A stretch of 64,000 bases of DNA, taken from the NCBI GenBank assembly GCA_965228855.1, contig CBDDIJ010000002.1, forward strand, positions 1,600,001-1,664,000. Reading direction: 5' to 3'. The notes under the pieces are model-generated. The model ran no database searches and had not been told where the DNA came from. It saw nothing but the letters and a program-made list of their open reading frames with translations. The position numbers were made by a program, and so were the translations under genes. This stretch comes from Candidatus Obscuribacterales bacterium. GTDB taxonomy: Bacteria > Cyanobacteriota > Vampirovibrionia > Obscuribacterales > Obscuribacteraceae. Positions 1-64,000 of the stretch are shown piece by piece. Numbering within the stretch: the stretch's first letter is position 1; every line of letters begins with the position of its first letter.

Positions 1-586
1 CCTGGCTGGAGTTGAAGTTGCCCTGAAGCATTGCCCATCGAAATACGTGCGGCTTTCCGGTCAAATCGTTGACGATTTTCTGACGAGTTTCGCGCAAAAA
101 CATCTGCGGCTTCAAATTGCTTTCCGTGTAAACGTAGTTGCCATTCTGTTTAAGAACCTTACAGCTTGCGATACGCGGAAAAACAGTCGGGTAGCCGGTA
201 AAATCTGTGAGGCGCTGCCAGACGAAAGGAAGCGGTGCGTTGATGGTCGTTTCCATAATGGCGCTCAACATTTTGCCGTTTGGTTTCGGCATTGGATCGT
301 CAGTGCTGAGCGGAGCCGTCAGCGGAACTTCTGCGACTTTTATGGTTTTTGAGGGGTCTGAACTCTTTAGACCATCTAAACGTCCTGAACCTTTAGGCTC
401 GTCCACGTGAAACTTGCGGACGGTCTCTTTTGCAAGTTTGGCGTCGGCGACTTTGGTGTCATTATTATCAGTCGCTGATGTTTTAGCCCTTGCTTGTGAC
501 TGGGCTGGTCCAGTCGAAACTGAAAGGCACGCCAAAAGGCAGCCTGTCAGGAAAAATCCAGCCTTTGTGTTTGAGATTCCTGCCAT
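1..586 (-). CDS. SRPBCC/polyketide-cyclase (START-like) family protein with signal peptide, 3'-truncated by window edge
   Basis: Not in the ORF track. Manual translation from ATG 586 is open to the edge: MAGISNTKAGFFLTGCLLACLSVSTGPAQSQA...METTINAPLPFVWQRLTDFTGYPTVFPRIASCKVL. The I-N-A-P-x-x-x-V-W-x-x-L-T-D-F-x-x-Y-P pattern is typical of SRPBCC domains. Confidence 0.75.
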   Translation of the reverse strand, partial: MAGISNTKAGFFLTGCLLACLSVSTGPAQSQARAKTSATDNNDTKVADAKLAKETVRKFHVDEPKGSGRLDGLKSSDPSKTIKVAEVPLTAPLSTDDPMPKPNGKMLSAIMETTINAPLPFVWQRLTDFTGYPTVFPRIASCKVLKQNGNYVYTESNLKPQMFLRETRQKIVNDLTGKPHVFRWAMLQGNFNSSQ

Positions 587-660
587 TGACTCCGAGATAT
601 CCGTTCGAGAGGTTGAGAGAAGCGTCTCACGTGGAGACTGTTTCTAAAGAATAGAGACGC

Positions 661-2265
661 TTAACGGAACCAGGCGGTAAAGGGTGTAATTTCGTTCGAG
701 AAGCCTACTCTGCCTGCTAGGACGGTGGTTTCGTCGATAATCGACCGCTTGGTTATCATACCCTGTGGATCAATTATCGCCGATGGACCTGTATTTGCAG
801 CAAAAACAAAAAATCTTCGGTTCTCTATTGCTCGAAAAACGGAGAAGGCAATCATTTGTTCGCCGATGCTTGAACGGTGAAACCAAGCCAGGTCGGAGAT
901 ATTCACGAGAAGCTGCCCACCTTGTCTGGTGCTGTCGGCGGCTAATTCAGGCGAAATACATTCGAAACATATCAAGGGAGCAATCTCCCCATTCGTCAAC
1001 TTCAGAATTTGGGCTTGCTTGCCTGATGAGAGACCGCCTCCGGCTGGAGTGTTGGTCAGGCGCTTAATCCATTCGGGAAAGTATTGAACCAGTGTCGGGC
1101 AATATTCGCCGAACGGCACTAAATAGCGCTTGTGGTAAACATTTGTAGCCATCGCTCCGTCGGTCGATATGCCGTATGCGGAGTTGTACGGATTAGATAG
1201 GTCGTCGGTGCCTATTGCTCCGACGACCATATCAAGCTTTTTTGATTCGCATACCTGCCCCAGAAGATTTTGAACTTCTCGATTTTGACTCAGTGTCGTG
1301 GGCACTGCACTTTCTGTGAAAACACATATACCTGGCGGAATCTTCGGCAGGAGCTTGAGATAGCGCTGAAGCAGTTCATCAAGCGAATATCGATGCTTTG
1401 TTTTCTGCATGTCGATGTTGATGTTGCCTTGCAATACAGCTATGGGAGTTATCGCTCTTACTGCTGTCTTGGCGGACTGCCATCCGCCAAGTCCGATGGA
1501 TAGTGGAATTGCTAGGAGCACTATGGCTGTTTGAATAACTGCCATACCTTTTCCGGATGCGCTGATCGCTTTGTATAGCGGCTTTCCACTGATAGTTGAA
1601 ACCAACGATGCGATCGATGTGTTTACCATCACTATGATGAACGCGACACCAATGCCGCCGATCAGGGATGCGACCTGAATGAGCGGCAACTGTTTATATT
1701 GCGTGTACTCGAGCATGCTCCACGGTACGCCAAGGAAAGCCGGCGCGTTGCCGACTTTATTGACTATCAAAACCCAGAGCAGCGGCAGGGCTAGTACGGC
1801 TGGAAGCTTCCAGCCTCCCGGAATTTTTTGCGGAATGAAACCGCCAGTTGTCGGTATCAGTTTTGCGACTAGCGAAAAGAGCGAGATGATTAGCGCCTGA
1901 TGGAACGATGTGATTGTCCAGGCAGCTATCGCCAGAGCCCAGCCTTGCCACCAGTTGAAGCCAAGCCACTCCATTGGCTGGAGACCGAGATACCAGTTCA
2001 AATACACCAGATTATAGGCAAATCCGAAAACCAGTCCCCGGGCGGCTGCTTGCCAAACTCCCTTGCTTGCGGAAATCGCCAAAATTAAAGGCGCCAACCC
2101 TATCCAGGCTAAATACCACTGGTTTATGCCAGGGCAAGAAAGACCAAGCAAACATCCGAAACCGGTAAGCCAGAGAAAATCTCTGACGGACATTAGCTTT
2201 ATACCGCTGCCCTTCTTTTCAGAAGTCGGCTTGGTCTTCTCTTTCTTCTTAGATATTGTTGGCAC
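661..2265 (-). CDS. lnt: Apolipoprotein N-acyltransferase
   Basis: Multiple N-terminal TM helices, LQGNI, and nitrilase triad motifs TESAVP (E), KRYLVPFGEY (K), ICFE (C), plus ANTGPSAIIDPQG. Confidence 0.95.
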   Translation of the reverse strand: MPTISKKKEKTKPTSEKKGSGIKLMSVRDFLWLTGFGCLLGLSCPGINQWYLAWIGLAPLILAISASKGVWQAAARGLVFGFAYNLVYLNWYLGLQPMEWLGFNWWQGWALAIAAWTITSFHQALIISLFSLVAKLIPTTGGFIPQKIPGGWKLPAVLALPLLWVLIVNKVGNAPAFLGVPWSMLEYTQYKQLPLIQVASLIGGIGVAFIIVMVNTSIASLVSTISGKPLYKAISASGKGMAVIQTAIVLLAIPLSIGLGGWQSAKTAVRAITPIAVLQGNINIDMQKTKHRYSLDELLQRYLKLLPKIPPGICVFTESAVPTTLSQNREVQNLLGQVCESKKLDMVVGAIGTDDLSNPYNSAYGISTDGAMATNVYHKRYLVPFGEYCPTLVQYFPEWIKRLTNTPAGGGLSSGKQAQILKLTNGEIAPLICFECISPELAADSTRQGGQLLVNISDLAWFHRSSIGEQMIAFSVFRAIENRRFFVFAANTGPSAIIDPQGMITKRSIIDETTVLAGRVGFSNEITPFTAWFR

Positions 2266-2298
2266 TCTCGAATTTTTTTAGAAGTGGAGAACGTTTTC

Positions 2299-3444
2299 TT
2301 ACTTGCCGCCGCCGAGTTTGACAGCCATTTCGGCTTTGACGAGTTCCTCTACTTCTTTGAGGAGCTTCGTATTTTGCTCGAAGAACCCAATCGAAGCGTC
2401 TCTGCCCTGACCGATACGATCTTCTTTGAAGCTGTACCAGGCGCCGGCTTTCTTGACGATTCCGAGTTCAACCGCAACGTCGAGCAAGCAACCGATCGAG
2501 TTGATTCCTTGACCGTATATGATGTCGAATTCCGCGATTCTGAAAGGCGGTGCAACTTTGTTCTTCACGACTTTGACCTTGACGCGGTTGCCCACTTCGC
2601 GGCTGTCTTTTTTCAATGTCTCGATTTTTCTGATATCGAGTCTTACTGAAGCGTAGAACTTGAGTGCGTTACCACCAGTTGTTGTTTCCGGGTTTCCGTA
2701 CATGACGCCGATCTTCATACGAAGCTGGTTGATGAAGATGACTGTTGTGCGTGTTTTGGCGACGACTGCCGTCAGTTTTCTCAAAGCTTGAGACATCAAG
2801 CGTGCTTGCAAGCCGGGAAGGCTATCACCCATCTCGCCTTCAATTTCAGCTTTGGGAACCAGAGCCGCTACCGAGTCGATGATGACGAGATCTACTGCAC
2901 CTGAACGAACCAGTTGCTCGGTAATTTCGAGAGCTTGTTCTCCAGTGTCTGGTTGCGAGATCAAGAGTTCATCAACATTGACGCCGAGAGCCTTTGCGTA
3001 TTCGGGATCGAGCGCGTGCTCAGCATCGACGATAGCGGCGATGCCGCCTTTTCTTTGAACTTCTGCTGCGCAGTGTTGAGCGAGAGTTGTTTTACCGGAA
3101 GACTCAGGACCATAAATCTCGATAATTCTTCCTCTGGGCAAACCGCCGACTCCGAGCGCGAGGTCGAGAGTGATTGCGCCTGTCGGAATGACTTCGATTG
3201 CCTGGTTTTTCGAATCGCCGAGCTTCATGATCGAGCCGTCGCCATACTGCTTCTTGATGGCGTCCATCGCAAGACCGAGTGCTTTGAGGCGCTCTGCTGC
3301 CGGTGGTTGCGCCGCGGCATCAGCTCCTTTAGAAGAACCTTTGTCTTTTGACTCTTTTGCAGTTACTTCTTTTTCTTGTTCGTCCATTGCTGTCTTTGCT
3401 TTATCTGGTGCTTTTCCAGATTTGTCTTTGGTTGCGAAAGCCAT
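2299..3444 (-). CDS. recA: Recombinase RecA
   Basis: GPESSGKTT Walker [52 protein letters not shown] upstream. Confidence 0.99.
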
Positions 3445-3914
3445 TTTTCGTTCTCCTTTTAGAGTCTAACTGGTGCCAACACCTGAAGGATGCTTGTTTG
3501 CAAGGACAGGCAACTTTTCTATAGTTTTTGTATATCGCTTGTATGGTGCGCGGTTTCGGCGATTCAGCGTATGCGCGAATTATAGCCGACAAGATCGCAG
3601 AACCCCATTAAAATGTAGTCCTGGTGCCGGTTGTAGCGCTTTTGTATATGCTTCGATCTACAGCAGTAAAGAGCCGCTCCTTTCGGTCTCTTTATTGCGT
3701 CCTGCTTTTGTTGACAAGCGGACTTCGGGTTTTAAAGATGCGGCGAAGGGTATAAAAAGGTTGTTAGACAACAAATCGCCTAACGCTGGTTCCTAGTTCT
3801 TAGACGTTACCAATCGCGGCCGAGTTCAATGGTCGAGATAAATTTTCTCGATTATTTTTTGCCGCTAGTGTTCCGGGTGGATAAATGAATCGTTTCCATC
3901 GGCGGGAGGGTGAA

Positions 3915-4610
3915 ATGAAGACAGCGCAGCGGTTGTTCAGTCTGCGTCAGAGTGATTTGTTCGAGTCTTTCAATCCGGTAGAACTGGGACGCCTGCTTGG
4001 AATCCTGGAGGAGCAGGAAGTTCCGAAGCACCATATGTTGTTTTCACCTGGCACTCCGTGTCAGGCAATCTACTTTATAGAAAAGGGTCGCGTGCGCGTA
4101 ACTCGACTCTCGCCTGAAGGAAAAACCGTTATCCTTGCCCTCCTCGGTCCCGGTGAGCTGATCGGTGAAGCCGCATGGGAACTCGGCGAACACGATAGTT
4201 ACGCTGAGACTCTCGAAGAGTCTCGCATCTATCAAATTTCTCGTGAGGCATTTCAAAACTATATCCGTGAAAACCCAGAGTTCGGGCTGCGCTTGATAGA
4301 GATCCTCGGAGTGCGATTAAAGCAAGCACAAGCGAGAATCGAGGATCTGGTTTTCCGCCAGGTGCCAAGCCGCGTCGCCAGGCTGCTTTTGACTCTCGCT
4401 GAAAGTCACGGTCGAGTAACTCCAAGCGGCATACGTGTAGAATTTCCACTCACGCATCAAGAAATCGCTGACATGGTGGGCTCCTCGCGAGTCACCGTGA
4501 CGCAGATTCTCAACAAGTTTCGCTCAAGCCAATGGATCGAGATCGAATCCAAGCGCGTCACCATCCATAATATGGATGCGCTCGAAGAATTGGTTCGGCA
4601 GCCCGGCTAG
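3915..4610 (+). CDS. Crp/Fnr family transcriptional regulator
   Basis: cNMP-binding fold (IYFIEKGRVRV...LGPGELIGE) and C-terminal HTH LTHQEIADMVGSSRVTVTQIL. Start moved to ATG 3915 after the GGGAGG SD (track start 3885). Confidence 0.93.
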   Translation: MKTAQRLFSLRQSDLFESFNPVELGRLLGILEEQEVPKHHMLFSPGTPCQAIYFIEKGRVRVTRLSPEGKTVILALLGPGELIGEAAWELGEHDSYAETLEESRIYQISREAFQNYIRENPEFGLRLIEILGVRLKQAQARIEDLVFRQVPSRVARLLLTLAESHGRVTPSGIRVEFPLTHQEIADMVGSSRVTVTQILNKFRSSQWIEIESKRVTIHNMDALEELVRQPG

Positions 4611-4636
4611 TAGATCTTGCCACGAGGTTGTGCACC

Positions 4637-5335
4637 ATGACGTTCTTTTCTTCGTTTGCGAAACGTTTTTCAAAGCGACGAAGAGGCGCTGAGCAAGCTT
4701 ATCTCAACGACATCAAGCTGAGTTTCGAATGTCCAGTTCTCTGGAGTTCGATGACTGGTGACGAGCGCATCCGACATTGCGGACAGTGCGACAAGAACGT
4801 TTATAACGTTAGCGAGATGAACCGCGCGGAAGCCGTCGAATTTCTGCGAAATGCGACCAACGAAACCTGCATTCAGTTTTATCGAAGGTCTGATGGAGCT
4901 GTGATGACTGAGCCGTGTCCAAGCGCCATTAGGAAGCTTCGTCGAGCTACGCTCAGCAAGGTTGCTTGTGTCGCGACTGCGATAGGATGGTTTGGCTTGG
5001 CGCAAACCGCTCTGGCTGTTGATGAACCGGCAGTTTCAGATTCTTCGGGTCGACGAGCTTTGCGCTTAGAGGGTATTCCACATGCCCGCTCAAGTCATTC
5101 GCCGAGAAAATCACATGGAGGACTTTATTTTCCGGTCCTATATCCTTCCGAAGACGTAAAGCGAATGCCCGGCTACCAGTCTTGCCAAGATAAAATTCGG
5201 CAACAGTTTGGCAGTGTCGCGGCGATCGGGTTACTGGTTGCTGCGATTGGTCTGGCGTGCAGGCGAAGAGCCATCTGGATAGCTTTTGTTGGTCTGGTTG
5301 CAGTGTCCACGGTTCTCGGTTTTATCTGGTTGTGA
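4637..5335 (+). CDS. Hypothetical membrane protein with Cys-rich N-terminal domain
   Basis: CPVLWSSMTGDERIRHCGQCDKNVYNVSEM...CIQFYRRSDG...EPCP followed by three hydrophobic segments; GAGG SD before ATG 4637. Confidence 0.75.
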   Translation: MTFFSSFAKRFSKRRRGAEQAYLNDIKLSFECPVLWSSMTGDERIRHCGQCDKNVYNVSEMNRAEAVEFLRNATNETCIQFYRRSDGAVMTEPCPSAIRKLRRATLSKVACVATAIGWFGLAQTALAVDEPAVSDSSGRRALRLEGIPHARSSHSPRKSHGGLYFPVLYPSEDVKRMPGYQSCQDKIRQQFGSVAAIGLLVAAIGLACRRRAIWIAFVGLVAVSTVLGFIWL

Positions 5336-5371
5336 AAGCGCGGTTTGTCATGAGTATATAATGTAGCTGTC

Positions 5372-5448
<77 letters not shown>

Positions 5449-5623
5449 TATTTTTTATCTAAAATTGAAGACATGCATCATATGCTGTGCGGCATGGTGT
5501 ATATGCAGCGTATGGCGAGCTTTAAAACACGAAAATGATCGCGAGTCATTGTCGTGGCACTATTGAATTACTTGTTGAATATCCTGTGTCTGTCTGACGA
5601 ACCGGCACCAATCCATAACATTC

Positions 5624-8600
5624 ATGAAAGATCGTTGGACACGAGTCTTGCTCGGACCGTACAGGTCCGGCAAATCTGTTGCGCTTTTGGCGGAGCTAAC
5701 CAAGCACTGTCGAGAGGATGTGCTTGCGCTTGGAGACGCGCTACTAATCGTGCCGTCCAAGCGTTACCAACGGTTGGTTGAACGCCGAATTTTAAAGTTG
5801 CTCCGGAAAGAATTTTCTGCGGGGGAAACCCATAACAGTGTCGCAGGCAATTTTGAAGTCGTTGAAGGCGAAGAGGAGGAGGGCGCGCCGGAGTTGGTGG
5901 TGCCCGCTGCTCCGAGGAACGGCTATGTCGGTCTTAACGTCGCCTCGTTCTATCAGGCTTGCAGCATCATACTGCGTCGATGCGGTGTCGTTCCTCGCGT
6001 GATACCGGAGGCGGTGCGACCTGCTCTGGTAGCTCGTGTAATTGCGGAGCTGAAGAGTGAAGGCAAGATAGAGCATCTGCTGCCCATTTGTGATTTCGTC
6101 GGAACGCACGCCGCGCTGCTTGATTTAATCGACGAACTTGAGCGCTCCGGACTCAGTCCCAACGATGTGATTCATCGCATCCAGTCCAGTGCCGCTCAGT
6201 CATCTCGTCATTACGAATTAGCGCTTGTGTACAAAGGATACTGGGATGAGCTCGATCGGATCGGCTATCTCGATAATCGGCGCGTTGCATTTAAGTGCCG
6301 GGAAGTGCTCTCCGCGCGCCCGTCCAGAGAACCGTTATTTGGTTTCGTTGGTATCGACGGTTTTGACCGTTTCAATCACCTGCAGCTGCAAGTTTTGAGA
6401 GAACTGAGCGAGCATAGCCGTAAATCTGTCGTGTGCTTTGATTATAGTCTCGAAGTTTCGGATGAAGCGCGTCGCGAATACATGTGGAAAGACAGTAGCT
6501 TCGAGGATTTGCAGCGCATCTTCAATGAAGCGGATTTCTTATGGAACGATAGTGTCGACCTACCGCATCAGGCGCCGCTAGAGGCATTTAAGGCTGTCGA
6601 TCGATTTCTGGAGATGGAAGAGGTTGCTCGAAGGGTCAAACATAGCTTGGTTGTAAACCGAACTCCGCCGGATGAACTCCTTGTGGTCGTTCCCTCTCTC
6701 CGGGACTACAAAGGCGCAATTGAAGCGGCTTTCGATGACGCGGGGGTTCCATACTTCGTAGATGAGCCTGTTCGGATGATGACACTGCCTATAGTGCAGT
6801 TTGCCGTGTCGCTGTTGAGCGCGTTTCATAATGACTTCGGCCGCAGTGTGATTATAAGAACGATGACCAGCCGGTTTTTCAACAGGACTGCATTTAATCT
6901 CACGAGCGAAAACATAATCGCGCTTGATAGAGTTAGTCAGAGTGAGAAGCTCATCGGTGGTCGAGCGGAGTGGCTTCGGATCGCCGAAAAATTGCAACTT
7001 CAAGACCCACTCAAAGCTCTTCTGGACTGCCTTACTCCACCCGACTCCACTGCACCGCTCACGACATTCGTGTCCTGGTGTGAGGACGTGTTGTCACTTT
7101 GTTTGTCAGTCGATCTGGATGCGGAGTTTCAAGATCCTGTTCAAGGTTGGACGGAAGAGCGTGCGCTCATGGAGGTGCAAAACCTCTGGGCATCACTTGT
7201 TCAAGAAGATGCGATTCTCTATGGTGATCGTGGTGGATTCAAGTCGGACTATCATGGTTTCCTGAAAAAGATGATGCATGCATTCGAGAAATCGAATTTC
7301 AGAGCGGCTCCGGCGGCTAGCAACAGCATTGTAATCTCATCAGTCGACCTGGCCGACAGCCGGCGCTTTGACGAAGTGTTTTTAGCTGGATTGGTCGAAG
7401 GAGAGTTTCCTCGACGGCTTGGCGGTCGAGGATTTGTAAGTCCTGATGAGGTGAAACGCTGGGAACTGTTTGGCGTCGATATTCGCAGTCCACGTATGCA
7501 TCCGGCCTTCGAATATGCACTTTTCCGCTCACTTTTAGACCGAGCCCGCAAGCAAGTGCATCTTTCGTACCCAATGTGGGATATGAGTGGCGAAGAGTTG
7601 CTGCCGTCATTCTTCCTGACAGGAGAATCGCTTCCGGTGACAGTCGCAAATGCGGCACCGTTTAAACAATCCATGTCGCTTCCAGTCTCTGAGCGCAATC
7701 GCATGGCTGGTTTGATGTGGAACAACGAATTCGATGCGAGCACCGTCGATGGTGCTCCGTTTATCGGTGATCTCTATCGACAGTTGGAAGAGTCTATAGC
7801 CATGGTTCGTGCTCGCAGCGAGGGGGCTACCGAGAGTCCTTTCAACGGCTATCTGGCCGACTCTGTCAGATCTGGTGCCCTTTCGGTTTCTCTTCCAAGC
7901 AGGTTTAGCGCTTCTCGTTTGAACGAGTACGGTAAATGCCCCTTCCGCTATTGGATGTCGCATGTTATGAAACTGTCGCCGCACGAGGAGGCAACGGTCA
8001 AGCTGGAGGTGCGGGAGTTAGGTGAAACCTACCACCTTGCTCTGGAGAAATTCTACGAGGTCTTGATCAAGAATCAGATTAGTTTGCCCGACAGCGAGAG
8101 AGAAACTGTTGACAAGCACTTCGATGCCGCCATCGAAGAAGCACTTGCCTGGCTGGAAAAGAAACGTGGCGCAAATTACAGCGAGTTCTGGGAGTACGAG
8201 AAAAAGGAGATTGTTTTCCGGCTGAAGCGGTTTTTGGAGAAGGAAATCGACAGAGCTATGCGCAGCAAAATAGAGTATGTGCCGCATCTCGTCGAGGCTG
8301 CCTTCGGCATGGATGATAAGAATCCGAGCGTAAGCGCGCCGGCCTTGAAAGTCAGTGATGGAAAACGTACCGTCGAATTTCGCGGAAAAATCGATCGTAT
8401 TGATATCGCGGGCGGTTTAAGCGCCTTGAATCGGATGGCGGAAACCGGCAACAGCATAGGTGTTTCAACTCGTGTCATCGATTATAAGGCGGGCTCGAGT
8501 TCGATTCCTCCTCGAGAGGCAAATGAGGGCAGAAATCTTCAGCTGCCGATTTATGCATTGGCGGTCGAGAGATGTATCCTGCCCGGTTCTACTGCCGCAG

Positions 8601-8857
8601 CGGGCAACTATCTGAGTTTTACTTCCGGCGCGCCGATTGGAAGTCTGGTTTTTGACCGTGATAAAGAGGACGATCGCGGATTCGTCGATACAAAGCGGAT
8701 CGAGCAATACATTCTTGATTACGTCGAAAAAATGGCTCAAGGGGTATTCACCGTTAAACCAAGCATCGCCAGCGTCTGCGACAACTGTGACCATAAGCGA
8801 GTTTGTCGAGTAACCGAGTTGAAAAAGGGAGGTGAAAAGCGTGACATCTCTAACTGA
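5624..8857 (+). CDS. addB: AddB/RexB-like helicase-nuclease subunit B (PD-(D/E)xK nuclease with Fe-S cysteines)
   Basis: GPYRSGKS Walker-like motif, IDGFDRF, SASRLNEYGKCPFRY, RGKIDRID, IDYK, LQLPIY, terminal CDNCDHKRVC; overlaps addA start. Confidence 0.88.
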   Translation: MKDRWTRVLLGPYRSGKSVALLAELTKHCREDVLALGDALLIVPSKRYQRLVERRILKLLRKEFSAGETHNSVAGNFEVVEGEEEEGAPELVVPAAPRNGYVGLNVASFYQACSIILRRCGVVPRVIPEAVRPALVARVIAELKSEGKIEHLLPICDFVGTHAALLDLIDELERSGLSPNDVIHRIQSSAAQSSRHYELALVYKGYWDELDRIGYLDNRRVAFKCREVLSARPSREPLFGFVGIDGFDRFNHLQLQVLRELSEHSRKSVVCFDYSLEVSDEARREYMWKDSSFEDLQRIFNEADFLWNDSVDLPHQAPLEAFKAVDRFLEMEEVARRVKHSLVVNRTPPDELLVVVPSLRDYKGAIEAAFDDAGVPYFVDEPVRMMTLPIVQFAVSLLSAFHNDFGRSVIIRTMTSRFFNRTAFNLTSENIIALDRVSQSEKLIGGRAEWLRIAEKLQLQDPLKALLDCLTPPDSTAPLTTFVSWCEDVLSLCLSVDLDAEFQDPVQGWTEERALMEVQNLWASLVQEDAILYGDRGGFKSDYHGFLKKMMHAFEKSNFRAAPAASNSIVISSVDLADSRRFDEVFLAGLVEGEFPRRLGGRGFVSPDEVKRWELFGVDIRSPRMHPAFEYALFRSLLDRARKQVHLSYPMWDMSGEELLPSFFLTGESLPVTVANAAPFKQSMSLPVSERNRMAGLMWNNEFDASTVDGAPFIGDLYRQLEESIAMVRARSEGATESPFNGYLADSVRSGALSVSLPSRFSASRLNEYGKCPFRYWMSHVMKLSPHEEATVKLEVRELGETYHLALEKFYEVLIKNQISLPDSERETVDKHFDAAIEEALAWLEKKRGANYSEFWEYEKKEIVFRLKRFLEKEIDRAMRSKIEYVPHLVEAAFGMDDKNPSVSAPALKVSDGKRTVEFRGKIDRIDIAGGLSALNRMAETGNSIGVSTRVIDYKAGSSSIPPREANEGRNLQLPIYALAVERCILPGSTAAAGNYLSFTSGAPIGSLVFDRDKEDDRGFVDTKRIEQYILDYVEKMAQGVFTVKPSIASVCDNCDHKRVCRVTELKKGGEKRDISN

Positions 8858-11800
8858 GCAACAACAAGCTGCAGTTTTCAGTGTTGATAAGAACGTTCTT
8901 GTATCGGCTGGAGCTGGTTCCGGTAAGACTCACGTCCTGGTCGAACGGTATGTCGAGATTCTGCGAAACGATCCGGTGCTCACCGTAGACGGTATCATCG
9001 CCGTGACCTTTACTAGAAAAGCGGCAGGCGAAATGCGTACGCGTTTGAAATCTCGCTTTCGCCAACTCACCGAGGAGGAGCCGGATTCGGATAAATGGAG
9101 ACAATGTTTAGCCGACATCGATTCAGCGAGAATTGGAACGATTCACTCGCTTTGCGAAACGATTCTAAAAGCCTTTCCCGCCGAGTGCGGCATCGATCCG
9201 CAAGTGGAAGTTATAGATGAAGTGACTCAAGCGCAGCTTCTCGAAGAGAGTATCGATCAGACTTTCCGCGAGATAATCGGCGACACTTTGCCGGAAATCA
9301 AACTGTTGACCGAGCATAACATCGAAGAGATTCGCAACTGGGTTAAGCAGATGTTGGCTGCCAGCCTGCAATTCGAAGAAGCTTCCGGCATTTTGCTGGA
9401 CCTGAGTGATGAAGATTTGCTTGCGAGGTTAAACGAGACCCGTCATCGTATTCAGCGCCGGCTGCTTCAGGACGTAATTTCGAAGCAGGATTGGAAGCAG
9501 GCTTACTCATACTTGGCGGAGACTTTTGCTCGCGACAAGCTGGAGCAGTTGCGTTTGAGTATCGTGCAGGCCGCTGACGAGATCATTCGCCAGTCGGCTC
9601 AGTCGGCCACGACTCAAGAGGATTCTGCGGAACTCTGGCGTGGTTTGGAGATTATCGCTGCCGCGGAGTTGCGGGTTGGCGGTCATAGTGACGAGGCCAA
9701 AGCGATTAAAGAGCGCATTGGAGTGCTCAGGTCGATCGCCCGCAAGGTGCTCGGTAAGCCGGCGCTGCCGCCAAGTATCACCAGTGATGATCTGGTGCGT
9801 TTCGAAGACGAGCGGCATTGTGCCAGCCTGTTTTATCGAGCGCAGAGAAACTATGCTGAGCGAAAAAAACTGGAATTGAAGCTCGACTACAACGATCTTA
9901 TCGGGCTGGCATACAAGGCGCTCGCAGGAGAAGATTCACCCGCTCGCCAGCATTATCAAGATCGAGTCCGTGCGATATTGGTCGATGAGTTTCAAGATAC
10001 AAACACCATACAAGCTCAATTCATCAGCTTTCTGGCTGGGCCAAAGACGCGACTGTTTCTAATTGGCGACGATAAGCAGTCAATTTACAAATTTCAGGGT
10101 GCTGATGTCTCGAACTTCAATGAATGGAAGTCGCTGATGGCCCTTCCGTCTGATGCACCGGGACGTCGTGTCAGCGGCGAATCACTGGTCACGAAGCTGA
10201 CTGTCTCCTTCCGGAGTCATCCGAATGTGGTTGCCTTCGTTAACGGCATTTTTTCGAACTTGCTTGCAAAAACCACAGACGTTCCGTATCGCGCAGATTT
10301 TGAACCGCTGTCAACATTCCGGAAAGTTAGTTTGGACAATCGCACCATCGGTAGTGCCGCTGCAAGAGAAAATGTTGGTGTCGCATTCGCTGGGAATGTT
10401 GCGGCAGCAGGTTTCAGCGGCGCATCGGCAGGAGGAGGGGTTGCTTCTCTGACTGCTACAACGGGGGCGGCACTTAATGTCAGTGACTCCACGATGGTCG
10501 AGCCCAAACAGCTCAGCCTGTTTGAGATGCTGAGCGGAAGCGGTTCTTCTGAAACATTTGCTTCCACTCCGACCCAGCCACCATCAACCGGAACCTCATC
10601 GTCGACATCAGCGGAAGGTCCAGTGGAGCCAGGTTCGCCTGTGCTCGTTTCCTCGAAATCGGAGTTGCTATCTGATCAGTTGAAACCGGAGGACGATACA
10701 GCCGAAGATTTCTCTCCACCTGATTCCATTGCAAACGTTCAAATGGTTGTTTTCGATGCTGCCGATGATGAGGGAGAGCGGGACAGTGAGCTGTCTTCGC
10801 TTACAGAGTCGCGAGCCGTGGCTAAGTGGATACAAGATCTGGTCAAGAATCAGGCGCCATTAATCGACAACGACGGTCGGTTTCAGCGCGCTCTGAAGTA
10901 TGGAGATTTTGCAGTCCTCGTTCCGAAGAACAGCAACTTCCCAGTCATCGAAAGAGCGCTGGCTGAGCGCGAGATCCCATATGTCACATTTGCTGGACGT
11001 GGTTTTCTCAACCGCCAGGAAGTCATAGACATCGAGAACCTGCTCTACTTCCTGGGAAATCCTCAAGATTCACATGCACTGTTTGGTACGCTTCGCTCGC
11101 CGATGTTCGCCTTGAGCGACGACACATTACACGAACTATACTTGAGCGCCCGAGCCGAAACTCCTGATATCACGCTTTGGGATGCTTTGCGCAAGGCTGT
11201 CTCGGCTAGAAGAGCCGGTTACGAGATGGTATTGCGGGCGGTGAGCGAACTGCGACGCTTCATGGACGACGCTGCGCGTTTGAATCTTACTTCGTTGATT
11301 CGAAAGATCATTCAGAGGACCAGTTATGACCTGGCTCTGATGAGTGCTGACAACGGGAAGCAGCGTGCGCGCAATTTGTGGAAACTTGTCGCAATCGCGA
11401 AAGATCATGAAGAACTTTCCTTCTTTGAATTCGCGAACCGACTTACGCTGATGCGCGATTTCGAGTTGAAACAGACGGATGCACCTTTTGAAAGTCATGA
11501 TGCGGTAAAACTCATGACCATTCACGCCTCGAAAGGCCTGGAGTTTCCCGCGGTGGCTTTGCCCTGCCTCTCCGGACGGCTTCTGGGTCAAGAGCGCAAG
11601 CTGATTTTCCACCGCAATTATGGTTTCGCACTTGATACCTCCCGCGGTGAATCCGAGCAACGTCCAGTCTGGTATCGCTATGCAAGACAGTTGGATCAAG
11701 ACATGGAAGTGGCTGAGCGGAAGCGCTTGCTCTATGTAGGTATGACTCGCGCCCGTGATTACCTCGCGATGTTTCTCGAAAAGGACATTGGGCAGCAAGC

Positions 11801-12590
11801 TGAATCATTCAGATTGTGGCTTGCCGACATTCTTGATATCGATTTTCACGGACCTGAAGATGAGCTTGGAATGCGCAAGTTGAACTTTTCTGGTGGACAG
11901 GCAGAATATAGTTTGTCAGTAGTCGATCGTAATGACGTCGAGCCGGAGCAACTTGAGTCGCTTAGTGATGAAGGCGCTGAGGAAAGCCAGGTTCAATACT
12001 CACTGATTGAACCGATTCTGCCTAACCCCATCGAGCCGAACTCGCGCTGGAAAGGTTGGACCAGGGTGACACCTTCTAAAGATACTGTTGATAAGCCACT
12101 CGATGCTACTGTGGTTGGAGTTTTCCTGCACACTGTGCTGGAACATATGCCACCGTCTCTGGTTCGCCCAGATGAGAGTACCCTGACAAGTTTAGCTCTG
12201 ATGCAAGGCAGTGCAGTCGCACATCCAGAACGTCTAAAGTTGCTGATTGCCGAAGGCAACAAGCTTCTCGACATCTTTTACGAGAGCGAGCTGTTCAGTT
12301 TGATGAAAGCTGCTCGACGCCGTTTAACGGAATTCCCATACGTCCTTCTGGGTGATATCGGCCTGGAATCGCGTCGCCCTGACTTGATCATCGAGGACGA
12401 GAACGGCGATTGGTTTATCATCGATTACAAAACCGATGCCGTCACAGAAGATGAGATACTATCTCAAGCGCGTCGCCACGCAGGTCAGCTCGAAACTTAT
12501 CGCCGAGATATCAAACAGTTGACCGGGCTGAATCCATCTACCAGGCTGTATTTTGCTAGACCGGGGAGACTCGTCGATCCGATGCGATAG
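8832..12590 (+). CDS. addA: AddA/RexA-like UvrD-type helicase-nuclease subunit A
   Basis: SAGAGSGKT, TFTRKAA, TIHS, VDEFQDTN, GDDKQSIYKFQGA, SFRS, MTIHASKGLEFP, LLYVGMTRARD, C-terminal RRPDL...IDYKT nuclease. Confidence 0.92.
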   Translation: MKSVTSLTEQQQAAVFSVDKNVLVSAGAGSGKTHVLVERYVEILRNDPVLTVDGIIAVTFTRKAAGEMRTRLKSRFRQLTEEEPDSDKWRQCLADIDSARIGTIHSLCETILKAFPAECGIDPQVEVIDEVTQAQLLEESIDQTFREIIGDTLPEIKLLTEHNIEEIRNWVKQMLAASLQFEEASGILLDLSDEDLLARLNETRHRIQRRLLQDVISKQDWKQAYSYLAETFARDKLEQLRLSIVQAADEIIRQSAQSATTQEDSAELWRGLEIIAAAELRVGGHSDEAKAIKERIGVLRSIARKVLGKPALPPSITSDDLVRFEDERHCASLFYRAQRNYAERKKLELKLDYNDLIGLAYKALAGEDSPARQHYQDRVRAILVDEFQDTNTIQAQFISFLAGPKTRLFLIGDDKQSIYKFQGADVSNFNEWKSLMALPSDAPGRRVSGESLVTKLTVSFRSHPNVVAFVNGIFSNLLAKTTDVPYRADFEPLSTFRKVSLDNRTIGSAAARENVGVAFAGNVAAAGFSGASAGGGVASLTATTGAALNVSDSTMVEPKQLSLFEMLSGSGSSETFASTPTQPPSTGTSSSTSAEGPVEPGSPVLVSSKSELLSDQLKPEDDTAEDFSPPDSIANVQMVVFDAADDEGERDSELSSLTESRAVAKWIQDLVKNQAPLIDNDGRFQRALKYGDFAVLVPKNSNFPVIERALAEREIPYVTFAGRGFLNRQEVIDIENLLYFLGNPQDSHALFGTLRSPMFALSDDTLHELYLSARAETPDITLWDALRKAVSARRAGYEMVLRAVSELRRFMDDAARLNLTSLIRKIIQRTSYDLALMSADNGKQRARNLWKLVAIAKDHEELSFFEFANRLTLMRDFELKQTDAPFESHDAVKLMTIHASKGLEFPAVALPCLSGRLLGQERKLIFHRNYGFALDTSRGESEQRPVWYRYARQLDQDMEVAERKRLLYVGMTRARDYLAMFLEKDIGQQAESFRLWLADILDIDFHGPEDELGMRKLNFSGGQAEYSLSVVDRNDVEPEQLESLSDEGAEESQVQYSLIEPILPNPIEPNSRWKGWTRVTPSKDTVDKPLDATVVGVFLHTVLEHMPPSLVRPDESTLTSLALMQGSAVAHPERLKLLIAEGNKLLDIFYESELFSLMKAARRRLTEFPYVLLGDIGLESRRPDLIIEDENGDWFIIDYKTDAVTEDEILSQARRHAGQLETYRRDIKQLTGLNPSTRLYFARPGRLVDPMR

Positions 12591-12626
12591 AAAAAGAGAA
12601 AACTGCACGCCGATGGCTTGCAGTTT
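12591..12626 (-). terminator. Probable intrinsic terminator between convergent addA and EamA genes
   Basis: Stem AAACTGCA/TGCAGTTT with inner GCC/GGC, followed by a T-rich tract on the minus strand. Confidence 0.45.
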
Positions 12627-12734
12627 CCCCCGACTCGATCTTGTGTAGCCCGAGTTACATCCATTATGGCACAGGGTACTTTTATGAGTCGCACTGCGCG
12701 TCTTAGCGTTAAGCGTTTTATCTGTTTAAACTCG

Positions 12735-13820
12735 CTAGGCCTTTTTACCTGTGCGACTCGGCAATTTTGCGCCGACGCCGAGTAGTGTCACGGCGATTCC
12801 TATGTAAGTCATAAGTGACAACACTACTTCCTTTTCGAAGAAACCATCAACGACCAGCGCGATTATAGGCGGGAAAAACACAAGTTTACTTACTGCCATA
12901 AGGCTAATCCGTTTGAGCAGATAAAAGTAGCAGACGAAAGATATGATTGAACTGACAATTCCGAGGTAGGCTGCCGCCATTGTTGGCACCAGTGGCGGTG
13001 GCGCGCAGATGCCGCCGTTTTCCAGCAAGAAGCTGAGTGAGACGAAGCAGACCGCGCATACCGAAATGAAGATGCCGACGGAGACGAACGGATTCACGTT
13101 AGTTGTATGACGTTTTAAAATGACGCCGGAGATGGAGGTGAGAATAACTGAAGTGACCAGAAAGATTACGCCTTCTCCTTGATTCGCCGACACTTGCAGG
13201 CGATCACCGAAAATCATCAGAATGCCGACCATCGAAATGACCAGCCCGATTATTTGTCCACGCGACACCTTCTCTGTTTTACTGAGAAACAGAGCCAGAG
13301 CTGTTACAGCCGGTGTAGTCGTAGAAATGATTGCCGCGAGTGCACCAGAAACGTAACGCTCCGCTGTGTAGACGAAGCCGAAACTGATTACGGACAGTAT
13401 GCTGCAAACAACTGTGTAAGCGATTGCTTTTCTTGGCGGAAGCTCCGCCTTGACGATTCGTGTGAGAAACAAAAAGGCGATGCCGGCGGCGGCAATAACG
13501 AATCTCCATGCACAAGCCGTAAATGGCTGGAAGGCGCCTGGCAGGACGCATTGCCGCACGGCGAACCAGGTTGTTCCCCAGATGAGAATGCATGCCAGGT
13601 AAGCGACGATTACGCCAATCTCGACGCCGGATTTACTTTTCGTCTCTGTAGTCTCTGCACTAGCTTGGTCTGTGGAACGCTCCGTCTCAATCATGGTTAT
13701 TGAGTGTTCAAGGGAATCCCGACTGTCGCCCATTTGTTCGGTCGGAATCAGCTCTGCAGAGCTGAGCTCTGCCGATGGGCTTGCCGCGTTTTCTTCTAAC
13801 CCGAGTGACGTGATTTTCAT
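12735..13820 (-). CDS. EamA/DMT family transporter
   Basis: LIWGTTWFAVR, FTACAWRF, about 10 TM segments in two EamA repeats; acidic N-terminal extension, start uncertain. Confidence 0.9.
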   Translation of the reverse strand: MKITSLGLEENAASPSAELSSAELIPTEQMGDSRDSLEHSITMIETERSTDQASAETTETKSKSGVEIGVIVAYLACILIWGTTWFAVRQCVLPGAFQPFTACAWRFVIAAAGIAFLFLTRIVKAELPPRKAIAYTVVCSILSVISFGFVYTAERYVSGALAAIISTTTPAVTALALFLSKTEKVSRGQIIGLVISMVGILMIFGDRLQVSANQGEGVIFLVTSVILTSISGVILKRHTTNVNPFVSVGIFISVCAVCFVSLSFLLENGGICAPPPLVPTMAAAYLGIVSSIISFVCYFYLLKRISLMAVSKLVFFPPIIALVVDGFFEKEVVLSLMTYIGIAVTLLGVGAKLPSRTGKKA

Positions 13821-13971
13821 AAGGTATTCGACCGGACTCCACCGATTCTCAAAAGATATTGCGCCAGATCAAGAATAGACCGGTCGTCTCGATGTCGTCA
13901 AGTGCCCCGAAATACTTCGTAGTGAAGTCTTTCCTAATCAACGTAAGTGCGCCGAAAGTAACTTCAAGGGG

Positions 13972-14655
13972 TCAAAGCGGGGGGCCGCTGTGGTCACCCT
14001 CGAATGGATTATTCGCGTCCTCTTTGTCCGCGCCGATTGGATCTTCAAACAAATCGTATTTTGCTGGAATCATGAACATATCCGGGCCGAGCGGGTCTTT
14101 GCTGTAGCTCGTCAACTTTACCTGCCAGGTCACAGAGCCTTTCGTTTTGCCCTGGGCGAGGACGAGAACTTCTGTTTTAGTGTCAAACCAATAATCGATT
14201 GTATCGTTGCGTTTTGTGCGTAAATCGAAGTTATATCCGCGGCAGGTGTGTCCGTCGATAGTTTTCTCACCTAGTGAATTGAGCTTTCCGACCCACGAAT
14301 GAGCTTTTAACCAGCCTTCATCGAAAGTGAAGTTATTTCCGTTTTTCAACAGAGTCCAGGTCGCGAGTTTCTCTTTCGCGTCGAGCCAGTATTCTCTGCC
14401 GACAGTGTGGTCGTCAATTCGCCTGTAGTTGGTGATCGGCTGGAAGCGCGAATCATCGATAAAAACCTTATGACCTTTGCCATCCGACGACATTTTGAAA
14501 GTCGTTTTCTTCTCCAATTTGCTCGGCGTGCGGTCGTATGTCGCAGTGTAAGCCTGCGTCGTATACGGTACTGCGTGCGAGTTGTCTGCTCCGCAACTGG
14601 ACAACGTTGCAATCGACAAAGACAGAAGAAGGATATTTGTGATTTTTTGTCTCAC
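13972..14655 (-). CDS. Hypothetical lipoprotein (DUF4412/LolA-like beta-rich)
   Basis: From GTG 14655: VRQKITNILLLSLSIATLSSC lipobox; LGEKTIDGHTCRGY...YWFD and MFMIPAKY are typical of DUF4412-like proteins. Confidence 0.7.
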   Translation of the reverse strand: MRQKITNILLLSLSIATLSSCGADNSHAVPYTTQAYTATYDRTPSKLEKKTTFKMSSDGKGHKVFIDDSRFQPITNYRRIDDHTVGREYWLDAKEKLATWTLLKNGNNFTFDEGWLKAHSWVGKLNSLGEKTIDGHTCRGYNFDLRTKRNDTIDYWFDTKTEVLVLAQGKTKGSVTWQVKLTSYSKDPLGPDMFMIPAKYDLFEDPIGADKEDANNPFEGDHSGPPL

Positions 14656-14764
14656 GTCCAAACCCTTTGAATGGTTATTGCCACAGAGAGATCTTACCCC
14701 TTTTTGCAAGGGCGTGGTACGGCGTACTTTTCAGTGTCTCAAAACATTTGCGTTCGATTCCCCT

Positions 14765-17700
14765 CTAGGGGCGACGCGGATCCGGACCTGGCGGTTGCTG
14801 TTGCTGACGTGCCTTCCGAGCCTCATCGTAGGCCTTGAAGAACTGCGGTGTGATTAGCGGTCTGAACGATGCCGGGAAGTTCTTTTGAGCATCTGCAAAT
14901 GCTTCCGGAGTCTTAAGCCGCTCTGCGATCTGTTGAGGATTCGCCAGCAAGAGGTGAACGAATTCTGGTCCGCCTTGCTTCTGGAGCATGTCCTGTAGAT
15001 CTTTGGCAGTCTGGTTGAATTGATCGCCTTTGAATGAATTGAGTGCCTCTGGTGTCTTCGACGCCGCATCGAAAAATGCGTCGAGGTTTTGTGGCGTTAT
15101 GACACCGGCAGGCAGTCTCAGATCAAGGGCTAGTTGCTGCATCTTCGCTATCACTGCTGGATTCAAACCGTACTTGTCGGTCAGCTCCTTGGCTTGCGCC
15201 TCGCTGATGCCGGTCTCGGGGCTGGCTGGTTTGTCTGCATGGTTAGCGATATTCGGATCTAAGCCGCGATTGTCACCCATCGGTTTCAACTCGCCTGATT
15301 TCAAGTCCAGCCTCATAAGCTTCCCGCCGACGTCATAAACTGCTTCGACGGCTGCCGGGTTGCGGCGCGCTTCTTCGCTGGTCGCTGGAGCACTAAGGCG
15401 CGCTCCTACCTTCTGGCCTTGTGCGTCCAGGATTTCGGTAGGCGCTACGTCGTTGTTGTCGGCGTAGTTGAATTTGAACTTGCCACTACCGGCAGTGTCT
15501 GGGGATTCGACGATTCGTCCCTGGGCGTCAACCGTCATTGTGCGTTGCTTGCCGGTGATGTCGGTCGAAACTCGGGTGGTGCCGTTGGTTTCGGTTCTCA
15601 CACCCATCCGATCGTAAGTGACTTCGCCACTCTTGAACTCGGGCGGATTTTTCTCTTTGCCGTCCGGACCCAGCACTGCTTCTCGCAGTTTGCCGTCTTT
15701 CGGTTTTTCTAAACGCGTTCCGTTCGGTCCTTTTGTTTCAACCTGCGTCAGAGCAAGTTGACCTTCCGGAAGCGGTTCGTATTTAAATGTCGTAGTCTCG
15801 GTTTTTCCATCCGGCAGTGCCCGGGTCATTTCGGTCAGCGCCCCGTTTCCGTCGCGCTTCAAGCTTGAACCGTCCGGGAACTTGCGCCCGATTTCAATTC
15901 CGGATTTATCGATGGTCGATACCGATTTGTCCGGATTGACCATCGCGACATTGCCGTCAGTGCCGGTGACACCAACGTTTCCGTTGTCGTACATCTTCAT
16001 GTCGCCGTTGAAGGACTTACCATCTACGGTCCAGGTCGGCTTGGTCGTGCCGTCGCCGGGCTTGGTCATTTGCCACTTCTGACCACGGGCATCGTAAACC
16101 GTCGGCACGTTTCCTTCTTTTGTGGTCAAACGCCCGTTCGATTCATACTTATCGCCATTCTTTCCGACGATATCGAAGGCACCGCCAGGTTTTTCGACAT
16201 GAGTGCCGGTGAATGAAGCTTCAACTTTATCACCGCGTTTGATCGTCCATTCTGACGTGCCTGGTGGAGTTGACTGGTCGGCAGGTATGCTTTTGCCCTT
16301 CAGAATTTGTCTGTCGCCTTGCTGGTAGCCTCGGAATTCTCCGTTGATTCCATATATGGGAGTGATTGCCTCGGCGCCTTTGTGCGTGACAATGCGTTTT
16401 GGTTGTCCGGCACCATCTGTGGTGACTCTTCGTTCGTCTTTGTACAGCGCATCTATCTCTCCGGTCTTCGGATCGATCATGGCTGTTTTGGGTATCTCGC
16501 TGGTCGCTACCCTCGGGTCATCGAATGTTACCACTCCGCTCGCATCCTGTGTGCCTTTTGCCCACTGGACGCGTCCGTCTCTACCTACGGAACCGGTGTT
16601 GTATAAGGTGTCAGTTTGGCCGTTGTTGGTGTAAGTCATCTTTCCGGCTTTCCAGTCACCGACCGTGAACTTGGAGCCATTGCTGAATTCGACTTCATAG
16701 CCGTTGCTTGCCGTGCCGTCTGATTTCGCGCTCGTATCGCGCGTCATCTTCGTCGGCCTGTTAAAGGCCTGATCCTTGAAGACTACTGTGGTCTTGCCGT
16801 TGACGGTCGTCGCTGTACCTTCTCTCCAACCGTCTTCCGGATTGCCTTTCGAACCGTATCCGTCCCAGAATTTCTTTGGACCTATTGTTCCATCCGGATT
16901 CTCACGAATTCGTGAGTATTCACGCATGTCATATGTGTCTCGTCCGCCATTGCCGCGAACGATCTCTTTTATGTTCTTGTCAGCGGACTCGAAGACCAGG
17001 TCGCCCTTTTCGTTGGTCGAAAAATCACCGGGGATTTTTCCGCTGGCGTCGGCGACAGCTTTATCAAAACCAGGAACCTTCTGACCCTTTGGATTAGTCT
17101 GCCACGAACCATCCTGGTTGCGTTCGACACTGACGTGCTGAGCCGGTTGACCATTGCGAGGCGGAATGTCGATTTCCATTCCGGTCATTTTGCCGTTCGC
17201 ATCGCGCGTAAATTTGTAGCTTTCTCCAGCGCGACGTCCTTGTGTGAACTCCATGCCGGTTAGCTTGCCATCAGCATCTTTAAACAGAAACTGACCGCTC
17301 TCACCGCGCTCAATGGTTCCCTTCGTTACGACATCGCCTTGTTTCGCTTCCCAGGTTCCCGCTTTGTAGTCTCTAGTTTCAGTGCGGTTTTTCTGTGCAT
17401 CGACCGTGGTGATTTTGTCACCATCTGTGGTGCGCGAGAAGATTACTTTGCCGTCGGGTGAGGTGACGGAGACATCACCTTGACCAGGCTTTTGTCCTTT
17501 TGATGGGTCTGCATCGAAGGACCGTGTTCTGTTGCCCGTTGCTGCATCTGTGGACTCGACATAATGGCGATCTTTGCCATCGGGGCCTTTCTCGAGACCA
17601 TCTTGCGCTCGAACCTGCGGCTTGCCGCTGCCGTCGAGACCAATCCGCATTGCGGAGCGCCCGTGGTCAGTTTTAGCTTTATCCAGTTGCAGAGTGACCG

Positions 17701-19366
17701 TGCCGTCATTGTTTCTAGTGAAGCCGGTGACGTTGCCGAAATCTTTGATGTCTTTGAATTGCTGGTCGCTCAGGTTGAGATCCAAGCCCGTTGCTTGCTT
17801 GAACTCGGCTGCGTTTTTGGGACCTTTGCCTGCTTCCCAGTTGGTCGTGGCGCCTGCTGCCGTCTCAGTGACGGTGCGACCCGTTGACTTGTCTGTCGTG
17901 ACCGTAGTACCGTCAGCGCGGACTTCACGAGTTCTGTTTGCATCGAGCTGTTCGCTCTGCACCACAGGTGGTGTCTTGACTTTCGCCGCTTCCTCAGGCG
18001 TAAACGCGGTGCCGTCAGCTTTCTTGAACGTGTACTGCGCCGGTGGACCCGGTTTGTAATCGCTGCTGGCAATGCCGTCTGCGTTGTTTGCCGGATAGGT
18101 TGTAGAGACTGTGCCATCGGCGGCGGTGGCACGAGTCCAGGCCGCCTTGCCTGCCTTGGCGTCTTCTGTAGACTGGAAGCCCGTAACCTGTTGTCTACCG
18201 TCAGGAGCGATCGCGGAGATTTCGTAGCCCGGTTTAGTCGGATCGCCGGTTGTAACTTGTCTTTCGGTCTTGGTCGATCCGTCACGATTTACAGACTTCA
18301 GCATCAGCCCATCGTTTTGTGGGCTTGGCGCGTATTCGGTTTCTGAGACGATACCGCTTGGATGGTCCGCTGGAGCCTTAAGTTCTCTCAGGCGTCCCTG
18401 AGGGTCTCCTGGCGGAAATACGGTATCGGAAACCATATTCCTGCCGATTCTAGTTTCGGAGCCGTCACCGGCCTGGTTCTCACTCTTCAGCACCAGTGGT
18501 GGGCGTTCTGCCGTAGGCGTTCTGCCAAGTACCAGACCTTCTATAGAGGTACCATCCGACGCCTTGGGATAATTCTTCGAGGCTGTCTTATCGTCAAAGT
18601 CCACGAAACGCAAGCCGGTCTCTTTGCTGCCGGTCGCTTCTGTTTTATAACCTGGTTCGTCGCCGTTCGGCTTGACGGTTGCGGTGTAGCGCAGATCATC
18701 TTGCGAGTTGGGCGGCGCCAATTTCATTTCCGCGCCTGGAACTCCCGGCACCTGGGCAACTTCAGTGCCACCTCGTGCATCGGTGTATTTGAAAGCACCT
18801 TTTGTCGTGCCGTCCGGCATCGTAAATTCGCCGCCGGCCCCTGCGAAAATCCGATTCGCTTCTTTGAGCTGTGCTTCGGTAGCCGGCTTCATTTCAACTT
18901 TGCCGTCAGCGCCTTTCACGCCAACGAGAGTCTCGCCGTTTTTAAAAGTCATTGAAGAAAAACGGTCTTTTTCTGGCAGTTGGCTCTGCAATGAAGTGTC
19001 GGCGAAATTTAAGTTGGTGGAACCATCGCCATTAAATGTATGCGAAACACCTTTGAGTGCAGCGGTCTCATAAGTGCGAGTTACCGCTCCAGCGGCATCC
19101 CGCGTCTCCTTGAAGCCTTGAGCTTTCAGTACTGCTTCTTGCGTACTCTCGAGCTGATTGAATTGTGGCTGTAGCTTCTCTGCGGTGGTCGTCCCGACAG
19201 AATCGGTTCCCCAGTTCGCATTCGGCAACCCCGCCTGTGCTGCGGTGTCTGTCGCCTTCGGCAAATCATTGAAGCGCGCACTGAAGATCTCAGGCTGAAA
19301 ATTGGGCTGAGTCTGCTCCGCTGGTCTGTCCGTTGTCTGTGGTTGGGGTTTGTCTGCTGCTACCAT
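14765..19366 (-). CDS. Giant orphan protein (1533 aa), G/T/D/K-rich beta-hairpin repeats with a C-terminal helical domain
   Basis: 4.6-kb uninterrupted ORF; recurring xDG(T/K) turns; no Sec signal peptide; paralogous to the neighbouring ORF. Confidence 0.9.
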   Translation of the reverse strand: MVAADKPQPQTTDRPAEQTQPNFQPEIFSARFNDLPKATDTAAQAGLPNANWGTDSVGTTTAEKLQPQFNQLESTQEAVLKAQGFKETRDAAGAVTRTYETAALKGVSHTFNGDGSTNLNFADTSLQSQLPEKDRFSSMTFKNGETLVGVKGADGKVEMKPATEAQLKEANRIFAGAGGEFTMPDGTTKGAFKYTDARGGTEVAQVPGVPGAEMKLAPPNSQDDLRYTATVKPNGDEPGYKTEATGSKETGLRFVDFDDKTASKNYPKASDGTSIEGLVLGRTPTAERPPLVLKSENQAGDGSETRIGRNMVSDTVFPPGDPQGRLRELKAPADHPSGIVSETEYAPSPQNDGLMLKSVNRDGSTKTERQVTTGDPTKPGYEISAIAPDGRQQVTGFQSTEDAKAGKAAWTRATAADGTVSTTYPANNADGIASSDYKPGPPAQYTFKKADGTAFTPEEAAKVKTPPVVQSEQLDANRTREVRADGTTVTTDKSTGRTVTETAAGATTNWEAGKGPKNAAEFKQATGLDLNLSDQQFKDIKDFGNVTGFTRNNDGTVTLQLDKAKTDHGRSAMRIGLDGSGKPQVRAQDGLEKGPDGKDRHYVESTDAATGNRTRSFDADPSKGQKPGQGDVSVTSPDGKVIFSRTTDGDKITTVDAQKNRTETRDYKAGTWEAKQGDVVTKGTIERGESGQFLFKDADGKLTGMEFTQGRRAGESYKFTRDANGKMTGMEIDIPPRNGQPAQHVSVERNQDGSWQTNPKGQKVPGFDKAVADASGKIPGDFSTNEKGDLVFESADKNIKEIVRGNGGRDTYDMREYSRIRENPDGTIGPKKFWDGYGSKGNPEDGWREGTATTVNGKTTVVFKDQAFNRPTKMTRDTSAKSDGTASNGYEVEFSNGSKFTVGDWKAGKMTYTNNGQTDTLYNTGSVGRDGRVQWAKGTQDASGVVTFDDPRVATSEIPKTAMIDPKTGEIDALYKDERRVTTDGAGQPKRIVTHKGAEAITPIYGINGEFRGYQQGDRQILKGKSIPADQSTPPGTSEWTIKRGDKVEASFTGTHVEKPGGAFDIVGKNGDKYESNGRLTTKEGNVPTVYDARGQKWQMTKPGDGTTKPTWTVDGKSFNGDMKMYDNGNVGVTGTDGNVAMVNPDKSVSTIDKSGIEIGRKFPDGSSLKRDGNGALTEMTRALPDGKTETTTFKYEPLPEGQLALTQVETKGPNGTRLEKPKDGKLREAVLGPDGKEKNPPEFKSGEVTYDRMGVRTETNGTTRVSTDITGKQRTMTVDAQGRIVESPDTAGSGKFKFNYADNNDVAPTEILDAQGQKVGARLSAPATSEEARRNPAAVEAVYDVGGKLMRLDLKSGELKPMGDNRGLDPNIANHADKPASPETGISEAQAKELTDKYGLNPAVIAKMQQLALDLRLPAGVITPQNLDAFFDAASKTPEALNSFKGDQFNQTAKDLQDMLQKQGGPEFVHLLLANPQQIAERLKTPEAFADAQKNFPASFRPLITPQFFKAYDEARKARQQQQPPGPDPRRP

Positions 19367-19536
19367 ATTCGCGATTCTACCTAGCCAAGGCTGTTCGAGG
19401 AAGTGACATACTGCGGGCGCATATCACTAGGGATATTGCATCATAAGGGACGTTTGTGACTTTATCGTTACCTCTATGTATGCCCGTCTAATCTTTCTTC
19501 CAAGCCCTTACCAGCGCTTTATTTTCGGTATCGGCT

Positions 19537-21738
19537 CTATCTATTTTTCGGTGCCGGCGTCGGGGTTACTTCCGGAATTGGTTGAGGTGTCGACGGTTGC
19601 GCGACTAGTGCGGTTTTCAACTCTTTGATGAACGGCTGTGTATTAGTCCGCAGGCTGGAAAATCGCTGATCCATTGTCTGTAAAGCTCGATCGATCGCGG
19701 GTTGTGGTGCGCCGCCGTCTTTAAGTGCCTTTTGCAGATTTGCTCTCATTTGCGTTTGGAGCTTGCCGACTGCCGTATCTGGTTCTGCCAGCAGTTCCGG
19801 AATCAACTTACCGACTACGGCTCCAGGACGGCTCATCGAACTTACGCCTCCATCAGTGAAGTCGCCAATAAGTTTGTGCTTGGTCGCAAGCTCTAAAAGT
19901 TTATCGACGTTTTGCTCGGTGAACGTTTTCGCTAAACCTTGCTTTTCGGCTCGTTCGCGAGCCTGAGCGAGCACTCTGGCATTGACCTTGTGTTTCGCAG
20001 CAAGTGCAAGAAGTTGTGCATCGGTGACGTTCGACTTATCGGGGCGTTTGTCGCCAGGCTGCGCATCCCCTGGTTTGACCGACTCATCCGGTTTGACCGG
20101 CTGTGGGGCGTCAGATTTGGGCGGCTGGACGTCGCTTGAACCGGGCGTTCTTGTCTCATTGGGTCTAGGCTCAGGCGGTACGGGTTGAACTGCGTCATTC
20201 ACGATCTTTCCGCCAACCCTGGTTGAGATCGCGCCTTCGCTGGTAACGGTGACTCCTTCGTTGCCCGCGTTCAAGATTTCGAAGGCACCTGAATTTCCAT
20301 TACGCAGAACGCCGTTGAATTGAACCGCTTGTTGACCTGGTCTTTGCACTGCCCATGCCGCTCCGCCCTGAGGTCCACTGGTCAGATTCGTATCGGCGCC
20401 TTTTAAGATTAACGTGCCATCTGATCGTTTGAAACCTCTAAACTCGTTGTTTGTGTCGCGTAAAATCTCGATGGTTTGCTGATTACGGTACGCTATCTGT
20501 TTGGTCTGACCGTAATTATCTGCGGTTAGCCGAGTCCCATTTGCATAAACCGACGTCACTTCGCCACTCTGCAAATTGATGATCGCTCCCTGGGGAATCT
20601 CTCCAGCTGCGACTTTCGTTGCGTCCTGTGCGTCGTTGAACTGCACTACTCTTTGACCGGACTCAACTTTTTCTTGACCTTTCCGCCACTGCAAGTGACC
20701 TTTAGAGTCCTGAGTACCAGTCGAGTAAATCGTATCGGTAGCGCCGTTGTGGACGCGTGTCATCTTTCCCTGATTCCAATTTTCTACTTTGTACGCTGTT
20801 TTTTCAGCGGTAAATTCGACTTGAAACCCATTGGAGTTAGCATCGCGGATGGTGTATGCCGGTTTCGGCAACTCCCTAGAACCGGGCTTTGCAGGCTGTG
20901 CCTGGAACGTTACTCTGGTGATACCAGTTGCGACCGTTTCCTTCTGCCCTGGGAGCCATTCGTAGCCGCTCCAGTAGGTCGTATTCTTCTGACCATTGAT
21001 GGACTCTCGTTCACGAGAATACTCTCTCATGTTGAAGAAGTCTTTGTCGCCATTCAAGCGCAGAATGTTTTTGGTCTGTTTGTCTGCGGATTCGTAGCTG
21101 AAATCGCCTTTCCCGTTGACTTTAAAGTCGCCCGAGATCGTTCCATCTTTGATTTGCAGATGCTTAAATCCTGGAACCGATTGTCCGACTGGCTTCGAAG
21201 TCCAGCCACTGTCGCCTTTCTCGAAGATCGAGTAATTTGACTCTGCCCTGTCCTGTCCGGGCGCGAGGAAGTGCATTTTTGAGAGGTTACCGCTGGCGTC
21301 TCTCTCGAAAACCTGTTTCTGTCCGGTTCTGGATCCAGCCGTGAATTCCATGCCGAGTATCAGACCCGATCGCTCGTCGACGTACATTTTTCCAACTTCG
21401 CCGTTTTGATTGAATGGCTGAGGTCGTCCTTTGAACGTCGGAAAGTCGGTAGGTTTGTTTAAGCTATTGAACTTAGAATCAAACGGTCCTTCTTGATGCT
21501 CTGTTTGTCTTCGCGGCGGGAGGAGGTTGTACGCGTCGTCGAAAACGTGATCTGGAGAGAGTCCCGACTGATTGAACGGCTTCGGTGCTTCCGGTCTTTC
21601 TCCGAAGTCTCTTCGCGGTTGGGTTGTCGATCCAGGCTTTGCAGGCTGATCTGACGAGGACGAGAAAGTGTTGTAGGTTTGATCAAAGACGTTACCTTTA
21701 TCTGTAGTTGTGGGTGCAAAATTTGATTCGTAGCTCAT
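19537..21738 (-). CDS. Orphan protein (about 733 aa), paralog of the 1533-aa protein
   Basis: Shares blocks GMEFT.G.R.G, PGF, GDF..N.KGD...ESADK..K.I.R.NG..D...MREYSR.RE and a C-terminal helical domain; probable start MSYESNF at 21738. Confidence 0.88.
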   Translation of the reverse strand: MSYESNFAPTTTDKGNVFDQTYNTFSSSSDQPAKPGSTTQPRRDFGERPEAPKPFNQSGLSPDHVFDDAYNLLPPRRQTEHQEGPFDSKFNSLNKPTDFPTFKGRPQPFNQNGEVGKMYVDERSGLILGMEFTAGSRTGQKQVFERDASGNLSKMHFLAPGQDRAESNYSIFEKGDSGWTSKPVGQSVPGFKHLQIKDGTISGDFKVNGKGDFSYESADKQTKNILRLNGDKDFFNMREYSRERESINGQKNTTYWSGYEWLPGQKETVATGITRVTFQAQPAKPGSRELPKPAYTIRDANSNGFQVEFTAEKTAYKVENWNQGKMTRVHNGATDTIYSTGTQDSKGHLQWRKGQEKVESGQRVVQFNDAQDATKVAAGEIPQGAIINLQSGEVTSVYANGTRLTADNYGQTKQIAYRNQQTIEILRDTNNEFRGFKRSDGTLILKGADTNLTSGPQGGAAWAVQRPGQQAVQFNGVLRNGNSGAFEILNAGNEGVTVTSEGAISTRVGGKIVNDAVQPVPPEPRPNETRTPGSSDVQPPKSDAPQPVKPDESVKPGDAQPGDKRPDKSNVTDAQLLALAAKHKVNARVLAQARERAEKQGLAKTFTEQNVDKLLELATKHKLIGDFTDGGVSSMSRPGAVVGKLIPELLAEPDTAVGKLQTQMRANLQKALKDGGAPQPAIDRALQTMDQRFSSLRTNTQPFIKELKTALVAQPSTPQPIPEVTPTPAPKNR

Positions 21739-21930
21739 CGTGTGCAATCTCTTCGGGGAGGCCTGTGCCGCAGGCAATATCAGAATTAGGAGAGATTTGT
21801 CTCGAACACCAAGCAAGGTCCGAGGTGCAACGTTCCTTCAAACGGTTCTATACGGCGAATCGTTTTTTTTGACACACGAAATTTTTCCGACCGAAATAAA
21901 TCGATCTGCAAGCTGCTGTACTGTGACCTA

Positions 21931-23139
21931 TTATTTGATTGCGTTGATAGTTGATGCCACTTGAGAGTCTTTAGCGATCTTCTCAGCGAGAACTTGGAAG
22001 AACCGAGCTCCGCCTTTGGAATTCAGGTGTACGGAATCCTCGAAGTATTCTTTTGGAAAGTCTCTCGGCTCGTTTAAGTCGAGCATCTGGGCACTATATT
22101 TAGTGCACATAGTGTTGAGCGTTTCCATGTAGCGGCTATACAACCCTGGTGGCATAAGTGCGACGTTGTCTTCGGTCAGCGGCATGTTTACCAGGATTAC
22201 CTTAATGCCACGTTCTCTTCCAAGTTCAAGCAGCCTTTCCAGGTAGGAGACCTGCTCTTTGAATTGTTTTTCCTTAAAAGAGGAATAACGGTATCTGTAT
22301 TCCGGCAAGTTGTCTGTGTAGACAGCCCCCGACGCTGCCGGCGGGTGAACGACGACTTCGTTGGGACCACTGTCTTCAGGAAGTTCGAGAAAAGCCTGGC
22401 GACGAATTTCATACGTCGTATGCACTTCGTCTTCAATGTCTCTGTATCCAAGTTGTGCTAGAACGGCTCGGGTAGCCTTATGCTGCATGTACAGAAAATC
22501 GTTGCGATGTCCATACAGGAAACTCAACTTTTCTAAACCGTATTCAGCGACGCTCCAGAAGGAGTTGCGCGCGGACACCGCAACATCGGTGGGATCTTTG
22601 ATGCGGCTCATCAGACGGAAGATTTCAGTGCTTGCCGGGCTCTTCAACGCATTATCCATAAGGTCCCGGGGAGCGACGCCGTAAATAATCACTTTGGGTT
22701 GCTTCTCACCGCTCAACATCGCATTGGCGAGTACATACGCGTCGGACGCCATCTCTCCGCTGAGGGCAAAAGAGAAGGTTGTGAAATTCTTTCCTTGCGA
22801 GCTCTCCAGCAAATGCTCAAGCAGTTTACTTTTGTGATGTAGAGCGACTTTCTGCGACTTGTTCTCGTAAGTAGCATCGCCTCCATGCACTGCCGCCATC
22901 ATTAGAGATGAGCCCATAAGAGCGATATCTGGCGCTGTTTCAGTCTTTTTATAATCCCTAGCTGCCCACCAGACCGTGCTGCGATGCGCAGCCTCGTAGG
23001 GCGAAAGCGGCCATAATCCGATTTGATCTAAAACTCTGCAACCACCGTCCAGCGCGAGCAATGCAAGTGCAGCCCAAACCACATAGCTCGTTTTGAGCTT
23101 TTGAAGAAGTGAGTTTGCTTGTGGTTTGCTCTGGGGCAT
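21931..23139 (-). CDS. SGNH-like membrane-anchored protein (DltD/AlgJ/DUF1574-like), likely acyl-transfer partner of the MBOAT
   Basis: N-terminal TM anchor, LMGSSLM (Ser), VILVNMP, EDSVHLN (DxxH); start MPQSK at 23139 removes the overlap with the MBOAT gene. Confidence 0.8.
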   Translation of the reverse strand: MPQSKPQANSLLQKLKTSYVVWAALALLALDGGCRVLDQIGLWPLSPYEAAHRSTVWWAARDYKKTETAPDIALMGSSLMMAAVHGGDATYENKSQKVALHHKSKLLEHLLESSQGKNFTTFSFALSGEMASDAYVLANAMLSGEKQPKVIIYGVAPRDLMDNALKSPASTEIFRLMSRIKDPTDVAVSARNSFWSVAEYGLEKLSFLYGHRNDFLYMQHKATRAVLAQLGYRDIEDEVHTTYEIRRQAFLELPEDSGPNEVVVHPPAASGAVYTDNLPEYRYRYSSFKEKQFKEQVSYLERLLELGRERGIKVILVNMPLTEDNVALMPPGLYSRYMETLNTMCTKYSAQMLDLNEPRDFPKEYFEDSVHLNSKGGARFFQVLAEKIAKDSQVASTINAIK

Positions 23140-23177
23140 TTTGTATTGTGCTTTTGGGGAAGTGGGTTTGAACTGAA

Positions 23178-24626
23178 CTAGAATTGGAAGTAGATAAATC
23201 GCGGTGATTTGTCTGGAGAAAACTCCATTATCATTAAAGCAAGGGCAAGACACCAGGCAGCTTTGGCGAGTCTCGGAGAGCGTTTGACCAGGTCGGTAGT
23301 GTCCAACCATCCCATCACCAAATGCGATACCGCGAGAATTGGCAAGAGTAAAAATACAGATGGGTAAATGAGCGGATAGTTAACTGTCGGGAGAAACATT
23401 GCTAAGGACTGTGCGCCGGCTTGAACGGTTTCCAGCGTGAACATCTTCTTGAGTATTATTGTGGCTGATGTCATTGTTTCTGCTCGGAACAAGACCCAAC
23501 CTATCAACACGACGTGGAAAGTGAGAAGCGTGGAAACCACTCGCCCGGGAATCGAATCAATTGCGCTGGCAAGCCAGCTGACCGATTTCTTGACGCGTTG
23601 GAATTCACGATGAATGACGAGTGCAAGTCCGTGATAGACACCCCACACCAGAAAATGCATCGCCGCGCCATGCCAGAGTCCGCCCAGGGTCATCGTCAGC
23701 AGCAAATTTCTCGATGTAAGCAGCCGGCTGCACTTGGAACCACCAAGCGGAATGAAGAGATAGTCGCGCAGCCATGTCGATAAAGAGATGTGCCAACGAT
23801 GCCAGAATTCAGAGATGTTGCTTGCGAGATACGGCAAGTTGAAGTTGATGGGAACTTTATATCCGAAGAGCGCTGCGCTACCACGGGCGATATCAGTGTA
23901 TCCGGAGAAGTCGAAGTAGATTTGGAACGCGAAGGCGTAAGCGAAGACCCAGAGATCTAGACCGGAAAAGTGCTGAGGGTTTGCGAACCCGCCCTGCACG
24001 AAGAAGGTCAGATTGTCTGCGATCAAAACCTTCTTGAACAGACCGAGCAAAATCAGGGGTACCCCTTTGTCGATGTGCTCCATTGAGAATTTTGGTGGGT
24101 TTTCAAATTGCGGTACAAAATCTTGAAACCGTTTGATTGGGCCGGCAATCTGGGTCGGGAAGAAACTCGCAAATAGGGCAAATGCTGGAAACGATTTGAC
24201 CGGCGCCGAGCCGCGATAGACATCGACCGTGTAATGGATGAATTCGAAGACGAAAAACGAAATCGCTAATGGCAGCACGATATCGAATGGGATGTGAGGA
24301 ACTTCGAACAGTGGCTTGAAGATTGTTCTGGCGACGTCATCGAGAAAATAGGCGTATTTGAAGTATGCAAGTGTTGCCAGGTTGAGAACTGTCGCTCCGA
24401 TCAACCAAGCTTTCTTGTTGTCTTTCGATCGGTCGATTGCCAGACCTAAGAAGTAATTCGCGACGGTGAGCCCGACAATCAAAAAAATGAACACCGGCCG
24501 CCAGCTCATGTAAAAGAGATAGCTTGCCGCCAGTAGAATTGGAACTCTGAATTTCTGTGGGCTGAGCCAGTACAGCAGTACGACTAGCGGCAGAAAGAGA
24601 GCGTATTGCAGTGAATTGAAGAGCAT
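23178..24626 (-). CDS. MBOAT family O-acyltransferase (AlgI/DltB/PatA-like)
   Basis: MLFNS start, LPLAISFFVF, FFPTQIAGPI, QIYFDFSGYTDIA, FWHRWHISLSTWLRDY, GLWHGA, C-terminal FIYFQF. Confidence 0.95.
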   Translation of the reverse strand: MLFNSLQYALFLPLVVLLYWLSPQKFRVPILLAASYLFYMSWRPVFIFLIVGLTVANYFLGLAIDRSKDNKKAWLIGATVLNLATLAYFKYAYFLDDVARTIFKPLFEVPHIPFDIVLPLAISFFVFEFIHYTVDVYRGSAPVKSFPAFALFASFFPTQIAGPIKRFQDFVPQFENPPKFSMEHIDKGVPLILLGLFKKVLIADNLTFFVQGGFANPQHFSGLDLWVFAYAFAFQIYFDFSGYTDIARGSAALFGYKVPINFNLPYLASNISEFWHRWHISLSTWLRDYLFIPLGGSKCSRLLTSRNLLLTMTLGGLWHGAAMHFLVWGVYHGLALVIHREFQRVKKSVSWLASAIDSIPGRVVSTLLTFHVVLIGWVLFRAETMTSATIILKKMFTLETVQAGAQSLAMFLPTVNYPLIYPSVFLLLPILAVSHLVMGWLDTTDLVKRSPRLAKAAWCLALALMIMEFSPDKSPRFIYFQF

Positions 24627-24740
24627 TAAGGACTGCCGTTCCTCAGGTTTACCGTTGTCAATGATAACCAAGAGGACCTATATAGACCTTAAGCTGAGCA
24701 CATGACAAATCAACCGATTGGCGAAACCAAGAAACAACTC

Positions 24741-24787
24741 AAAAAAACAGAAATAAGCTCGACCCCGTGAGGGACAAGCTTATTTCT
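24741..24787 (-). terminator. Strong intrinsic terminator
   Basis: Perfect 11-bp stem AGAAATAAGCT/AGCTTATTTCT (24749-59 with 24777-87), an inner GC helix, then G and 7 T on the minus strand. Confidence 0.8.
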
Positions 24788-24855
24788 CGCTTCCAAGAGA
24801 GAGGGAGGAATGCGTAAATTCAGGTCAAAACAGCGGCTATCTCCGTTTAGCCGTC
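24741..24855 (-). ncRNA. Candidate small RNA or structured 3' UTR with a CU-rich anti-SD tract
   Basis: 5' hairpin CGGCTA/TAGCCG, unpaired ATTCCTCCCTCTCTCTT, then the terminator; CATAAT at 24856-24861. Confidence 0.35.
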
Positions 24856-25028
24856 ATTATGTTTGTAGTCACAGGTCTGTTGGAGGAGTCTTTCGACTGT
24901 TCGCTCTTTGAGTTTTCTCTAGAGCTGGCGCGTATCGGGTGGGATGAGGTCCTAACGCTTTGCGATGTTCTGAACAATTCAGTGGGTTGTTCTGAACGAT
25001 TTTCGTTCGAGTTTGTGGTTGTGTGTGG

Positions 25029-25292
25029 TTAATAACCTGCAAGAAGGGGATTAACAGCCATTTCGCGCCAGGCTTTGGAGATTGCGTCTCGCATAGCATC
25101 CGCGCATGTTAGAACTTTCGGCACGCCTACGGCTTCGCCGTCGATTCTGATCATAGGATCATCTTGGAGCCGGGTTCCCTCGACGAGCTCGATTGGGACT
25201 GGCAGTCGCTCTTCGGCGATTACCATTTCCAGTCGCTTCAAGACCTTTTGATAGTTGTTGCATCCTGGAGCGTAGATGAGTTCAACCCGCAT
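25029..25292 (-). CDS. Small thioredoxin-like protein (DUF2703-like)
   Basis: MRVELIYAPGCNNY...DPMIRIDGE resembles the Trx/glutaredoxin fold with a single Cys in the CxxC position; GAGGAGG SD. Confidence 0.75.
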   Translation of the reverse strand: MRVELIYAPGCNNYQKVLKRLEMVIAEERLPVPIELVEGTRLQDDPMIRIDGEAVGVPKVLTCADAMRDAISKAWREMAVNPLLAGY

Positions 25293-25423
25293 GCGTAAAC
25301 CTCCTCGGTCGCGTGTTTCACGCGACTGCTAAATGACCTAAGGGAGAGAGACATGGGTTCCTGGTGAACGCCCGGGCTGGGGTTCACGAAAATAAAGGGA
25401 TTCTAAAGGCACCACTTAACACA

Positions 25424-25451
25424 ACTATATACGCAAAATAGTTCCTTGCAA
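25424..25451 (-). promoter_or_regulatory. Candidate sigma70 promoter for the Trx-like gene
   Basis: TTGCAA-N16-TATAGT on the minus strand, implying a 5' UTR of about 125 nt. Confidence 0.4.
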
Positions 25452-25595
25452 TAGCAAAAGTCTCGCCCCAATCTTAACCTCTACTAATAGTTCCCGTAAG
25501 GCTTGCCCAGTGGAACTTCGGTCGACCATCGTCGTCAGATAAAATCGTCAGCCGCGGCATTTATCTTAAGCGGCTCACATCTTGAGGAGCTGGTT

Positions 25596-26402
25596 GTGAT
25601 CAAATCAGACTGTTCTCGATCTCTTCGACGTACCTGCGGTGCGTTTTGCGTTTTGCTTACAGTACAGACGGCCAGTCCGGAGCTAGCGCAGGCGTTTCCC
25701 GGCGACTCTCTCCTTCCAAAGGGCTTGCGATTCTCGCGCGACAAGGGCAAGGAGCAGCCGGATTCAGCCGCAACCAGTTCACTCTCCGGTTCCGGCGCAT
25801 CAAATGCTCAAGGTCGCTCGCCTTCCGCAATGCCGATTGAAACTGGCAGGGACGTAAGTCCTCAGGCTGTAAAGTCGCTGCAGCCCTACTTCAATGATAT
25901 CCCCAACTTACGATACGTCTCCGGGCGATTGCTTCGAGGCGGTCAGCCCTCCGACCAGGGGTTAGCGTTTCTCAAAGATATCGGCGTTAGAACCATCATC
26001 AATTTGCGAACGGAACCGGTTTTGATCGCGCGCGAGAAAATCGCTGCGGAGCGGCTTGGACTCAAGTATGTCGAGTTGCCGACCTATACGGTTCAGGAAC
26101 CGGACGCTAAGCAGTTTCAAACATTTCTGTCCGTTGCTACAAACCCTGCTGATGGACCTGTCTATGTGCATTGCTACCACGGTAGAGATCGCACTGGCAC
26201 CATGGTTGGTGCCTACCGAATTGCAGAAAACGGTTGGACTTTCGACGCCGCGTTTCAGGAAATGATGGCATGCGGCTTCCGTCCTGGTTTCGCACCGCTC
26301 ACGAACGGACTTCACAGGTTTGCTCAAGCTCGCGGCGACAAATCTCCACTTCCGACCAGCAGCTTCATCATGTCAGACCTGGCGAAACGTTTTCACAGAT
26401 AG
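25596..26402 (+). CDS. Secreted cysteine-based (tyrosine/dual-specificity) phosphatase
   Basis: LRGGQP, IINLR, P-loop VHCYHGRDRTG; signal-peptide-like N-terminus ending AQA; GTG 25596 after GAGGAG. Confidence 0.88.
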   Translation: MIKSDCSRSLRRTCGAFCVLLTVQTASPELAQAFPGDSLLPKGLRFSRDKGKEQPDSAATSSLSGSGASNAQGRSPSAMPIETGRDVSPQAVKSLQPYFNDIPNLRYVSGRLLRGGQPSDQGLAFLKDIGVRTIINLRTEPVLIAREKIAAERLGLKYVELPTYTVQEPDAKQFQTFLSVATNPADGPVYVHCYHGRDRTGTMVGAYRIAENGWTFDAAFQEMMACGFRPGFAPLTNGLHRFAQARGDKSPLPTSSFIMSDLAKRFHR

Positions 26403-26413
26403 ACCTACCGATA

Positions 26414-26755
26414 CTATTGCCCGGCTCCCTTATTCAGCTCGTCAATAAGGTATTCGACGCCCTCGCATGTAACCTGGTAGCCTGAATTTGTTTTCGTAAT
26501 CATGGCATTATCAACTAAATGCTCGATTGATTTTGTGCAGAGGCTGTCTTCCAGTTGGAGAATTTCAGCGAGGTACTCCGCGGGCAAGGACGCATCAATC
26601 TGCAGAACGGAGGAGTAATAGATAAGAAGCGTATCTCTGTGGGCCGGTGGCGTTTTTGATAGGTCAAGCTTTTCGAGTTTCCTTACTTTCCATTCCAATA
26701 GAACTTGAATTATTGCCAATCGTGATTCTATTTCTTCCCAGTTGACCATGACCAT
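26414..26755 (-). CDS. Hypothetical protein, possible winged-helix
   Basis: 113-aa ORF filling the gap; LAEIL...SIEHLVDNAMI...GYQVTCEGVEYL resembles a wHTH C-terminus. Confidence 0.6.
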   Translation of the reverse strand: MVMVNWEEIESRLAIIQVLLEWKVRKLEKLDLSKTPPAHRDTLLIYYSSVLQIDASLPAEYLAEILQLEDSLCTKSIEHLVDNAMITKTNSGYQVTCEGVEYLIDELNKGAGQ

Positions 26756-26847
26756 TTCCTCTGCCGCTTCTTTATTATCGGTGCGGTGTGAGGCAGGAGC
26801 AAGTCCGCGTCAAAGTCGGACTCGCTCCCACTCCCAAAAGACCGTGG

Positions 26848-28227
26848 TTAAGGTTTCAACCGGTTGATGTCGCGTGGAAACAGCGCTGTTTGCTTGATTG
26901 TGGGCAAGCCTAGAAGTTGTTTCGTTATGCGTTCCAATCCGATTGCCAGACCACCGTGCGGCGGCATGCCGTATTTGAAGCACTGCAAATACTCCGCGAA
27001 GTCCTCGGGATTCAGACCACGGCCGGCTATTGAGTTGCAGAGCTCTTCGTACTCGTGGATACGCTGCCCGCCTGTCGTCACCTCGAGTCCGCGGAACAAC
27101 AAGTCGAAGCCGCGGCTCATCTTCGGCGAATTGCCGTTCGAGAGCGGTTCCGTCAGTGGATGGGTGTAGAACGGTCGTGCTGCCAGTGGATAGTGTTTCA
27201 CGTACAGAAGTTCGCAACCGGTCTCTTTGCGGAAGTGTTCGCACAGTAATCGCTCGCCTTCTGGGTCCAGGTCGCTCTCTCCCTCCTGCTTCCAACCGAG
27301 TTTTGAAGACAAAAGTTTCAACGCTTCAGTCAGGCTGATTTGAGGAATCGTTTCAAACTCAGGAACTTCAGCTCCGTACATCGCCAACTCTTCTACACAA
27401 GTTTCTTGTACGTGTGCGAAAATATGGCGCAGCAAGCGGACCTGCATGTTGATGATGTCTTGCTCCGATTCGATAAATCCCATCTCGAAGTCGAGGCTTA
27501 TGTACTCGTTCAGGTGTCTCGAAGTGTCGTGTTCTTCAGCGCGATAAACTGCTGCTGTTTCGAACACGCGTTCATAAACGCCGACCATGATTTGCTTGTA
27601 GAACTGTGGACTCTGAGCGAGAAACGCGTTAGTTCCAAAATAGTCGAGTTTGAACAGCTGAGCACCGCCCTCGGTACCAGTCGCCACAATCTTTGGAGAA
27701 TGAATTTCAACAAAGTTTTCCTTCGTAAGAAACTCGCGGAACGCTTGTGTGATTGCCGCTTCGATTTTGAAGATTGCCTTCACCTTTGGGTTTCGAAGAG
27801 TGATCGGTCTATAGTCAAGCAGCGTTGAAAGACCGAGCGAATCCATTTTTTGTTCTTTCGATAGCTCGACCGGCGGAATTTCTTTGTTATGGGCAAGTCG
27901 TTTGAGAACCGTCGCTTGAATCTCGGAACCGCCTTCCTTGCGCCCCTGCGCAACGACTAATCCTTGAACACGCACAGGTGTTTCAAGAACTATTTCACGT
28001 GCAACTGCGACAAGCGATTCTTTTTCGACGACTACTTGGATAATTCCTGAGGCGTCGCGAACGTTCAAGAAATAGAGTTTTCCAAGGTCGCGCAGCGAGT
28101 GTACGTGCCCGGCGATATGCACGACATCACCGATTCGTCGCGTAGCTTCCTTGACGGAAATTCGCTCCTCCGTACACTCACATTCCTCACATTCACTTTC
28201 CGATTTGCTTTTCAATTCAGTACTCAT
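26848..28227 (-). CDS. aspS: Archaeal/eukaryote-type aspartyl-tRNA synthetase, probably non-discriminating (Asp/Asn)
   Basis: OB anticodon domain, EIHSPKI, AQSPQFYKQ, YRAEEHDTSRHLNEY, GGQRIH, GMPPHGGLAIGLER, LFPRD; about 460 aa, lacking the bacterial GAD insertion; GGAGG SD before ATG 28227. Confidence 0.93.
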   Translation of the reverse strand: MSTELKSKSESECEECECTEERISVKEATRRIGDVVHIAGHVHSLRDLGKLYFLNVRDASGIIQVVVEKESLVAVAREIVLETPVRVQGLVVAQGRKEGGSEIQATVLKRLAHNKEIPPVELSKEQKMDSLGLSTLLDYRPITLRNPKVKAIFKIEAAITQAFREFLTKENFVEIHSPKIVATGTEGGAQLFKLDYFGTNAFLAQSPQFYKQIMVGVYERVFETAAVYRAEEHDTSRHLNEYISLDFEMGFIESEQDIINMQVRLLRHIFAHVQETCVEELAMYGAEVPEFETIPQISLTEALKLLSSKLGWKQEGESDLDPEGERLLCEHFRKETGCELLYVKHYPLAARPFYTHPLTEPLSNGNSPKMSRGFDLLFRGLEVTTGGQRIHEYEELCNSIAGRGLNPEDFAEYLQCFKYGMPPHGGLAIGLERITKQLLGLPTIKQTALFPRDINRLKP

Positions 28228-28237
28228 AACGCCTCCA

Positions 28238-28268
28238 AACAAAAAACCGCAACTCTCAGAGTCGCGGT
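28238..28268 (-). terminator. Attenuator terminator upstream of aspS
   Basis: Minus strand CCGCGACTC-TGA-GAGTTGCGG-TTTTTTGTTT, ending immediately before the aspS SD. Confidence 0.85.
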
Positions 28269-28297
28269 CGTCGTATTTTTTGAGGTTGTTTACTTCG

Positions 28298-28375
28298 CTA
28301 ACACCACAAAACAGACGACCGCGCTGGGCGATTATCTGCGTCGTTATTATTATTGTTAGCGATGTTGAACAACAC
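28298..28375 (-). CDS. Asn/Asp-rich leader peptide, 25 aa: MLFNIANNNNNDADNRPARSSVLWC
   Basis: GTG 28375 to TAG 28298; 7 Asn and 2 Asp codons within codons 4-15; its 3' half contains the antiterminator strand. Confidence 0.8.
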   Translation of the reverse strand: MLFNIANNNNNDADNRPARSSVLWC

Positions 28376-28422
28376 GATGTTGAAACCTAATTTTCCGCGA
28401 GCCGATTGCTTGCGATTTATTG

Positions 28423-28452
28423 ATCCTACGGCCGACTTTTCGGTCGCGTCAA
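28423..28452 (-). promoter_or_regulatory. Candidate sigma70 promoter of the aspS leader
   Basis: TTGACG-N18-TAGGAT on the minus strand; predicted TSS about 40 nt before the leader start. Confidence 0.55.
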
Positions 28453-28549
28453 TGATCTGTTAACTAACCCGCCAAAGTTTTTTTAGTCTGCGCAATTCAT
28501 CTTAGACATTGAAGTAGTATAAATACAACCAAAGACGGAGCGCGCCGAG

Positions 28550-29179
28550 ATGACGCATTCAGAACCTGCTAGTCCTTGCGAGACTTTTCTCCGCAAAGTT
28601 CGAGATGTTCCGATTCCGGACGCAATCAATGCGGGGCTCGAGACCCTCGTGCAAGCCGTCGATGCTGAGCAGGGTTCGATATGTTTGATCGTTCATGATG
28701 TAATTAAGGTAGCCTACCGATTTGAGCGAGGTTCGCGTTCGACCGAGATTGATGCGGTCACCCTATCAGCGCAGAAAGCCATGCAACTGGTACTTGGGGT
28801 GATGGGAGCGCGATATGACATACCGATTTCGTTCGATAACTCGGACTCCGCGAAATTGCATTGGGCGCCGTTCTTTGAACTTTGTGGTGCGGACTATCGT
28901 TCTAACCTGATTGCACATCTTGGTTTTGGCGGAGCGTTCCTCGGAATTCTGACCGCTCAATCAAATCGTGGAGACTCGTTCTCCAGCGATCAATTAAGGC
29001 AATTCATGATGATGGCAAATGCAATTTCTTTCGCGATCCATCACGAAAGGCTTGTAGAGAAGCTCCAGGACGAAATTGCCTTTTTCGAAAGGGCGCATCC
29101 GAACTCCAGCCGGGCGGACCAAACCTGGGAAGGCTGGATCGCTGAGTCCAGGTCCATAGACGCGAACAGTGATTCGTAA
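28550..29179 (+). CDS. Stand-alone GAF-domain protein
   Basis: LETLVQAVDAEQGSICL...YRSNLIAHL...LGILTAQ...FSSDQLRQFMMMANAISFAIHHERL is a GAF-type pattern. Confidence 0.75.
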   Translation: MTHSEPASPCETFLRKVRDVPIPDAINAGLETLVQAVDAEQGSICLIVHDVIKVAYRFERGSRSTEIDAVTLSAQKAMQLVLGVMGARYDIPISFDNSDSAKLHWAPFFELCGADYRSNLIAHLGFGGAFLGILTAQSNRGDSFSSDQLRQFMMMANAISFAIHHERLVEKLQDEIAFFERAHPNSSRADQTWEGWIAESRSIDANSDS

Positions 29180-29253
29180 TCTTGTCCGAAGTGAGCGCAA
29201 CAGAGAAGAAAATCGATGGGCTTCCCAGCTGCGTCTAAAGAAGACGACTAAGT

Positions 29254-30720
29254 CTAATTCGCTTCTGATTCGCCGGAAGGTTCGGCCGACTCTGGCGCGG
29301 GGACAGGCTCCTTGCAGGACTCATCGGCGAGCTTTGCGCCTACGCTGTCGATGTTCATGATGTCGCCGAGCATCCACGACCAAATGTCCTTCTCGCCATC
29401 TTCGGGCCTGAGTTCGTCTGAGATTTTACGTCCGGCGGTGACCAGAGGGCGAGCTCCATCAATATATGTAAGGTGGTCGACGTCCTTGAAGGCTCGGGCC
29501 AACTTAACATCAGTGCGGTCACGAAGTTTTTTGACAGAGTCGAACGAAATTAGTGGTACCGCATTCAGTGTCTCAGCAGAGAGGAATAGTGAGCTGGAAA
29601 GCGGCGTGATTCCATCGTTGAGTGCAAACAAGAACGGCGGATTGACTTTGTCTTTCCAGGTCTTATTGACTTGCACGCTCGCGATGTCACGGTTCAACAG
29701 CTTCAGAACCGGGTGTTCTCTAGCGATGTGCGCCGGCAGTTTAATGGTCCAGAATGTGAAAGGATACATTGCCGTGTTCTCAACCCAGCGCTCTGCTTTG
29801 GGTTCGAGATACGGATTTGAGATGTAGCCACCGTAAGTGATGAATTTCCGTTTTACGCTCGCGCCGTTTTCGTTCAACTGCTGCAGACGGGTGTTTGTCG
29901 TCTTTTCCACGCTGAGTTCACCCTTTGGACCAAACCAGAGTTTGGATTTGAACTTTCCACCCTCCGGAATCGTTTTGTCGATGTCGTCCCAGCCGAGGTC
30001 TGCCAGCAGGTTTTTGTTTCTATCGAAGTACAACTTCATAGCCAGGCTATGGTCGATTCGCGTCCATGGCATGGAAAGGCGCTTGTAGAGCGAATATTGC
30101 ATCCAGTCTTCGTTAAACAGCGGTGAGCCGTGGAAGGGTGAACCCATGGCCATGACTGCTTTGATCTTGCTCTCAGTATTCGGGTCGAGCATCGCCTCAT
30201 AGACGAGGTTGCCACCCATGCTGAGCGCCATAATCGTGATCGGACGTTCGTTACAGGCTGCGTACAATTTATCTATTGCTTTTGAAAACTTAGGTGTGGT
30301 GTTCTCCAGCCTTGTGAGGGTGGGATACCGGCAGAAGAAGATTTTGTAGCTCTTCTCAAAGTTAGGGTCTCTCTTAAAGTGTTCCGAAACCTTTTGCCAT
30401 CTGAAGTAAGGGTAAAACTCTCCACGCAAGCCATGAACCATCAAAAGCGGTTTGCGGTCGCCAAGTGGCGTGTTGTCGTACTGGTAAAGCGAAACCTCGT
30501 CGAATGGCTTCTTTAGCTCTTTCTTCTGGGTCGGAGGTGTCACGAAAGCGTCTGATACTAAAGAAAGATCGCTGCCGGAAATATCTTGGGCTGTTGCCAA
30601 GCGCGAAGGTTCGCTATTTGCGGGCATAAAGTAGAAGCCCGATAGCGTGGCGGCTGTGACAGCGCTCAAGGCGATTCGCGCAGACCGTTTTCCAACAGAG
30701 TGATACATTATCGTGGTCAC
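29254..30720 (-). CDS. Secreted alpha/beta-hydrolase (lipase/PGAP1-like)
   Basis: Signal-like N-terminus, LLMVHGL, elbow ALSMGG, MGSPFHGSPL, NDGITPLSS, VDHL; start uncertain. Confidence 0.8.
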   Translation of the reverse strand: MTTIMYHSVGKRSARIALSAVTAATLSGFYFMPANSEPSRLATAQDISGSDLSLVSDAFVTPPTQKKELKKPFDEVSLYQYDNTPLGDRKPLLMVHGLRGEFYPYFRWQKVSEHFKRDPNFEKSYKIFFCRYPTLTRLENTTPKFSKAIDKLYAACNERPITIMALSMGGNLVYEAMLDPNTESKIKAVMAMGSPFHGSPLFNEDWMQYSLYKRLSMPWTRIDHSLAMKLYFDRNKNLLADLGWDDIDKTIPEGGKFKSKLWFGPKGELSVEKTTNTRLQQLNENGASVKRKFITYGGYISNPYLEPKAERWVENTAMYPFTFWTIKLPAHIAREHPVLKLLNRDIASVQVNKTWKDKVNPPFLFALNDGITPLSSSLFLSAETLNAVPLISFDSVKKLRDRTDVKLARAFKDVDHLTYIDGARPLVTAGRKISDELRPEDGEKDIWSWMLGDIMNIDSVGAKLADESCKEPVPAPESAEPSGESEAN

Positions 30721-30851
30721 CGGGTGAGGGGTTATAAGCTAGGGTTTAAACGTTTAGCGTTTTGTTAGCCAGCGTTTAGCCTACACCTAACCAAGATTAT
30801 CAGATTATCCTCTATGCTTAACTTAGACAATTCAGGAGTCCAGAAAGATTA

Positions 30852-32054
30852 ATGCGTAACCCAAGAATATGCGTCTTTTTCTCTGATACTGGCGGTGGTC
30901 ATAGAAGCGCTGCTGAAGCGGTTGAACAGGCACTTCTGGATTTGCTGAATCAGGTAGAACCGGACAGTCCGTCGGCCGAAATACTTGTGGACAATGGAGT
31001 TGAGAAGAGCCATCCGGTAAACCGTTACTTCGTTCAGCTTTACAATTATCTGCTTCGTCACAACCAATCAATGATGAAGTACTACTACTGGTTTATCGAG
31101 CAGACCAAGCCGAATAACTCCGAGTATGGCTATCAGGTCTCGAAACCGTATCTGCTCAAGTTGATCGAAGAGAGCGATGTGGACATGATTGTGTCCGTTC
31201 ATCCGATGAGCAATCACTATCTCGCTCGCGCAATCAAGGATTCAGGCCGGGACGTCAAGTTGATCACGGTAGTGACTGACCCGAACGGAGATTTCTGGAG
31301 CGGTTGGGCTTGTCCTGATGCTGACTTGACGATAGTTCCGAATGATCTCGGTCGCGATCGCCTGTTGTCGTGGGGAATCAAGCCCGAAAAAATTATGATG
31401 GCCGGTATGCCGGTTCACCCGGACTTCATCAAGCCGCCCACGACCAGCAGAGCTGAGTTCCTTGCTCATCTGGGTTTGTCTCCTGATAAACCGACTGTGT
31501 GCATCAACGCCGGTTGGGCTGGTGGTGGCAACACTCTCGCGATCTATAAGGCGTTGGCACAAAACAATCGCCATGCCCAGGTCGTCTTCCTTTGCGGTCA
31601 CAACACCGAGCTCTATGAGCGCGTCAAGCGCGAAGCGAAGGACTCAGGCATTCCAACTGCCATTTTGCCGTTCCACGATCGAATGTCGGATTTGATGAGT
31701 GCCGTTGACCTGATGGTCACGAAAGCCGGCGGTTTAACTTCGTTTGAAGCAATTGCTCGTCGTTTGCCGATGGCAATCGACATGATTACTCTTCCGATGC
31801 CGCAAGAACTGGGAACAGCAAGAATGCTCTGTGAGCAGGGCGTTGCCTCAGCAATTGAGAAGCCCGAAGACATCATTGATGTTGTAAACCGAATCAAAGT
31901 TCGCACCCCGGAAAATGAGATGGTTTTGCCTTCTGCACACGGTCTTAACAAGGTCGGAGCTGTTTACGACATAGCCTCGACAGTGTTGAATATGGCTGGT
32001 GTTAAACTGAAACCCGCATCAAAAGAAGCGTTCACGGGTCGCGTTCAAGCTTGA
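30852..32054 (+). CDS. MGDG-synthase/UgtP-like diacylglycerol glycosyltransferase (GT28)
   Basis: SDTGGGHRSAAEAV, IVSVHPM, TVVTD, GMPVHPDF, DLMVTKAGGLT, PQELG. Confidence 0.9.
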   Translation: MRNPRICVFFSDTGGGHRSAAEAVEQALLDLLNQVEPDSPSAEILVDNGVEKSHPVNRYFVQLYNYLLRHNQSMMKYYYWFIEQTKPNNSEYGYQVSKPYLLKLIEESDVDMIVSVHPMSNHYLARAIKDSGRDVKLITVVTDPNGDFWSGWACPDADLTIVPNDLGRDRLLSWGIKPEKIMMAGMPVHPDFIKPPTTSRAEFLAHLGLSPDKPTVCINAGWAGGGNTLAIYKALAQNNRHAQVVFLCGHNTELYERVKREAKDSGIPTAILPFHDRMSDLMSAVDLMVTKAGGLTSFEAIARRLPMAIDMITLPMPQELGTARMLCEQGVASAIEKPEDIIDVVNRIKVRTPENEMVLPSAHGLNKVGAVYDIASTVLNMAGVKLKPASKEAFTGRVQA

Positions 32055-32791
32055 GATTGTCCGTCAAAATAGTTGGTGAGGCCACCGGAAAGGTCGATGT
32101 TGTTCTAATTCATGGAACGGGATCGTCGTATGAAATGTGGAACCATCAGGCAGATATGCTTGCCCAGCACGGTTTCCGTTGCTTCCTGCTCAACTTGCGC
32201 GGGCACGGCGATACTCATGAACCTGGCGAGCCTACCGATTTAGCAGTTCATGTCAATGATGTCCTTGAAACGCTGGAGCACGCGGGAATCCAATTTCCGG
32301 CAGTTTTTCTAGGACATTCGCTGGGCTCGATTATCAGTTTGAATATCGCTCAGACTCGTCCCGAGTTGACTCACACCTTGCTCCTCGCGGCTCTCCCAGG
32401 AAAGGTGTACGCGCCAGTGGCGGCGGTGTTTAAACTGTTTCTCAACGGACCCTTCGAGGCAATCAGGCGGCGAAAGTTCCACGAAAAAATGGCGTGGCGT
32501 GAGCGCACGTTGTTTAACACGCCGATACACAGCCTCTCTCAAATCGTGGAGAATTTCCACAGTTTGGATCTGCTTGCTGAGGCGGTTTCTCTGGAATGCC
32601 CGGTTCATCTGTCCGCCGGAAGGTTCGATCCGGTTGCTCCGATAGACCAGATAGTAAAAATGCATAAGACTATGCCAGGCTCGAGCCTGAAAATCTTTGA
32701 TCTTGCCGGTCACAATTTCATGGACTATAACACGCATTCGTTCAATGACTGGATTCTAGAGAAGCTTGGCGAGGAGCCAAGTTCCAAGTAA
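32051..32791 (+). CDS. Alpha/beta hydrolase
   Basis: LIHG, LRGHG, GHSLG, GRFD, AGH; 4-bp overlap with the glycosyltransferase. Confidence 0.9.
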   Translation: MRLSVKIVGEATGKVDVVLIHGTGSSYEMWNHQADMLAQHGFRCFLLNLRGHGDTHEPGEPTDLAVHVNDVLETLEHAGIQFPAVFLGHSLGSIISLNIAQTRPELTHTLLLAALPGKVYAPVAAVFKLFLNGPFEAIRRRKFHEKMAWRERTLFNTPIHSLSQIVENFHSLDLLAEAVSLECPVHLSAGRFDPVAPIDQIVKMHKTMPGSSLKIFDLAGHNFMDYNTHSFNDWILEKLGEEPSSK

Positions 32792-32797
32792 ATCGGG

Positions 32798-34930
32798 TTA
32801 TAAATTGAGAAGTCGTTTTGACCAGTTCCAGAAACCGGTCGGGTTATCCATTATCTGTTCGATTTTAAAATTCGGTGGGGGTGTTGATGTCGGAGAGGTT
32901 GATGACGGGCGACTCTTCAGGAGTTGTTCCATCTCGTCGTCCATCTCCGGGTTCATTCCGCGCGGAGGAGGAATAGGGTTTGGTGATACCGGAGGCGGTG
33001 CCGGCGGATCCTTTACGACCTTGCCGAGGAGTGACGTATTGAAGAAAAGTTCTTTAGGAATCAGCACGTCCGGGCGGCGCATTTTTATAACTTCCTGCGA
33101 GTCTACCGGTGCTGTAATCATTCTTCTAATGCGTTGTCCACTGGCGAGAAACAACACTGCTTCGCCTGTGTCTTCTGAGAACATGAACGCCTCTCCATGT
33201 TTCAGCGACGACGTGCCGTTCTCTGCTAGATACCGCAGGCGCCTGGTCCATTCGTCCTCGACCATCGCCGGATTGCGCCTGGTGAGCGGCGGAAGTTTAG
33301 CCGTCGGCTGCTGCTGTTGTTGCTGCGGCGAAGTTGGTCTTGACGCGATCAAGCGTGAATCGGCTTTGTGAGCGTTGAGATAAAAAGGCGTACCGTCGTC
33401 ATCATTCGTGTGAATCAGAGTCGCTCGACTTGATGAGGAGGTAGCTGGAGATTTTCCGGTATGATCGTTTAAGTTGGCGCGGTCGATTCCAGCAACCCGT
33501 TCGGCCTTCGAACGTTTCGTCGGGGATTGTTCAGGCTCAATCACGGCGGGGCTCTCAATCAGGCTGTGAGCGGATCTCGAAGTGGGAGACGATTGATTCG
33601 ATTGAACAGAATGCGCATGAGCGACTGCCGTACTTCTGTCTTCTCGTGAATTGGAGGAACTGTGGGCGCGTGTCGATGCGGGTGATGACGTTGTTGAATC
33701 TACTCCCCAGCCGAAAGGTCTGTCGACGGTGTCCGAATCATCTATTACTCGTTTTCTTTCGTTTCTGGAATTGAGCACATCTAGCGTGTCAGCTGGGTTT
33801 CCATTGTATGCCAGCAAATTCTTTCTTGATCGCGGAAGTACATTCTCTTCGATTTTTTCGTCATCGGCTTGCGCACGAAATTCTTTCTTCAAATTCGAGG
33901 CGGGCTTGGGCTCAAGATCATCCGTATCTTCCTCATCGGCGTACACTACCCGGTTGTCTTCTGCTGCATCTGCTTTAAAAGTATCGGGCCACGAAAATAG
34001 TTTTGCAATCCAATTTTGACGTTGCTCTGAGTTTTTGTTTTTTGTTTTGTATTTGCGGGCGATTAACTCGCGGATCTTGCGCCTGTTAGCCGGTCGTCTT
34101 TTGCGCTTGCTTACTGCTGTCTTTGTCGTCTCTTTGCGGGTTTGCTCGCTGGTTTCGGTGGGTTCCTCATCGCTAGCTTCGGCTAGCTCGATTTCCTTTG
34201 CTTTCTCACGCACTGCCGGCAGTGGCAGTGCGGCGTGCAGCGACTGGAGAATCATCGGCGGAACTCCGTCCATCAGGTTGATGTCATTCGTCTCATCATC
34301 AGGCTTGATAGCGGTTTGTGATTTCTGCAGGTTGAGAGACTCACCCAGTTGCTCTACGGCGTCTGAAACTTTTCCTTGTTCCAGCTTTAACGTAGCCAGA
34401 AGCAATCGCGCTCGCGAATATTTTGGTCGTATTGCCAGTGCCTGTTCCAATCTGGAAACAGCCAGCTTGTGGAAGCCCTTTTCTCTGAAGATGAGGGCTT
34501 GTTCGTAATACGCATCGATGAGTTTTGGATCTTCACGAGTCGCTTTGAGGAATTCGATCAATGCTCTGCTGCTGTCGCCACTCTGGCGATACTGCATGCC
34601 TTTGTCGAAGTTGGCACGAGCCATGCGGGCGCGGCTCTTCGCAATCAACGCGGCAGATTCCGACGGAGGGTTGGGAATGGGATCGCCGTTGGGAAATGTA
34701 GTTTGTTGAACTAGATTGGGGCTGTTTTCACCTTTCGGCGAATAGATTGATGATGGCTCGTCGTTTGACTCTCCACCCACCTGGTCCTCACCTGTGGTAC
34801 CAGATCGGCTTGTATCATCATTCGTGTATGCCAATGGGAGAGCGCTGGCAGGGCTGTTTGCAATATCCGAGAGCAGTGACTGACACCTGGCTTCACCTGC
34901 ATTCAGAGAAGCCAGAAAGAGCAATGTCAA
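32798..34930 (-). CDS. TPR-containing protein with long disordered region
   Basis: About 3 TPRs (ALIEFLKATREDPKLIDAYYEQA...), S/T/P-rich linker, compact C-terminal segment. Confidence 0.8.
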   Translation of the reverse strand: MTLLFLASLNAGEARCQSLLSDIANSPASALPLAYTNDDTSRSGTTGEDQVGGESNDEPSSIYSPKGENSPNLVQQTTFPNGDPIPNPPSESAALIAKSRARMARANFDKGMQYRQSGDSSRALIEFLKATREDPKLIDAYYEQALIFREKGFHKLAVSRLEQALAIRPKYSRARLLLATLKLEQGKVSDAVEQLGESLNLQKSQTAIKPDDETNDINLMDGVPPMILQSLHAALPLPAVREKAKEIELAEASDEEPTETSEQTRKETTKTAVSKRKRRPANRRKIRELIARKYKTKNKNSEQRQNWIAKLFSWPDTFKADAAEDNRVVYADEEDTDDLEPKPASNLKKEFRAQADDEKIEENVLPRSRKNLLAYNGNPADTLDVLNSRNERKRVIDDSDTVDRPFGWGVDSTTSSPASTRAHSSSNSREDRSTAVAHAHSVQSNQSSPTSRSAHSLIESPAVIEPEQSPTKRSKAERVAGIDRANLNDHTGKSPATSSSSRATLIHTNDDDGTPFYLNAHKADSRLIASRPTSPQQQQQQPTAKLPPLTRRNPAMVEDEWTRRLRYLAENGTSSLKHGEAFMFSEDTGEAVLFLASGQRIRRMITAPVDSQEVIKMRRPDVLIPKELFFNTSLLGKVVKDPPAPPPVSPNPIPPPRGMNPEMDDEMEQLLKSRPSSTSPTSTPPPNFKIEQIMDNPTGFWNWSKRLLNL

Positions 34931-35046
34931 AAGTTTTGTTCTGGTCAGACCCGGCCCCCGATCTAGCAGCGTCGACGACAGTCTCCGCGACGTTTATCAA
35001 CGTATCGTAAATGATCGTCAATTGCAAGCAGGCACCTTCTGCGGTG

Positions 35047-35529
35047 TCATCGCTTGATGAAAACGTGTTCCAGATTTCGGAAGAATGTCTTGATGGAGGG
35101 CTCGACGATGCACGCCAGTGGACGAACCAGCACCGTTCGCATGTCCGACAGGGCGCCACCCCATATATCTGTCAGGGGTCTGTCTCCCACCACCGCCACC
35201 TCCGCTGGTGGCAATTGCAAAGCGTCAAGAGCCTTTCTAAATCCGGCTTTCCATGGTTTTGCTGCGTAGCCGATCACAGGCATGCTCAACACGAGACTGG
35301 CGTTTTCGATATAGGCTTCACGCTTGTTATTGGTCAAGACGACCATTTGAAAACGCTCACGGGCTCTGACTAACCAGGCCTCTGTCACCGGATCTATGTT
35401 TCCGGATTTCGGTGCCATCAAAGTACTGTCCAGGTCGATAATCAGACCGCGTATACCGTCGTTGTATAACTGTTCGATATCGAGCAGGCTTATGTCACCA
35501 TTGACCGAGTAAGTTGGTTTTAAAAACAT
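35047..35529 (-). CDS. YqeG family HAD IIIA phosphatase
   Basis: GIRGLIIDLDSTL, LTNN, AAKP, VVGDRPLTDIWGG. Confidence 0.92.
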   Translation of the reverse strand: MFLKPTYSVNGDISLLDIEQLYNDGIRGLIIDLDSTLMAPKSGNIDPVTEAWLVRARERFQMVVLTNNKREAYIENASLVLSMPVIGYAAKPWKAGFRKALDALQLPPAEVAVVGDRPLTDIWGGALSDMRTVLVRPLACIVEPSIKTFFRNLEHVFIKR

Positions 35530-35735
35530 TTGATCTGTTTCAGTCGCCTTTTAGTTTTCTCTTGCATACCCACAAAGTCCATTTAAAACGAGCTCCGCGA
35601 ATTCGCCAATGTTACGCGAAGATTTGTTGACACACACGAGGCGATCTTTGACGGCATCGACAGGTTACAATGGCAAATCCTGTTGCTTCAGGAAGATGAA
35701 GCGTACGGTTCCCCGCTGCGTGGCGATTTCAAGTA

Positions 35736-36491
35736 GTGAATCTAAAAGGCAAATCCAAACCGGGTCCAGAAACCAACGCCGTTGAGCCGGCAAAACTGCC
35801 GGTGTCGCATGTTGCTGTGATCATGGACGGCAATCGACGCTGGGCTAGCAAACATCACCTCCCGACTGTGGTGGGGCACAAGGAGGGCGTCAAGAGTCTC
35901 AAGCGCCTTGTAAAGCATGTCGGGGCTCTGAAGCTCAACTATCTCACCGTGTACGCCTTCTCCAGTGAAAACTGGCAGCGTAGCGAAGAAGAGGTCGGCT
36001 ATCTGATGCAGCTATTCACCGATGTTCTGGTTGATGAAGTCCAGGAGCTGGCGGAAAACAAAGTGCGTTTGCGCTTCATTGGTCAGAAGTCAACAATGCC
36101 GGACAAGCTGCGTGACAGGATGGAGGAGGCTTGCAGGGAGACTGAAAACAATTCGGGATTGAATTTGCAAGTGGCCATCAACTACGGTGCGCGTCAGGAA
36201 ATTACCGAAGCGGCCCGCGAAATTGCAATTTTGGTTCGGGACGGAAAGATCGATGTCGCTCAAATTGACGAAGCGCTTCTCTCTCAGCATCTCTATACCG
36301 CTGAGATACCTGATCCTGAGCTGCTGATTCGTACCGGTGGCGAAATGAGAATGTCGAACTATTTGCTGTGGCAATCGGCATACACTGAGTTCTACGTAAC
36401 GCCGGCGCTCTGGCCCGAATTTCAGCCCAGGCACTTCGATGAGGCGATGCGCGAATTCGCTCGCCGAGAGAGGCGATGGGGCGGCGACTGA
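35736..36491 (+). CDS. uppS: Undecaprenyl diphosphate synthase (cis-prenyltransferase)
   Basis: HVAVIMDGNRRWA, YAFSSENWQR, AINYGARQEI, IRTGGEMRMSNYLLWQ. Confidence 0.96.
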   Translation: MNLKGKSKPGPETNAVEPAKLPVSHVAVIMDGNRRWASKHHLPTVVGHKEGVKSLKRLVKHVGALKLNYLTVYAFSSENWQRSEEEVGYLMQLFTDVLVDEVQELAENKVRLRFIGQKSTMPDKLRDRMEEACRETENNSGLNLQVAINYGARQEITEAAREIAILVRDGKIDVAQIDEALLSQHLYTAEIPDPELLIRTGGEMRMSNYLLWQSAYTEFYVTPALWPEFQPRHFDEAMREFARRERRWGGD

Positions 36492-36529
36492 GTCGCGGTT
36501 CTTTAGCCCGGTTCGAGAACCTTCGCTGA

Positions 36530-36916
36530 TCAATCGTCTAGTGCCGGCATCCACCGTTCTATAACTATTTTCAGTCTGCCTATTTCCACTGGTTTAAACA
36601 GGAAGTCGTTCATTCCAGCGGCGAAACACTTCTCTTTATCAGGGTTCGCTGTGATTGCTATGACAGGCGTATATGTCGATAAACCAAGGCTTGTCTCATT
36701 TTTGCGAATAAGCTCTGTTGCTTCCAGACCATCCATTACAGGCATTTGTACGTCCATCAGGATGACGTCGTATTTCTTTTCCATGGCTTTTCTGACGGCT
36801 TCGGTCCCATCGTTTGCAAAATCACAATCGTAGCCGAGCGATACCAACTGGCGCTTGGCCAGGTAGCGTAAGGCGGCGTCGTCCTCTGCGACGAGAATAA
36901 GCCTACTGGTCGACAT
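36530..36916 (-). CDS. Single-domain response regulator (CheY-like)
   Basis: ILVAEDD, ILMDVQMPVMDG, AITA, GMNDFLFKP. Confidence 0.95.
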   Translation of the reverse strand: MSTSRLILVAEDDAALRYLAKRQLVSLGYDCDFANDGTEAVRKAMEKKYDVILMDVQMPVMDGLEATELIRKNETSLGLSTYTPVIAITANPDKEKCFAAGMNDFLFKPVEIGRLKIVIERWMPALDD

Positions 36917-38306
36917 CCGGCTTCACCTGCATCGGAACGCTAAACCAGAATGTCGAGCCTTCGCCTTCGATGCTTTCGACTCCGATGGAACCTTTCATAA
37001 GTTCTACCAGGCGCTTTGATAATGCCAATCCGAGTCCTGTACCGCCGTGGCGTCGCGTCATGCTGCCGTCAACCTGTACGAATAAATTGAATAAACGTTT
37101 CTGATTTTCATCAGAGATTCCCGGACCCTGGTCTTGTACTGAGAAGCGGACGTAGGCGGTATTCTCATCGCGATTTTGCACGGTTGCTTCCACGCTGACC
37201 GTGCCGTCATCGGAAAATTTGATGGCGTTGTGCACCAGATTGTTCAGAACCTGTCTGATTCGACTGGCCGCTCCGTAAACCACGCTGTCGAGATTGCTGT
37301 CAATTTTTTGCTCAAGGTTAATCCCCTTCTGAGCGGCCGAAGCACTGAACGAATCCAAAACTCCATTCACCATCGCATCGACGCGAAAGTCCTCTTCGCA
37401 GATCTCCAGTTTTCCGGCTTCCAATCTCGACATGTCCAGGAGGTCATTTACCAAGTTCATCAGGGTCTTGGCCGATTTGAAAATGAAGTTCGCGGTTTCG
37501 TTTTCCTGGCCTTTGGTCTCGGCGACAAGAAGCTCGCTCAGTCCGAGTATTCCGGACATGGGTGTTCTTATTTCGTGGCTGATGTTTGTGATAAATTGAG
37601 ATTTTAGTTCGTTGGCGGCAACCGCCTCATCGCGTGCAGCCGCTAGCTCAGCTGTTCGGCGGGCGACGCGTTCTTCCAGCGAGTTGTTTAAACTGCGAAC
37701 TTCGGCGTACAGGCTCTCGAGTTGCTTATTCTTGTCGATGAACTCAGCGTTCATCTCGGCGAGTTTTGTCTGGCTTTTGGAAAGCTGATCGAGCGCGACC
37801 AATAGCTCCTGGTTCTGTTGATAGACCTCGTCGAGCGGATTGGTGGCGGCCAGTTTGGCCAGCGAGTTGGCGAGTTCATCGATTTCTGCACCGGAAAAGG
37901 GAATGACGCGGCCAATCAGATTTTTCTCAAGAGTCACATTGGTTCCGGTTGGAGAGGAGTCAATCGACATTGAATCGACCAACTTTTTTGCCCCCCGAAG
38001 TCCCATGTGTTCATCGCTGAGAGAGAGAGCCGCTTCGGGCATGCCTGGTCCCTTGTCACGGATGACGATGACGAATTTGATTGGTTGTTTACTATCGTCT
38101 ATGAAGAAGTCTACGAAACCTCCCTGGGCGTGGACCTGTGCGTTTCGGGCAATTTCACTCACAGCCGTCGAGATTCTAGTCTGGTCCCCGGCGCCGTAGC
38201 CTATTAGGAGCGCAATCTGACGGGCGCGACGCCGTACCATCAAGATGTCACTCTCAAGCTTTACAGGCAACGTCAACAACATTTTGGGTTTTTCGTTTGC
38301 GCTCAT
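36903..38306 (-). CDS. Sensor histidine kinase with an N-terminal RsbT-like ATPase domain
   Basis: N-terminal VSEIARN/DKGPG, coiled coil, SHEIRTP, NLVHNAIKF, DQGPGI, GGTGLGL. Confidence 0.93.
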   Translation of the reverse strand: MSANEKPKMLLTLPVKLESDILMVRRRARQIALLIGYGAGDQTRISTAVSEIARNAQVHAQGGFVDFFIDDSKQPIKFVIVIRDKGPGMPEAALSLSDEHMGLRGAKKLVDSMSIDSSPTGTNVTLEKNLIGRVIPFSGAEIDELANSLAKLAATNPLDEVYQQNQELLVALDQLSKSQTKLAEMNAEFIDKNKQLESLYAEVRSLNNSLEERVARRTAELAAARDEAVAANELKSQFITNISHEIRTPMSGILGLSELLVAETKGQENETANFIFKSAKTLMNLVNDLLDMSRLEAGKLEICEEDFRVDAMVNGVLDSFSASAAQKGINLEQKIDSNLDSVVYGAASRIRQVLNNLVHNAIKFSDDGTVSVEATVQNRDENTAYVRFSVQDQGPGISDENQKRLFNLFVQVDGSMTRRHGGTGLGLALSKRLVELMKGSIGVESIEGEGSTFWFSVPMQVKPDVDQ

Positions 38307-39313
38307 TTACTCCTCGATTGTTTGATCGCCAGGACTGTTTCATCATCCACGCTCTTCGCATGCAGCATATAGAGCCACCCTGCGATGATCTGAGCCGGCT
38401 TCTCGGCCACATCGTCCAGTGATTGGAAAGTCTTTGAATCCAAGCCGTCGGAATGCATCACCAGGACTGAATTCGGCGTCCATGGGATAGAAAGCTGATT
38501 GATCTTCCGACCTTCGTAGCCGAGCGTGCCATTCATGGAGATCAAATGTTTTCTTTGACCGCTCGCGAAAACCACGCCAGCGATATTTCCCAGACCACAG
38601 TAGTCAACGATTCCCTTGTTGAAATCGATTCGCGCAACCGCTCCGACAGCGCCTCTTGAGCCTCGCAATGACATGTGCATTATTTTGATTACTTCGGCAG
38701 GTGGTGCGTCGAGATTCTCGAGAAATCTTTTTCGGGCTAACTTTGCCGCGTCACTGGCTTCTACACCGTGACCGAGTCCATCCACAACCATGCAATAGAG
38801 ATGTTTATCAGTTCGCTCAATCGCCCATTTGTCGCCGGAAAGCTCTTCGCCGCGCTTGGGGACGGTAAACGCTCCGAAATCAAAGTCCGCAGTTGCTGCG
38901 GGCGAGGGCGAATTCCAGGTCCTGGTTTGAATCACTGTACCAACATCGAGCATGGAGAAAAAATTTGCTTCATCGGATAATCGCTTGATCGCACCAAGTC
39001 CGGTACCAAACGAACCGGCGGTCGACACCCCGTCTTTCACGCATTCGTCTATGTTCATACCGCGTCCGGAATCCACCGCATAGAGTTCGACTCCGACCGT
39101 GTCGCTCTGTGTCAAACTCTGCACAATCAGCCTGCCACCAGACTTAGTGTGTTTTAAAAGATTGGTACCGAATTCAGTGCAGGTAATGGACAGCTGGTCG
39201 GTTTTCTTATCGGAAAGTCCGCTGAGCCTTGCGAATTTAGCGATATTTCGACGTGCGTCGGAAATCTGGCTTTCTTCTGTTATCTCGAAGAGTAACGCGT
39301 CAATCACTTCCAT
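38303..39313 (-). CDS. RsbX-like SpoIIE/PP2C phosphatase with an N-terminal RsbT-like domain
   Basis: TEFGTNLLKH, DSGRGM, GTGLG, then SGD, VVDGLGHG, GLGNI, HSDGL, DDETV. Confidence 0.9.
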   Translation of the reverse strand: MEVIDALLFEITEESQISDARRNIAKFARLSGLSDKKTDQLSITCTEFGTNLLKHTKSGGRLIVQSLTQSDTVGVELYAVDSGRGMNIDECVKDGVSTAGSFGTGLGAIKRLSDEANFFSMLDVGTVIQTRTWNSPSPAATADFDFGAFTVPKRGEELSGDKWAIERTDKHLYCMVVDGLGHGVEASDAAKLARKRFLENLDAPPAEVIKIMHMSLRGSRGAVGAVARIDFNKGIVDYCGLGNIAGVVFASGQRKHLISMNGTLGYEGRKINQLSIPWTPNSVLVMHSDGLDSKTFQSLDDVAEKPAQIIAGWLYMLHAKSVDDETVLAIKQSRSK

Positions 39314-39729
39314 TTTGTCACGCTCACCGTTGTTCCTCGCCCCGGCTCTGACGTCAGTTCGAACTCGTCCATCAGTCTTTTCGAGCCGGTAAGTCCAAGA
39401 CCCAAACCGTTTTTTGATGTATATCCATCAGTAAGGGCCAGGTCCACGTTCTCAATCCCTGGACCGGAATCTCTGAACGTCATGCGTAACCCCATGTTCC
39501 CGTAATTTTGAACGCGCTCGATGCGGACGTCGCCGCCCATCCCGTGCTCGATAACATTCCTGCCGAGTTCGCTGGCTGCCGTGATGATTTTCGTCTGATT
39601 CATAGTCGAGAATGCCAGATCTGCTGCGTGAAGCTTGATAGCCTGGCGGGCATGCATGAGATCTTCTTCGGTATGCAACGGACAAACCTGTAGCAAGTCA
39701 CCTTCAATGATTATTGTCTCTCTTGCCAC
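39304..39729 (-). CDS. rsbT: Stressosome Ser/Thr kinase RsbT (copy 2)
   Basis: QTKIITAASELGRN, DSGPGI, DGYTSKNGLGLGL, RLMDEF. Confidence 0.9.
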   Translation of the reverse strand: MARETIIIEGDLLQVCPLHTEEDLMHARQAIKLHAADLAFSTMNQTKIITAASELGRNVIEHGMGGDVRIERVQNYGNMGLRMTFRDSGPGIENVDLALTDGYTSKNGLGLGLTGSKRLMDEFELTSEPGRGTTVSVTKWK

Positions 39730-40127
39730 TTTGTTACCGATACTCTTGTTCCGCTTCCGATCAGGGATTCTACTTCGAATTCGTCCATCAACCGTTTTGC
39801 GCCTCCCAGGCCAAGACCCATACCCGTGCCAGTCGTGAAACCATCCTCTAAAGCGCGGTCTATATCCTCGATTCCCGGGCCCTTGTCCTCGAACACCAGC
39901 CTCAGGCCGACTCTGCCGGTGCCGTCGTCTATTATCTGAATTAGCGCGCGCCCGCCCTTTCCATGCTCGAGGGTGTTGCGCGCCAGTTCGCTTGCCGAAG
40001 TGATTATCTTTGTCTGGTTGATCAGGCTGAAGTTGAGGAGGGCGACAACTCGTTTAACAGAGCTGCGCACGGTACCGATGTCATCTTCTACCGAAATCGG
40101 ACGATCTTCCTGCGATTTTACGACCAT
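39711..40127 (-). CDS. rsbT: Stressosome Ser/Thr kinase RsbT (copy 1)
   Basis: QTKIITSASELARN, DKGPGI, DGFTTGTGMGLGL, RLMDEF. Confidence 0.92.
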   Translation of the reverse strand: MVVKSQEDRPISVEDDIGTVRSSVKRVVALLNFSLINQTKIITSASELARNTLEHGKGGRALIQIIDDGTGRVGLRLVFEDKGPGIEDIDRALEDGFTTGTGMGLGLGGAKRLMDEFEVESLIGSGTRVSVTKWQERQ

Positions 40128-40509
40128 TGGCGGTTCGACCCCTGATTGATTTTGCTTTGATTAATCGCTCCAGAAGAGCCATTCCTTCTTCTGCGTGGAG
40201 AGCCGTGTGAATACCTTGTAGTGCAATTCCAAGTTCTGTGATGGTGATGGCGATAGCCGGCTGCATGCCGACCAGAACGGTTTCACAGTCGAGAAGCCGG
40301 GAGGCTTTAGCTATGTTGCCGAGCACGCGCCCCATGAATGAGTCGACCATCTCAAGTGCTGAGATATCAATTAGTACTCCCTTAGCACCAGCCGACAGAA
40401 TTTTTTCGGTCAGGTCTTCCTGAAGAGCCAGAGCGACTCGGTCGTGGAAATCCACCTGGATAGTGACCAGGAGCTTGTCTCCCAGTTTCAAAATGGGAAT
40501 TCGATCCAC
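40081..40509 (-). CDS. rsbS: Stressosome STAS protein RsbS
   Basis: RIPILKL, GVLIDIS, VDSF (phospho-Ser site), GMQPAIAIT. Confidence 0.93.
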   Translation of the reverse strand: MDRIPILKLGDKLLVTIQVDFHDRVALALQEDLTEKILSAGAKGVLIDISALEMVDSFMGRVLGNIAKASRLLDCETVLVGMQPAIAITITELGIALQGIHTALHAEEGMALLERLIKAKSIRGRTANGRKIAGRSSDFGRR

Positions 40510-40514
40510 TATGG

Positions 40515-41390
40515 CTATCTCCCCTCGTCTTTAGCTTCGGTTTCTCTGTAACTGTACCAACCGACTCTCGCCATCGCCTCACGCAAGGCGTCTTCCATTG
40601 TGGCTCTAGTGACGATGTCTTGGATGTCTATCCCGAGATGCACAATTGTTTGAGCGATTTGAGGTCGGATACCGCTGATAATGCATTCGGCGCCCATTAA
40701 CCTGGTTGCAGAAACGGTTTTGATCAGATGCTGGGCTGTTTGTGTATCGACGGTCGGCACACCTGTTATGTCGAGAATGGCAATTTTGGCGCCGATGTCC
40801 ACGATCTTCTGAAGCAGATTCTCCATCACTATTTGCGTTCTGGCGCTGTCTAATGTCCCGATTAGTGGGACGGCGACGATGCCTTCCCACATCTTGATGA
40901 CAGGTGTAGACATCTCGAGGATGTCCTTCTGCTGCCTGCGAATAATGTCTTCGCGAGTCTTTTGAAACGCTTCAACTGTCAACATTGCAAGAGAGTCGAC
41001 TAGAGCTGAAATAGTCCAGATTGTTTTGGCAAAATTCGGGTCATTGGCTAATTCGGCTTCAAGCTGCTGGAACAGAGGTTGTTTGAACGACAGGACAAAA
41101 GATGCTGTCTCAGACGGTGAGGAGCCCTGGCGTGCTCTGGAGGCGGAGATCTCGGAAAGTAGCGATTTGACCGCATTCCATTCAGGCGTCGCCAGGTCTT
41201 CGATGTTTCCGTCTTTCGCAGCTGCTTGAAACAGCTTGAAAAATTCGTTGGAGCTGCTGGTCAGGGAGCTGTCTGAAATTGCTTGCGAACGGTTTTTATT
41301 CGCGAGTTGCAGACTAACCCAATTCTCAATGATGTCAGCCGATGATTTGCTCAAAATCGAGGCAATCGGAGTGAGTGTGTCTTTAGCCAT
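40515..41390 (-). CDS. rsbR: Stressosome protein RsbR (RsbRD_N-like N-terminus plus STAS)
   Basis: EMSTPVI, PLIGTLDSAR, DITGVPTVDT, SGIRPQIAQT; GGAGG SD. Confidence 0.94.
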   Translation of the reverse strand: MAKDTLTPIASILSKSSADIIENWVSLQLANKNRSQAISDSSLTSSSNEFFKLFQAAAKDGNIEDLATPEWNAVKSLLSEISASRARQGSSPSETASFVLSFKQPLFQQLEAELANDPNFAKTIWTISALVDSLAMLTVEAFQKTREDIIRRQQKDILEMSTPVIKMWEGIVAVPLIGTLDSARTQIVMENLLQKIVDIGAKIAILDITGVPTVDTQTAQHLIKTVSATRLMGAECIISGIRPQIAQTIVHLGIDIQDIVTRATMEDALREAMARVGWYSYRETEAKDEGR

Positions 41391-41773
41391 TAAAACCTCC
41401 GCTCAAGCGGTTGAAAAAGTCGACGCGTAGGGCCAAAGCATAGTTGGTTTTGGATCATTTTGGGGTCATTTCTCCTGATCTTTTTACGGTTCTGATTTGA
41501 ATTAACCCGCGGTTCTCAAGCGAGTCGGCTGTTTTTTCCAGGGGGTGTATTGGGCTTAGACCCGCTGGATTAGCGCCTCAAGTAGTAACACGCTGATTCC
41601 TCAGGTTGTATCCTTTTAGACACTGCACGCAGGAGTGCGAATTTGTTTACTGTAAAGAGAATTGGCTTAACCTGGAAACCGAGATTCTGACCGTACTTTT
41701 CCTTTTGTCTGAAACTGGTATTGAATGTGGTGTCATGTGAATTTTCTGAATACGAGGAGGAGCGGTTTTCAAA

Positions 41774-41953
41774 ATGCGTTCCTCGACCCGTGTGTCTGAC
41801 CGCAACATTATTAGCCGGTCGAAACGTCGTGCCATTCGAGAACCGTGGCTTTTGACCACAACGTGGTACAAAGTACCCAGCATAAGGTTACGCACCCTTC
41901 AAACCGAGACGAAATCCTCCGGAAGGATTGCAGGTCGGGAACGTGAGCGATAG
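41774..41953 (+). CDS. Possible small Arg-rich protein (59 aa, below track cutoff)
   Basis: GAGGAGGAG at 41754-41762, then ATG; MRSSTRVSDRNIISRSKRRAIREPWLLTTTWYKVP...ERER*. Confidence 0.3.
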   Translation: MRSSTRVSDRNIISRSKRRAIREPWLLTTTWYKVPSIRLRTLQTETKSSGRIAGRERER

Positions 41954-42026
41954 ATTGACGTCATCAATTAAGTATGAGCCCCAAGAAGGAGTCTCCGGGA
42001 AGCTAGCGAGCTTCTCGTTGATGGTC

Positions 42027-42518
42027 ATGAAAACATTGCCCGCTTTGGTTTTAGCCTCCAGCACAATCGTGATTGCCTTCGCCGGTCACTGCCAGACCAG
42101 CACGAAGACTGCCGCCAAGCCTCAAGACAACGCATCGGCAGCGCAAAAAAACACAGGCGCTCCTAAAGACTCCGCGACTGCCTTCGGTTCTCACCTGGAG
42201 CCAATTTTAAAGACGGTCAGCGCTTCGGAAGAGCAGCGCAAGTCGATTACAGCAATCGTCGACGATTTCAGGGCGCGTATAGTACCGCTCAGGCAGAAGC
42301 ATGACGAACTCCGCGATCAGTTTTTAAAGTCTCTTACATCCGGTCAGCCGGGTGAAGTTGTTCTCTCCAATCAGGCAGAATTCATTCGCGCTCAAGCAGA
42401 TTTGAATGCGCAGTATCTAGCGTTGCGCTTGAAGATTTCTCAAATTTTGACTGAAGAACAGAATAATAAGTTCAGCGAGTATCGTAAGAAGCAAGGTTGG
42501 AAAACTGCCGAGAAATAA
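42027..42518 (+). CDS. Spy/CpxP-like periplasmic helical protein
   Basis: Signal peptide MKTLPALVLASSTIVIAFAG; SEEQRKSI and ILTEEQ (LTxxQ-type) motifs. Confidence 0.8.
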   Translation: MKTLPALVLASSTIVIAFAGHCQTSTKTAAKPQDNASAAQKNTGAPKDSATAFGSHLEPILKTVSASEEQRKSITAIVDDFRARIVPLRQKHDELRDQFLKSLTSGQPGEVVLSNQAEFIRAQADLNAQYLALRLKISQILTEEQNNKFSEYRKKQGWKTAEK

Positions 42519-42634
42519 GGTTGAAGCCGGTTTCTAACGTTTTTAAACTAAACTGTTTATAGTCTTCCGGTGTGGATTTTCCATTCTTCGATGCTGATAT
42601 GATCGTTCGGTCGTAAAACAGCGAGCGCACGATC

Positions 42635-43960
42635 ATGCAGACTAATGGAGCAGGTAAGCCCGGAAACGTAGTTGTCGTGGGTGCAGGTATGGCTGGTTTA
42701 ACAGCTGCCAAAGAGCTTGCGGACAGAGGCTATAACGTAGTTGTTCTGGAATCACGCGATCGGTCTGGTGGAAGAATCTGGACCGACTTCTCGTTGGATG
42801 CACCTGTAGATTTGGGTGCTGCCTGGATCCACGGTAAATCCAAAAATCCGATTTTCGATCTCGCCAGGAAGAGTGGTATCAAAACTGCGCCGTCGAGTTA
42901 CAACAACTCGATGTTGATTGATGACAACGGGAAGAAAGTCAATTCCATTCAGCAATTGTTGAACGCGGGTCGCGCCAACCGAATTTTGCCTCGCTTAAAG
43001 CGGCTCGCCAAGCGCCTCGACAAGGATATCTCTGTCGCCGAAGCTGTGCGTTCCATTCTTGAAGAATCGAAGATGAGTAACGCCGAGATTAGTTTTCTCA
43101 ATCGACATTTGATTGAATTTCAAGCGATGAACGGTGCCTCGCTCGAAGAGCAATCGCTTTTCGCTCTCATTGATGGACCGAGCGAATATTCCGGTGGGGA
43201 CCTGGTTTTCCCGGAAGGCTACGCGCAATTGTTCGAGGGTATGGCGCGGGGAATTCATATCAAATATCGCGAGATAGTTTCTGAAATCAGGCATGGTGAT
43301 CACGGTGTTACCATTCAGTCCAATAAAGGGACCTATGAGGCTGATGCCGCCGTAATCACGCTTCCAATAGGGGTTTTGAAGGCTGGAACAGTCAAGTTCT
43401 CTCCTGAACTCCCGGATGCGGTTCGTTCATCAATTGCTGATATCAAAGTCGGTTTGTTCAACAAAATCGCTATGCGATTTGATGAAACGTTCTGGAATCC
43501 GGACTGTGACATGTTTGAATTGGTTTCGAGTCGCAGCGACTTCGTCTGTCAGTTTTTGAATTGGCGAAAATTTTCCAAAGAGCCGATTCTCATAGCTTGT
43601 TTCGCAGCGGACACGGCGCGCGAGTGGGAGCGATTGTCTGATGAGGAGACAAAAACGCGCATGCAGGCGCTGATTGCGAAGCTGTTTGGCAGCAGTGCAT
43701 CAAAGCCGACTGCAATCAGCATTACTCGCTGGGGGCAGGATGAGTTTTCGCTCGGAGCATATTCCGTAGTTGATCCGGGTGCGGCCGCGGCAAAGTTCGA
43801 CTCCCTGGGTAAACCTGTTGGACGGCTCTTCTTCGCAGGCGAAGCAACCGCCCGCGCTAATCAGGGCACCGTCCCTGGTGCGTATCTTTCGGGAAAACGT
43901 GCAGCCAGGCAGGTCGCCGAATATTGCCAAATCAAAAAAGGTCTCAGCGTTGTGACCTAG
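42635..43960 (+). CDS. Flavin monoamine/polyamine oxidase family protein
   Basis: VVGAGMAGL, RDRSGGRI, DLGAAWIHG, TRWGQDEFSLGAYS, FFAGEAT, GTVPGAYLSG. Confidence 0.93.
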   Translation: MQTNGAGKPGNVVVVGAGMAGLTAAKELADRGYNVVVLESRDRSGGRIWTDFSLDAPVDLGAAWIHGKSKNPIFDLARKSGIKTAPSSYNNSMLIDDNGKKVNSIQQLLNAGRANRILPRLKRLAKRLDKDISVAEAVRSILEESKMSNAEISFLNRHLIEFQAMNGASLEEQSLFALIDGPSEYSGGDLVFPEGYAQLFEGMARGIHIKYREIVSEIRHGDHGVTIQSNKGTYEADAAVITLPIGVLKAGTVKFSPELPDAVRSSIADIKVGLFNKIAMRFDETFWNPDCDMFELVSSRSDFVCQFLNWRKFSKEPILIACFAADTAREWERLSDEETKTRMQALIAKLFGSSASKPTAISITRWGQDEFSLGAYSVVDPGAAAAKFDSLGKPVGRLFFAGEATARANQGTVPGAYLSGKRAARQVAEYCQIKKGLSVVT

Positions 43961-43989
43961 TTTTGACGTGAGCCAAAATCTGTTTGCGT

Positions 43990-44361
43990 TTACACCAGGA
44001 CTTTGGCGAGCGACTTGCCTTGCTCTTCCACTGAGCGTATCAGACCTTCCAGGTTGATTCTCTGTCCGCGTGCGGTTAGAACAACCAGGTAGTGTCCGGC
44101 GGCTTCTATGAAGTGCAAAATGCCCTGATCCGTGAGAAGCGTCATTTGAACGAGGGCGCCGCGATTCATACGCTGAATCGAAACGTCGTTGTTTGAGAAC
44201 AGTGTCGCCGAGAGCGCGCCAATAGTGGCGACTTCGATGTCCGGCGGCAACGAAGTGCACAGCACCGTTCCGTCGCGACCGACCAGCAGACACCCGAGAA
44301 TGCCATGCTTGCCGTTGAGCGAAGCTACGAGTTGTTTTACTCCGTCATTAATTTCGGCCAC
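43990..44361 (-). CDS. Roadblock/LC7 (MglB-like) domain protein
   Basis: GILGCLLVGRDGTVL...IGALSATL...NLEGL; GGGGA SD before GTG. Confidence 0.88.
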   Translation of the reverse strand: MAEINDGVKQLVASLNGKHGILGCLLVGRDGTVLCTSLPPDIEVATIGALSATLFSNNDVSIQRMNRGALVQMTLLTDQGILHFIEAAGHYLVVLTARGQRINLEGLIRSVEEQGKSLAKVLV

Positions 44362-44396
44362 TAACGTATCCCCCAGTTAGTTATTTTGAAATTGCT

Positions 44397-45083
44397 CTAT
44401 TCTGCGTCTTCATCGCCGCCCGGTTCGTCGCCGGTCTTCTTGGCTTCTGATAAACGTTTGATAGCCAGAACGTCTACCCACGGTTCATCCAGAGCTGTAC
44501 TGAATACTTTCCCAGTTACTTCGAGTTTGTCTCCATCTTTGAGGGATGTGAGCAATTTGTTTTTGACTTTATCGGTTTCTTTCGGGATGGGCAGCGCCAG
44601 TTTCAGTTCCGAAAGCGGTACTTTGGTTTCGGTTTTTCTAACCAGGAACGAAATGTGAGTTTTTTGCGGGCGAAAAGCCGGTTTGTAGTTGAGTGCGAGT
44701 GTGCAAAATCCGGCAAAATCAGCCGTGAATTTGACGTTTTTGCCAAGAAACTCTTTCGGTTTCTCAATCAGAGAATCAGGTGTTACGGCGTTGACGTTGG
44801 TGAGTGGAACGTCCGGTACGATCTCTCCTTTTATGTTCTTGTCATCTGCCTTGGAGTCTTTAGCGGTCTCTTTAGTGTCTTTGCTATTTGCGTCCTTGGC
44901 CGGCTCTTTCTTTTCCGGCGCCTTCGGTGCTGGTTTGGCATCCTTGGCGGCGGGCTTGGCATCACCGGCTTTCTGGGCAATTAAACCATTCGAAATCTCA
45001 TTCGAATTGGCAAGACCCGCCTGAATACCGGCGAGGGAAATAGTAGCTGCGACGATCAAACTTATGGAAGATGCCCTTAACAT
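44397..45083 (-). CDS. Secreted hypothetical protein, Lys-rich linker plus probable OB-fold
   Basis: Signal peptide, AKPA-rich linker, PKEFLGKNVKF...LKDGDKLEVTGKV. Confidence 0.75.
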   Translation of the reverse strand: MLRASSISLIVAATISLAGIQAGLANSNEISNGLIAQKAGDAKPAAKDAKPAPKAPEKKEPAKDANSKDTKETAKDSKADDKNIKGEIVPDVPLTNVNAVTPDSLIEKPKEFLGKNVKFTADFAGFCTLALNYKPAFRPQKTHISFLVRKTETKVPLSELKLALPIPKETDKVKNKLLTSLKDGDKLEVTGKVFSTALDEPWVDVLAIKRLSEAKKTGDEPGGDEDAE

Positions 45084-45285
45084 GATTGAACCTATATTTT
45101 GCGGATATCGTATTTGGGTTGAGTTGACTCTTTCAAGTTTCCCATATTACCAGAAGCTTATTAGCGCCGCCGTAAGTCAAGTTGTAATATTGACTCGTCC
45201 AGACTTAGTAACCGTGTTGCTGTAGCGATTTTTCAGCGACTCGTTATCATGCGGTAACATCACGTTCTTATGAGGGTGACGAAAT

Positions 45286-47934
45286 TTGGCGGCGAGTGAA
45301 ACAAAAGATAAGGCAATGGAAGGACCGAAGTCCGAAAATCTTTCGCCCATGATGCGCCAGTATTGGGACATCAAGGCGCAGTATCCGGAATCTCTTGTAC
45401 TCTTCAGGGTTGGTGACTTTTACGAGCTATTCGACACCGATGCTCAGGTCGCGGCCAGAGAGCTTGATATCACTCTAACCGGTCGCCCGGAAACATCGTA
45501 TCCGAATGGACGCATGCCGATGGCAGGAGTTCCCTATCGAGCGGTCGACGCTTATCTGGCGCGTTTGCTGGCTAAAGGCTACTCCTGTGCAATCTGCGAG
45601 CAAGTCGGCGTACCCGGCGAGCAGAAGGGACCGATGGAGCGAGTGGTTTCGCGCATTTTGACGCCCGGAACAGTGCTCGAATCGCACCTCTTGCCTACCA
45701 GAGAAAACAACTACCTGGCGGCCATCGTTCGCGGCGGCACCTCGTGGGGATTGGCTTGTGTAGATGCTTCTTGCGGAGAGTTCATCGTCACTCAGCTGGA
45801 AGAAAACGACTTGATCCTGGAGCTTGGACGGCTTTCCCCCAAAGAAGTGCTTGTGCCTTTGAAGATGGTCAAGCCTGGTCCCGGCGAGATTGTACCGAAA
45901 GAAGTCGCGGACATGCCGGAAGCGATTATCGGTCAATACCGCACTGTCGGTCGTCCGTCGATGTATTTCCAATTCGAGCCGGCGCAAAGACGCGTACTCG
46001 ATACTTTCCAGGTGACCACCATGGAAGGCTTCGGCTGTCAATCGATGCCGCTTGCGGTAGGCGCGGCAGGGGCTATTCTCGAATATCTGGACAGAACGCA
46101 GGGGGCGATGAAGCCCAAGTTCGAAGGCATCTCGGCTTACAATGTCGCCGGTCACTTGATGCTCGATCCGAACACTCGCAGAAACCTTGAATTGACAGAA
46201 ACCAGTCGCGATAGGGTTTTTGAAGGAAGTCTGCTCTGGACTCTCGATAAAACCTCGACTCCCATGGGCGGACGACTCTTGCGAAAATGGCTTCTGAGCC
46301 CGCTTTTCTCGATTCCGGAAATCGAAGCGCGTCAGGACGCCGTGGAAGAATTGATTGGCGACAGTGCTTTGAGAACATCGTTGAGCACGACTCTTGGTGG
46401 AGTCTCCGATCTGGAGCGGCTGTCGGTTCGTCTTTCGTCCGGTACGCTCTCGCCAAAAGATCTGGCTGCCATACGCAACTCGCTTGCCGAGCTTCCGAAG
46501 TTGGGTGAGTCGCTCGGTCATCGCAAGAGCGAACATTTCTCTCGCTTTGCCAAACTTCCTGCAGCATTGCTGGAGTTGGAAGAAACCATTGAGAAAACCA
46601 TTTGCGACGATCCACCTCGCGAAATTACCGAGGGCGGAATCTTCCGCGCCGGATTCTCCGAAGAACTCGATGAAATCAGGGGTTTGCTTGGTGGTGGCAA
46701 AGACTGGATCGATAATTTCCAGACTGCTGAGCAAGAGCGAACCGGCATCAAAAGTTTAAAGGTAAACTTCAACAGATCGTTCGGTTACTACATCGAAGTT
46801 ACGCGCGCCAACCAGGAGCATGTGCCGGACGACTACATCCGCAAACAGACTCTCACGAACGCCGAACGATACATCACGCCAGAGCTCAAAGAGTACGAGG
46901 TGAAGATCCTCAATGCGGAGAAAAATCAGAGCGACCTCGAGTACAAGATGTTCCTCGAGCTGCGCAAACAGTTGACGCAATATGGTGCCGAACTCACTAA
47001 AGTGGCATCGATGCTTGCTTCTGTGGATGCGCTTTTGTCGCTGGCGAAAGTCGCGCATGAGCGTCGTTATGTGCGACCGGTCGTCGATCAATCTCGAATT
47101 ATCGATATCAAGGAAGGTCGTCATCCCGTTCTCGAAAGTATTCTGCCGATGGGCAAATATGTCGCCAACAATACCAAGTTGTGCGGCGTCAGTGATGACC
47201 ACCAGTTGGTCGTTCTCACCGGACCGAATATGTCCGGTAAGTCGAGCTTCCTGCGCCAGGTTGCATTGATTACGATTCTTGCCCAGATGGGATCTTTTGT
47301 TCCTGCTGAGAGTGCGCGAATCGGAATTGTCGATCGAATCTTTACTCGAATCGGCGCCGTGGACGATCTCACCCAGGGGCAATCGACCTTCCTGGTCGAG
47401 ATGAGTGAAACCACTCAATGCTGTCGCTCGGCGACGGATCGTTCGCTGATCCTTTTAGATGAAGTCGGACGGGGAACGAGCACATATGATGGAGTGGCGA
47501 TTGCCTGGTCTGTTGCTGAGTTTCTCGCGAAGGATGTGCGGGCTAGGACGATTTTTGCGACCCACTATCATGAGTTGAACGGGCTTGCGAACTTCCTTCC
47601 ACAAATCGTGAACTATCAGGTTCTTGTTAAAGAAACCAACGGCAACGTCGAATTCATCAGGTCAGTTGTGCTTGGTGGGGCGAGCCGAAGCTTTGGTGTT
47701 CAGGTTGCGAAGATGGCGGGATTGCCCGGTTCTGTGATAGAACGTGCGCAGTACCTGATCAATCAGATGGAAAAACGTGGGGTTGCCAGCAAGATTCTTG
47801 ATGGACCTAGACTGAGAAATATCCCGATGGATGAAGTGATGCAGTTATCCTTGTTCGAAGCTGCAAAACCGCCGGAAAAACAGGTGAAGTCGTCCGCGAA
47901 AAAGGCGACGCAAGAACCGATAGCCAAGGAGTAA
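45286..47934 (+). CDS. mutS: DNA mismatch repair protein MutS
   Basis: PMMRQY, FRVGDFYELF, GRHPV, TGPNMSGKS, STFLVEM, DEVGRGTS, FATHYHEL, C-terminal QLSLF; alternative start ATG 45316. Confidence 0.99.
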   Translation: MAASETKDKAMEGPKSENLSPMMRQYWDIKAQYPESLVLFRVGDFYELFDTDAQVAARELDITLTGRPETSYPNGRMPMAGVPYRAVDAYLARLLAKGYSCAICEQVGVPGEQKGPMERVVSRILTPGTVLESHLLPTRENNYLAAIVRGGTSWGLACVDASCGEFIVTQLEENDLILELGRLSPKEVLVPLKMVKPGPGEIVPKEVADMPEAIIGQYRTVGRPSMYFQFEPAQRRVLDTFQVTTMEGFGCQSMPLAVGAAGAILEYLDRTQGAMKPKFEGISAYNVAGHLMLDPNTRRNLELTETSRDRVFEGSLLWTLDKTSTPMGGRLLRKWLLSPLFSIPEIEARQDAVEELIGDSALRTSLSTTLGGVSDLERLSVRLSSGTLSPKDLAAIRNSLAELPKLGESLGHRKSEHFSRFAKLPAALLELEETIEKTICDDPPREITEGGIFRAGFSEELDEIRGLLGGGKDWIDNFQTAEQERTGIKSLKVNFNRSFGYYIEVTRANQEHVPDDYIRKQTLTNAERYITPELKEYEVKILNAEKNQSDLEYKMFLELRKQLTQYGAELTKVASMLASVDALLSLAKVAHERRYVRPVVDQSRIIDIKEGRHPVLESILPMGKYVANNTKLCGVSDDHQLVVLTGPNMSGKSSFLRQVALITILAQMGSFVPAESARIGIVDRIFTRIGAVDDLTQGQSTFLVEMSETTQCCRSATDRSLILLDEVGRGTSTYDGVAIAWSVAEFLAKDVRARTIFATHYHELNGLANFLPQIVNYQVLVKETNGNVEFIRSVVLGGASRSFGVQVAKMAGLPGSVIERAQYLINQMEKRGVASKILDGPRLRNIPMDEVMQLSLFEAAKPPEKQVKSSAKKATQEPIAKE

Positions 47935-47938
47935 TTAG

Positions 47939-50620
47939 ATGCGCGAGAAGAAAGGACCAGGCCCCGGACCAATCTTAAGTCGACAGTTTCTACTCGGTGC
48001 TTCGATTCTCTCGCTGACAAGTTTGATGTTGCCACCGTCCGTGATGGCGGCTGATGAACCTATCGAAACAGAAACACCTGCGCGCACCGCGCCGGCTCCC
48101 GCGAAAACTGAAAAAACGAGCAAATCTTCAAAGGTAAAGAAGGAAAAGCCTGCCAAATCCGCAAAAGCATCTGCGGAAACGAAGGCAAAGTCTGAGACAA
48201 TCGAAAGCGAATCGTCCGTCAAGCCCGGCAAAGGGTCTGCGGAAACGAAGGCGAAGTCTGAGACGAACGAAAGCGAAACGTCCGCCAAGCCCGACAAAGC
48301 ATCTGCGGAAACGAAGGCAAAGTCTGAAACAAGCGAAAGCGAAACGCCGACCAAGCTGAAAAAAGGCGATGCCATTCCAGCTCGACTTAAGTCCGGATTG
48401 GATGCGAAGACGTTCAAATTTGTGAATCAGGGGAACTGGAAGGCTGCGGCTGCAAGGCTGGAAACGCTCACCGCGGGCTCTGATCTGCCCACTCGTAATC
48501 ACGCGTGGCTTGCGTTCGCCTATATGTTTCTAAACCAAACAGATAAACTCAACAAACTGTATGACCGAGTGACGGCAAAGACTCCGCCTGCTGGCTTGGT
48601 AGGCTACGTCAGCGTAATCGAGGCATTCAAGCAAGTCCTCGCCGGTAAGACCGACGATGCCGCCAAGACTTTGACAAATCTTCCCAAGCGTCATGTCAAT
48701 GATTCCTTTGTCACCTTCGCACTAGCAGCGGTGGCAGGTAAGCAGGGAAAGGCAAGCGCCGCCGCCGAGCTTTGTCAGCGTGCAGTGGCTCTGGATCCGG
48801 ATTTCGCCTGGGGGTACAGAACACTCGGTTATCTCCAATCACGCTGGCTCAATCAGCCGCAGGAAGCAGAGCAATCATTCCTTGAAGCTCTGCGATTGGA
48901 GCCCGAACAAGGTGAAGTCCGTGAGATGCTCATTAATGAACGGCTTGCTCGCAACGACTTCGATGGTGCAATTGATCTCGCGAATGCCGGCATCAAAGCT
49001 AATGCAAAGGATGGCAAGGCGCATTATCGTCTGGCTCAGATTTTGGTGCAGCAGTGGAGACTTCGAGAGGCGCTTGCCGAGCTCGAGAAAGCGATTGTGG
49101 TCGATCCCAACACGGCAACTTATTATAGAACGCGCGCGACCATCCGGCGCTATCAAGGGAACTACGAGGATGCGATTGCTGACCAGAAGAAGGCGGTCGA
49201 GCTTAGTAACGATAAAGCCTTTGAACTCGTAGAACTCGCCACGATGTATTCGCAGATGAACGATTCGACAAATGCGATCGCTAATCTCAATGCAGCGCTT
49301 AAAATCGATCCGGCTAACAAAAGCGCAAGCAAAAACCTGGTTGCATTGCTTGCCAAAGAAAAACGCTATGACGAACTTGTTGATGCTTACAAAGAAGCGA
49401 TCAAGTCTCAACCCAAAGATGCCGCTCTGCACTTCAGCTTAGCGGAAACTTTGCATGCTTTAGGCGAAGACGATGATGCAATCGAACAGTACAAAGAAGC
49501 TGCCAATCTCGATCAGAAGGATGCTCGTCCGCACCGCCGAATCGGCGCGATTTACTCTGCCCGCCGCGACTTCGAGAAAGCGGAAGAGGCTCACCGGCGT
49601 GCGCTCAATATCAACCCTGGCTCGGTCCAGGATTTAGTCGCCCTGGGATTCTGTTACGCTCAACGTGAGAACTATCTGCAGGCGGAGGCCGGCTTCGTAA
49701 CTGCTCTCGCTCTTCAACAATTGATGGGCAATGCCAGTCCCGACGATCCGAAGCGTGAAGATATTATCCGAAGTCTCGCATCGTTGCTCATTGTAGAGGG
49801 ACGCTATCAGGACGCTCGCAATCAATTCGAAAGTTTGTACGCGATGACGAAGGACAGCGATAAGGGAATCGGTGACAAATATCTGGTGCAGCAATCGAGA
49901 CTCCTGGCTGATCGGAGCAATACCAGCGCCAATGAATTGATCGCCGGATTCAAAACGCTTCCGGAGAAAACTCAGGCAAATTTCCGTTACCAGCTCATTC
50001 AGACTTTGCTCAAAGCCGGTAAGGGTGAGCTTGCGCTGGAACAGCTTAATGATGTACCGCAAGAGCAGACCGAAGGCGATCCTCGATGGTTATCATTGAA
50101 AGCTCGCGCTCTTCGCTTCCAGGGCAAGTTCGACGACGCAAAAACTGTGATCGAACAGGCAATAACAGAAGGCACCAAACTCGGTGAAGGTAAGGAAGTT
50201 CTGGTTGCCGAAGCCCTATTGGAGAAGGCTAGAATTCTGGCCGATGCAGGTGCCCTCAAAGAAGCGGAAGACGCTGCGAATCAGGCTATTTCTAAGTACG
50301 ACAAAGTGTATGCTGCTTATCTGGTGCTCGGTCAGATCAAATTGAAACAGAACGATCCTGGCGACGCGCTCGACTACGCGAAGAAAGCACTTGATGCCAA
50401 TCCCTACTTTACCGATGCGTACATTCTCACTGGCGATGCGTTGCTCAAGCAGAACAAAGGCAAGGAAGCCATCGAGAACTACAAGAAGGCGACTGAAATC
50501 TATCCCGGGCTGATCGCCGCGCACGAAGCGCTCCTTCGCGGGTATAAGGCGTTGTCGCTTTCCGCGGACGCCGCGCGCGTCCAAACTCAGATCGATAATC
50601 TGGCTGCCAAATCGAAATAG
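47939..50620 (+). CDS. Large secreted multi-TPR protein
   Basis: Signal peptide ending VMA, repeat-rich linker, more than 12 TPR-like motifs; starts 4 nt after the mutS stop. Confidence 0.9.
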   Translation: MREKKGPGPGPILSRQFLLGASILSLTSLMLPPSVMAADEPIETETPARTAPAPAKTEKTSKSSKVKKEKPAKSAKASAETKAKSETIESESSVKPGKGSAETKAKSETNESETSAKPDKASAETKAKSETSESETPTKLKKGDAIPARLKSGLDAKTFKFVNQGNWKAAAARLETLTAGSDLPTRNHAWLAFAYMFLNQTDKLNKLYDRVTAKTPPAGLVGYVSVIEAFKQVLAGKTDDAAKTLTNLPKRHVNDSFVTFALAAVAGKQGKASAAAELCQRAVALDPDFAWGYRTLGYLQSRWLNQPQEAEQSFLEALRLEPEQGEVREMLINERLARNDFDGAIDLANAGIKANAKDGKAHYRLAQILVQQWRLREALAELEKAIVVDPNTATYYRTRATIRRYQGNYEDAIADQKKAVELSNDKAFELVELATMYSQMNDSTNAIANLNAALKIDPANKSASKNLVALLAKEKRYDELVDAYKEAIKSQPKDAALHFSLAETLHALGEDDDAIEQYKEAANLDQKDARPHRRIGAIYSARRDFEKAEEAHRRALNINPGSVQDLVALGFCYAQRENYLQAEAGFVTALALQQLMGNASPDDPKREDIIRSLASLLIVEGRYQDARNQFESLYAMTKDSDKGIGDKYLVQQSRLLADRSNTSANELIAGFKTLPEKTQANFRYQLIQTLLKAGKGELALEQLNDVPQEQTEGDPRWLSLKARALRFQGKFDDAKTVIEQAITEGTKLGEGKEVLVAEALLEKARILADAGALKEAEDAANQAISKYDKVYAAYLVLGQIKLKQNDPGDALDYAKKALDANPYFTDAYILTGDALLKQNKGKEAIENYKKATEIYPGLIAAHEALLRGYKALSLSADAARVQTQIDNLAAKSK
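48164..48356 (+). repeat. In-frame 66-bp tandem repeat, about 3 copies (22 aa: SAETKAKSET.ESE.S.KP.K.)
   Basis: TCTGCGGAAACGAAGGC at 48170, 48236 and 48302. Confidence 0.9.
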
Positions 50621-50987
50621 CATTCAATGAAATAGTAATCGATCGAACAAGCATTTAAATCGGACTGCCTCCAAATCTTACTGGCATGTGACTCCGGGCA
50701 GGATTAAAGTGAAGTCTTTCGAGAACATTAAAATGAGATGGCGATGTATAAGTGCTTCGAACTCCTTATGGATGCTTCTACGATTTCTAGATTTTGACCT
50801 GAACTGTAGTTCTGGACAGCCTTTCTAAAGGTTAGACGAGAGACCGGTTTACTGCATCTGCCAATTGCAGAGTTTTCGGTGTCCGCAAACGATGTATCGG
50901 GGTAAGTCTATATCTTCGATCGATTCTGCGATCGGTCCTGCAGATTCTTATGCATCGCAAAAATCCAGAGCAAAAAATCTACTGTCA

Positions 50988-51227
50988 CTAGACAAAATAT
51001 AAGGAGTCCGGAACACATGGGAATGGTCCGTTAGTGAACGAGATGTCTGCGACCGGTCGAGCAGTCGTCCTCCGGTCTTTAGTGATTACGTCCTCCTTGA
51101 CAAGCGGCTTCGCCTTGGCGTATTCTTGGAACGGACGCTTTAGTCCGAACGGAATCCAATTACCAAAAAGAACAAATATTTTGAACACGCTGCTTGCGCT
51201 GTGATTATTTGGCTTACGCAGTTCCAT
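50988..51227 (-). CDS. Possible small hypothetical protein (79 aa from MELRK)
   Basis: 3' part of track ORF 50988..51407 in an otherwise empty 870-bp gap; no clear SD or motif. Confidence 0.25.
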   Translation of the reverse strand: MELRKPNNHSASSVFKIFVLFGNWIPFGLKRPFQEYAKAKPLVKEDVITKDRRTTARPVADISFTNGPFPCVPDSLYFV

Positions 51228-51500
51228 CCCAACGGTTTTGGCTGTCGAGCGATGTGATGTTGTCAGTGCATGGCGAGCGATTGGGTGTCGGTGCATCCGC
51301 GATGTCGGCGCATCTGCGCTGTCAGGTAGTGTGATGCCGGTGCATCCGAGCGGTGCGTCTTGGTCCGCTCTGTTGGACTCGTCGCGTGTTCTTGAATCGG
51401 CTGCCACTACACGCGGTGCGCGTTGCTTCGCGTGCTCCGAATATAGTGCTGGCTTTCAAACTCATGATTCTCTGCGGTTTGCCGTATGGAGTTTTCTATT

Positions 51501-51959
51501 ATGCCCAAATCCTTACCATGCGCTCGTTTCCTTTTGCCTATTCTGATTGCCTTTTTTGCGTTTTCTCCTCCGGTTCAGGCTGTGACATTCGACAAAGCTT
51601 CGTTTACGCAGTACCTTCTGGAGACGTTAGATACCGCGATATTTTGGCTTCAGCTGCTTCCGTCGATTCTAAATTTAGCCCTGGTGATTACGTCGCTTTA
51701 TCTAATGCTTGATGGCATTCGAAGATGGGGTCACAACAAGTCCGGTGCGTTCTCGAGAACACTCATCGGACTTTTTATCTTGCACTCATCATCATGCGCA
51801 GTTCCTTTCCTACCGTACCTTGCGTTGTTCCTGGAGATCTGGCTTTGCGCACGAGGATTGGAGGCACGGACAGCCGCGCGTATTGCCGCTAGCCGGCGAG
51901 GAGAGCCGGGCAACGAAAGAGCGAAAGATGTAAAACCTAAATCGGCCTCAGCTAAGTAG
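51501..51959 (+). CDS. Small hypothetical membrane protein
   Basis: Signal-like N-terminus (PPVQA) plus 2-3 hydrophobic segments; GGAG SD before ATG 51501. Confidence 0.65.
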   Translation: MPKSLPCARFLLPILIAFFAFSPPVQAVTFDKASFTQYLLETLDTAIFWLQLLPSILNLALVITSLYLMLDGIRRWGHNKSGAFSRTLIGLFILHSSSCAVPFLPYLALFLEIWLCARGLEARTAARIAASRRGEPGNERAKDVKPKSASAK

Positions 51960-52320
51960 ACTCCCCTCGAAATTCATCAATAACTTCAATATTACCGACG
52001 ATGTTATCGTTGAAACGCTCGAGGTCTTCAGCAGGGATCCAGTATTCTTCGTGTTTGCTTTGAGCGCCTACGGTTTTAATCTCAAAGTCTTCGATGTATT
52101 CGTTCCGGACTTCAAAACGTGTGACGTAGCCGACGAAGTCAGAGACCGGATCCTTGGTATTCCAATCGCGTGCAATCTGGATTGCATATTCGCGGTTAAG
52201 CACAGGATAGAAAATCGGTTGATGAAAAAGGCGGGGTGGAAAGCGTTTGTAGTCGGACTCTTTGATGAGGTCCAATTCTTTTTGTCCAACAGGACGAAAT
52301 AAGGTTGTTGTATTGGTCAT
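51952..52320 (-). CDS. Conserved small protein of the family often labelled ADP-ribosylation/crystallin J1
   Basis: TLFRPVGQKEL...FPPRL..QPIFYPVLN.EYAIQIARDWN...GYVTRFEV...HEEYWIPAEDL..FN..IVG. Confidence 0.8.
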   Translation of the reverse strand: MTNTTTLFRPVGQKELDLIKESDYKRFPPRLFHQPIFYPVLNREYAIQIARDWNTKDPVSDFVGYVTRFEVRNEYIEDFEIKTVGAQSKHEEYWIPAEDLERFNDNIVGNIEVIDEFRGEST

Positions 52321-52446
52321 GCGAATTGTGGTGTATTTGTTGAGTATTCGAGTCGCGACGCTGTTTCTGTCATGGAGCTAGCAGCTGTTTCTGAAAACGA
52401 AAGAGAGCCGCTGTTAAGCAGAGGAGATCACCAGACAGATCAAATC

Positions 52447-53961
52447 CTAGCTGTATGACGGTGCGTTTTGGGTGTCGTAAATGGCTTGGGCGCACGATTT
52501 CCAGTGGACGGCTTCGTCTTCTCGATAGGTCGATTCGAGAAGGACCGAGTACGCCATGAGCGATTCGGCAACGCTCAGATCTTGCGGACCGAGAGCGCGT
52601 GTTTTTACATCGATTGCTTTTCGATAGAGTTCTTCTGCTTCGTCGTACTTCTTGAGGTGTCGGAGTGACTCTGCTAAGAAGTGCATGACGAGACCGACTT
52701 CGCTATGGTCGGGGCCGAGTACTTTGGTTACTTTTGCAAGCAAGTCGCGATAGAGTTTTTCGGCTTCGGCCGCTTTCTGCTGTTCGATCAAAGAGACGCC
52801 ATAGTCGCAAATTGCGGCCAGAGTCTCCGGATGTTCTTTGCCGAATGCTTTTTCGCGCATCTCTACAATCCGCTTCCAGCAAGGCTCAGCCTTCGCGTGA
52901 CGATTGTATGACTGGTAGAAAAAGGCAAGGTCGCGGACGCGAATTTCGGTTTCTCTATGATTCGGCCCTACAGCCTGCTCGCAGATGGAGAGCGCTTCTA
53001 AGTAAAATGATTCTGCTTGAGGAAGCTTGTTTTGATCGCGATAAAGTTTGCCCAGATATGAAAGGAGCTCCGCACCCTCTGGCGTTTTCTTCGCCTGGGC
53101 GCGTTCTTTGATGGCGAGTGCCCGTTTATAAAAGCGCTCGGCTTCCGCATGTTTTTGAATTCTTGCGTAGCCATTGGCGATGTTTGTGATCATCTCAACG
53201 ACTTCAGGATGGGTTGGACCAAGCTGCAATTCCTTGAGGGACAAAATGCGTTCGTGCATTTTCATCGCTTCGGGTCCATTGCCATTAGCTTCGAGAACAT
53301 TGGCAAGGTTTAGAATCAAGCCTTCGAGATCCGAATGCTCTGCTCCAAGCGCGTTCTCCAGAACGGTGAGTGCTTGACGCAGCATGGTTTCAGCTTCTTC
53401 GAAACGTTCGTCCTGCAAATACAAGTTGCCGAGATTGTGCAAAATGTCGCCGACTTCCGGGTGGTCGTCGCCGAATGCTTTGCTCTTGAGCTCGAGTGAG
53501 CGCTTGTAGAGCGCTTCTGCAGCACCGAACTTTTGCTGCGCGGCATAAAGCAGCGCTAAATTGTTGTAGCTGGTCGCAACTTCCGGATTGTTCGGTCCGA
53601 GAACCTGTTCGTAAATCTCCGTGAGACGCGTGCAGATGGGCTCTGCCTTGTCATAACGCTCCTGGAAGAAATATACAGCCGAAAGGTTATTCAAACTCTG
53701 CACGATGTCTTCGTGCTGGGGATTGAGTTCCTTCTCTCGAACTTCGAGCGCTCTTTTGTAGAGCGGCTCGGCTTCTTCATATCGCGCCTGTTCGAAGTAA
53801 ACTTCTGCGAGCCGATCGAGGCAATTGGCTACGGTGAGCGGATCTTTTGAGCGTTCAGCCTCCCACAATGCCGCCTGGAACATAGTCTCAGCCTGAGCAA
53901 GATCCTCGTTCTGGAATGCCTCGTTGGCTGACTCCATCAACTTGTCAAAGTCTTTGCTCAT
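52447..53961 (-). CDS. Kinesin-light-chain-like TPR protein (42-aa repeats)
   Basis: About 11 repeats of the type GPxHPxVAxxLNNLAxLY..Q..Y.EAE.LYKRAL. Confidence 0.92.
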   Translation of the reverse strand: MSKDFDKLMESANEAFQNEDLAQAETMFQAALWEAERSKDPLTVANCLDRLAEVYFEQARYEEAEPLYKRALEVREKELNPQHEDIVQSLNNLSAVYFFQERYDKAEPICTRLTEIYEQVLGPNNPEVATSYNNLALLYAAQQKFGAAEALYKRSLELKSKAFGDDHPEVGDILHNLGNLYLQDERFEEAETMLRQALTVLENALGAEHSDLEGLILNLANVLEANGNGPEAMKMHERILSLKELQLGPTHPEVVEMITNIANGYARIQKHAEAERFYKRALAIKERAQAKKTPEGAELLSYLGKLYRDQNKLPQAESFYLEALSICEQAVGPNHRETEIRVRDLAFFYQSYNRHAKAEPCWKRIVEMREKAFGKEHPETLAAICDYGVSLIEQQKAAEAEKLYRDLLAKVTKVLGPDHSEVGLVMHFLAESLRHLKKYDEAEELYRKAIDVKTRALGPQDLSVAESLMAYSVLLESTYREDEAVHWKSCAQAIYDTQNAPSYS

Positions 53962-54222
53962 TTTGCCCCTGGGAAATCGCGCGAGTGGTTGTCAGTCACC
54001 TGCAACTACTCTTCTATATTGAGAATTTATATCTTATCTGAGACGAGAAGATAATTGCATCTATGTCGGAACTCAAAAAACGTTACCGACTTGCTTCTGT
54101 GGTTATGCCCTGTACGCAAAGGACATCAGACATCAAGAGTCCAAACTTGCGGAAACATGATCGGACCCATCACAACCCTGTTGTGATTCGTTGGTTGACC
54201 GGCCGGTTGATTGGGGAGGGCT

Positions 54223-54355
54223 GACGTTCGCTGGGTCGCCGGCGCTGACTTTGCGCGGGTCGCCGGCCATGACTTACGCTGGGTCGCCGGCGTTACTTTG
54301 CGCGTAGCGCCGGCCATGACTTACGCTGGTCGCCGGCGTTGACTTTGCGCAGGTC
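54223..54355. repeat. Intergenic 23-24-bp tandem repeat, about 5.5 copies in alternating A/B form
   Basis: Units GACTTACGCTGGGTCGCCGGCGTT and GACTTTGCGCGGGTCGCCGGCCAT, abutting the xth stop. Confidence 0.85.
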
Positions 54356-55129
54356 TTAGACGTTCAGCGTCAGGGTCACCGGGCAGTGGTCGGAGCCCAT
54401 GACATGACTTTCGATACTGGCATGGTCGAGCTGCTTGAGAAGGTCCGGGGTCAGGAAAAAATAGTCGATGCGCCAGCCCACGTTTCGTTTCCGTGCGCCG
54501 GTCATGACATGCCACCAGGTGTAATTTTTCGGCTCGGCGTTGACGACCCGGAATGTATCCGTGTAGCCGTGCGACACGAATTTGTCCATCCATTCACGCT
54601 CAACTGGCAGAAAGCCTGAAATACCAACATTCCGCTTTGGTGAGTCCAGGTCGATTTCCTTGTGCGCAGTATTGAAGTCTCCGCAAATTATCAGCTTCTT
54701 GCCTTGCTTCCGCAGACCCTCGGCGAATTCCAGAAACGCATTGTAGAAGTCGAGCTTGTATTGCAGTCGCTCCGGGCTCATCTTGCCGTTTGGATAGTAG
54801 ATCGTCAGCAAAACGAAATCGCCGTAATCGGCAACCAGAGTGCGTCCTTCCGTGTCGAATTTCGGATTTCCGATACTTTGCGAAACTGCAATCGGTTTCT
54901 CTCTAACAAAAAGAGCGACTCCGCTGTATCCGCGTCTCTCCGCATGGCTCCAATAGCTCGTGTAGCCGGGCGGCGCCGAGAGTTCTTCTACAAGCTGGTC
55001 TGCGGAAATTTTGGTTTCCTGAATGCCGAGAAAATCAGGACGATGGTCGTCGAGCCACTCGTAGAAGCCTTTTCGTGAGATGGCACGGATGCCGTTTACG
55101 TTCCAAGATGCGAAAGTGAATTTGCTCAT
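54356..55129 (-). CDS. xth: Exodeoxyribonuclease III / AP endonuclease
   Basis: SWNVNGIRA, IQETK, GYSGV, YYPNG, CGDFNTAH, GWRIDYF, GSDHCP. Confidence 0.97.
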   Translation of the reverse strand: MSKFTFASWNVNGIRAISRKGFYEWLDDHRPDFLGIQETKISADQLVEELSAPPGYTSYWSHAERRGYSGVALFVREKPIAVSQSIGNPKFDTEGRTLVADYGDFVLLTIYYPNGKMSPERLQYKLDFYNAFLEFAEGLRKQGKKLIICGDFNTAHKEIDLDSPKRNVGISGFLPVEREWMDKFVSHGYTDTFRVVNAEPKNYTWWHVMTGARKRNVGWRIDYFFLTPDLLKQLDHASIESHVMGSDHCPVTLTLNV

Positions 55130-55483
55130 GCTTAGAGGGAGTTACTCATTCTTAGGGCGTCTGTATGCCTAAACGGAATATTTTTTGACCACATATTCCA
55201 CTCGGGAATTTTAACTCGGTAATCTGCTGTAGCTATGCTGGCGGAGAGGCATGTTAGCAGTGAATTTCGACCCGTTTAGACGTTAGGCGTAACAACTTAC
55301 CAGCGATTTCGCCTCAATTCCGCATCAGCGTGTTCATTTTTATTCCTAACCGGAATAACCTTTCTGAAATCATTCCACTCAAGAATATCTCCTCGGTAAT
55401 GAGGTCCCGGTCAGACCGCGAAGGCCGCTCCGAGGAAAGTAAAACCGCTCCGAAGCAAAACGCTCGGATCGCTCAAAGGAGAA

Positions 55484-55519
55484 CGCCAGGGGCGTCAATA
55501 TTTTGACAAACCCCTGGCG
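55484..55519. terminator. Long hairpin downstream of ald, probable terminator
   Basis: CGCCAGGGG/CCCCTGGCG with inner GTCAA/TTGAC; T-rich flank on the + strand, weaker on the - strand. Confidence 0.55.
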
Positions 55520-55572
55520 ATTTTTCTGTTTCAGTTTTCTTAGATGGCGACAGCGTTTCGCTGCAGCCAAGC

Positions 55573-56670
55573 CTAGACGGCTGCCGGCTGTCCGACTGCT
55601 TCGAGAACGCCCGGATGAACGATCTCGCCGTTGTGGATGTTGACGCCCTTCATCAAGGCTGAGTCTTCCAGGCAAGCTTTGTAGCCGAGCTTGGCGAGTT
55701 TCAGACCATAGTTCATGGTGGCGTTGGTGAGTGCGCGGGTCGAAGTCCACGGTACAGCGCCAGGAATGTTGGCGACGCCGTAGTGCAGGACGCCTTCGTA
55801 CACGTAGGTCGGTGCAGAGTGAGTGGTTGCGTGGATGGTTTCGATGCAACCGCCCTGGTCGACGGAGACGTCGACGATGACTGCGCCCGGCTTCATGTTC
55901 TTGACCATTTCTTTGGTGACGATTCTCGGAGCTTGTTTGCCCGGGATGAGAACCGCGCCGATTACGAGGTCAGCGGTCGGGAGGATTTCTTCGAGGTATT
56001 TGCCTACGGAATAAACCGTTCTCAATTGACCGTTGAACACGTCGTCAAGATAACGGAGACGATCGAGCGAGAGATCGAAGATTGTGACGCGAGCGCCCAG
56101 TCCGAGCGCGATTTTCGCTGCGTTGGTTCCGACCACGCCGCCACCGATGATGATGACTTCGCCCGGCTCCACGCCTGGGACGCCGCCCAGCAATACGCCG
56201 CGACCGCCCATGGGACGCTCGAGGTAGTTAGCGCCGATTTGCGCGCTCAAACGACCGGCGATTTCGGACATCGGCGTGAGCAGCGGGAGAGCGCCATTTG
56301 CGGTTTGAACCGTTTCGTAAGCGACGCATGTAGCGCCAGTCTTGGCGAGATCAACAGCCAGTTTCGGATCTGCAGCGAGGTGCAAATAAGTGTAGAGAAT
56401 CTGACCCTTGCGGATCATCGGGATTTCGGAAGCTTGCGGCTCTTTGACCTTGAAGATCAAGTCGGCTTCCTGGAAAACTGCTGCGGCATCAGGAAGAATC
56501 TTCGCGCCAGCAGCTTTGTATTCATCATCACTGATACCGCTTCCGACACCAGCATTTTTCTCGACGTATACGGAATGACCTTCCGCGAGGAGGGCACTGA
56601 CGCCAGCGAGCGTCAGAGCAACACGATATTCGTGATCCTTAATTTCTTTGGGTACTCCAACCTTGGCCAA
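55573..56670 (-). CDS. ald: Alanine dehydrogenase
   Basis: [59 protein letters not shown] 56670 after GGAGGG SD. Confidence 0.97.
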
Positions 56671-56812
56671 GAGACAGCCCTCCATTGCAAAAAACTTTAA
56701 CCATATTTCGACCTAAGATCTTAGCCTGGCAGGATGCCAACTCCATATACTTTGATACTGTTTTTAGTATTGATGCCTTCTTTAGAAGGATCTCACAAGG
56801 AATCAGGTCGAT

Positions 56813-57991
56813 ATGTCACAGTCTTTAGTAATCGTAAATGGCGCAAGAACGGCTTTTGGAGCGTATGGAGGCGGTTTGGCCACTCAAACCGCAACCGATC
56901 TCGCGGTCACCGCGACAAAGGGCGCACTCGCGAAAGCCAAGGTCGACGCCAGCGATGTTGACTACGTCGTTATGGGCAACGTCCTCCAGACCAGCAAGGA
57001 CGCCATCTACCTTGCTCGCCACGTTGCTCTGCGCAGCGGATGCAAGGAGTCGACGCCGGGTCTGATTCTTAATCTGCTCTGCGGCTCCGGTGTCATGGCG
57101 GTCGCCAACGCCGAGATGCTCATCAACTCCAATCAGGCGAAAGTAGTAGTCGCAGGCGGAACCGACTCGCTGTCGATGACGCCTTACATAACCTGGGGCG
57201 TGCGCTGGGGCTCGCGCATGGGACATGCTGAACTCTGGGACGGTCTCGACATCCGCGATACCTATCCCAACGCTTCCATGGGCGAAACGGCCGAGAATCT
57301 TCAAGCCGACTACAAAATTTCCAGAGAAGAACAAGACGAATTCGCGCTGCTCAGCCAACACAGATTCCGTGATGCGCTTGCCAAGGGTGTTTTCAAAGAG
57401 GAAATCGTTCCTGTCGTTATCAAAGACCGTAAAGGCAAAGAGGTTTCAATCGAACTTGACGAGCATCCGAGACCCGAAACCGTCATTGAAGGATTGCAAA
57501 AGCTCAAGCCTGCATTCAAAAAGGATGGAACAGTTACAGCCGGCAATGCGTGCGGTATCGTAGATGGTGCCTCCGCGCTGGTCGTGATGTCCGAGGATGA
57601 AGCGAAGAAGCGCGGACTCTCTCCGTTAACTCGGGTGGTCTCGTGGGCCGTAACCGGTGTTCCACCTCGCATCATGGGTATTGGACCGGTGCCGGCTATT
57701 CCGATGGCACTCGAGAAAGCCGGGTTGAAACTCGAAGATATCGACTTGATTGAAATCAACGAAGCATTCGCTGCACAGTATCTGGCGTGCGAGAAGGAGT
57801 TGAAACTCGATCGTAATAAGGTGAACGTGAACGGCGGAGCAATCGCCGTTGGTCACCCATTCGGAGCGACCGGTGCGCGCTTGCTGTTGACGTTGTCTAA
57901 CGAACTTCAACGCCGAAAAGCTCGCTACGGTATGGTCAGCCTCTGCATCGGCGGCGGCATGGGCATTGCAATGATAATCGAGCGCGTCTAG
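56813..57991 (+). CDS. Acetyl-CoA C-acyltransferase (thiolase)
   Basis: NLLCGSG, MGETAE, TAGNA, NEAFA, GHPFGATG, LCIGGG. Confidence 0.96.
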   Translation: MSQSLVIVNGARTAFGAYGGGLATQTATDLAVTATKGALAKAKVDASDVDYVVMGNVLQTSKDAIYLARHVALRSGCKESTPGLILNLLCGSGVMAVANAEMLINSNQAKVVVAGGTDSLSMTPYITWGVRWGSRMGHAELWDGLDIRDTYPNASMGETAENLQADYKISREEQDEFALLSQHRFRDALAKGVFKEEIVPVVIKDRKGKEVSIELDEHPRPETVIEGLQKLKPAFKKDGTVTAGNACGIVDGASALVVMSEDEAKKRGLSPLTRVVSWAVTGVPPRIMGIGPVPAIPMALEKAGLKLEDIDLIEINEAFAAQYLACEKELKLDRNKVNVNGGAIAVGHPFGATGARLLLTLSNELQRRKARYGMVSLCIGGGMGIAMIIERV

Positions 57992-58021
57992 CACCGTAGG
58001 TGGTGCCAGTTTCTGAAAAGA

Positions 58022-60010
58022 TTATCGTCCTTGCAGGTTCCGGAGATCTTTCCATGGGTCTGCCGCTCGTGTTTTGGTTTGCTGCGGTTTTGCTGGTGCG
58101 GTAACTTTCGACGGTCGGGTAACTCTTGCAGTGGGAGCGGAAGCCGGCTGACGCTTCGGTTTGCTAACGTGTTTCGGTGGCGCCGGATGTTTGATGCTGA
58201 CTTGCTCCTCCTCCTCCTTCAGTGAGTCACTGGGACTTCTCTCGGGAGTGGTGACTGCGCTTGTTGCACTGCGTGAGCTGTCTGTGGAATCTTCCTCTTC
58301 GGTGGTGCTATTGGTGGTGCTCCTCGTTATTCTGTGTTGAGGGACATCTGTCGATTTCGACATCGTCGCGTAGACGATAGCAATGCCCGCGCAGATAATC
58401 ACCGCTACGACCAGATACGGCAACCAGGCTTTTAAAGCTACATCTCCAGACCCACGCGAAAGTTCGACATCAACCGGATGAGCTGTCAGGCTAGGTTTGC
58501 CACGGTCAACGGAGGCACCATCCCTTCCGGTAACAGCTTGTTGATTGAAGCCTACATCGACAGGTTCCATCGAGGCTGCGGTAGAGGGCACTGTATGTGG
58601 TGTCGTGGTAACTGAGGTTGGTTTGTCCGATTTGTAGTTCGATGTCTGCGAAATCGACTGGGAAGCAGAGGTCCCTGACTCAAATCCGTCCCCGCTGCCG
58701 GTGGGGCGGGCCCACTTGCTTCTCGGTTGTTGCGGCTGCATGTTACCGGTTTGAGACTTCGCCTCGATGGCGTCTGTGGCAGGCATGTTGCTGGTCTGAA
58801 ACTTTGCCTCGACGGAGTCTGTGGCCTGCATGTTGCCGGTTTGCGACTTCGCCTCTAGGGAGTCTGCGGCCGGCTCGTCGACGAAGTCATCCGCGCCGGT
58901 TTGCAACATACCGGCAAACCAGGCCATTTGCTGGCTTTTCTCTGAGCGAGCTGAACCCTCACCGGATGTCGCAGGCAGAGAATTTCCCGACCCCAGAAAT
59001 CCTGCGGCTGAACCCTGTGCCCCTCCGACCATTGAGCCTCCTGATGCAGAGCCGGTCGATCTTGAGTGCGAGTGCGATGACGGGTGTAAGTAAAGCTCTC
59101 CTGAATTACGATCGCTGTTTGCGCAGGCTGACATCAACGCGTCGCGCAGTTCCAGCGCGGAATTGAACCGGCTAACGGGGTTTTTCTCCATCGCCTGAAA
59201 GATCACGGACTCTACGGCGTAAGGCACAACAGCTGCGGGATTCACCTCCGCAAAGCTGGCTGGCACAGTGTTGACGTGTCTCTGGATCAGTTCAAAAATT
59301 GTGGTGGCATACCAGAACGGATCTTTGCCCGTCAGCATTTCGTACATCACACACCCGAGCGCATAGATGTCGGAACGTTCGTCTCCCGACTCGCCCATAC
59401 ACTGCTCAGGACTCATGTATGGCGGGCTTCCCCAGAGTTCTCCCGATTGTGTCAGCTTGCGATTGTCTTCACTGAGTTTTGCTAAACCGAAGTCGACGAC
59501 TTTGACGAAATCCATTTCGTCATCCATCAGAACGATGTTGCCGGGCTTGAGATCTCTGTGGATGATGCCGCGTTTATGGGCATGGTCCATCGCGCTGCAT
59601 ACTTGCATCGAGATGCGCGCGAAACGATCGACCGGCAGCGGACCGTCGGCTTCGATCAAAGTTTCCAAACTGCGACCCCGCAGATAGTCCATTACCACAT
59701 ACGGTTGTCCGTCTTCCCCGATAATGCAATCATATACGGTGACAACATTGGGATGGCTCAAGGCGCAAAGACTGCTGATCTCGCGCTCGAACCGTTCTCT
59801 ATAAACCGGCTTGGAGTCTAGTTGTACGCGAATCGTTTTAATTGCTACGTGTCTGTTCACGGCAAGCTGTTTCGCTTTGTAGACGACGCTCATTCCGCCT
59901 GAACCAAGAACTTCTTCGATGTAAAAACGGTCACCAAGTTTGGTGCCGACTAGTGGATCGCGCGATTTCACGGCGTCCGTTTTTACGCTCTCATCGTTCT
60001 CCGGGCTCAT
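58022..60010 (-). CDS. Hanks-type Ser/Thr protein kinase with one TM segment
   Basis: LGSGGMSVVY, VAIK, HRDLKPGN, DFG, GSPPYMSPEQ, SDIYALG; TM YLVVAVIICAGIAIVY; start ATG 60010 overlaps the upstream stop (ATGA). Confidence 0.95.
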   Translation of the reverse strand: MSPENDESVKTDAVKSRDPLVGTKLGDRFYIEEVLGSGGMSVVYKAKQLAVNRHVAIKTIRVQLDSKPVYRERFEREISSLCALSHPNVVTVYDCIIGEDGQPYVVMDYLRGRSLETLIEADGPLPVDRFARISMQVCSAMDHAHKRGIIHRDLKPGNIVLMDDEMDFVKVVDFGLAKLSEDNRKLTQSGELWGSPPYMSPEQCMGESGDERSDIYALGCVMYEMLTGKDPFWYATTIFELIQRHVNTVPASFAEVNPAAVVPYAVESVIFQAMEKNPVSRFNSALELRDALMSACANSDRNSGELYLHPSSHSHSRSTGSASGGSMVGGAQGSAAGFLGSGNSLPATSGEGSARSEKSQQMAWFAGMLQTGADDFVDEPAADSLEAKSQTGNMQATDSVEAKFQTSNMPATDAIEAKSQTGNMQPQQPRSKWARPTGSGDGFESGTSASQSISQTSNYKSDKPTSVTTTPHTVPSTAASMEPVDVGFNQQAVTGRDGASVDRGKPSLTAHPVDVELSRGSGDVALKAWLPYLVVAVIICAGIAIVYATMSKSTDVPQHRITRSTTNSTTEEEDSTDSSRSATSAVTTPERSPSDSLKEEEEQVSIKHPAPPKHVSKPKRQPASAPTARVTRPSKVTAPAKPQQTKTRAADPWKDLRNLQGR
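58733..58870 (-). repeat. In-frame 45-bp tandem repeat, 3 copies (15 aa: DS.EAK.QT.NM.AT)
   Basis: GCATGTT at 58738, 58783 and 58828. Confidence 0.85.
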
Positions 60011-61047
60011 GGAGGTCCACCGCCACCGCCGCCCGGTGCCATTATGTCGACGCCGGTCAATTTCATGCTCAACGAATGAAACTGAGCGATCATCGCGCAA
60101 GCCTGACCACGTTTGTTCGCTGCGATAAGCGCATCAATTTGTTGTTTGAGTTGTCGCAACTGCTGAGCATCGTTGCCTGAGACCCGATTGATCACCATGG
60201 GCGCACCGGCTGAGTAGCTTTGCAGTATATGGTCAACGTTTGGTGGCACTGCGAAATCATTACCTGTTCCGGGACCCGGTAAGTTCATCGGCACATTCGC
60301 GGTATTCGCCTGACGTCCACCGTTCGGTCCACCAATTGGTCCGCCCGTTTGAGAACCCGCTGAGTTGCCGCCTGATTTCAAAATCAATCTGTGACCACTT
60401 GCCGCTTGCTTTGCTTGTTTGACCTGGTCTTCCTGCTCAGTCAGTTTTGTCTCCAGATAGCTTATCTTCTGGGTCAGTTCCGCAGAACCGCCAGCTTTGC
60501 TGAGAGTCTCAATCTGAGCAAACAGTGTTTCGAACGGCTTGACTCCTGTTCCTCGTTGCCTCAGTTTGTCGATCCTCTTCCAGATCAGCAGCCTTCTTTC
60601 CATCTCCGCACCTGGTACCACATTCGGTGCTGCCTCTTCTTTCACGGGAATTAGAGTGAGCGAGCCGAGAAGTTCACTCGGCGATTTCCTGCCGGCACCG
60701 AAATCATCGATAACACCCTTGGAGACGGAAACATACCGTGCTGTGCGCCCGGATTGAGAATAAAGCACCTTGACGGCCGATACCTGCTCCGGGGCCGCCT
60801 CCATCAAAGTTTTCGCGTAGAAAACTGCGTCTATTTTTAAGTCGTTATCTGTGGCATCAGGTTTTCCCTGTGCCAGGACAGTTACTGTAGGTCCGGTCCC
60901 GACCGCTTTGGGCTCGGTTGTTTTCTTTCCGACGTTGGCACTTTCGAGCACGCCGGTGAGTTGTCCGGCAGTTAGCGCTGCCCATGAGCTTTTCGCATCC
61001 ATGAGAAGCAGCGTAATTATTATGACGGCAAAATATAACCGTTTCAT
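60007..61047 (-). CDS. Secreted hypothetical protein coupled to the kinase
   Basis: Signal peptide MKRLYFAVIIITLLLMDAKSSWA, helical segments, Gly/Pro-rich linkers. Confidence 0.8.
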   Translation of the reverse strand: MKRLYFAVIIITLLLMDAKSSWAALTAGQLTGVLESANVGKKTTEPKAVGTGPTVTVLAQGKPDATDNDLKIDAVFYAKTLMEAAPEQVSAVKVLYSQSGRTARYVSVSKGVIDDFGAGRKSPSELLGSLTLIPVKEEAAPNVVPGAEMERRLLIWKRIDKLRQRGTGVKPFETLFAQIETLSKAGGSAELTQKISYLETKLTEQEDQVKQAKQAASGHRLILKSGGNSAGSQTGGPIGGPNGGRQANTANVPMNLPGPGTGNDFAVPPNVDHILQSYSAGAPMVINRVSGNDAQQLRQLKQQIDALIAANKRGQACAMIAQFHSLSMKLTGVDIMAPGGGGGGPP

Positions 61048-61149
61048 CAATCTTGGATCTCCGGATATGGCCTTTTTATGCCAATATACGGAGTCCATTA
61101 AACGCTGAATTCTGGTGCTTGTTTGCGACGGGCTGACTGTTTTGCCTGT

Positions 61150-61392
61150 TTACTTGACGATGCCTGACTTTACGTAGTTAGCCAGAATTTGTTCGATCTC
61201 ACGCCAAATTGGCTCCGAATCACGCTCCTGATTGTGCTTGTCGTACAACTCAGCGAGTTCCAACAGAGCAATTCCGGTATCCAAACTGTTTGGTCCATTT
61301 TTCTCAATCGCTTTGTTCACTTGTTTCTTGTACAAGTCCTCTTTCGAGTTTATATGCTTTGATTGAGGTGTTTTGGAAAGTGTCTGAACCAT
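61150..61392 (-). CDS. Small single-TPR-like protein (80 aa)
   Basis: GPNSLDTGIALLELAELY..EPIWREI resembles one kinesin-light-chain TPR; AGAGG SD before ATG 61392. Confidence 0.65.
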   Translation of the reverse strand: MVQTLSKTPQSKHINSKEDLYKKQVNKAIEKNGPNSLDTGIALLELAELYDKHNQERDSEPIWREIEQILANYVKSGIVK

Positions 61393-61671
61393 CTGTGGTG
61401 CCCTCTGTGGTGACAGGAAGGTTGTAACATGCCTATTGACTACCGATGGATTTGACCTGTCTAATTTCCTCGAAAAGCCTTGCGGAGCCAGAAATAATGG
61501 CTCTTTACATTGCGTCGCTTCCAGCTTCTGAACGCAATGTTTTTTATCGGAAAGTGGATTTCTTTCTGCAGTCTGACAACTTCGGTCAGAAGCAAAAAAA
61601 TACGCATGCATCAGGGATGAAGACTGCACGCGTATTTCTTATTACAGTTGTGAGTGAGCTGTGATCTTGGA

Positions 61672-62073
61672 CTAACCCTTGTTATTCCACGTTACCACGC
61701 CGTTGCCCTTCTTGACTGGCTGCGGATCTTCATAACCATCCACTGCTTGAACGCCCAGTTCTTCAAATGCGTCCTTTTTCTCGTCTTGCACAGCGACTGT
61801 GGTGGCTTTTCTGTGATAGCCACGCGATCTGGCGTATGCGAGTTCGGGAAGAATAGATGGAGCGTAAGGCGGTGGTGGCGGAACCAGATAGCTCTTACCG
61901 CGACCACGATGAGCAATTACGCGTTTTGACGAATGCTTGGTGGTTTTTTTAGCCGCAACTCTCTGAGTGGCTTTGGCTTGTGACTGTTTCGTCTCGGTTG
62001 CTGATGCATCTTGCGCAGCTGTCGAGAATGAGACCAGCGCAATGACCAGTCCGGCTGATAGTCGCCCTAACAT
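61672..62073 (-). CDS. Secreted basic hypothetical protein
   Basis: Signal peptide, K/R-rich stretch, YLVPPPPPYAPS; GGAGGGG SD. Confidence 0.75.
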   Translation of the reverse strand: MLGRLSAGLVIALVSFSTAAQDASATETKQSQAKATQRVAAKKTTKHSSKRVIAHRGRGKSYLVPPPPPYAPSILPELAYARSRGYHRKATTVAVQDEKKDAFEELGVQAVDGYEDPQPVKKGNGVVTWNNKG

Positions 62074-62221
62074 GGAACCCCTCCACTTGGTGGCGATAGA
62101 GCCTGAACTCGCGCCACGGTATTTCCTGTGCCAAAGGCTACGGCACTACTCTTATTGTACCGCTGGTTGAAATATTTAAACTTAAACCCGGCATCGCTTC
62201 GATACATATGTGCTTAAGTTC

Positions 62222-62260
62222 AAAACATAACTGCTCCGTCGGGGCATGAAACGGAGCAGT
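62222..62260 (-). terminator. Probable intrinsic terminator
   Basis: Perfect 10-bp stem ACTGCTCCGT/ACGGAGCAGT followed by TATGTTTT on the minus strand. Confidence 0.6.
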
Positions 62261-62513
62261 CATATTTGGGGCACTGACAATTGTGTGCGCGCGCGAGCCT
62301 AGGGCTGGCAGCGGTTTATAGTTTTCGGTTTCTAGTAAGGGTGGGAGCGCGGATCGGCCGGACGCAGCGGAGAACCCACCTGTTATGGCGTGAAAATATT
62401 TGTCAAGAAGGTCGTAGGAAGACCGATAAATACCGGTCTTTGAAAGTTTGATGCCAGGAAATTGACCTTCACTTCCGGGTGAGCCACTTCCTTGCTCGAT
62501 GATTCGAGGTTGC

Positions 62514-62951
62514 CTACCTGGGTGGTCCGCCGGGACCGCTCGTCCCGCCAGGATGTTTGTCGAACCATTTTGCTTTGGGCTGACGGCGTTGTTGCTCGAT
62601 GGAGTCAAGGTTTTTGCCGTCGACAACCGGGTCCCAAGTGGCTACGGCGCCTCCCCACCAGGCTTTCAGGTCTACTGATGTGGTGGCGTTCTGTTTTCGA
62701 TCTTTTCGGACAATGACTGTATCTGGTTCTTGAACCTCCCCCTGCACTTCATTGCAGAGTTGCTTGAATTGTTTTTCTACCTGAATTCCTACATCTGCCT
62801 GGTAGGTAATCGGACTCATCGGATCTTCGCCGAATCTTTCGGCAAGCTCATCGAGACCTTTGACCCATGGGCTTTCGAGTTTTTTCTTGGGTGAGAAGAG
62901 ATTGAAGAGAAACTTGAGAGGAGGTAACTCCTTCCAATTGAACGTGGACAT
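62514..62951 (-). CDS. Hypothetical protein
   Basis: ORF from MSTFNWKE (GGAG upstream); Trp-containing, plausible composition; no family recognised. Confidence 0.6.
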   Translation of the reverse strand: MSTFNWKELPPLKFLFNLFSPKKKLESPWVKGLDELAERFGEDPMSPITYQADVGIQVEKQFKQLCNEVQGEVQEPDTVIVRKDRKQNATTSVDLKAWWGGAVATWDPVVDGKNLDSIEQQRRQPKAKWFDKHPGGTSGPGGPPR

Positions 62952-63181
62952 AGTTGGATTTGCTCCCACTGCTATTGAATGGCCATGCTGGAATAATTCC
63001 CATGACAACTCGCGGGTAACGGTTGAGCCTCCACTAAAATTTCAAGATGAACAAACCTTCATAATTGCTGGCGGTTTCTCCACGAGGCATAAGTCGCACC
63101 ATACCGAGGACGGTATCGCGCCAAATTAACAAAGCACCCGGCTTTCGCCGAGTGCTTTGCGTGCGTTGAAAGACCAGTCGA

Positions 63182-63808
63182 TTAGCTCGCTACGGTTGAC
63201 GATGTGACCAGTGCGAGTTGGGGAACGTGTGTCTCGATTGGAAGTTCGAGACGGAGTTGGTATTCGCCCGGCGGTTCGAAGCAGTGAATGCAACGTGCTT
63301 CGTACTGAGCGTCGCCAACAAGAATTTGTTCGTCGGAATGAACCATGCGTTGAGTGCGGCATGCGAAATCGGAACCGCACTTGCGGCAAACTGCAAGCAG
63401 TTTATCCACGCGATCGGCCATTGCCATCAGCTGCGGTACTACACCGAAAGCTTGACCACGATAGTCGAGGTCGAGACCGGAGACTATCAGTTTCTTTTTC
63501 TGTCTCAAAAGCATCTGGACGACGCCGATGAGGTCATCACTGAAGAATTGCGCTTCATCAATTCCAATTACAACTGCATGCGAGGAATATTTCAAAATTT
63601 CTTTCGGTTCTGCCACGACAATGGCTTGTGAAGCCAATCCGTTGCGTGACTCAACTTGATTTGGTTTCGAGCGCGTATCGGTTTTTGGGCGCACGATGAT
63701 TGTTGGCAAATAAGCGAGGCGAGCTCTCTCAATTCTTCGAATGAGTTCGCTGGATTTTCCGGCGCTCATGCATCCGACTATGACTTCGAATCTATATCCG
63801 CTCAGCAT
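63182..63808 (-). CDS. tdk: Thymidine kinase (TK1 type)
   Basis: GCMSAGKS, IDEAQFF, GLDLDYRG, zinc ligands CRKC and CIHC. Confidence 0.96.
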   Translation of the reverse strand: MLSGYRFEVIVGCMSAGKSSELIRRIERARLAYLPTIIVRPKTDTRSKPNQVESRNGLASQAIVVAEPKEILKYSSHAVVIGIDEAQFFSDDLIGVVQMLLRQKKKLIVSGLDLDYRGQAFGVVPQLMAMADRVDKLLAVCRKCGSDFACRTQRMVHSDEQILVGDAQYEARCIHCFEPPGEYQLRLELPIETHVPQLALVTSSTVAS

Positions 63809-64000
63809 TCAGTAATCTGTCTCCGGTATATTGGCGGGATGCCTTTTGGCGCTTGGCTAGGTCTGAAAACCAGTGATAGTAATCGTTTCGGTCCCAAACG
63901 CGAAACCTATGTTAACCAAATTCACGCGCCGGAGGGTTCGACAATATTAATCTGATCTGTCGATCAGACTGTCACAAACCCTGATCTGGTGCCCTACTCA

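Follow-up and report, generated by a model that had tools for sequence, protein, structure and literature searches.

What governs the expression of a second aspartyl-tRNA synthetase in a cell that also encodes an asparaginyl-tRNA synthetase? In this work we have analysed a stretch of 64,000 nucleotides from a Candidatus Obscuribacterales bacterium (GenBank assembly GCA_965228855.1; hereafter the window, with positions counted from its first letter), in which the minus-strand gene aspS2 (26848–28227, ATG at 28227) codes for a 459-aa protein of the archaeal-type aspartate--tRNA(Asn) ligase family. The public-run contigs X2 and X4 match the whole stretch with zero differences, and those runs may represent the source sample. 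An initial annotation had proposed that aspS2 lies behind a leader-peptide attenuator that senses Asn and Asp. Our results point the same way: judging from sequence comparison and predicted folds, we put at roughly 85% the probability that the element is a classical ribosome-sensed transcription attenuator controlling aspS2.

Read on the minus strand, the locus begins with a sigma-70-like promoter, TTGACG-N18-TAGGAT, at 28423–28452, where the initial annotation had placed it. The pattern alone is close to chance within the window (3 matches against 1.3 expected); of the 40 orthologs, 31 have it 5΄ of the leader, and it turned up in none of 240 coding windows. A weak ribosome-binding site, AGGT (28385–28388), lies 9 nt 5΄ of a leader reading frame of 25 codons (28298–28375) that starts with GTG (then TTG) and ends in TAG. 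Its five consecutive Asn codons and the nine Asn/Asp among codons 4–15 are found as first described, and codons 7–15 (28331–28357), NNNNNDADN, are taken as the control codons. Region 2, the 5΄ strand of the antiterminator, is CGCGGTCGTC (28323–28314); it pairs without mismatch, as the initial annotation had read it, with region 3 (28272–28263), which is common to antiterminator and terminator. The intrinsic terminator hairpin with its U tract occupies 28237–28269 (an 11-pair hairpin at 28269–28245), overlaps region 3, and is followed by the aspS2 ribosome-binding site GGAGG (28232–28236), again in the order first noted. A predicted 1:2 protector hairpin, with an outer 9-bp stem and an inner stem, spans 28295–28362. 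The earlier suggestion that a 9-bp inverted repeat (28354–28362 with 28295–28303) would form the protector stood in part: the repeat makes the outer stem, and it is the inner stem (28328–28339 with 28311–28323) that would hide the antiterminator. Further upstream, between a hydrolase-like gene and the promoter, a plus-strand frame of 209 codons (28550–29179) has no match in NCBIfam; this segment is missing from the closest relative (G007) and from run X1, and looks like a recent insertion.

We propose that when Asn- and Asp-tRNA are charged the ribosome would traverse region 2 up to the stop codon; with region 2 covered, the 2:3 pairing would come too late, the 3:4 hairpin would form, and transcription would stop near 28240. 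If Asn-tRNA (mainly) or Asp-tRNA were short, the ribosome would stall within the control codons and leave region 2 free downstream to pair with the emerging region 3, the terminator would be pre-empted, and RNA polymerase would read into aspS2. The induced AspRS2, if non-discriminating, would with the GatCAB encoded elsewhere in the genome make Asn-tRNA(Asn) from aspartate, and would also add Asp-tRNA(Asp) capacity. The leader may carry two kinds of control codon because AspRS2 serves, as we infer, both tRNA-Asn and tRNA-Asp.

The arrangement is kept across the aspS2 clade. Of 36 further family members, 30 have a close aspS2 ortholog; 24 genomes from other families have none, their best matches being at most 33% identical. 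A quick tree of 106 proteins unites the aspS2 clade as one branch of 43 rows (support 100), and named records place it in the Obscuribacterales. After setting aside three of the 47 clade loci that lack upstream DNA and four duplicates, 40 loci were left for our counts, and the leader is present in all 40. A model of the leader built on them gave 19 new matches, namely two Met leaders, discussed below, and 17 directly 5΄ of aspS2, four of which duplicate earlier loci. With the 14 loci found later, the leader is known from 54 distinct loci, a good many of which are closely related. One of these (L183, G024:C18, upstream of 125954) is divergent: its Asp-dominated leader (NDDDD) has the same layout with other helix letters, and was missed by the model. 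Upstream of the leader the genes differ between loci, while the leader stays. The 63 aspS2 homologs outside the clade show at most 5 N/D per 10 codons within about 400 nt upstream and no terminator motif, and the model at E 0.01 gave no match at any of them, although many lie inside operons and absence of such leaders in those phyla is not implied.

What could the cell gain from AspRS2? Its assignment to the archaeal type, as first annotated, holds: the protein scores 535.7 bits with NF003483 (cut-off 353) and 384.3 with TIGR00458 (cut-off 368.4), and its best PDB match is the Thermus AspRS2 structure 1n9w (E 1.4e-120). Two residues, a His in the anticodon-binding domain and a Pro in the L1 loop, are what we take to be determinants of a non-discriminating AspRS. 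The first is present in the window protein (His43) as in 1n9w and 1wyd (1b8a has Trp), and the position is His in 16 of 40 orthologs and Gln in 18. The Pro of 1n9w and 1wyd (Lys in 1b8a) aligns, in a poorly aligned loop, to Glu98, and is found in 6 of 40 orthologs versus 32 of 66 other rows. The putative non-discriminating activity that the initial annotation ascribed to the enzyme is suggested by family membership; of the two residues, the His is present and the loop Pro absent. AspRS2 also bears an acidic, Cys-spaced N-terminal extension (ECEECEC; window 28227–28160), seen only in the genome carrying the window (G000) and in G007 among the loci inspected.

The genome check suggested at the outset found AsnRS (C5:585579), GatB, GatC and a gatA-like frame, and G000 encodes in addition a bacterial AspRS and GlnRS. 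Because AsnRS, GlnRS and the bacterial AspRS are all there, aspS2 is a spare second AspRS and not the sole route to Asn-tRNA. The gatCAB genes are unlinked to aspS2. Both tRNA-Asn genes of G000 begin with U1-A72, a pair that GatCAB requires according to passages of PMC4206432. No asnA match was found in G000; an asnB-like gene is present, and the need for tRNA-dependent Asn synthesis is therefore weakened. Since asnB-like genes occur in 35 of 36 family genomes, they offer no contrast that would explain the presence of aspS2. A further idea, that aspS2 compensates for a discriminating main AspRS, was dropped, since it shows no contrast: Leu occupies the His/Leu position in 29 of 29 matched genomes that lack aspS2 and in 26 of the 27 that have it; the main AspRS of G000 has Leu plus Gly as in 4wj3, a mixed signature. 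G000 also has two tRNA arrays (C3:724518–727973, about 21 genes, and C3:1529761–1530653, about 5 genes), with second copies of tRNA-Asn and tRNA-Asp. There is also a second GlnRS match (C4:35621–37153) with a long Lys/Glu-rich N-terminal extension, on a 182-kb contig and in AT-richer DNA, which is possibly foreign DNA or contamination.

A genome-wide scan for a short amino-acid-rich frame followed by a terminator and a gene gave 128 matches, mostly noise, with a single Asn/Asp match, the one 5΄ of aspS2; no N/D leader was seen 5΄ of aspS1, asnS, asnB, gatA, gatB, gatC or glnS in G000. Convincing cognate leaders with terminators, rich in His, Trp, Leu, Ile/Val, Met, tandem Tyr and tandem Phe (L115–L118, L121 and L122), precede hisG, a trpE-like and a leuA-like gene, ilvD, the gene for cystathionine gamma-synthase and those for two DAHP synthases (tandem pairs), and the Trp, first Tyr and first Phe terminators have an ACCGC/GCGGT core in common with the aspS2 terminator. 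Another scan match (L119, C2:585221, minus strand), a short repeat frame with a strong terminator 5΄ of a 431-aa and a 1010-aa gene, was not kept in the set; the 431-aa gene has no NCBIfam match, and the region is perhaps a peptide-modification cluster. Two more synthetase genes resemble aspS2 in layout. A second serS (C3:873727, plus strand) follows a leader with five Ser and a terminator, and a second thrS (C3:2640017, plus strand) follows one with five Thr in six codons and a terminator. It is the lower-scoring copies that carry the leader, and the higher-scoring SerRS and ThrRS twins (C3:2697160 and C5:745787) have none. Counting AspRS, one copy carries a leader in 3 of 3 synthetase pairs found; among the synthetases covered by two Pfam searches there was no further pair, and TrpRS is single. 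Because the second SerRS and ThrRS have cognate leaders and their twins do not, the aspS2 leader looks like one of a set controlling starvation-induced spare synthetases.

This set lends weight to another output for the same attenuator, in which AspRS2 would rescue tRNA charging under inhibition or overload of the main AspRS or AsnRS, GatCAB would be optional, and the family could be partly discriminating. An inhibitor-resistant TrpRS under a Trp leader provides a parallel. The diverged L1 loop and the lack of an N/D leader at gatA, gatB, gatC, asnS and asnB fit such a role, as do the five of 40 leaders, and the one of G024, in which Asp codons equal or outnumber Asn codons; candidate attenuators 5΄ of Streptomyces trpS2 and leuS, described in passages of PMC1262725, also go with it. 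However, 35 of 40 leaders have more Asn than Asp codons, an excess without purpose for a purely Asp-charging enzyme, and the U1-A72 of tRNA-Asn and the retention of GatCAB despite GlnRS also weigh against it. We regard a rescue role as possible and somewhat doubtful; it bears on nothing but the output and partly coincides with the reading we prefer, an attenuator that feeds an Asn-tRNA route.

Is the leader read by ribosomes? Looking upstream of the orthologous aspS genes for a conserved N/D-rich frame, as the initial annotation had recommended, we found one with start and stop in 40 of 40 loci. An in-frame start lies at most 30 codons 5΄ of the Asn/Asp run, with no stop between, in all 40, while the other two frames have one in 13 and 8; a start together with an AGG/GGA-type site is found in 28 loci in the N/D frame, versus 1 and 2 in the others. 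The stop codon falls 11–25 codons past the beginning of the run. The first 12 codons of the 40 runs hold 316 Asn/Asp versus 4 Lys/Glu codons, and in the A-rich spacer 3΄ of the leader stop the triplets number 36 and 61. AAT makes up 151 of the 221 Asn codons in the runs, versus 43% in long frames of the genome, and every leader has at least one Asp codon. The runs were selected for N/D richness, and their composition is partly circular; the start, stop and Lys/Glu results are independent of that selection. The only residue that recurs in the leader peptides is an Arg, encoded by the helix letters, and no C-terminal stalling motif of arrest peptides (SecM-like RAGP) is present in those inspected, so far as that motif is concerned.

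Additional evidence for reading by ribosomes comes from two sister families, in which the model matches leaders whose AAT/GAT run, shifted to the +1 frame, gives Met codons; the helices are similar and the genes downstream unrelated. One (L215, G116:C2:131963–132094) is a Met-rich leader with Asn/Asp in the neighbouring frame, 5΄ of a frame that codes for at least 446 aa; the other (L216, G040:C76:827–969) is also Met-rich and stands, apparently as a tandem pair, 5΄ of a small protein. These leaders show that the frame decides the specificity, and they raise, without proving it, the common descent of Met and Asn/Asp leaders.

Were the AAY/GAY run instead left untranslated, it could be a single-stranded triplet site at which an RNA-binding protein or a tRNA flips the same helices. 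In its favour, the predicted folds leave this A-rich run mostly unpaired, and in some leaders the only starts are GTG or TTG and the ribosome-binding sites are weak. Against it, start codons and the open frame follow the N/D frame only, Lys/Glu triplets are excluded from the run, and the look-alike runs of the sister families start in the +1 frame, as Met runs, before other genes. A tRNA reading of the T-box kind finds no match either: a covariance search of 28100–28700 gave no T-box at E up to 5, in agreement with the initial annotation, and none was found in 11 other loci. We therefore consider an untranslated site very unlikely and return to a translated leader.

The switch itself was explored with predicted folds. 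The 196-nt leader of the window folds more stably than 200 of 200 shuffles (z -3.6), and among the 40 orthologs the leader region reaches a z below -2 at 21 loci and a negative z at 36. In the window the 1:2, 2:3 and 3:4 helices are predicted at -26.8, -27.6 and -16.1 kcal/mol and are mutually exclusive. Across the ortholog alignment the terminator has 96.1% and the antiterminator 78.6% paired cells, with two-sided changes in 5 of 9 and 6 of 11 pairs. The number of pairs with two-sided change did not surpass the shuffles (275/500 and 68/500). The antiterminator percentage was reached by 0 of 500 shuffles, and slid partners pair at only 27–48%. The GCGG/CCGC cores of both helices are near-invariant, so that it is the flanking pairs that covary, in loci that are related to one another. 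The last control codon is mostly 13 nt from region 2 (one locus was mis-picked), region 2 mostly 20 nt from the stop, and the stop 23–38 nt from region 3. Thus the attenuator geometry first proposed has come through comparison in its reading frame, its covarying terminator and antiterminator, and its spacing. At the sequence level, every feature of the classical class is found except a clear-cut protector: 1:2 is clear in the window fold, and its outer partners vary among orthologs.

How far do the folds follow the ribosome? When a ribosome is set on Asn codon 9 in the window by blocking the bases it would cover, the predicted fold goes from terminator (1.00) to antiterminator (0.85); with one set in the same way on the stop, the full leader folds as the terminator. 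With leaders cut after region 3, the probability of 2:3 exceeds 0.5 in 35 of 40 when a ribosome is stalled, in 29 when there is none and in 18 when one stands at the stop. In L034, L036, L037 and L040 equilibrium folding gives no 2:3 core pairing, and in L015 it just reaches 0.5. The alternative folds that the initial annotation had called for thus gave a divided answer, as the window switches on stalling (terminator 0.15) and most other full leaders still favour the terminator under a stalled ribosome (median 0.99). Equilibrium folding shows the predicted switch only partly, and if the switch exists it must therefore be kinetic, a matter of timing, as in the classical attenuators.

The same hairpin might act on translation initiation, an extended 3:4 structure hiding the aspS2 ribosome-binding site with no end of transcription. 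In the window fold the bases near 28285 do pair with the beginning of GGAGG, and the T tails are weak in a few loci (L034, L045). Nevertheless, 39 of 40 loci have at least 5 T within the 8 nt that follow the terminator stem, and the ribosome-binding site is reached only past the U tract, which makes initiation control very improbable beside termination by the attenuator. Least credible of all are a Thr/Ile/Met leader translated in the +1 frame and a constitutive terminator whose repeats arose by chance, since the +1 frame, open into aspS2 in the window, has a start in only 13 of 40 loci with stops scattered from 8 to 502 codons, and the leader is kept while the upstream genes differ.

The attenuation mechanism is itself textbook, as in the trpL, hisL, leuL and thrL type (passages of PMC1183508 and PMC2659441) and in the control of pheST (cited in PMC1262725). 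The E. coli trpL, hisL, leuL, thrL and pheM attenuators have the same cognate leader frame, protector, antiterminator and terminator; here the specificity is Asn/Asp, the target is a spare archaeal-type AspRS, the host is a member of the Obscuribacterales, and region 2 falls within the leader, some 20 nt short of its stop. Likened by layout only, Streptomyces trpS2 and leuS (PMC1262725) and the predicted Rhodobacterales cysS leader uORFC-8-2 (PMC8632094) likewise place a cognate leader and a terminator 5΄ of a synthetase, trpS2 being a second copy; as far as these sources describe them, they concern other amino acids, one each, and other phyla. For Shewanella aspS, passages of PMC2659441 give a 'tRNA synthetase leader' and a terminator and mention no peptide. 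Passages of PMC4206432, citing Saad 2012 and 2013, report in Clostridium acetobutylicum an extra AspRS and GatCAB beside AsnRS under T-box control, a functional analogue; here, by contrast, the sensor would be a translated leader, and the gatCAB genes are remote from aspS2 and lack an N/D leader. The nearest structural relative by sequence is the AspRS2 of Thermus/Deinococcus (PDB 1n9w, 3kfu), which have the same gene set of two AspRS, AsnRS, GlnRS and GatCAB, the extra archaeal AspRS being non-discriminating (also PMC4206432); they differ in the loop, where Pro is replaced by Glu here, and in the asnB-like gene present here. We found no report of a leader peptide for the Thermus/Deinococcus genes. 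In Rfam, 28100–28700 had two chance matches only (E 1.9 and 3.9) and no leader family, and the aspS motif RF02930 had no match in the window and none in 9 genomes, where the positive controls gave none either. The literature searched, which covers few subscription journals, held no Asn/Asp leader attenuator, so this specificity is apparently undescribed.

Could these observations be joined? We tentatively suggest, as one possible account, that the spare Asp, Ser and Thr synthetases each sense their own charged tRNA, and that the Asn/Asp leader is a two-substrate sensor inducing tRNA-dependent asparagine synthesis, a ribosome-read counterpart of the clostridial T-box. Its ancestry is perhaps shared with the sister-family Met leaders: the AAT/GAT run and the GCGGTC/GACCGC helices are alike, and a one-base shift of the start codon may set the specificity.

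If the attenuator is real, asparagine and aspartate would join the amino acids sensed by classical attenuation, and the locus would reveal by what means, other than a T-box, a cell endowed with both routes to Asn-tRNA picks between them. At about 200 nt the device is small enough for testing in an E. coli reporter, and the pairing of leaderless with leader-controlled synthetase copies would offer a testable reason for keeping spare synthetases. Passages of PMC4833913 state that there are no reliable data on attenuation for cyanobacteria; our results would place a rich set of attenuators in their non-photosynthetic sister lineage.
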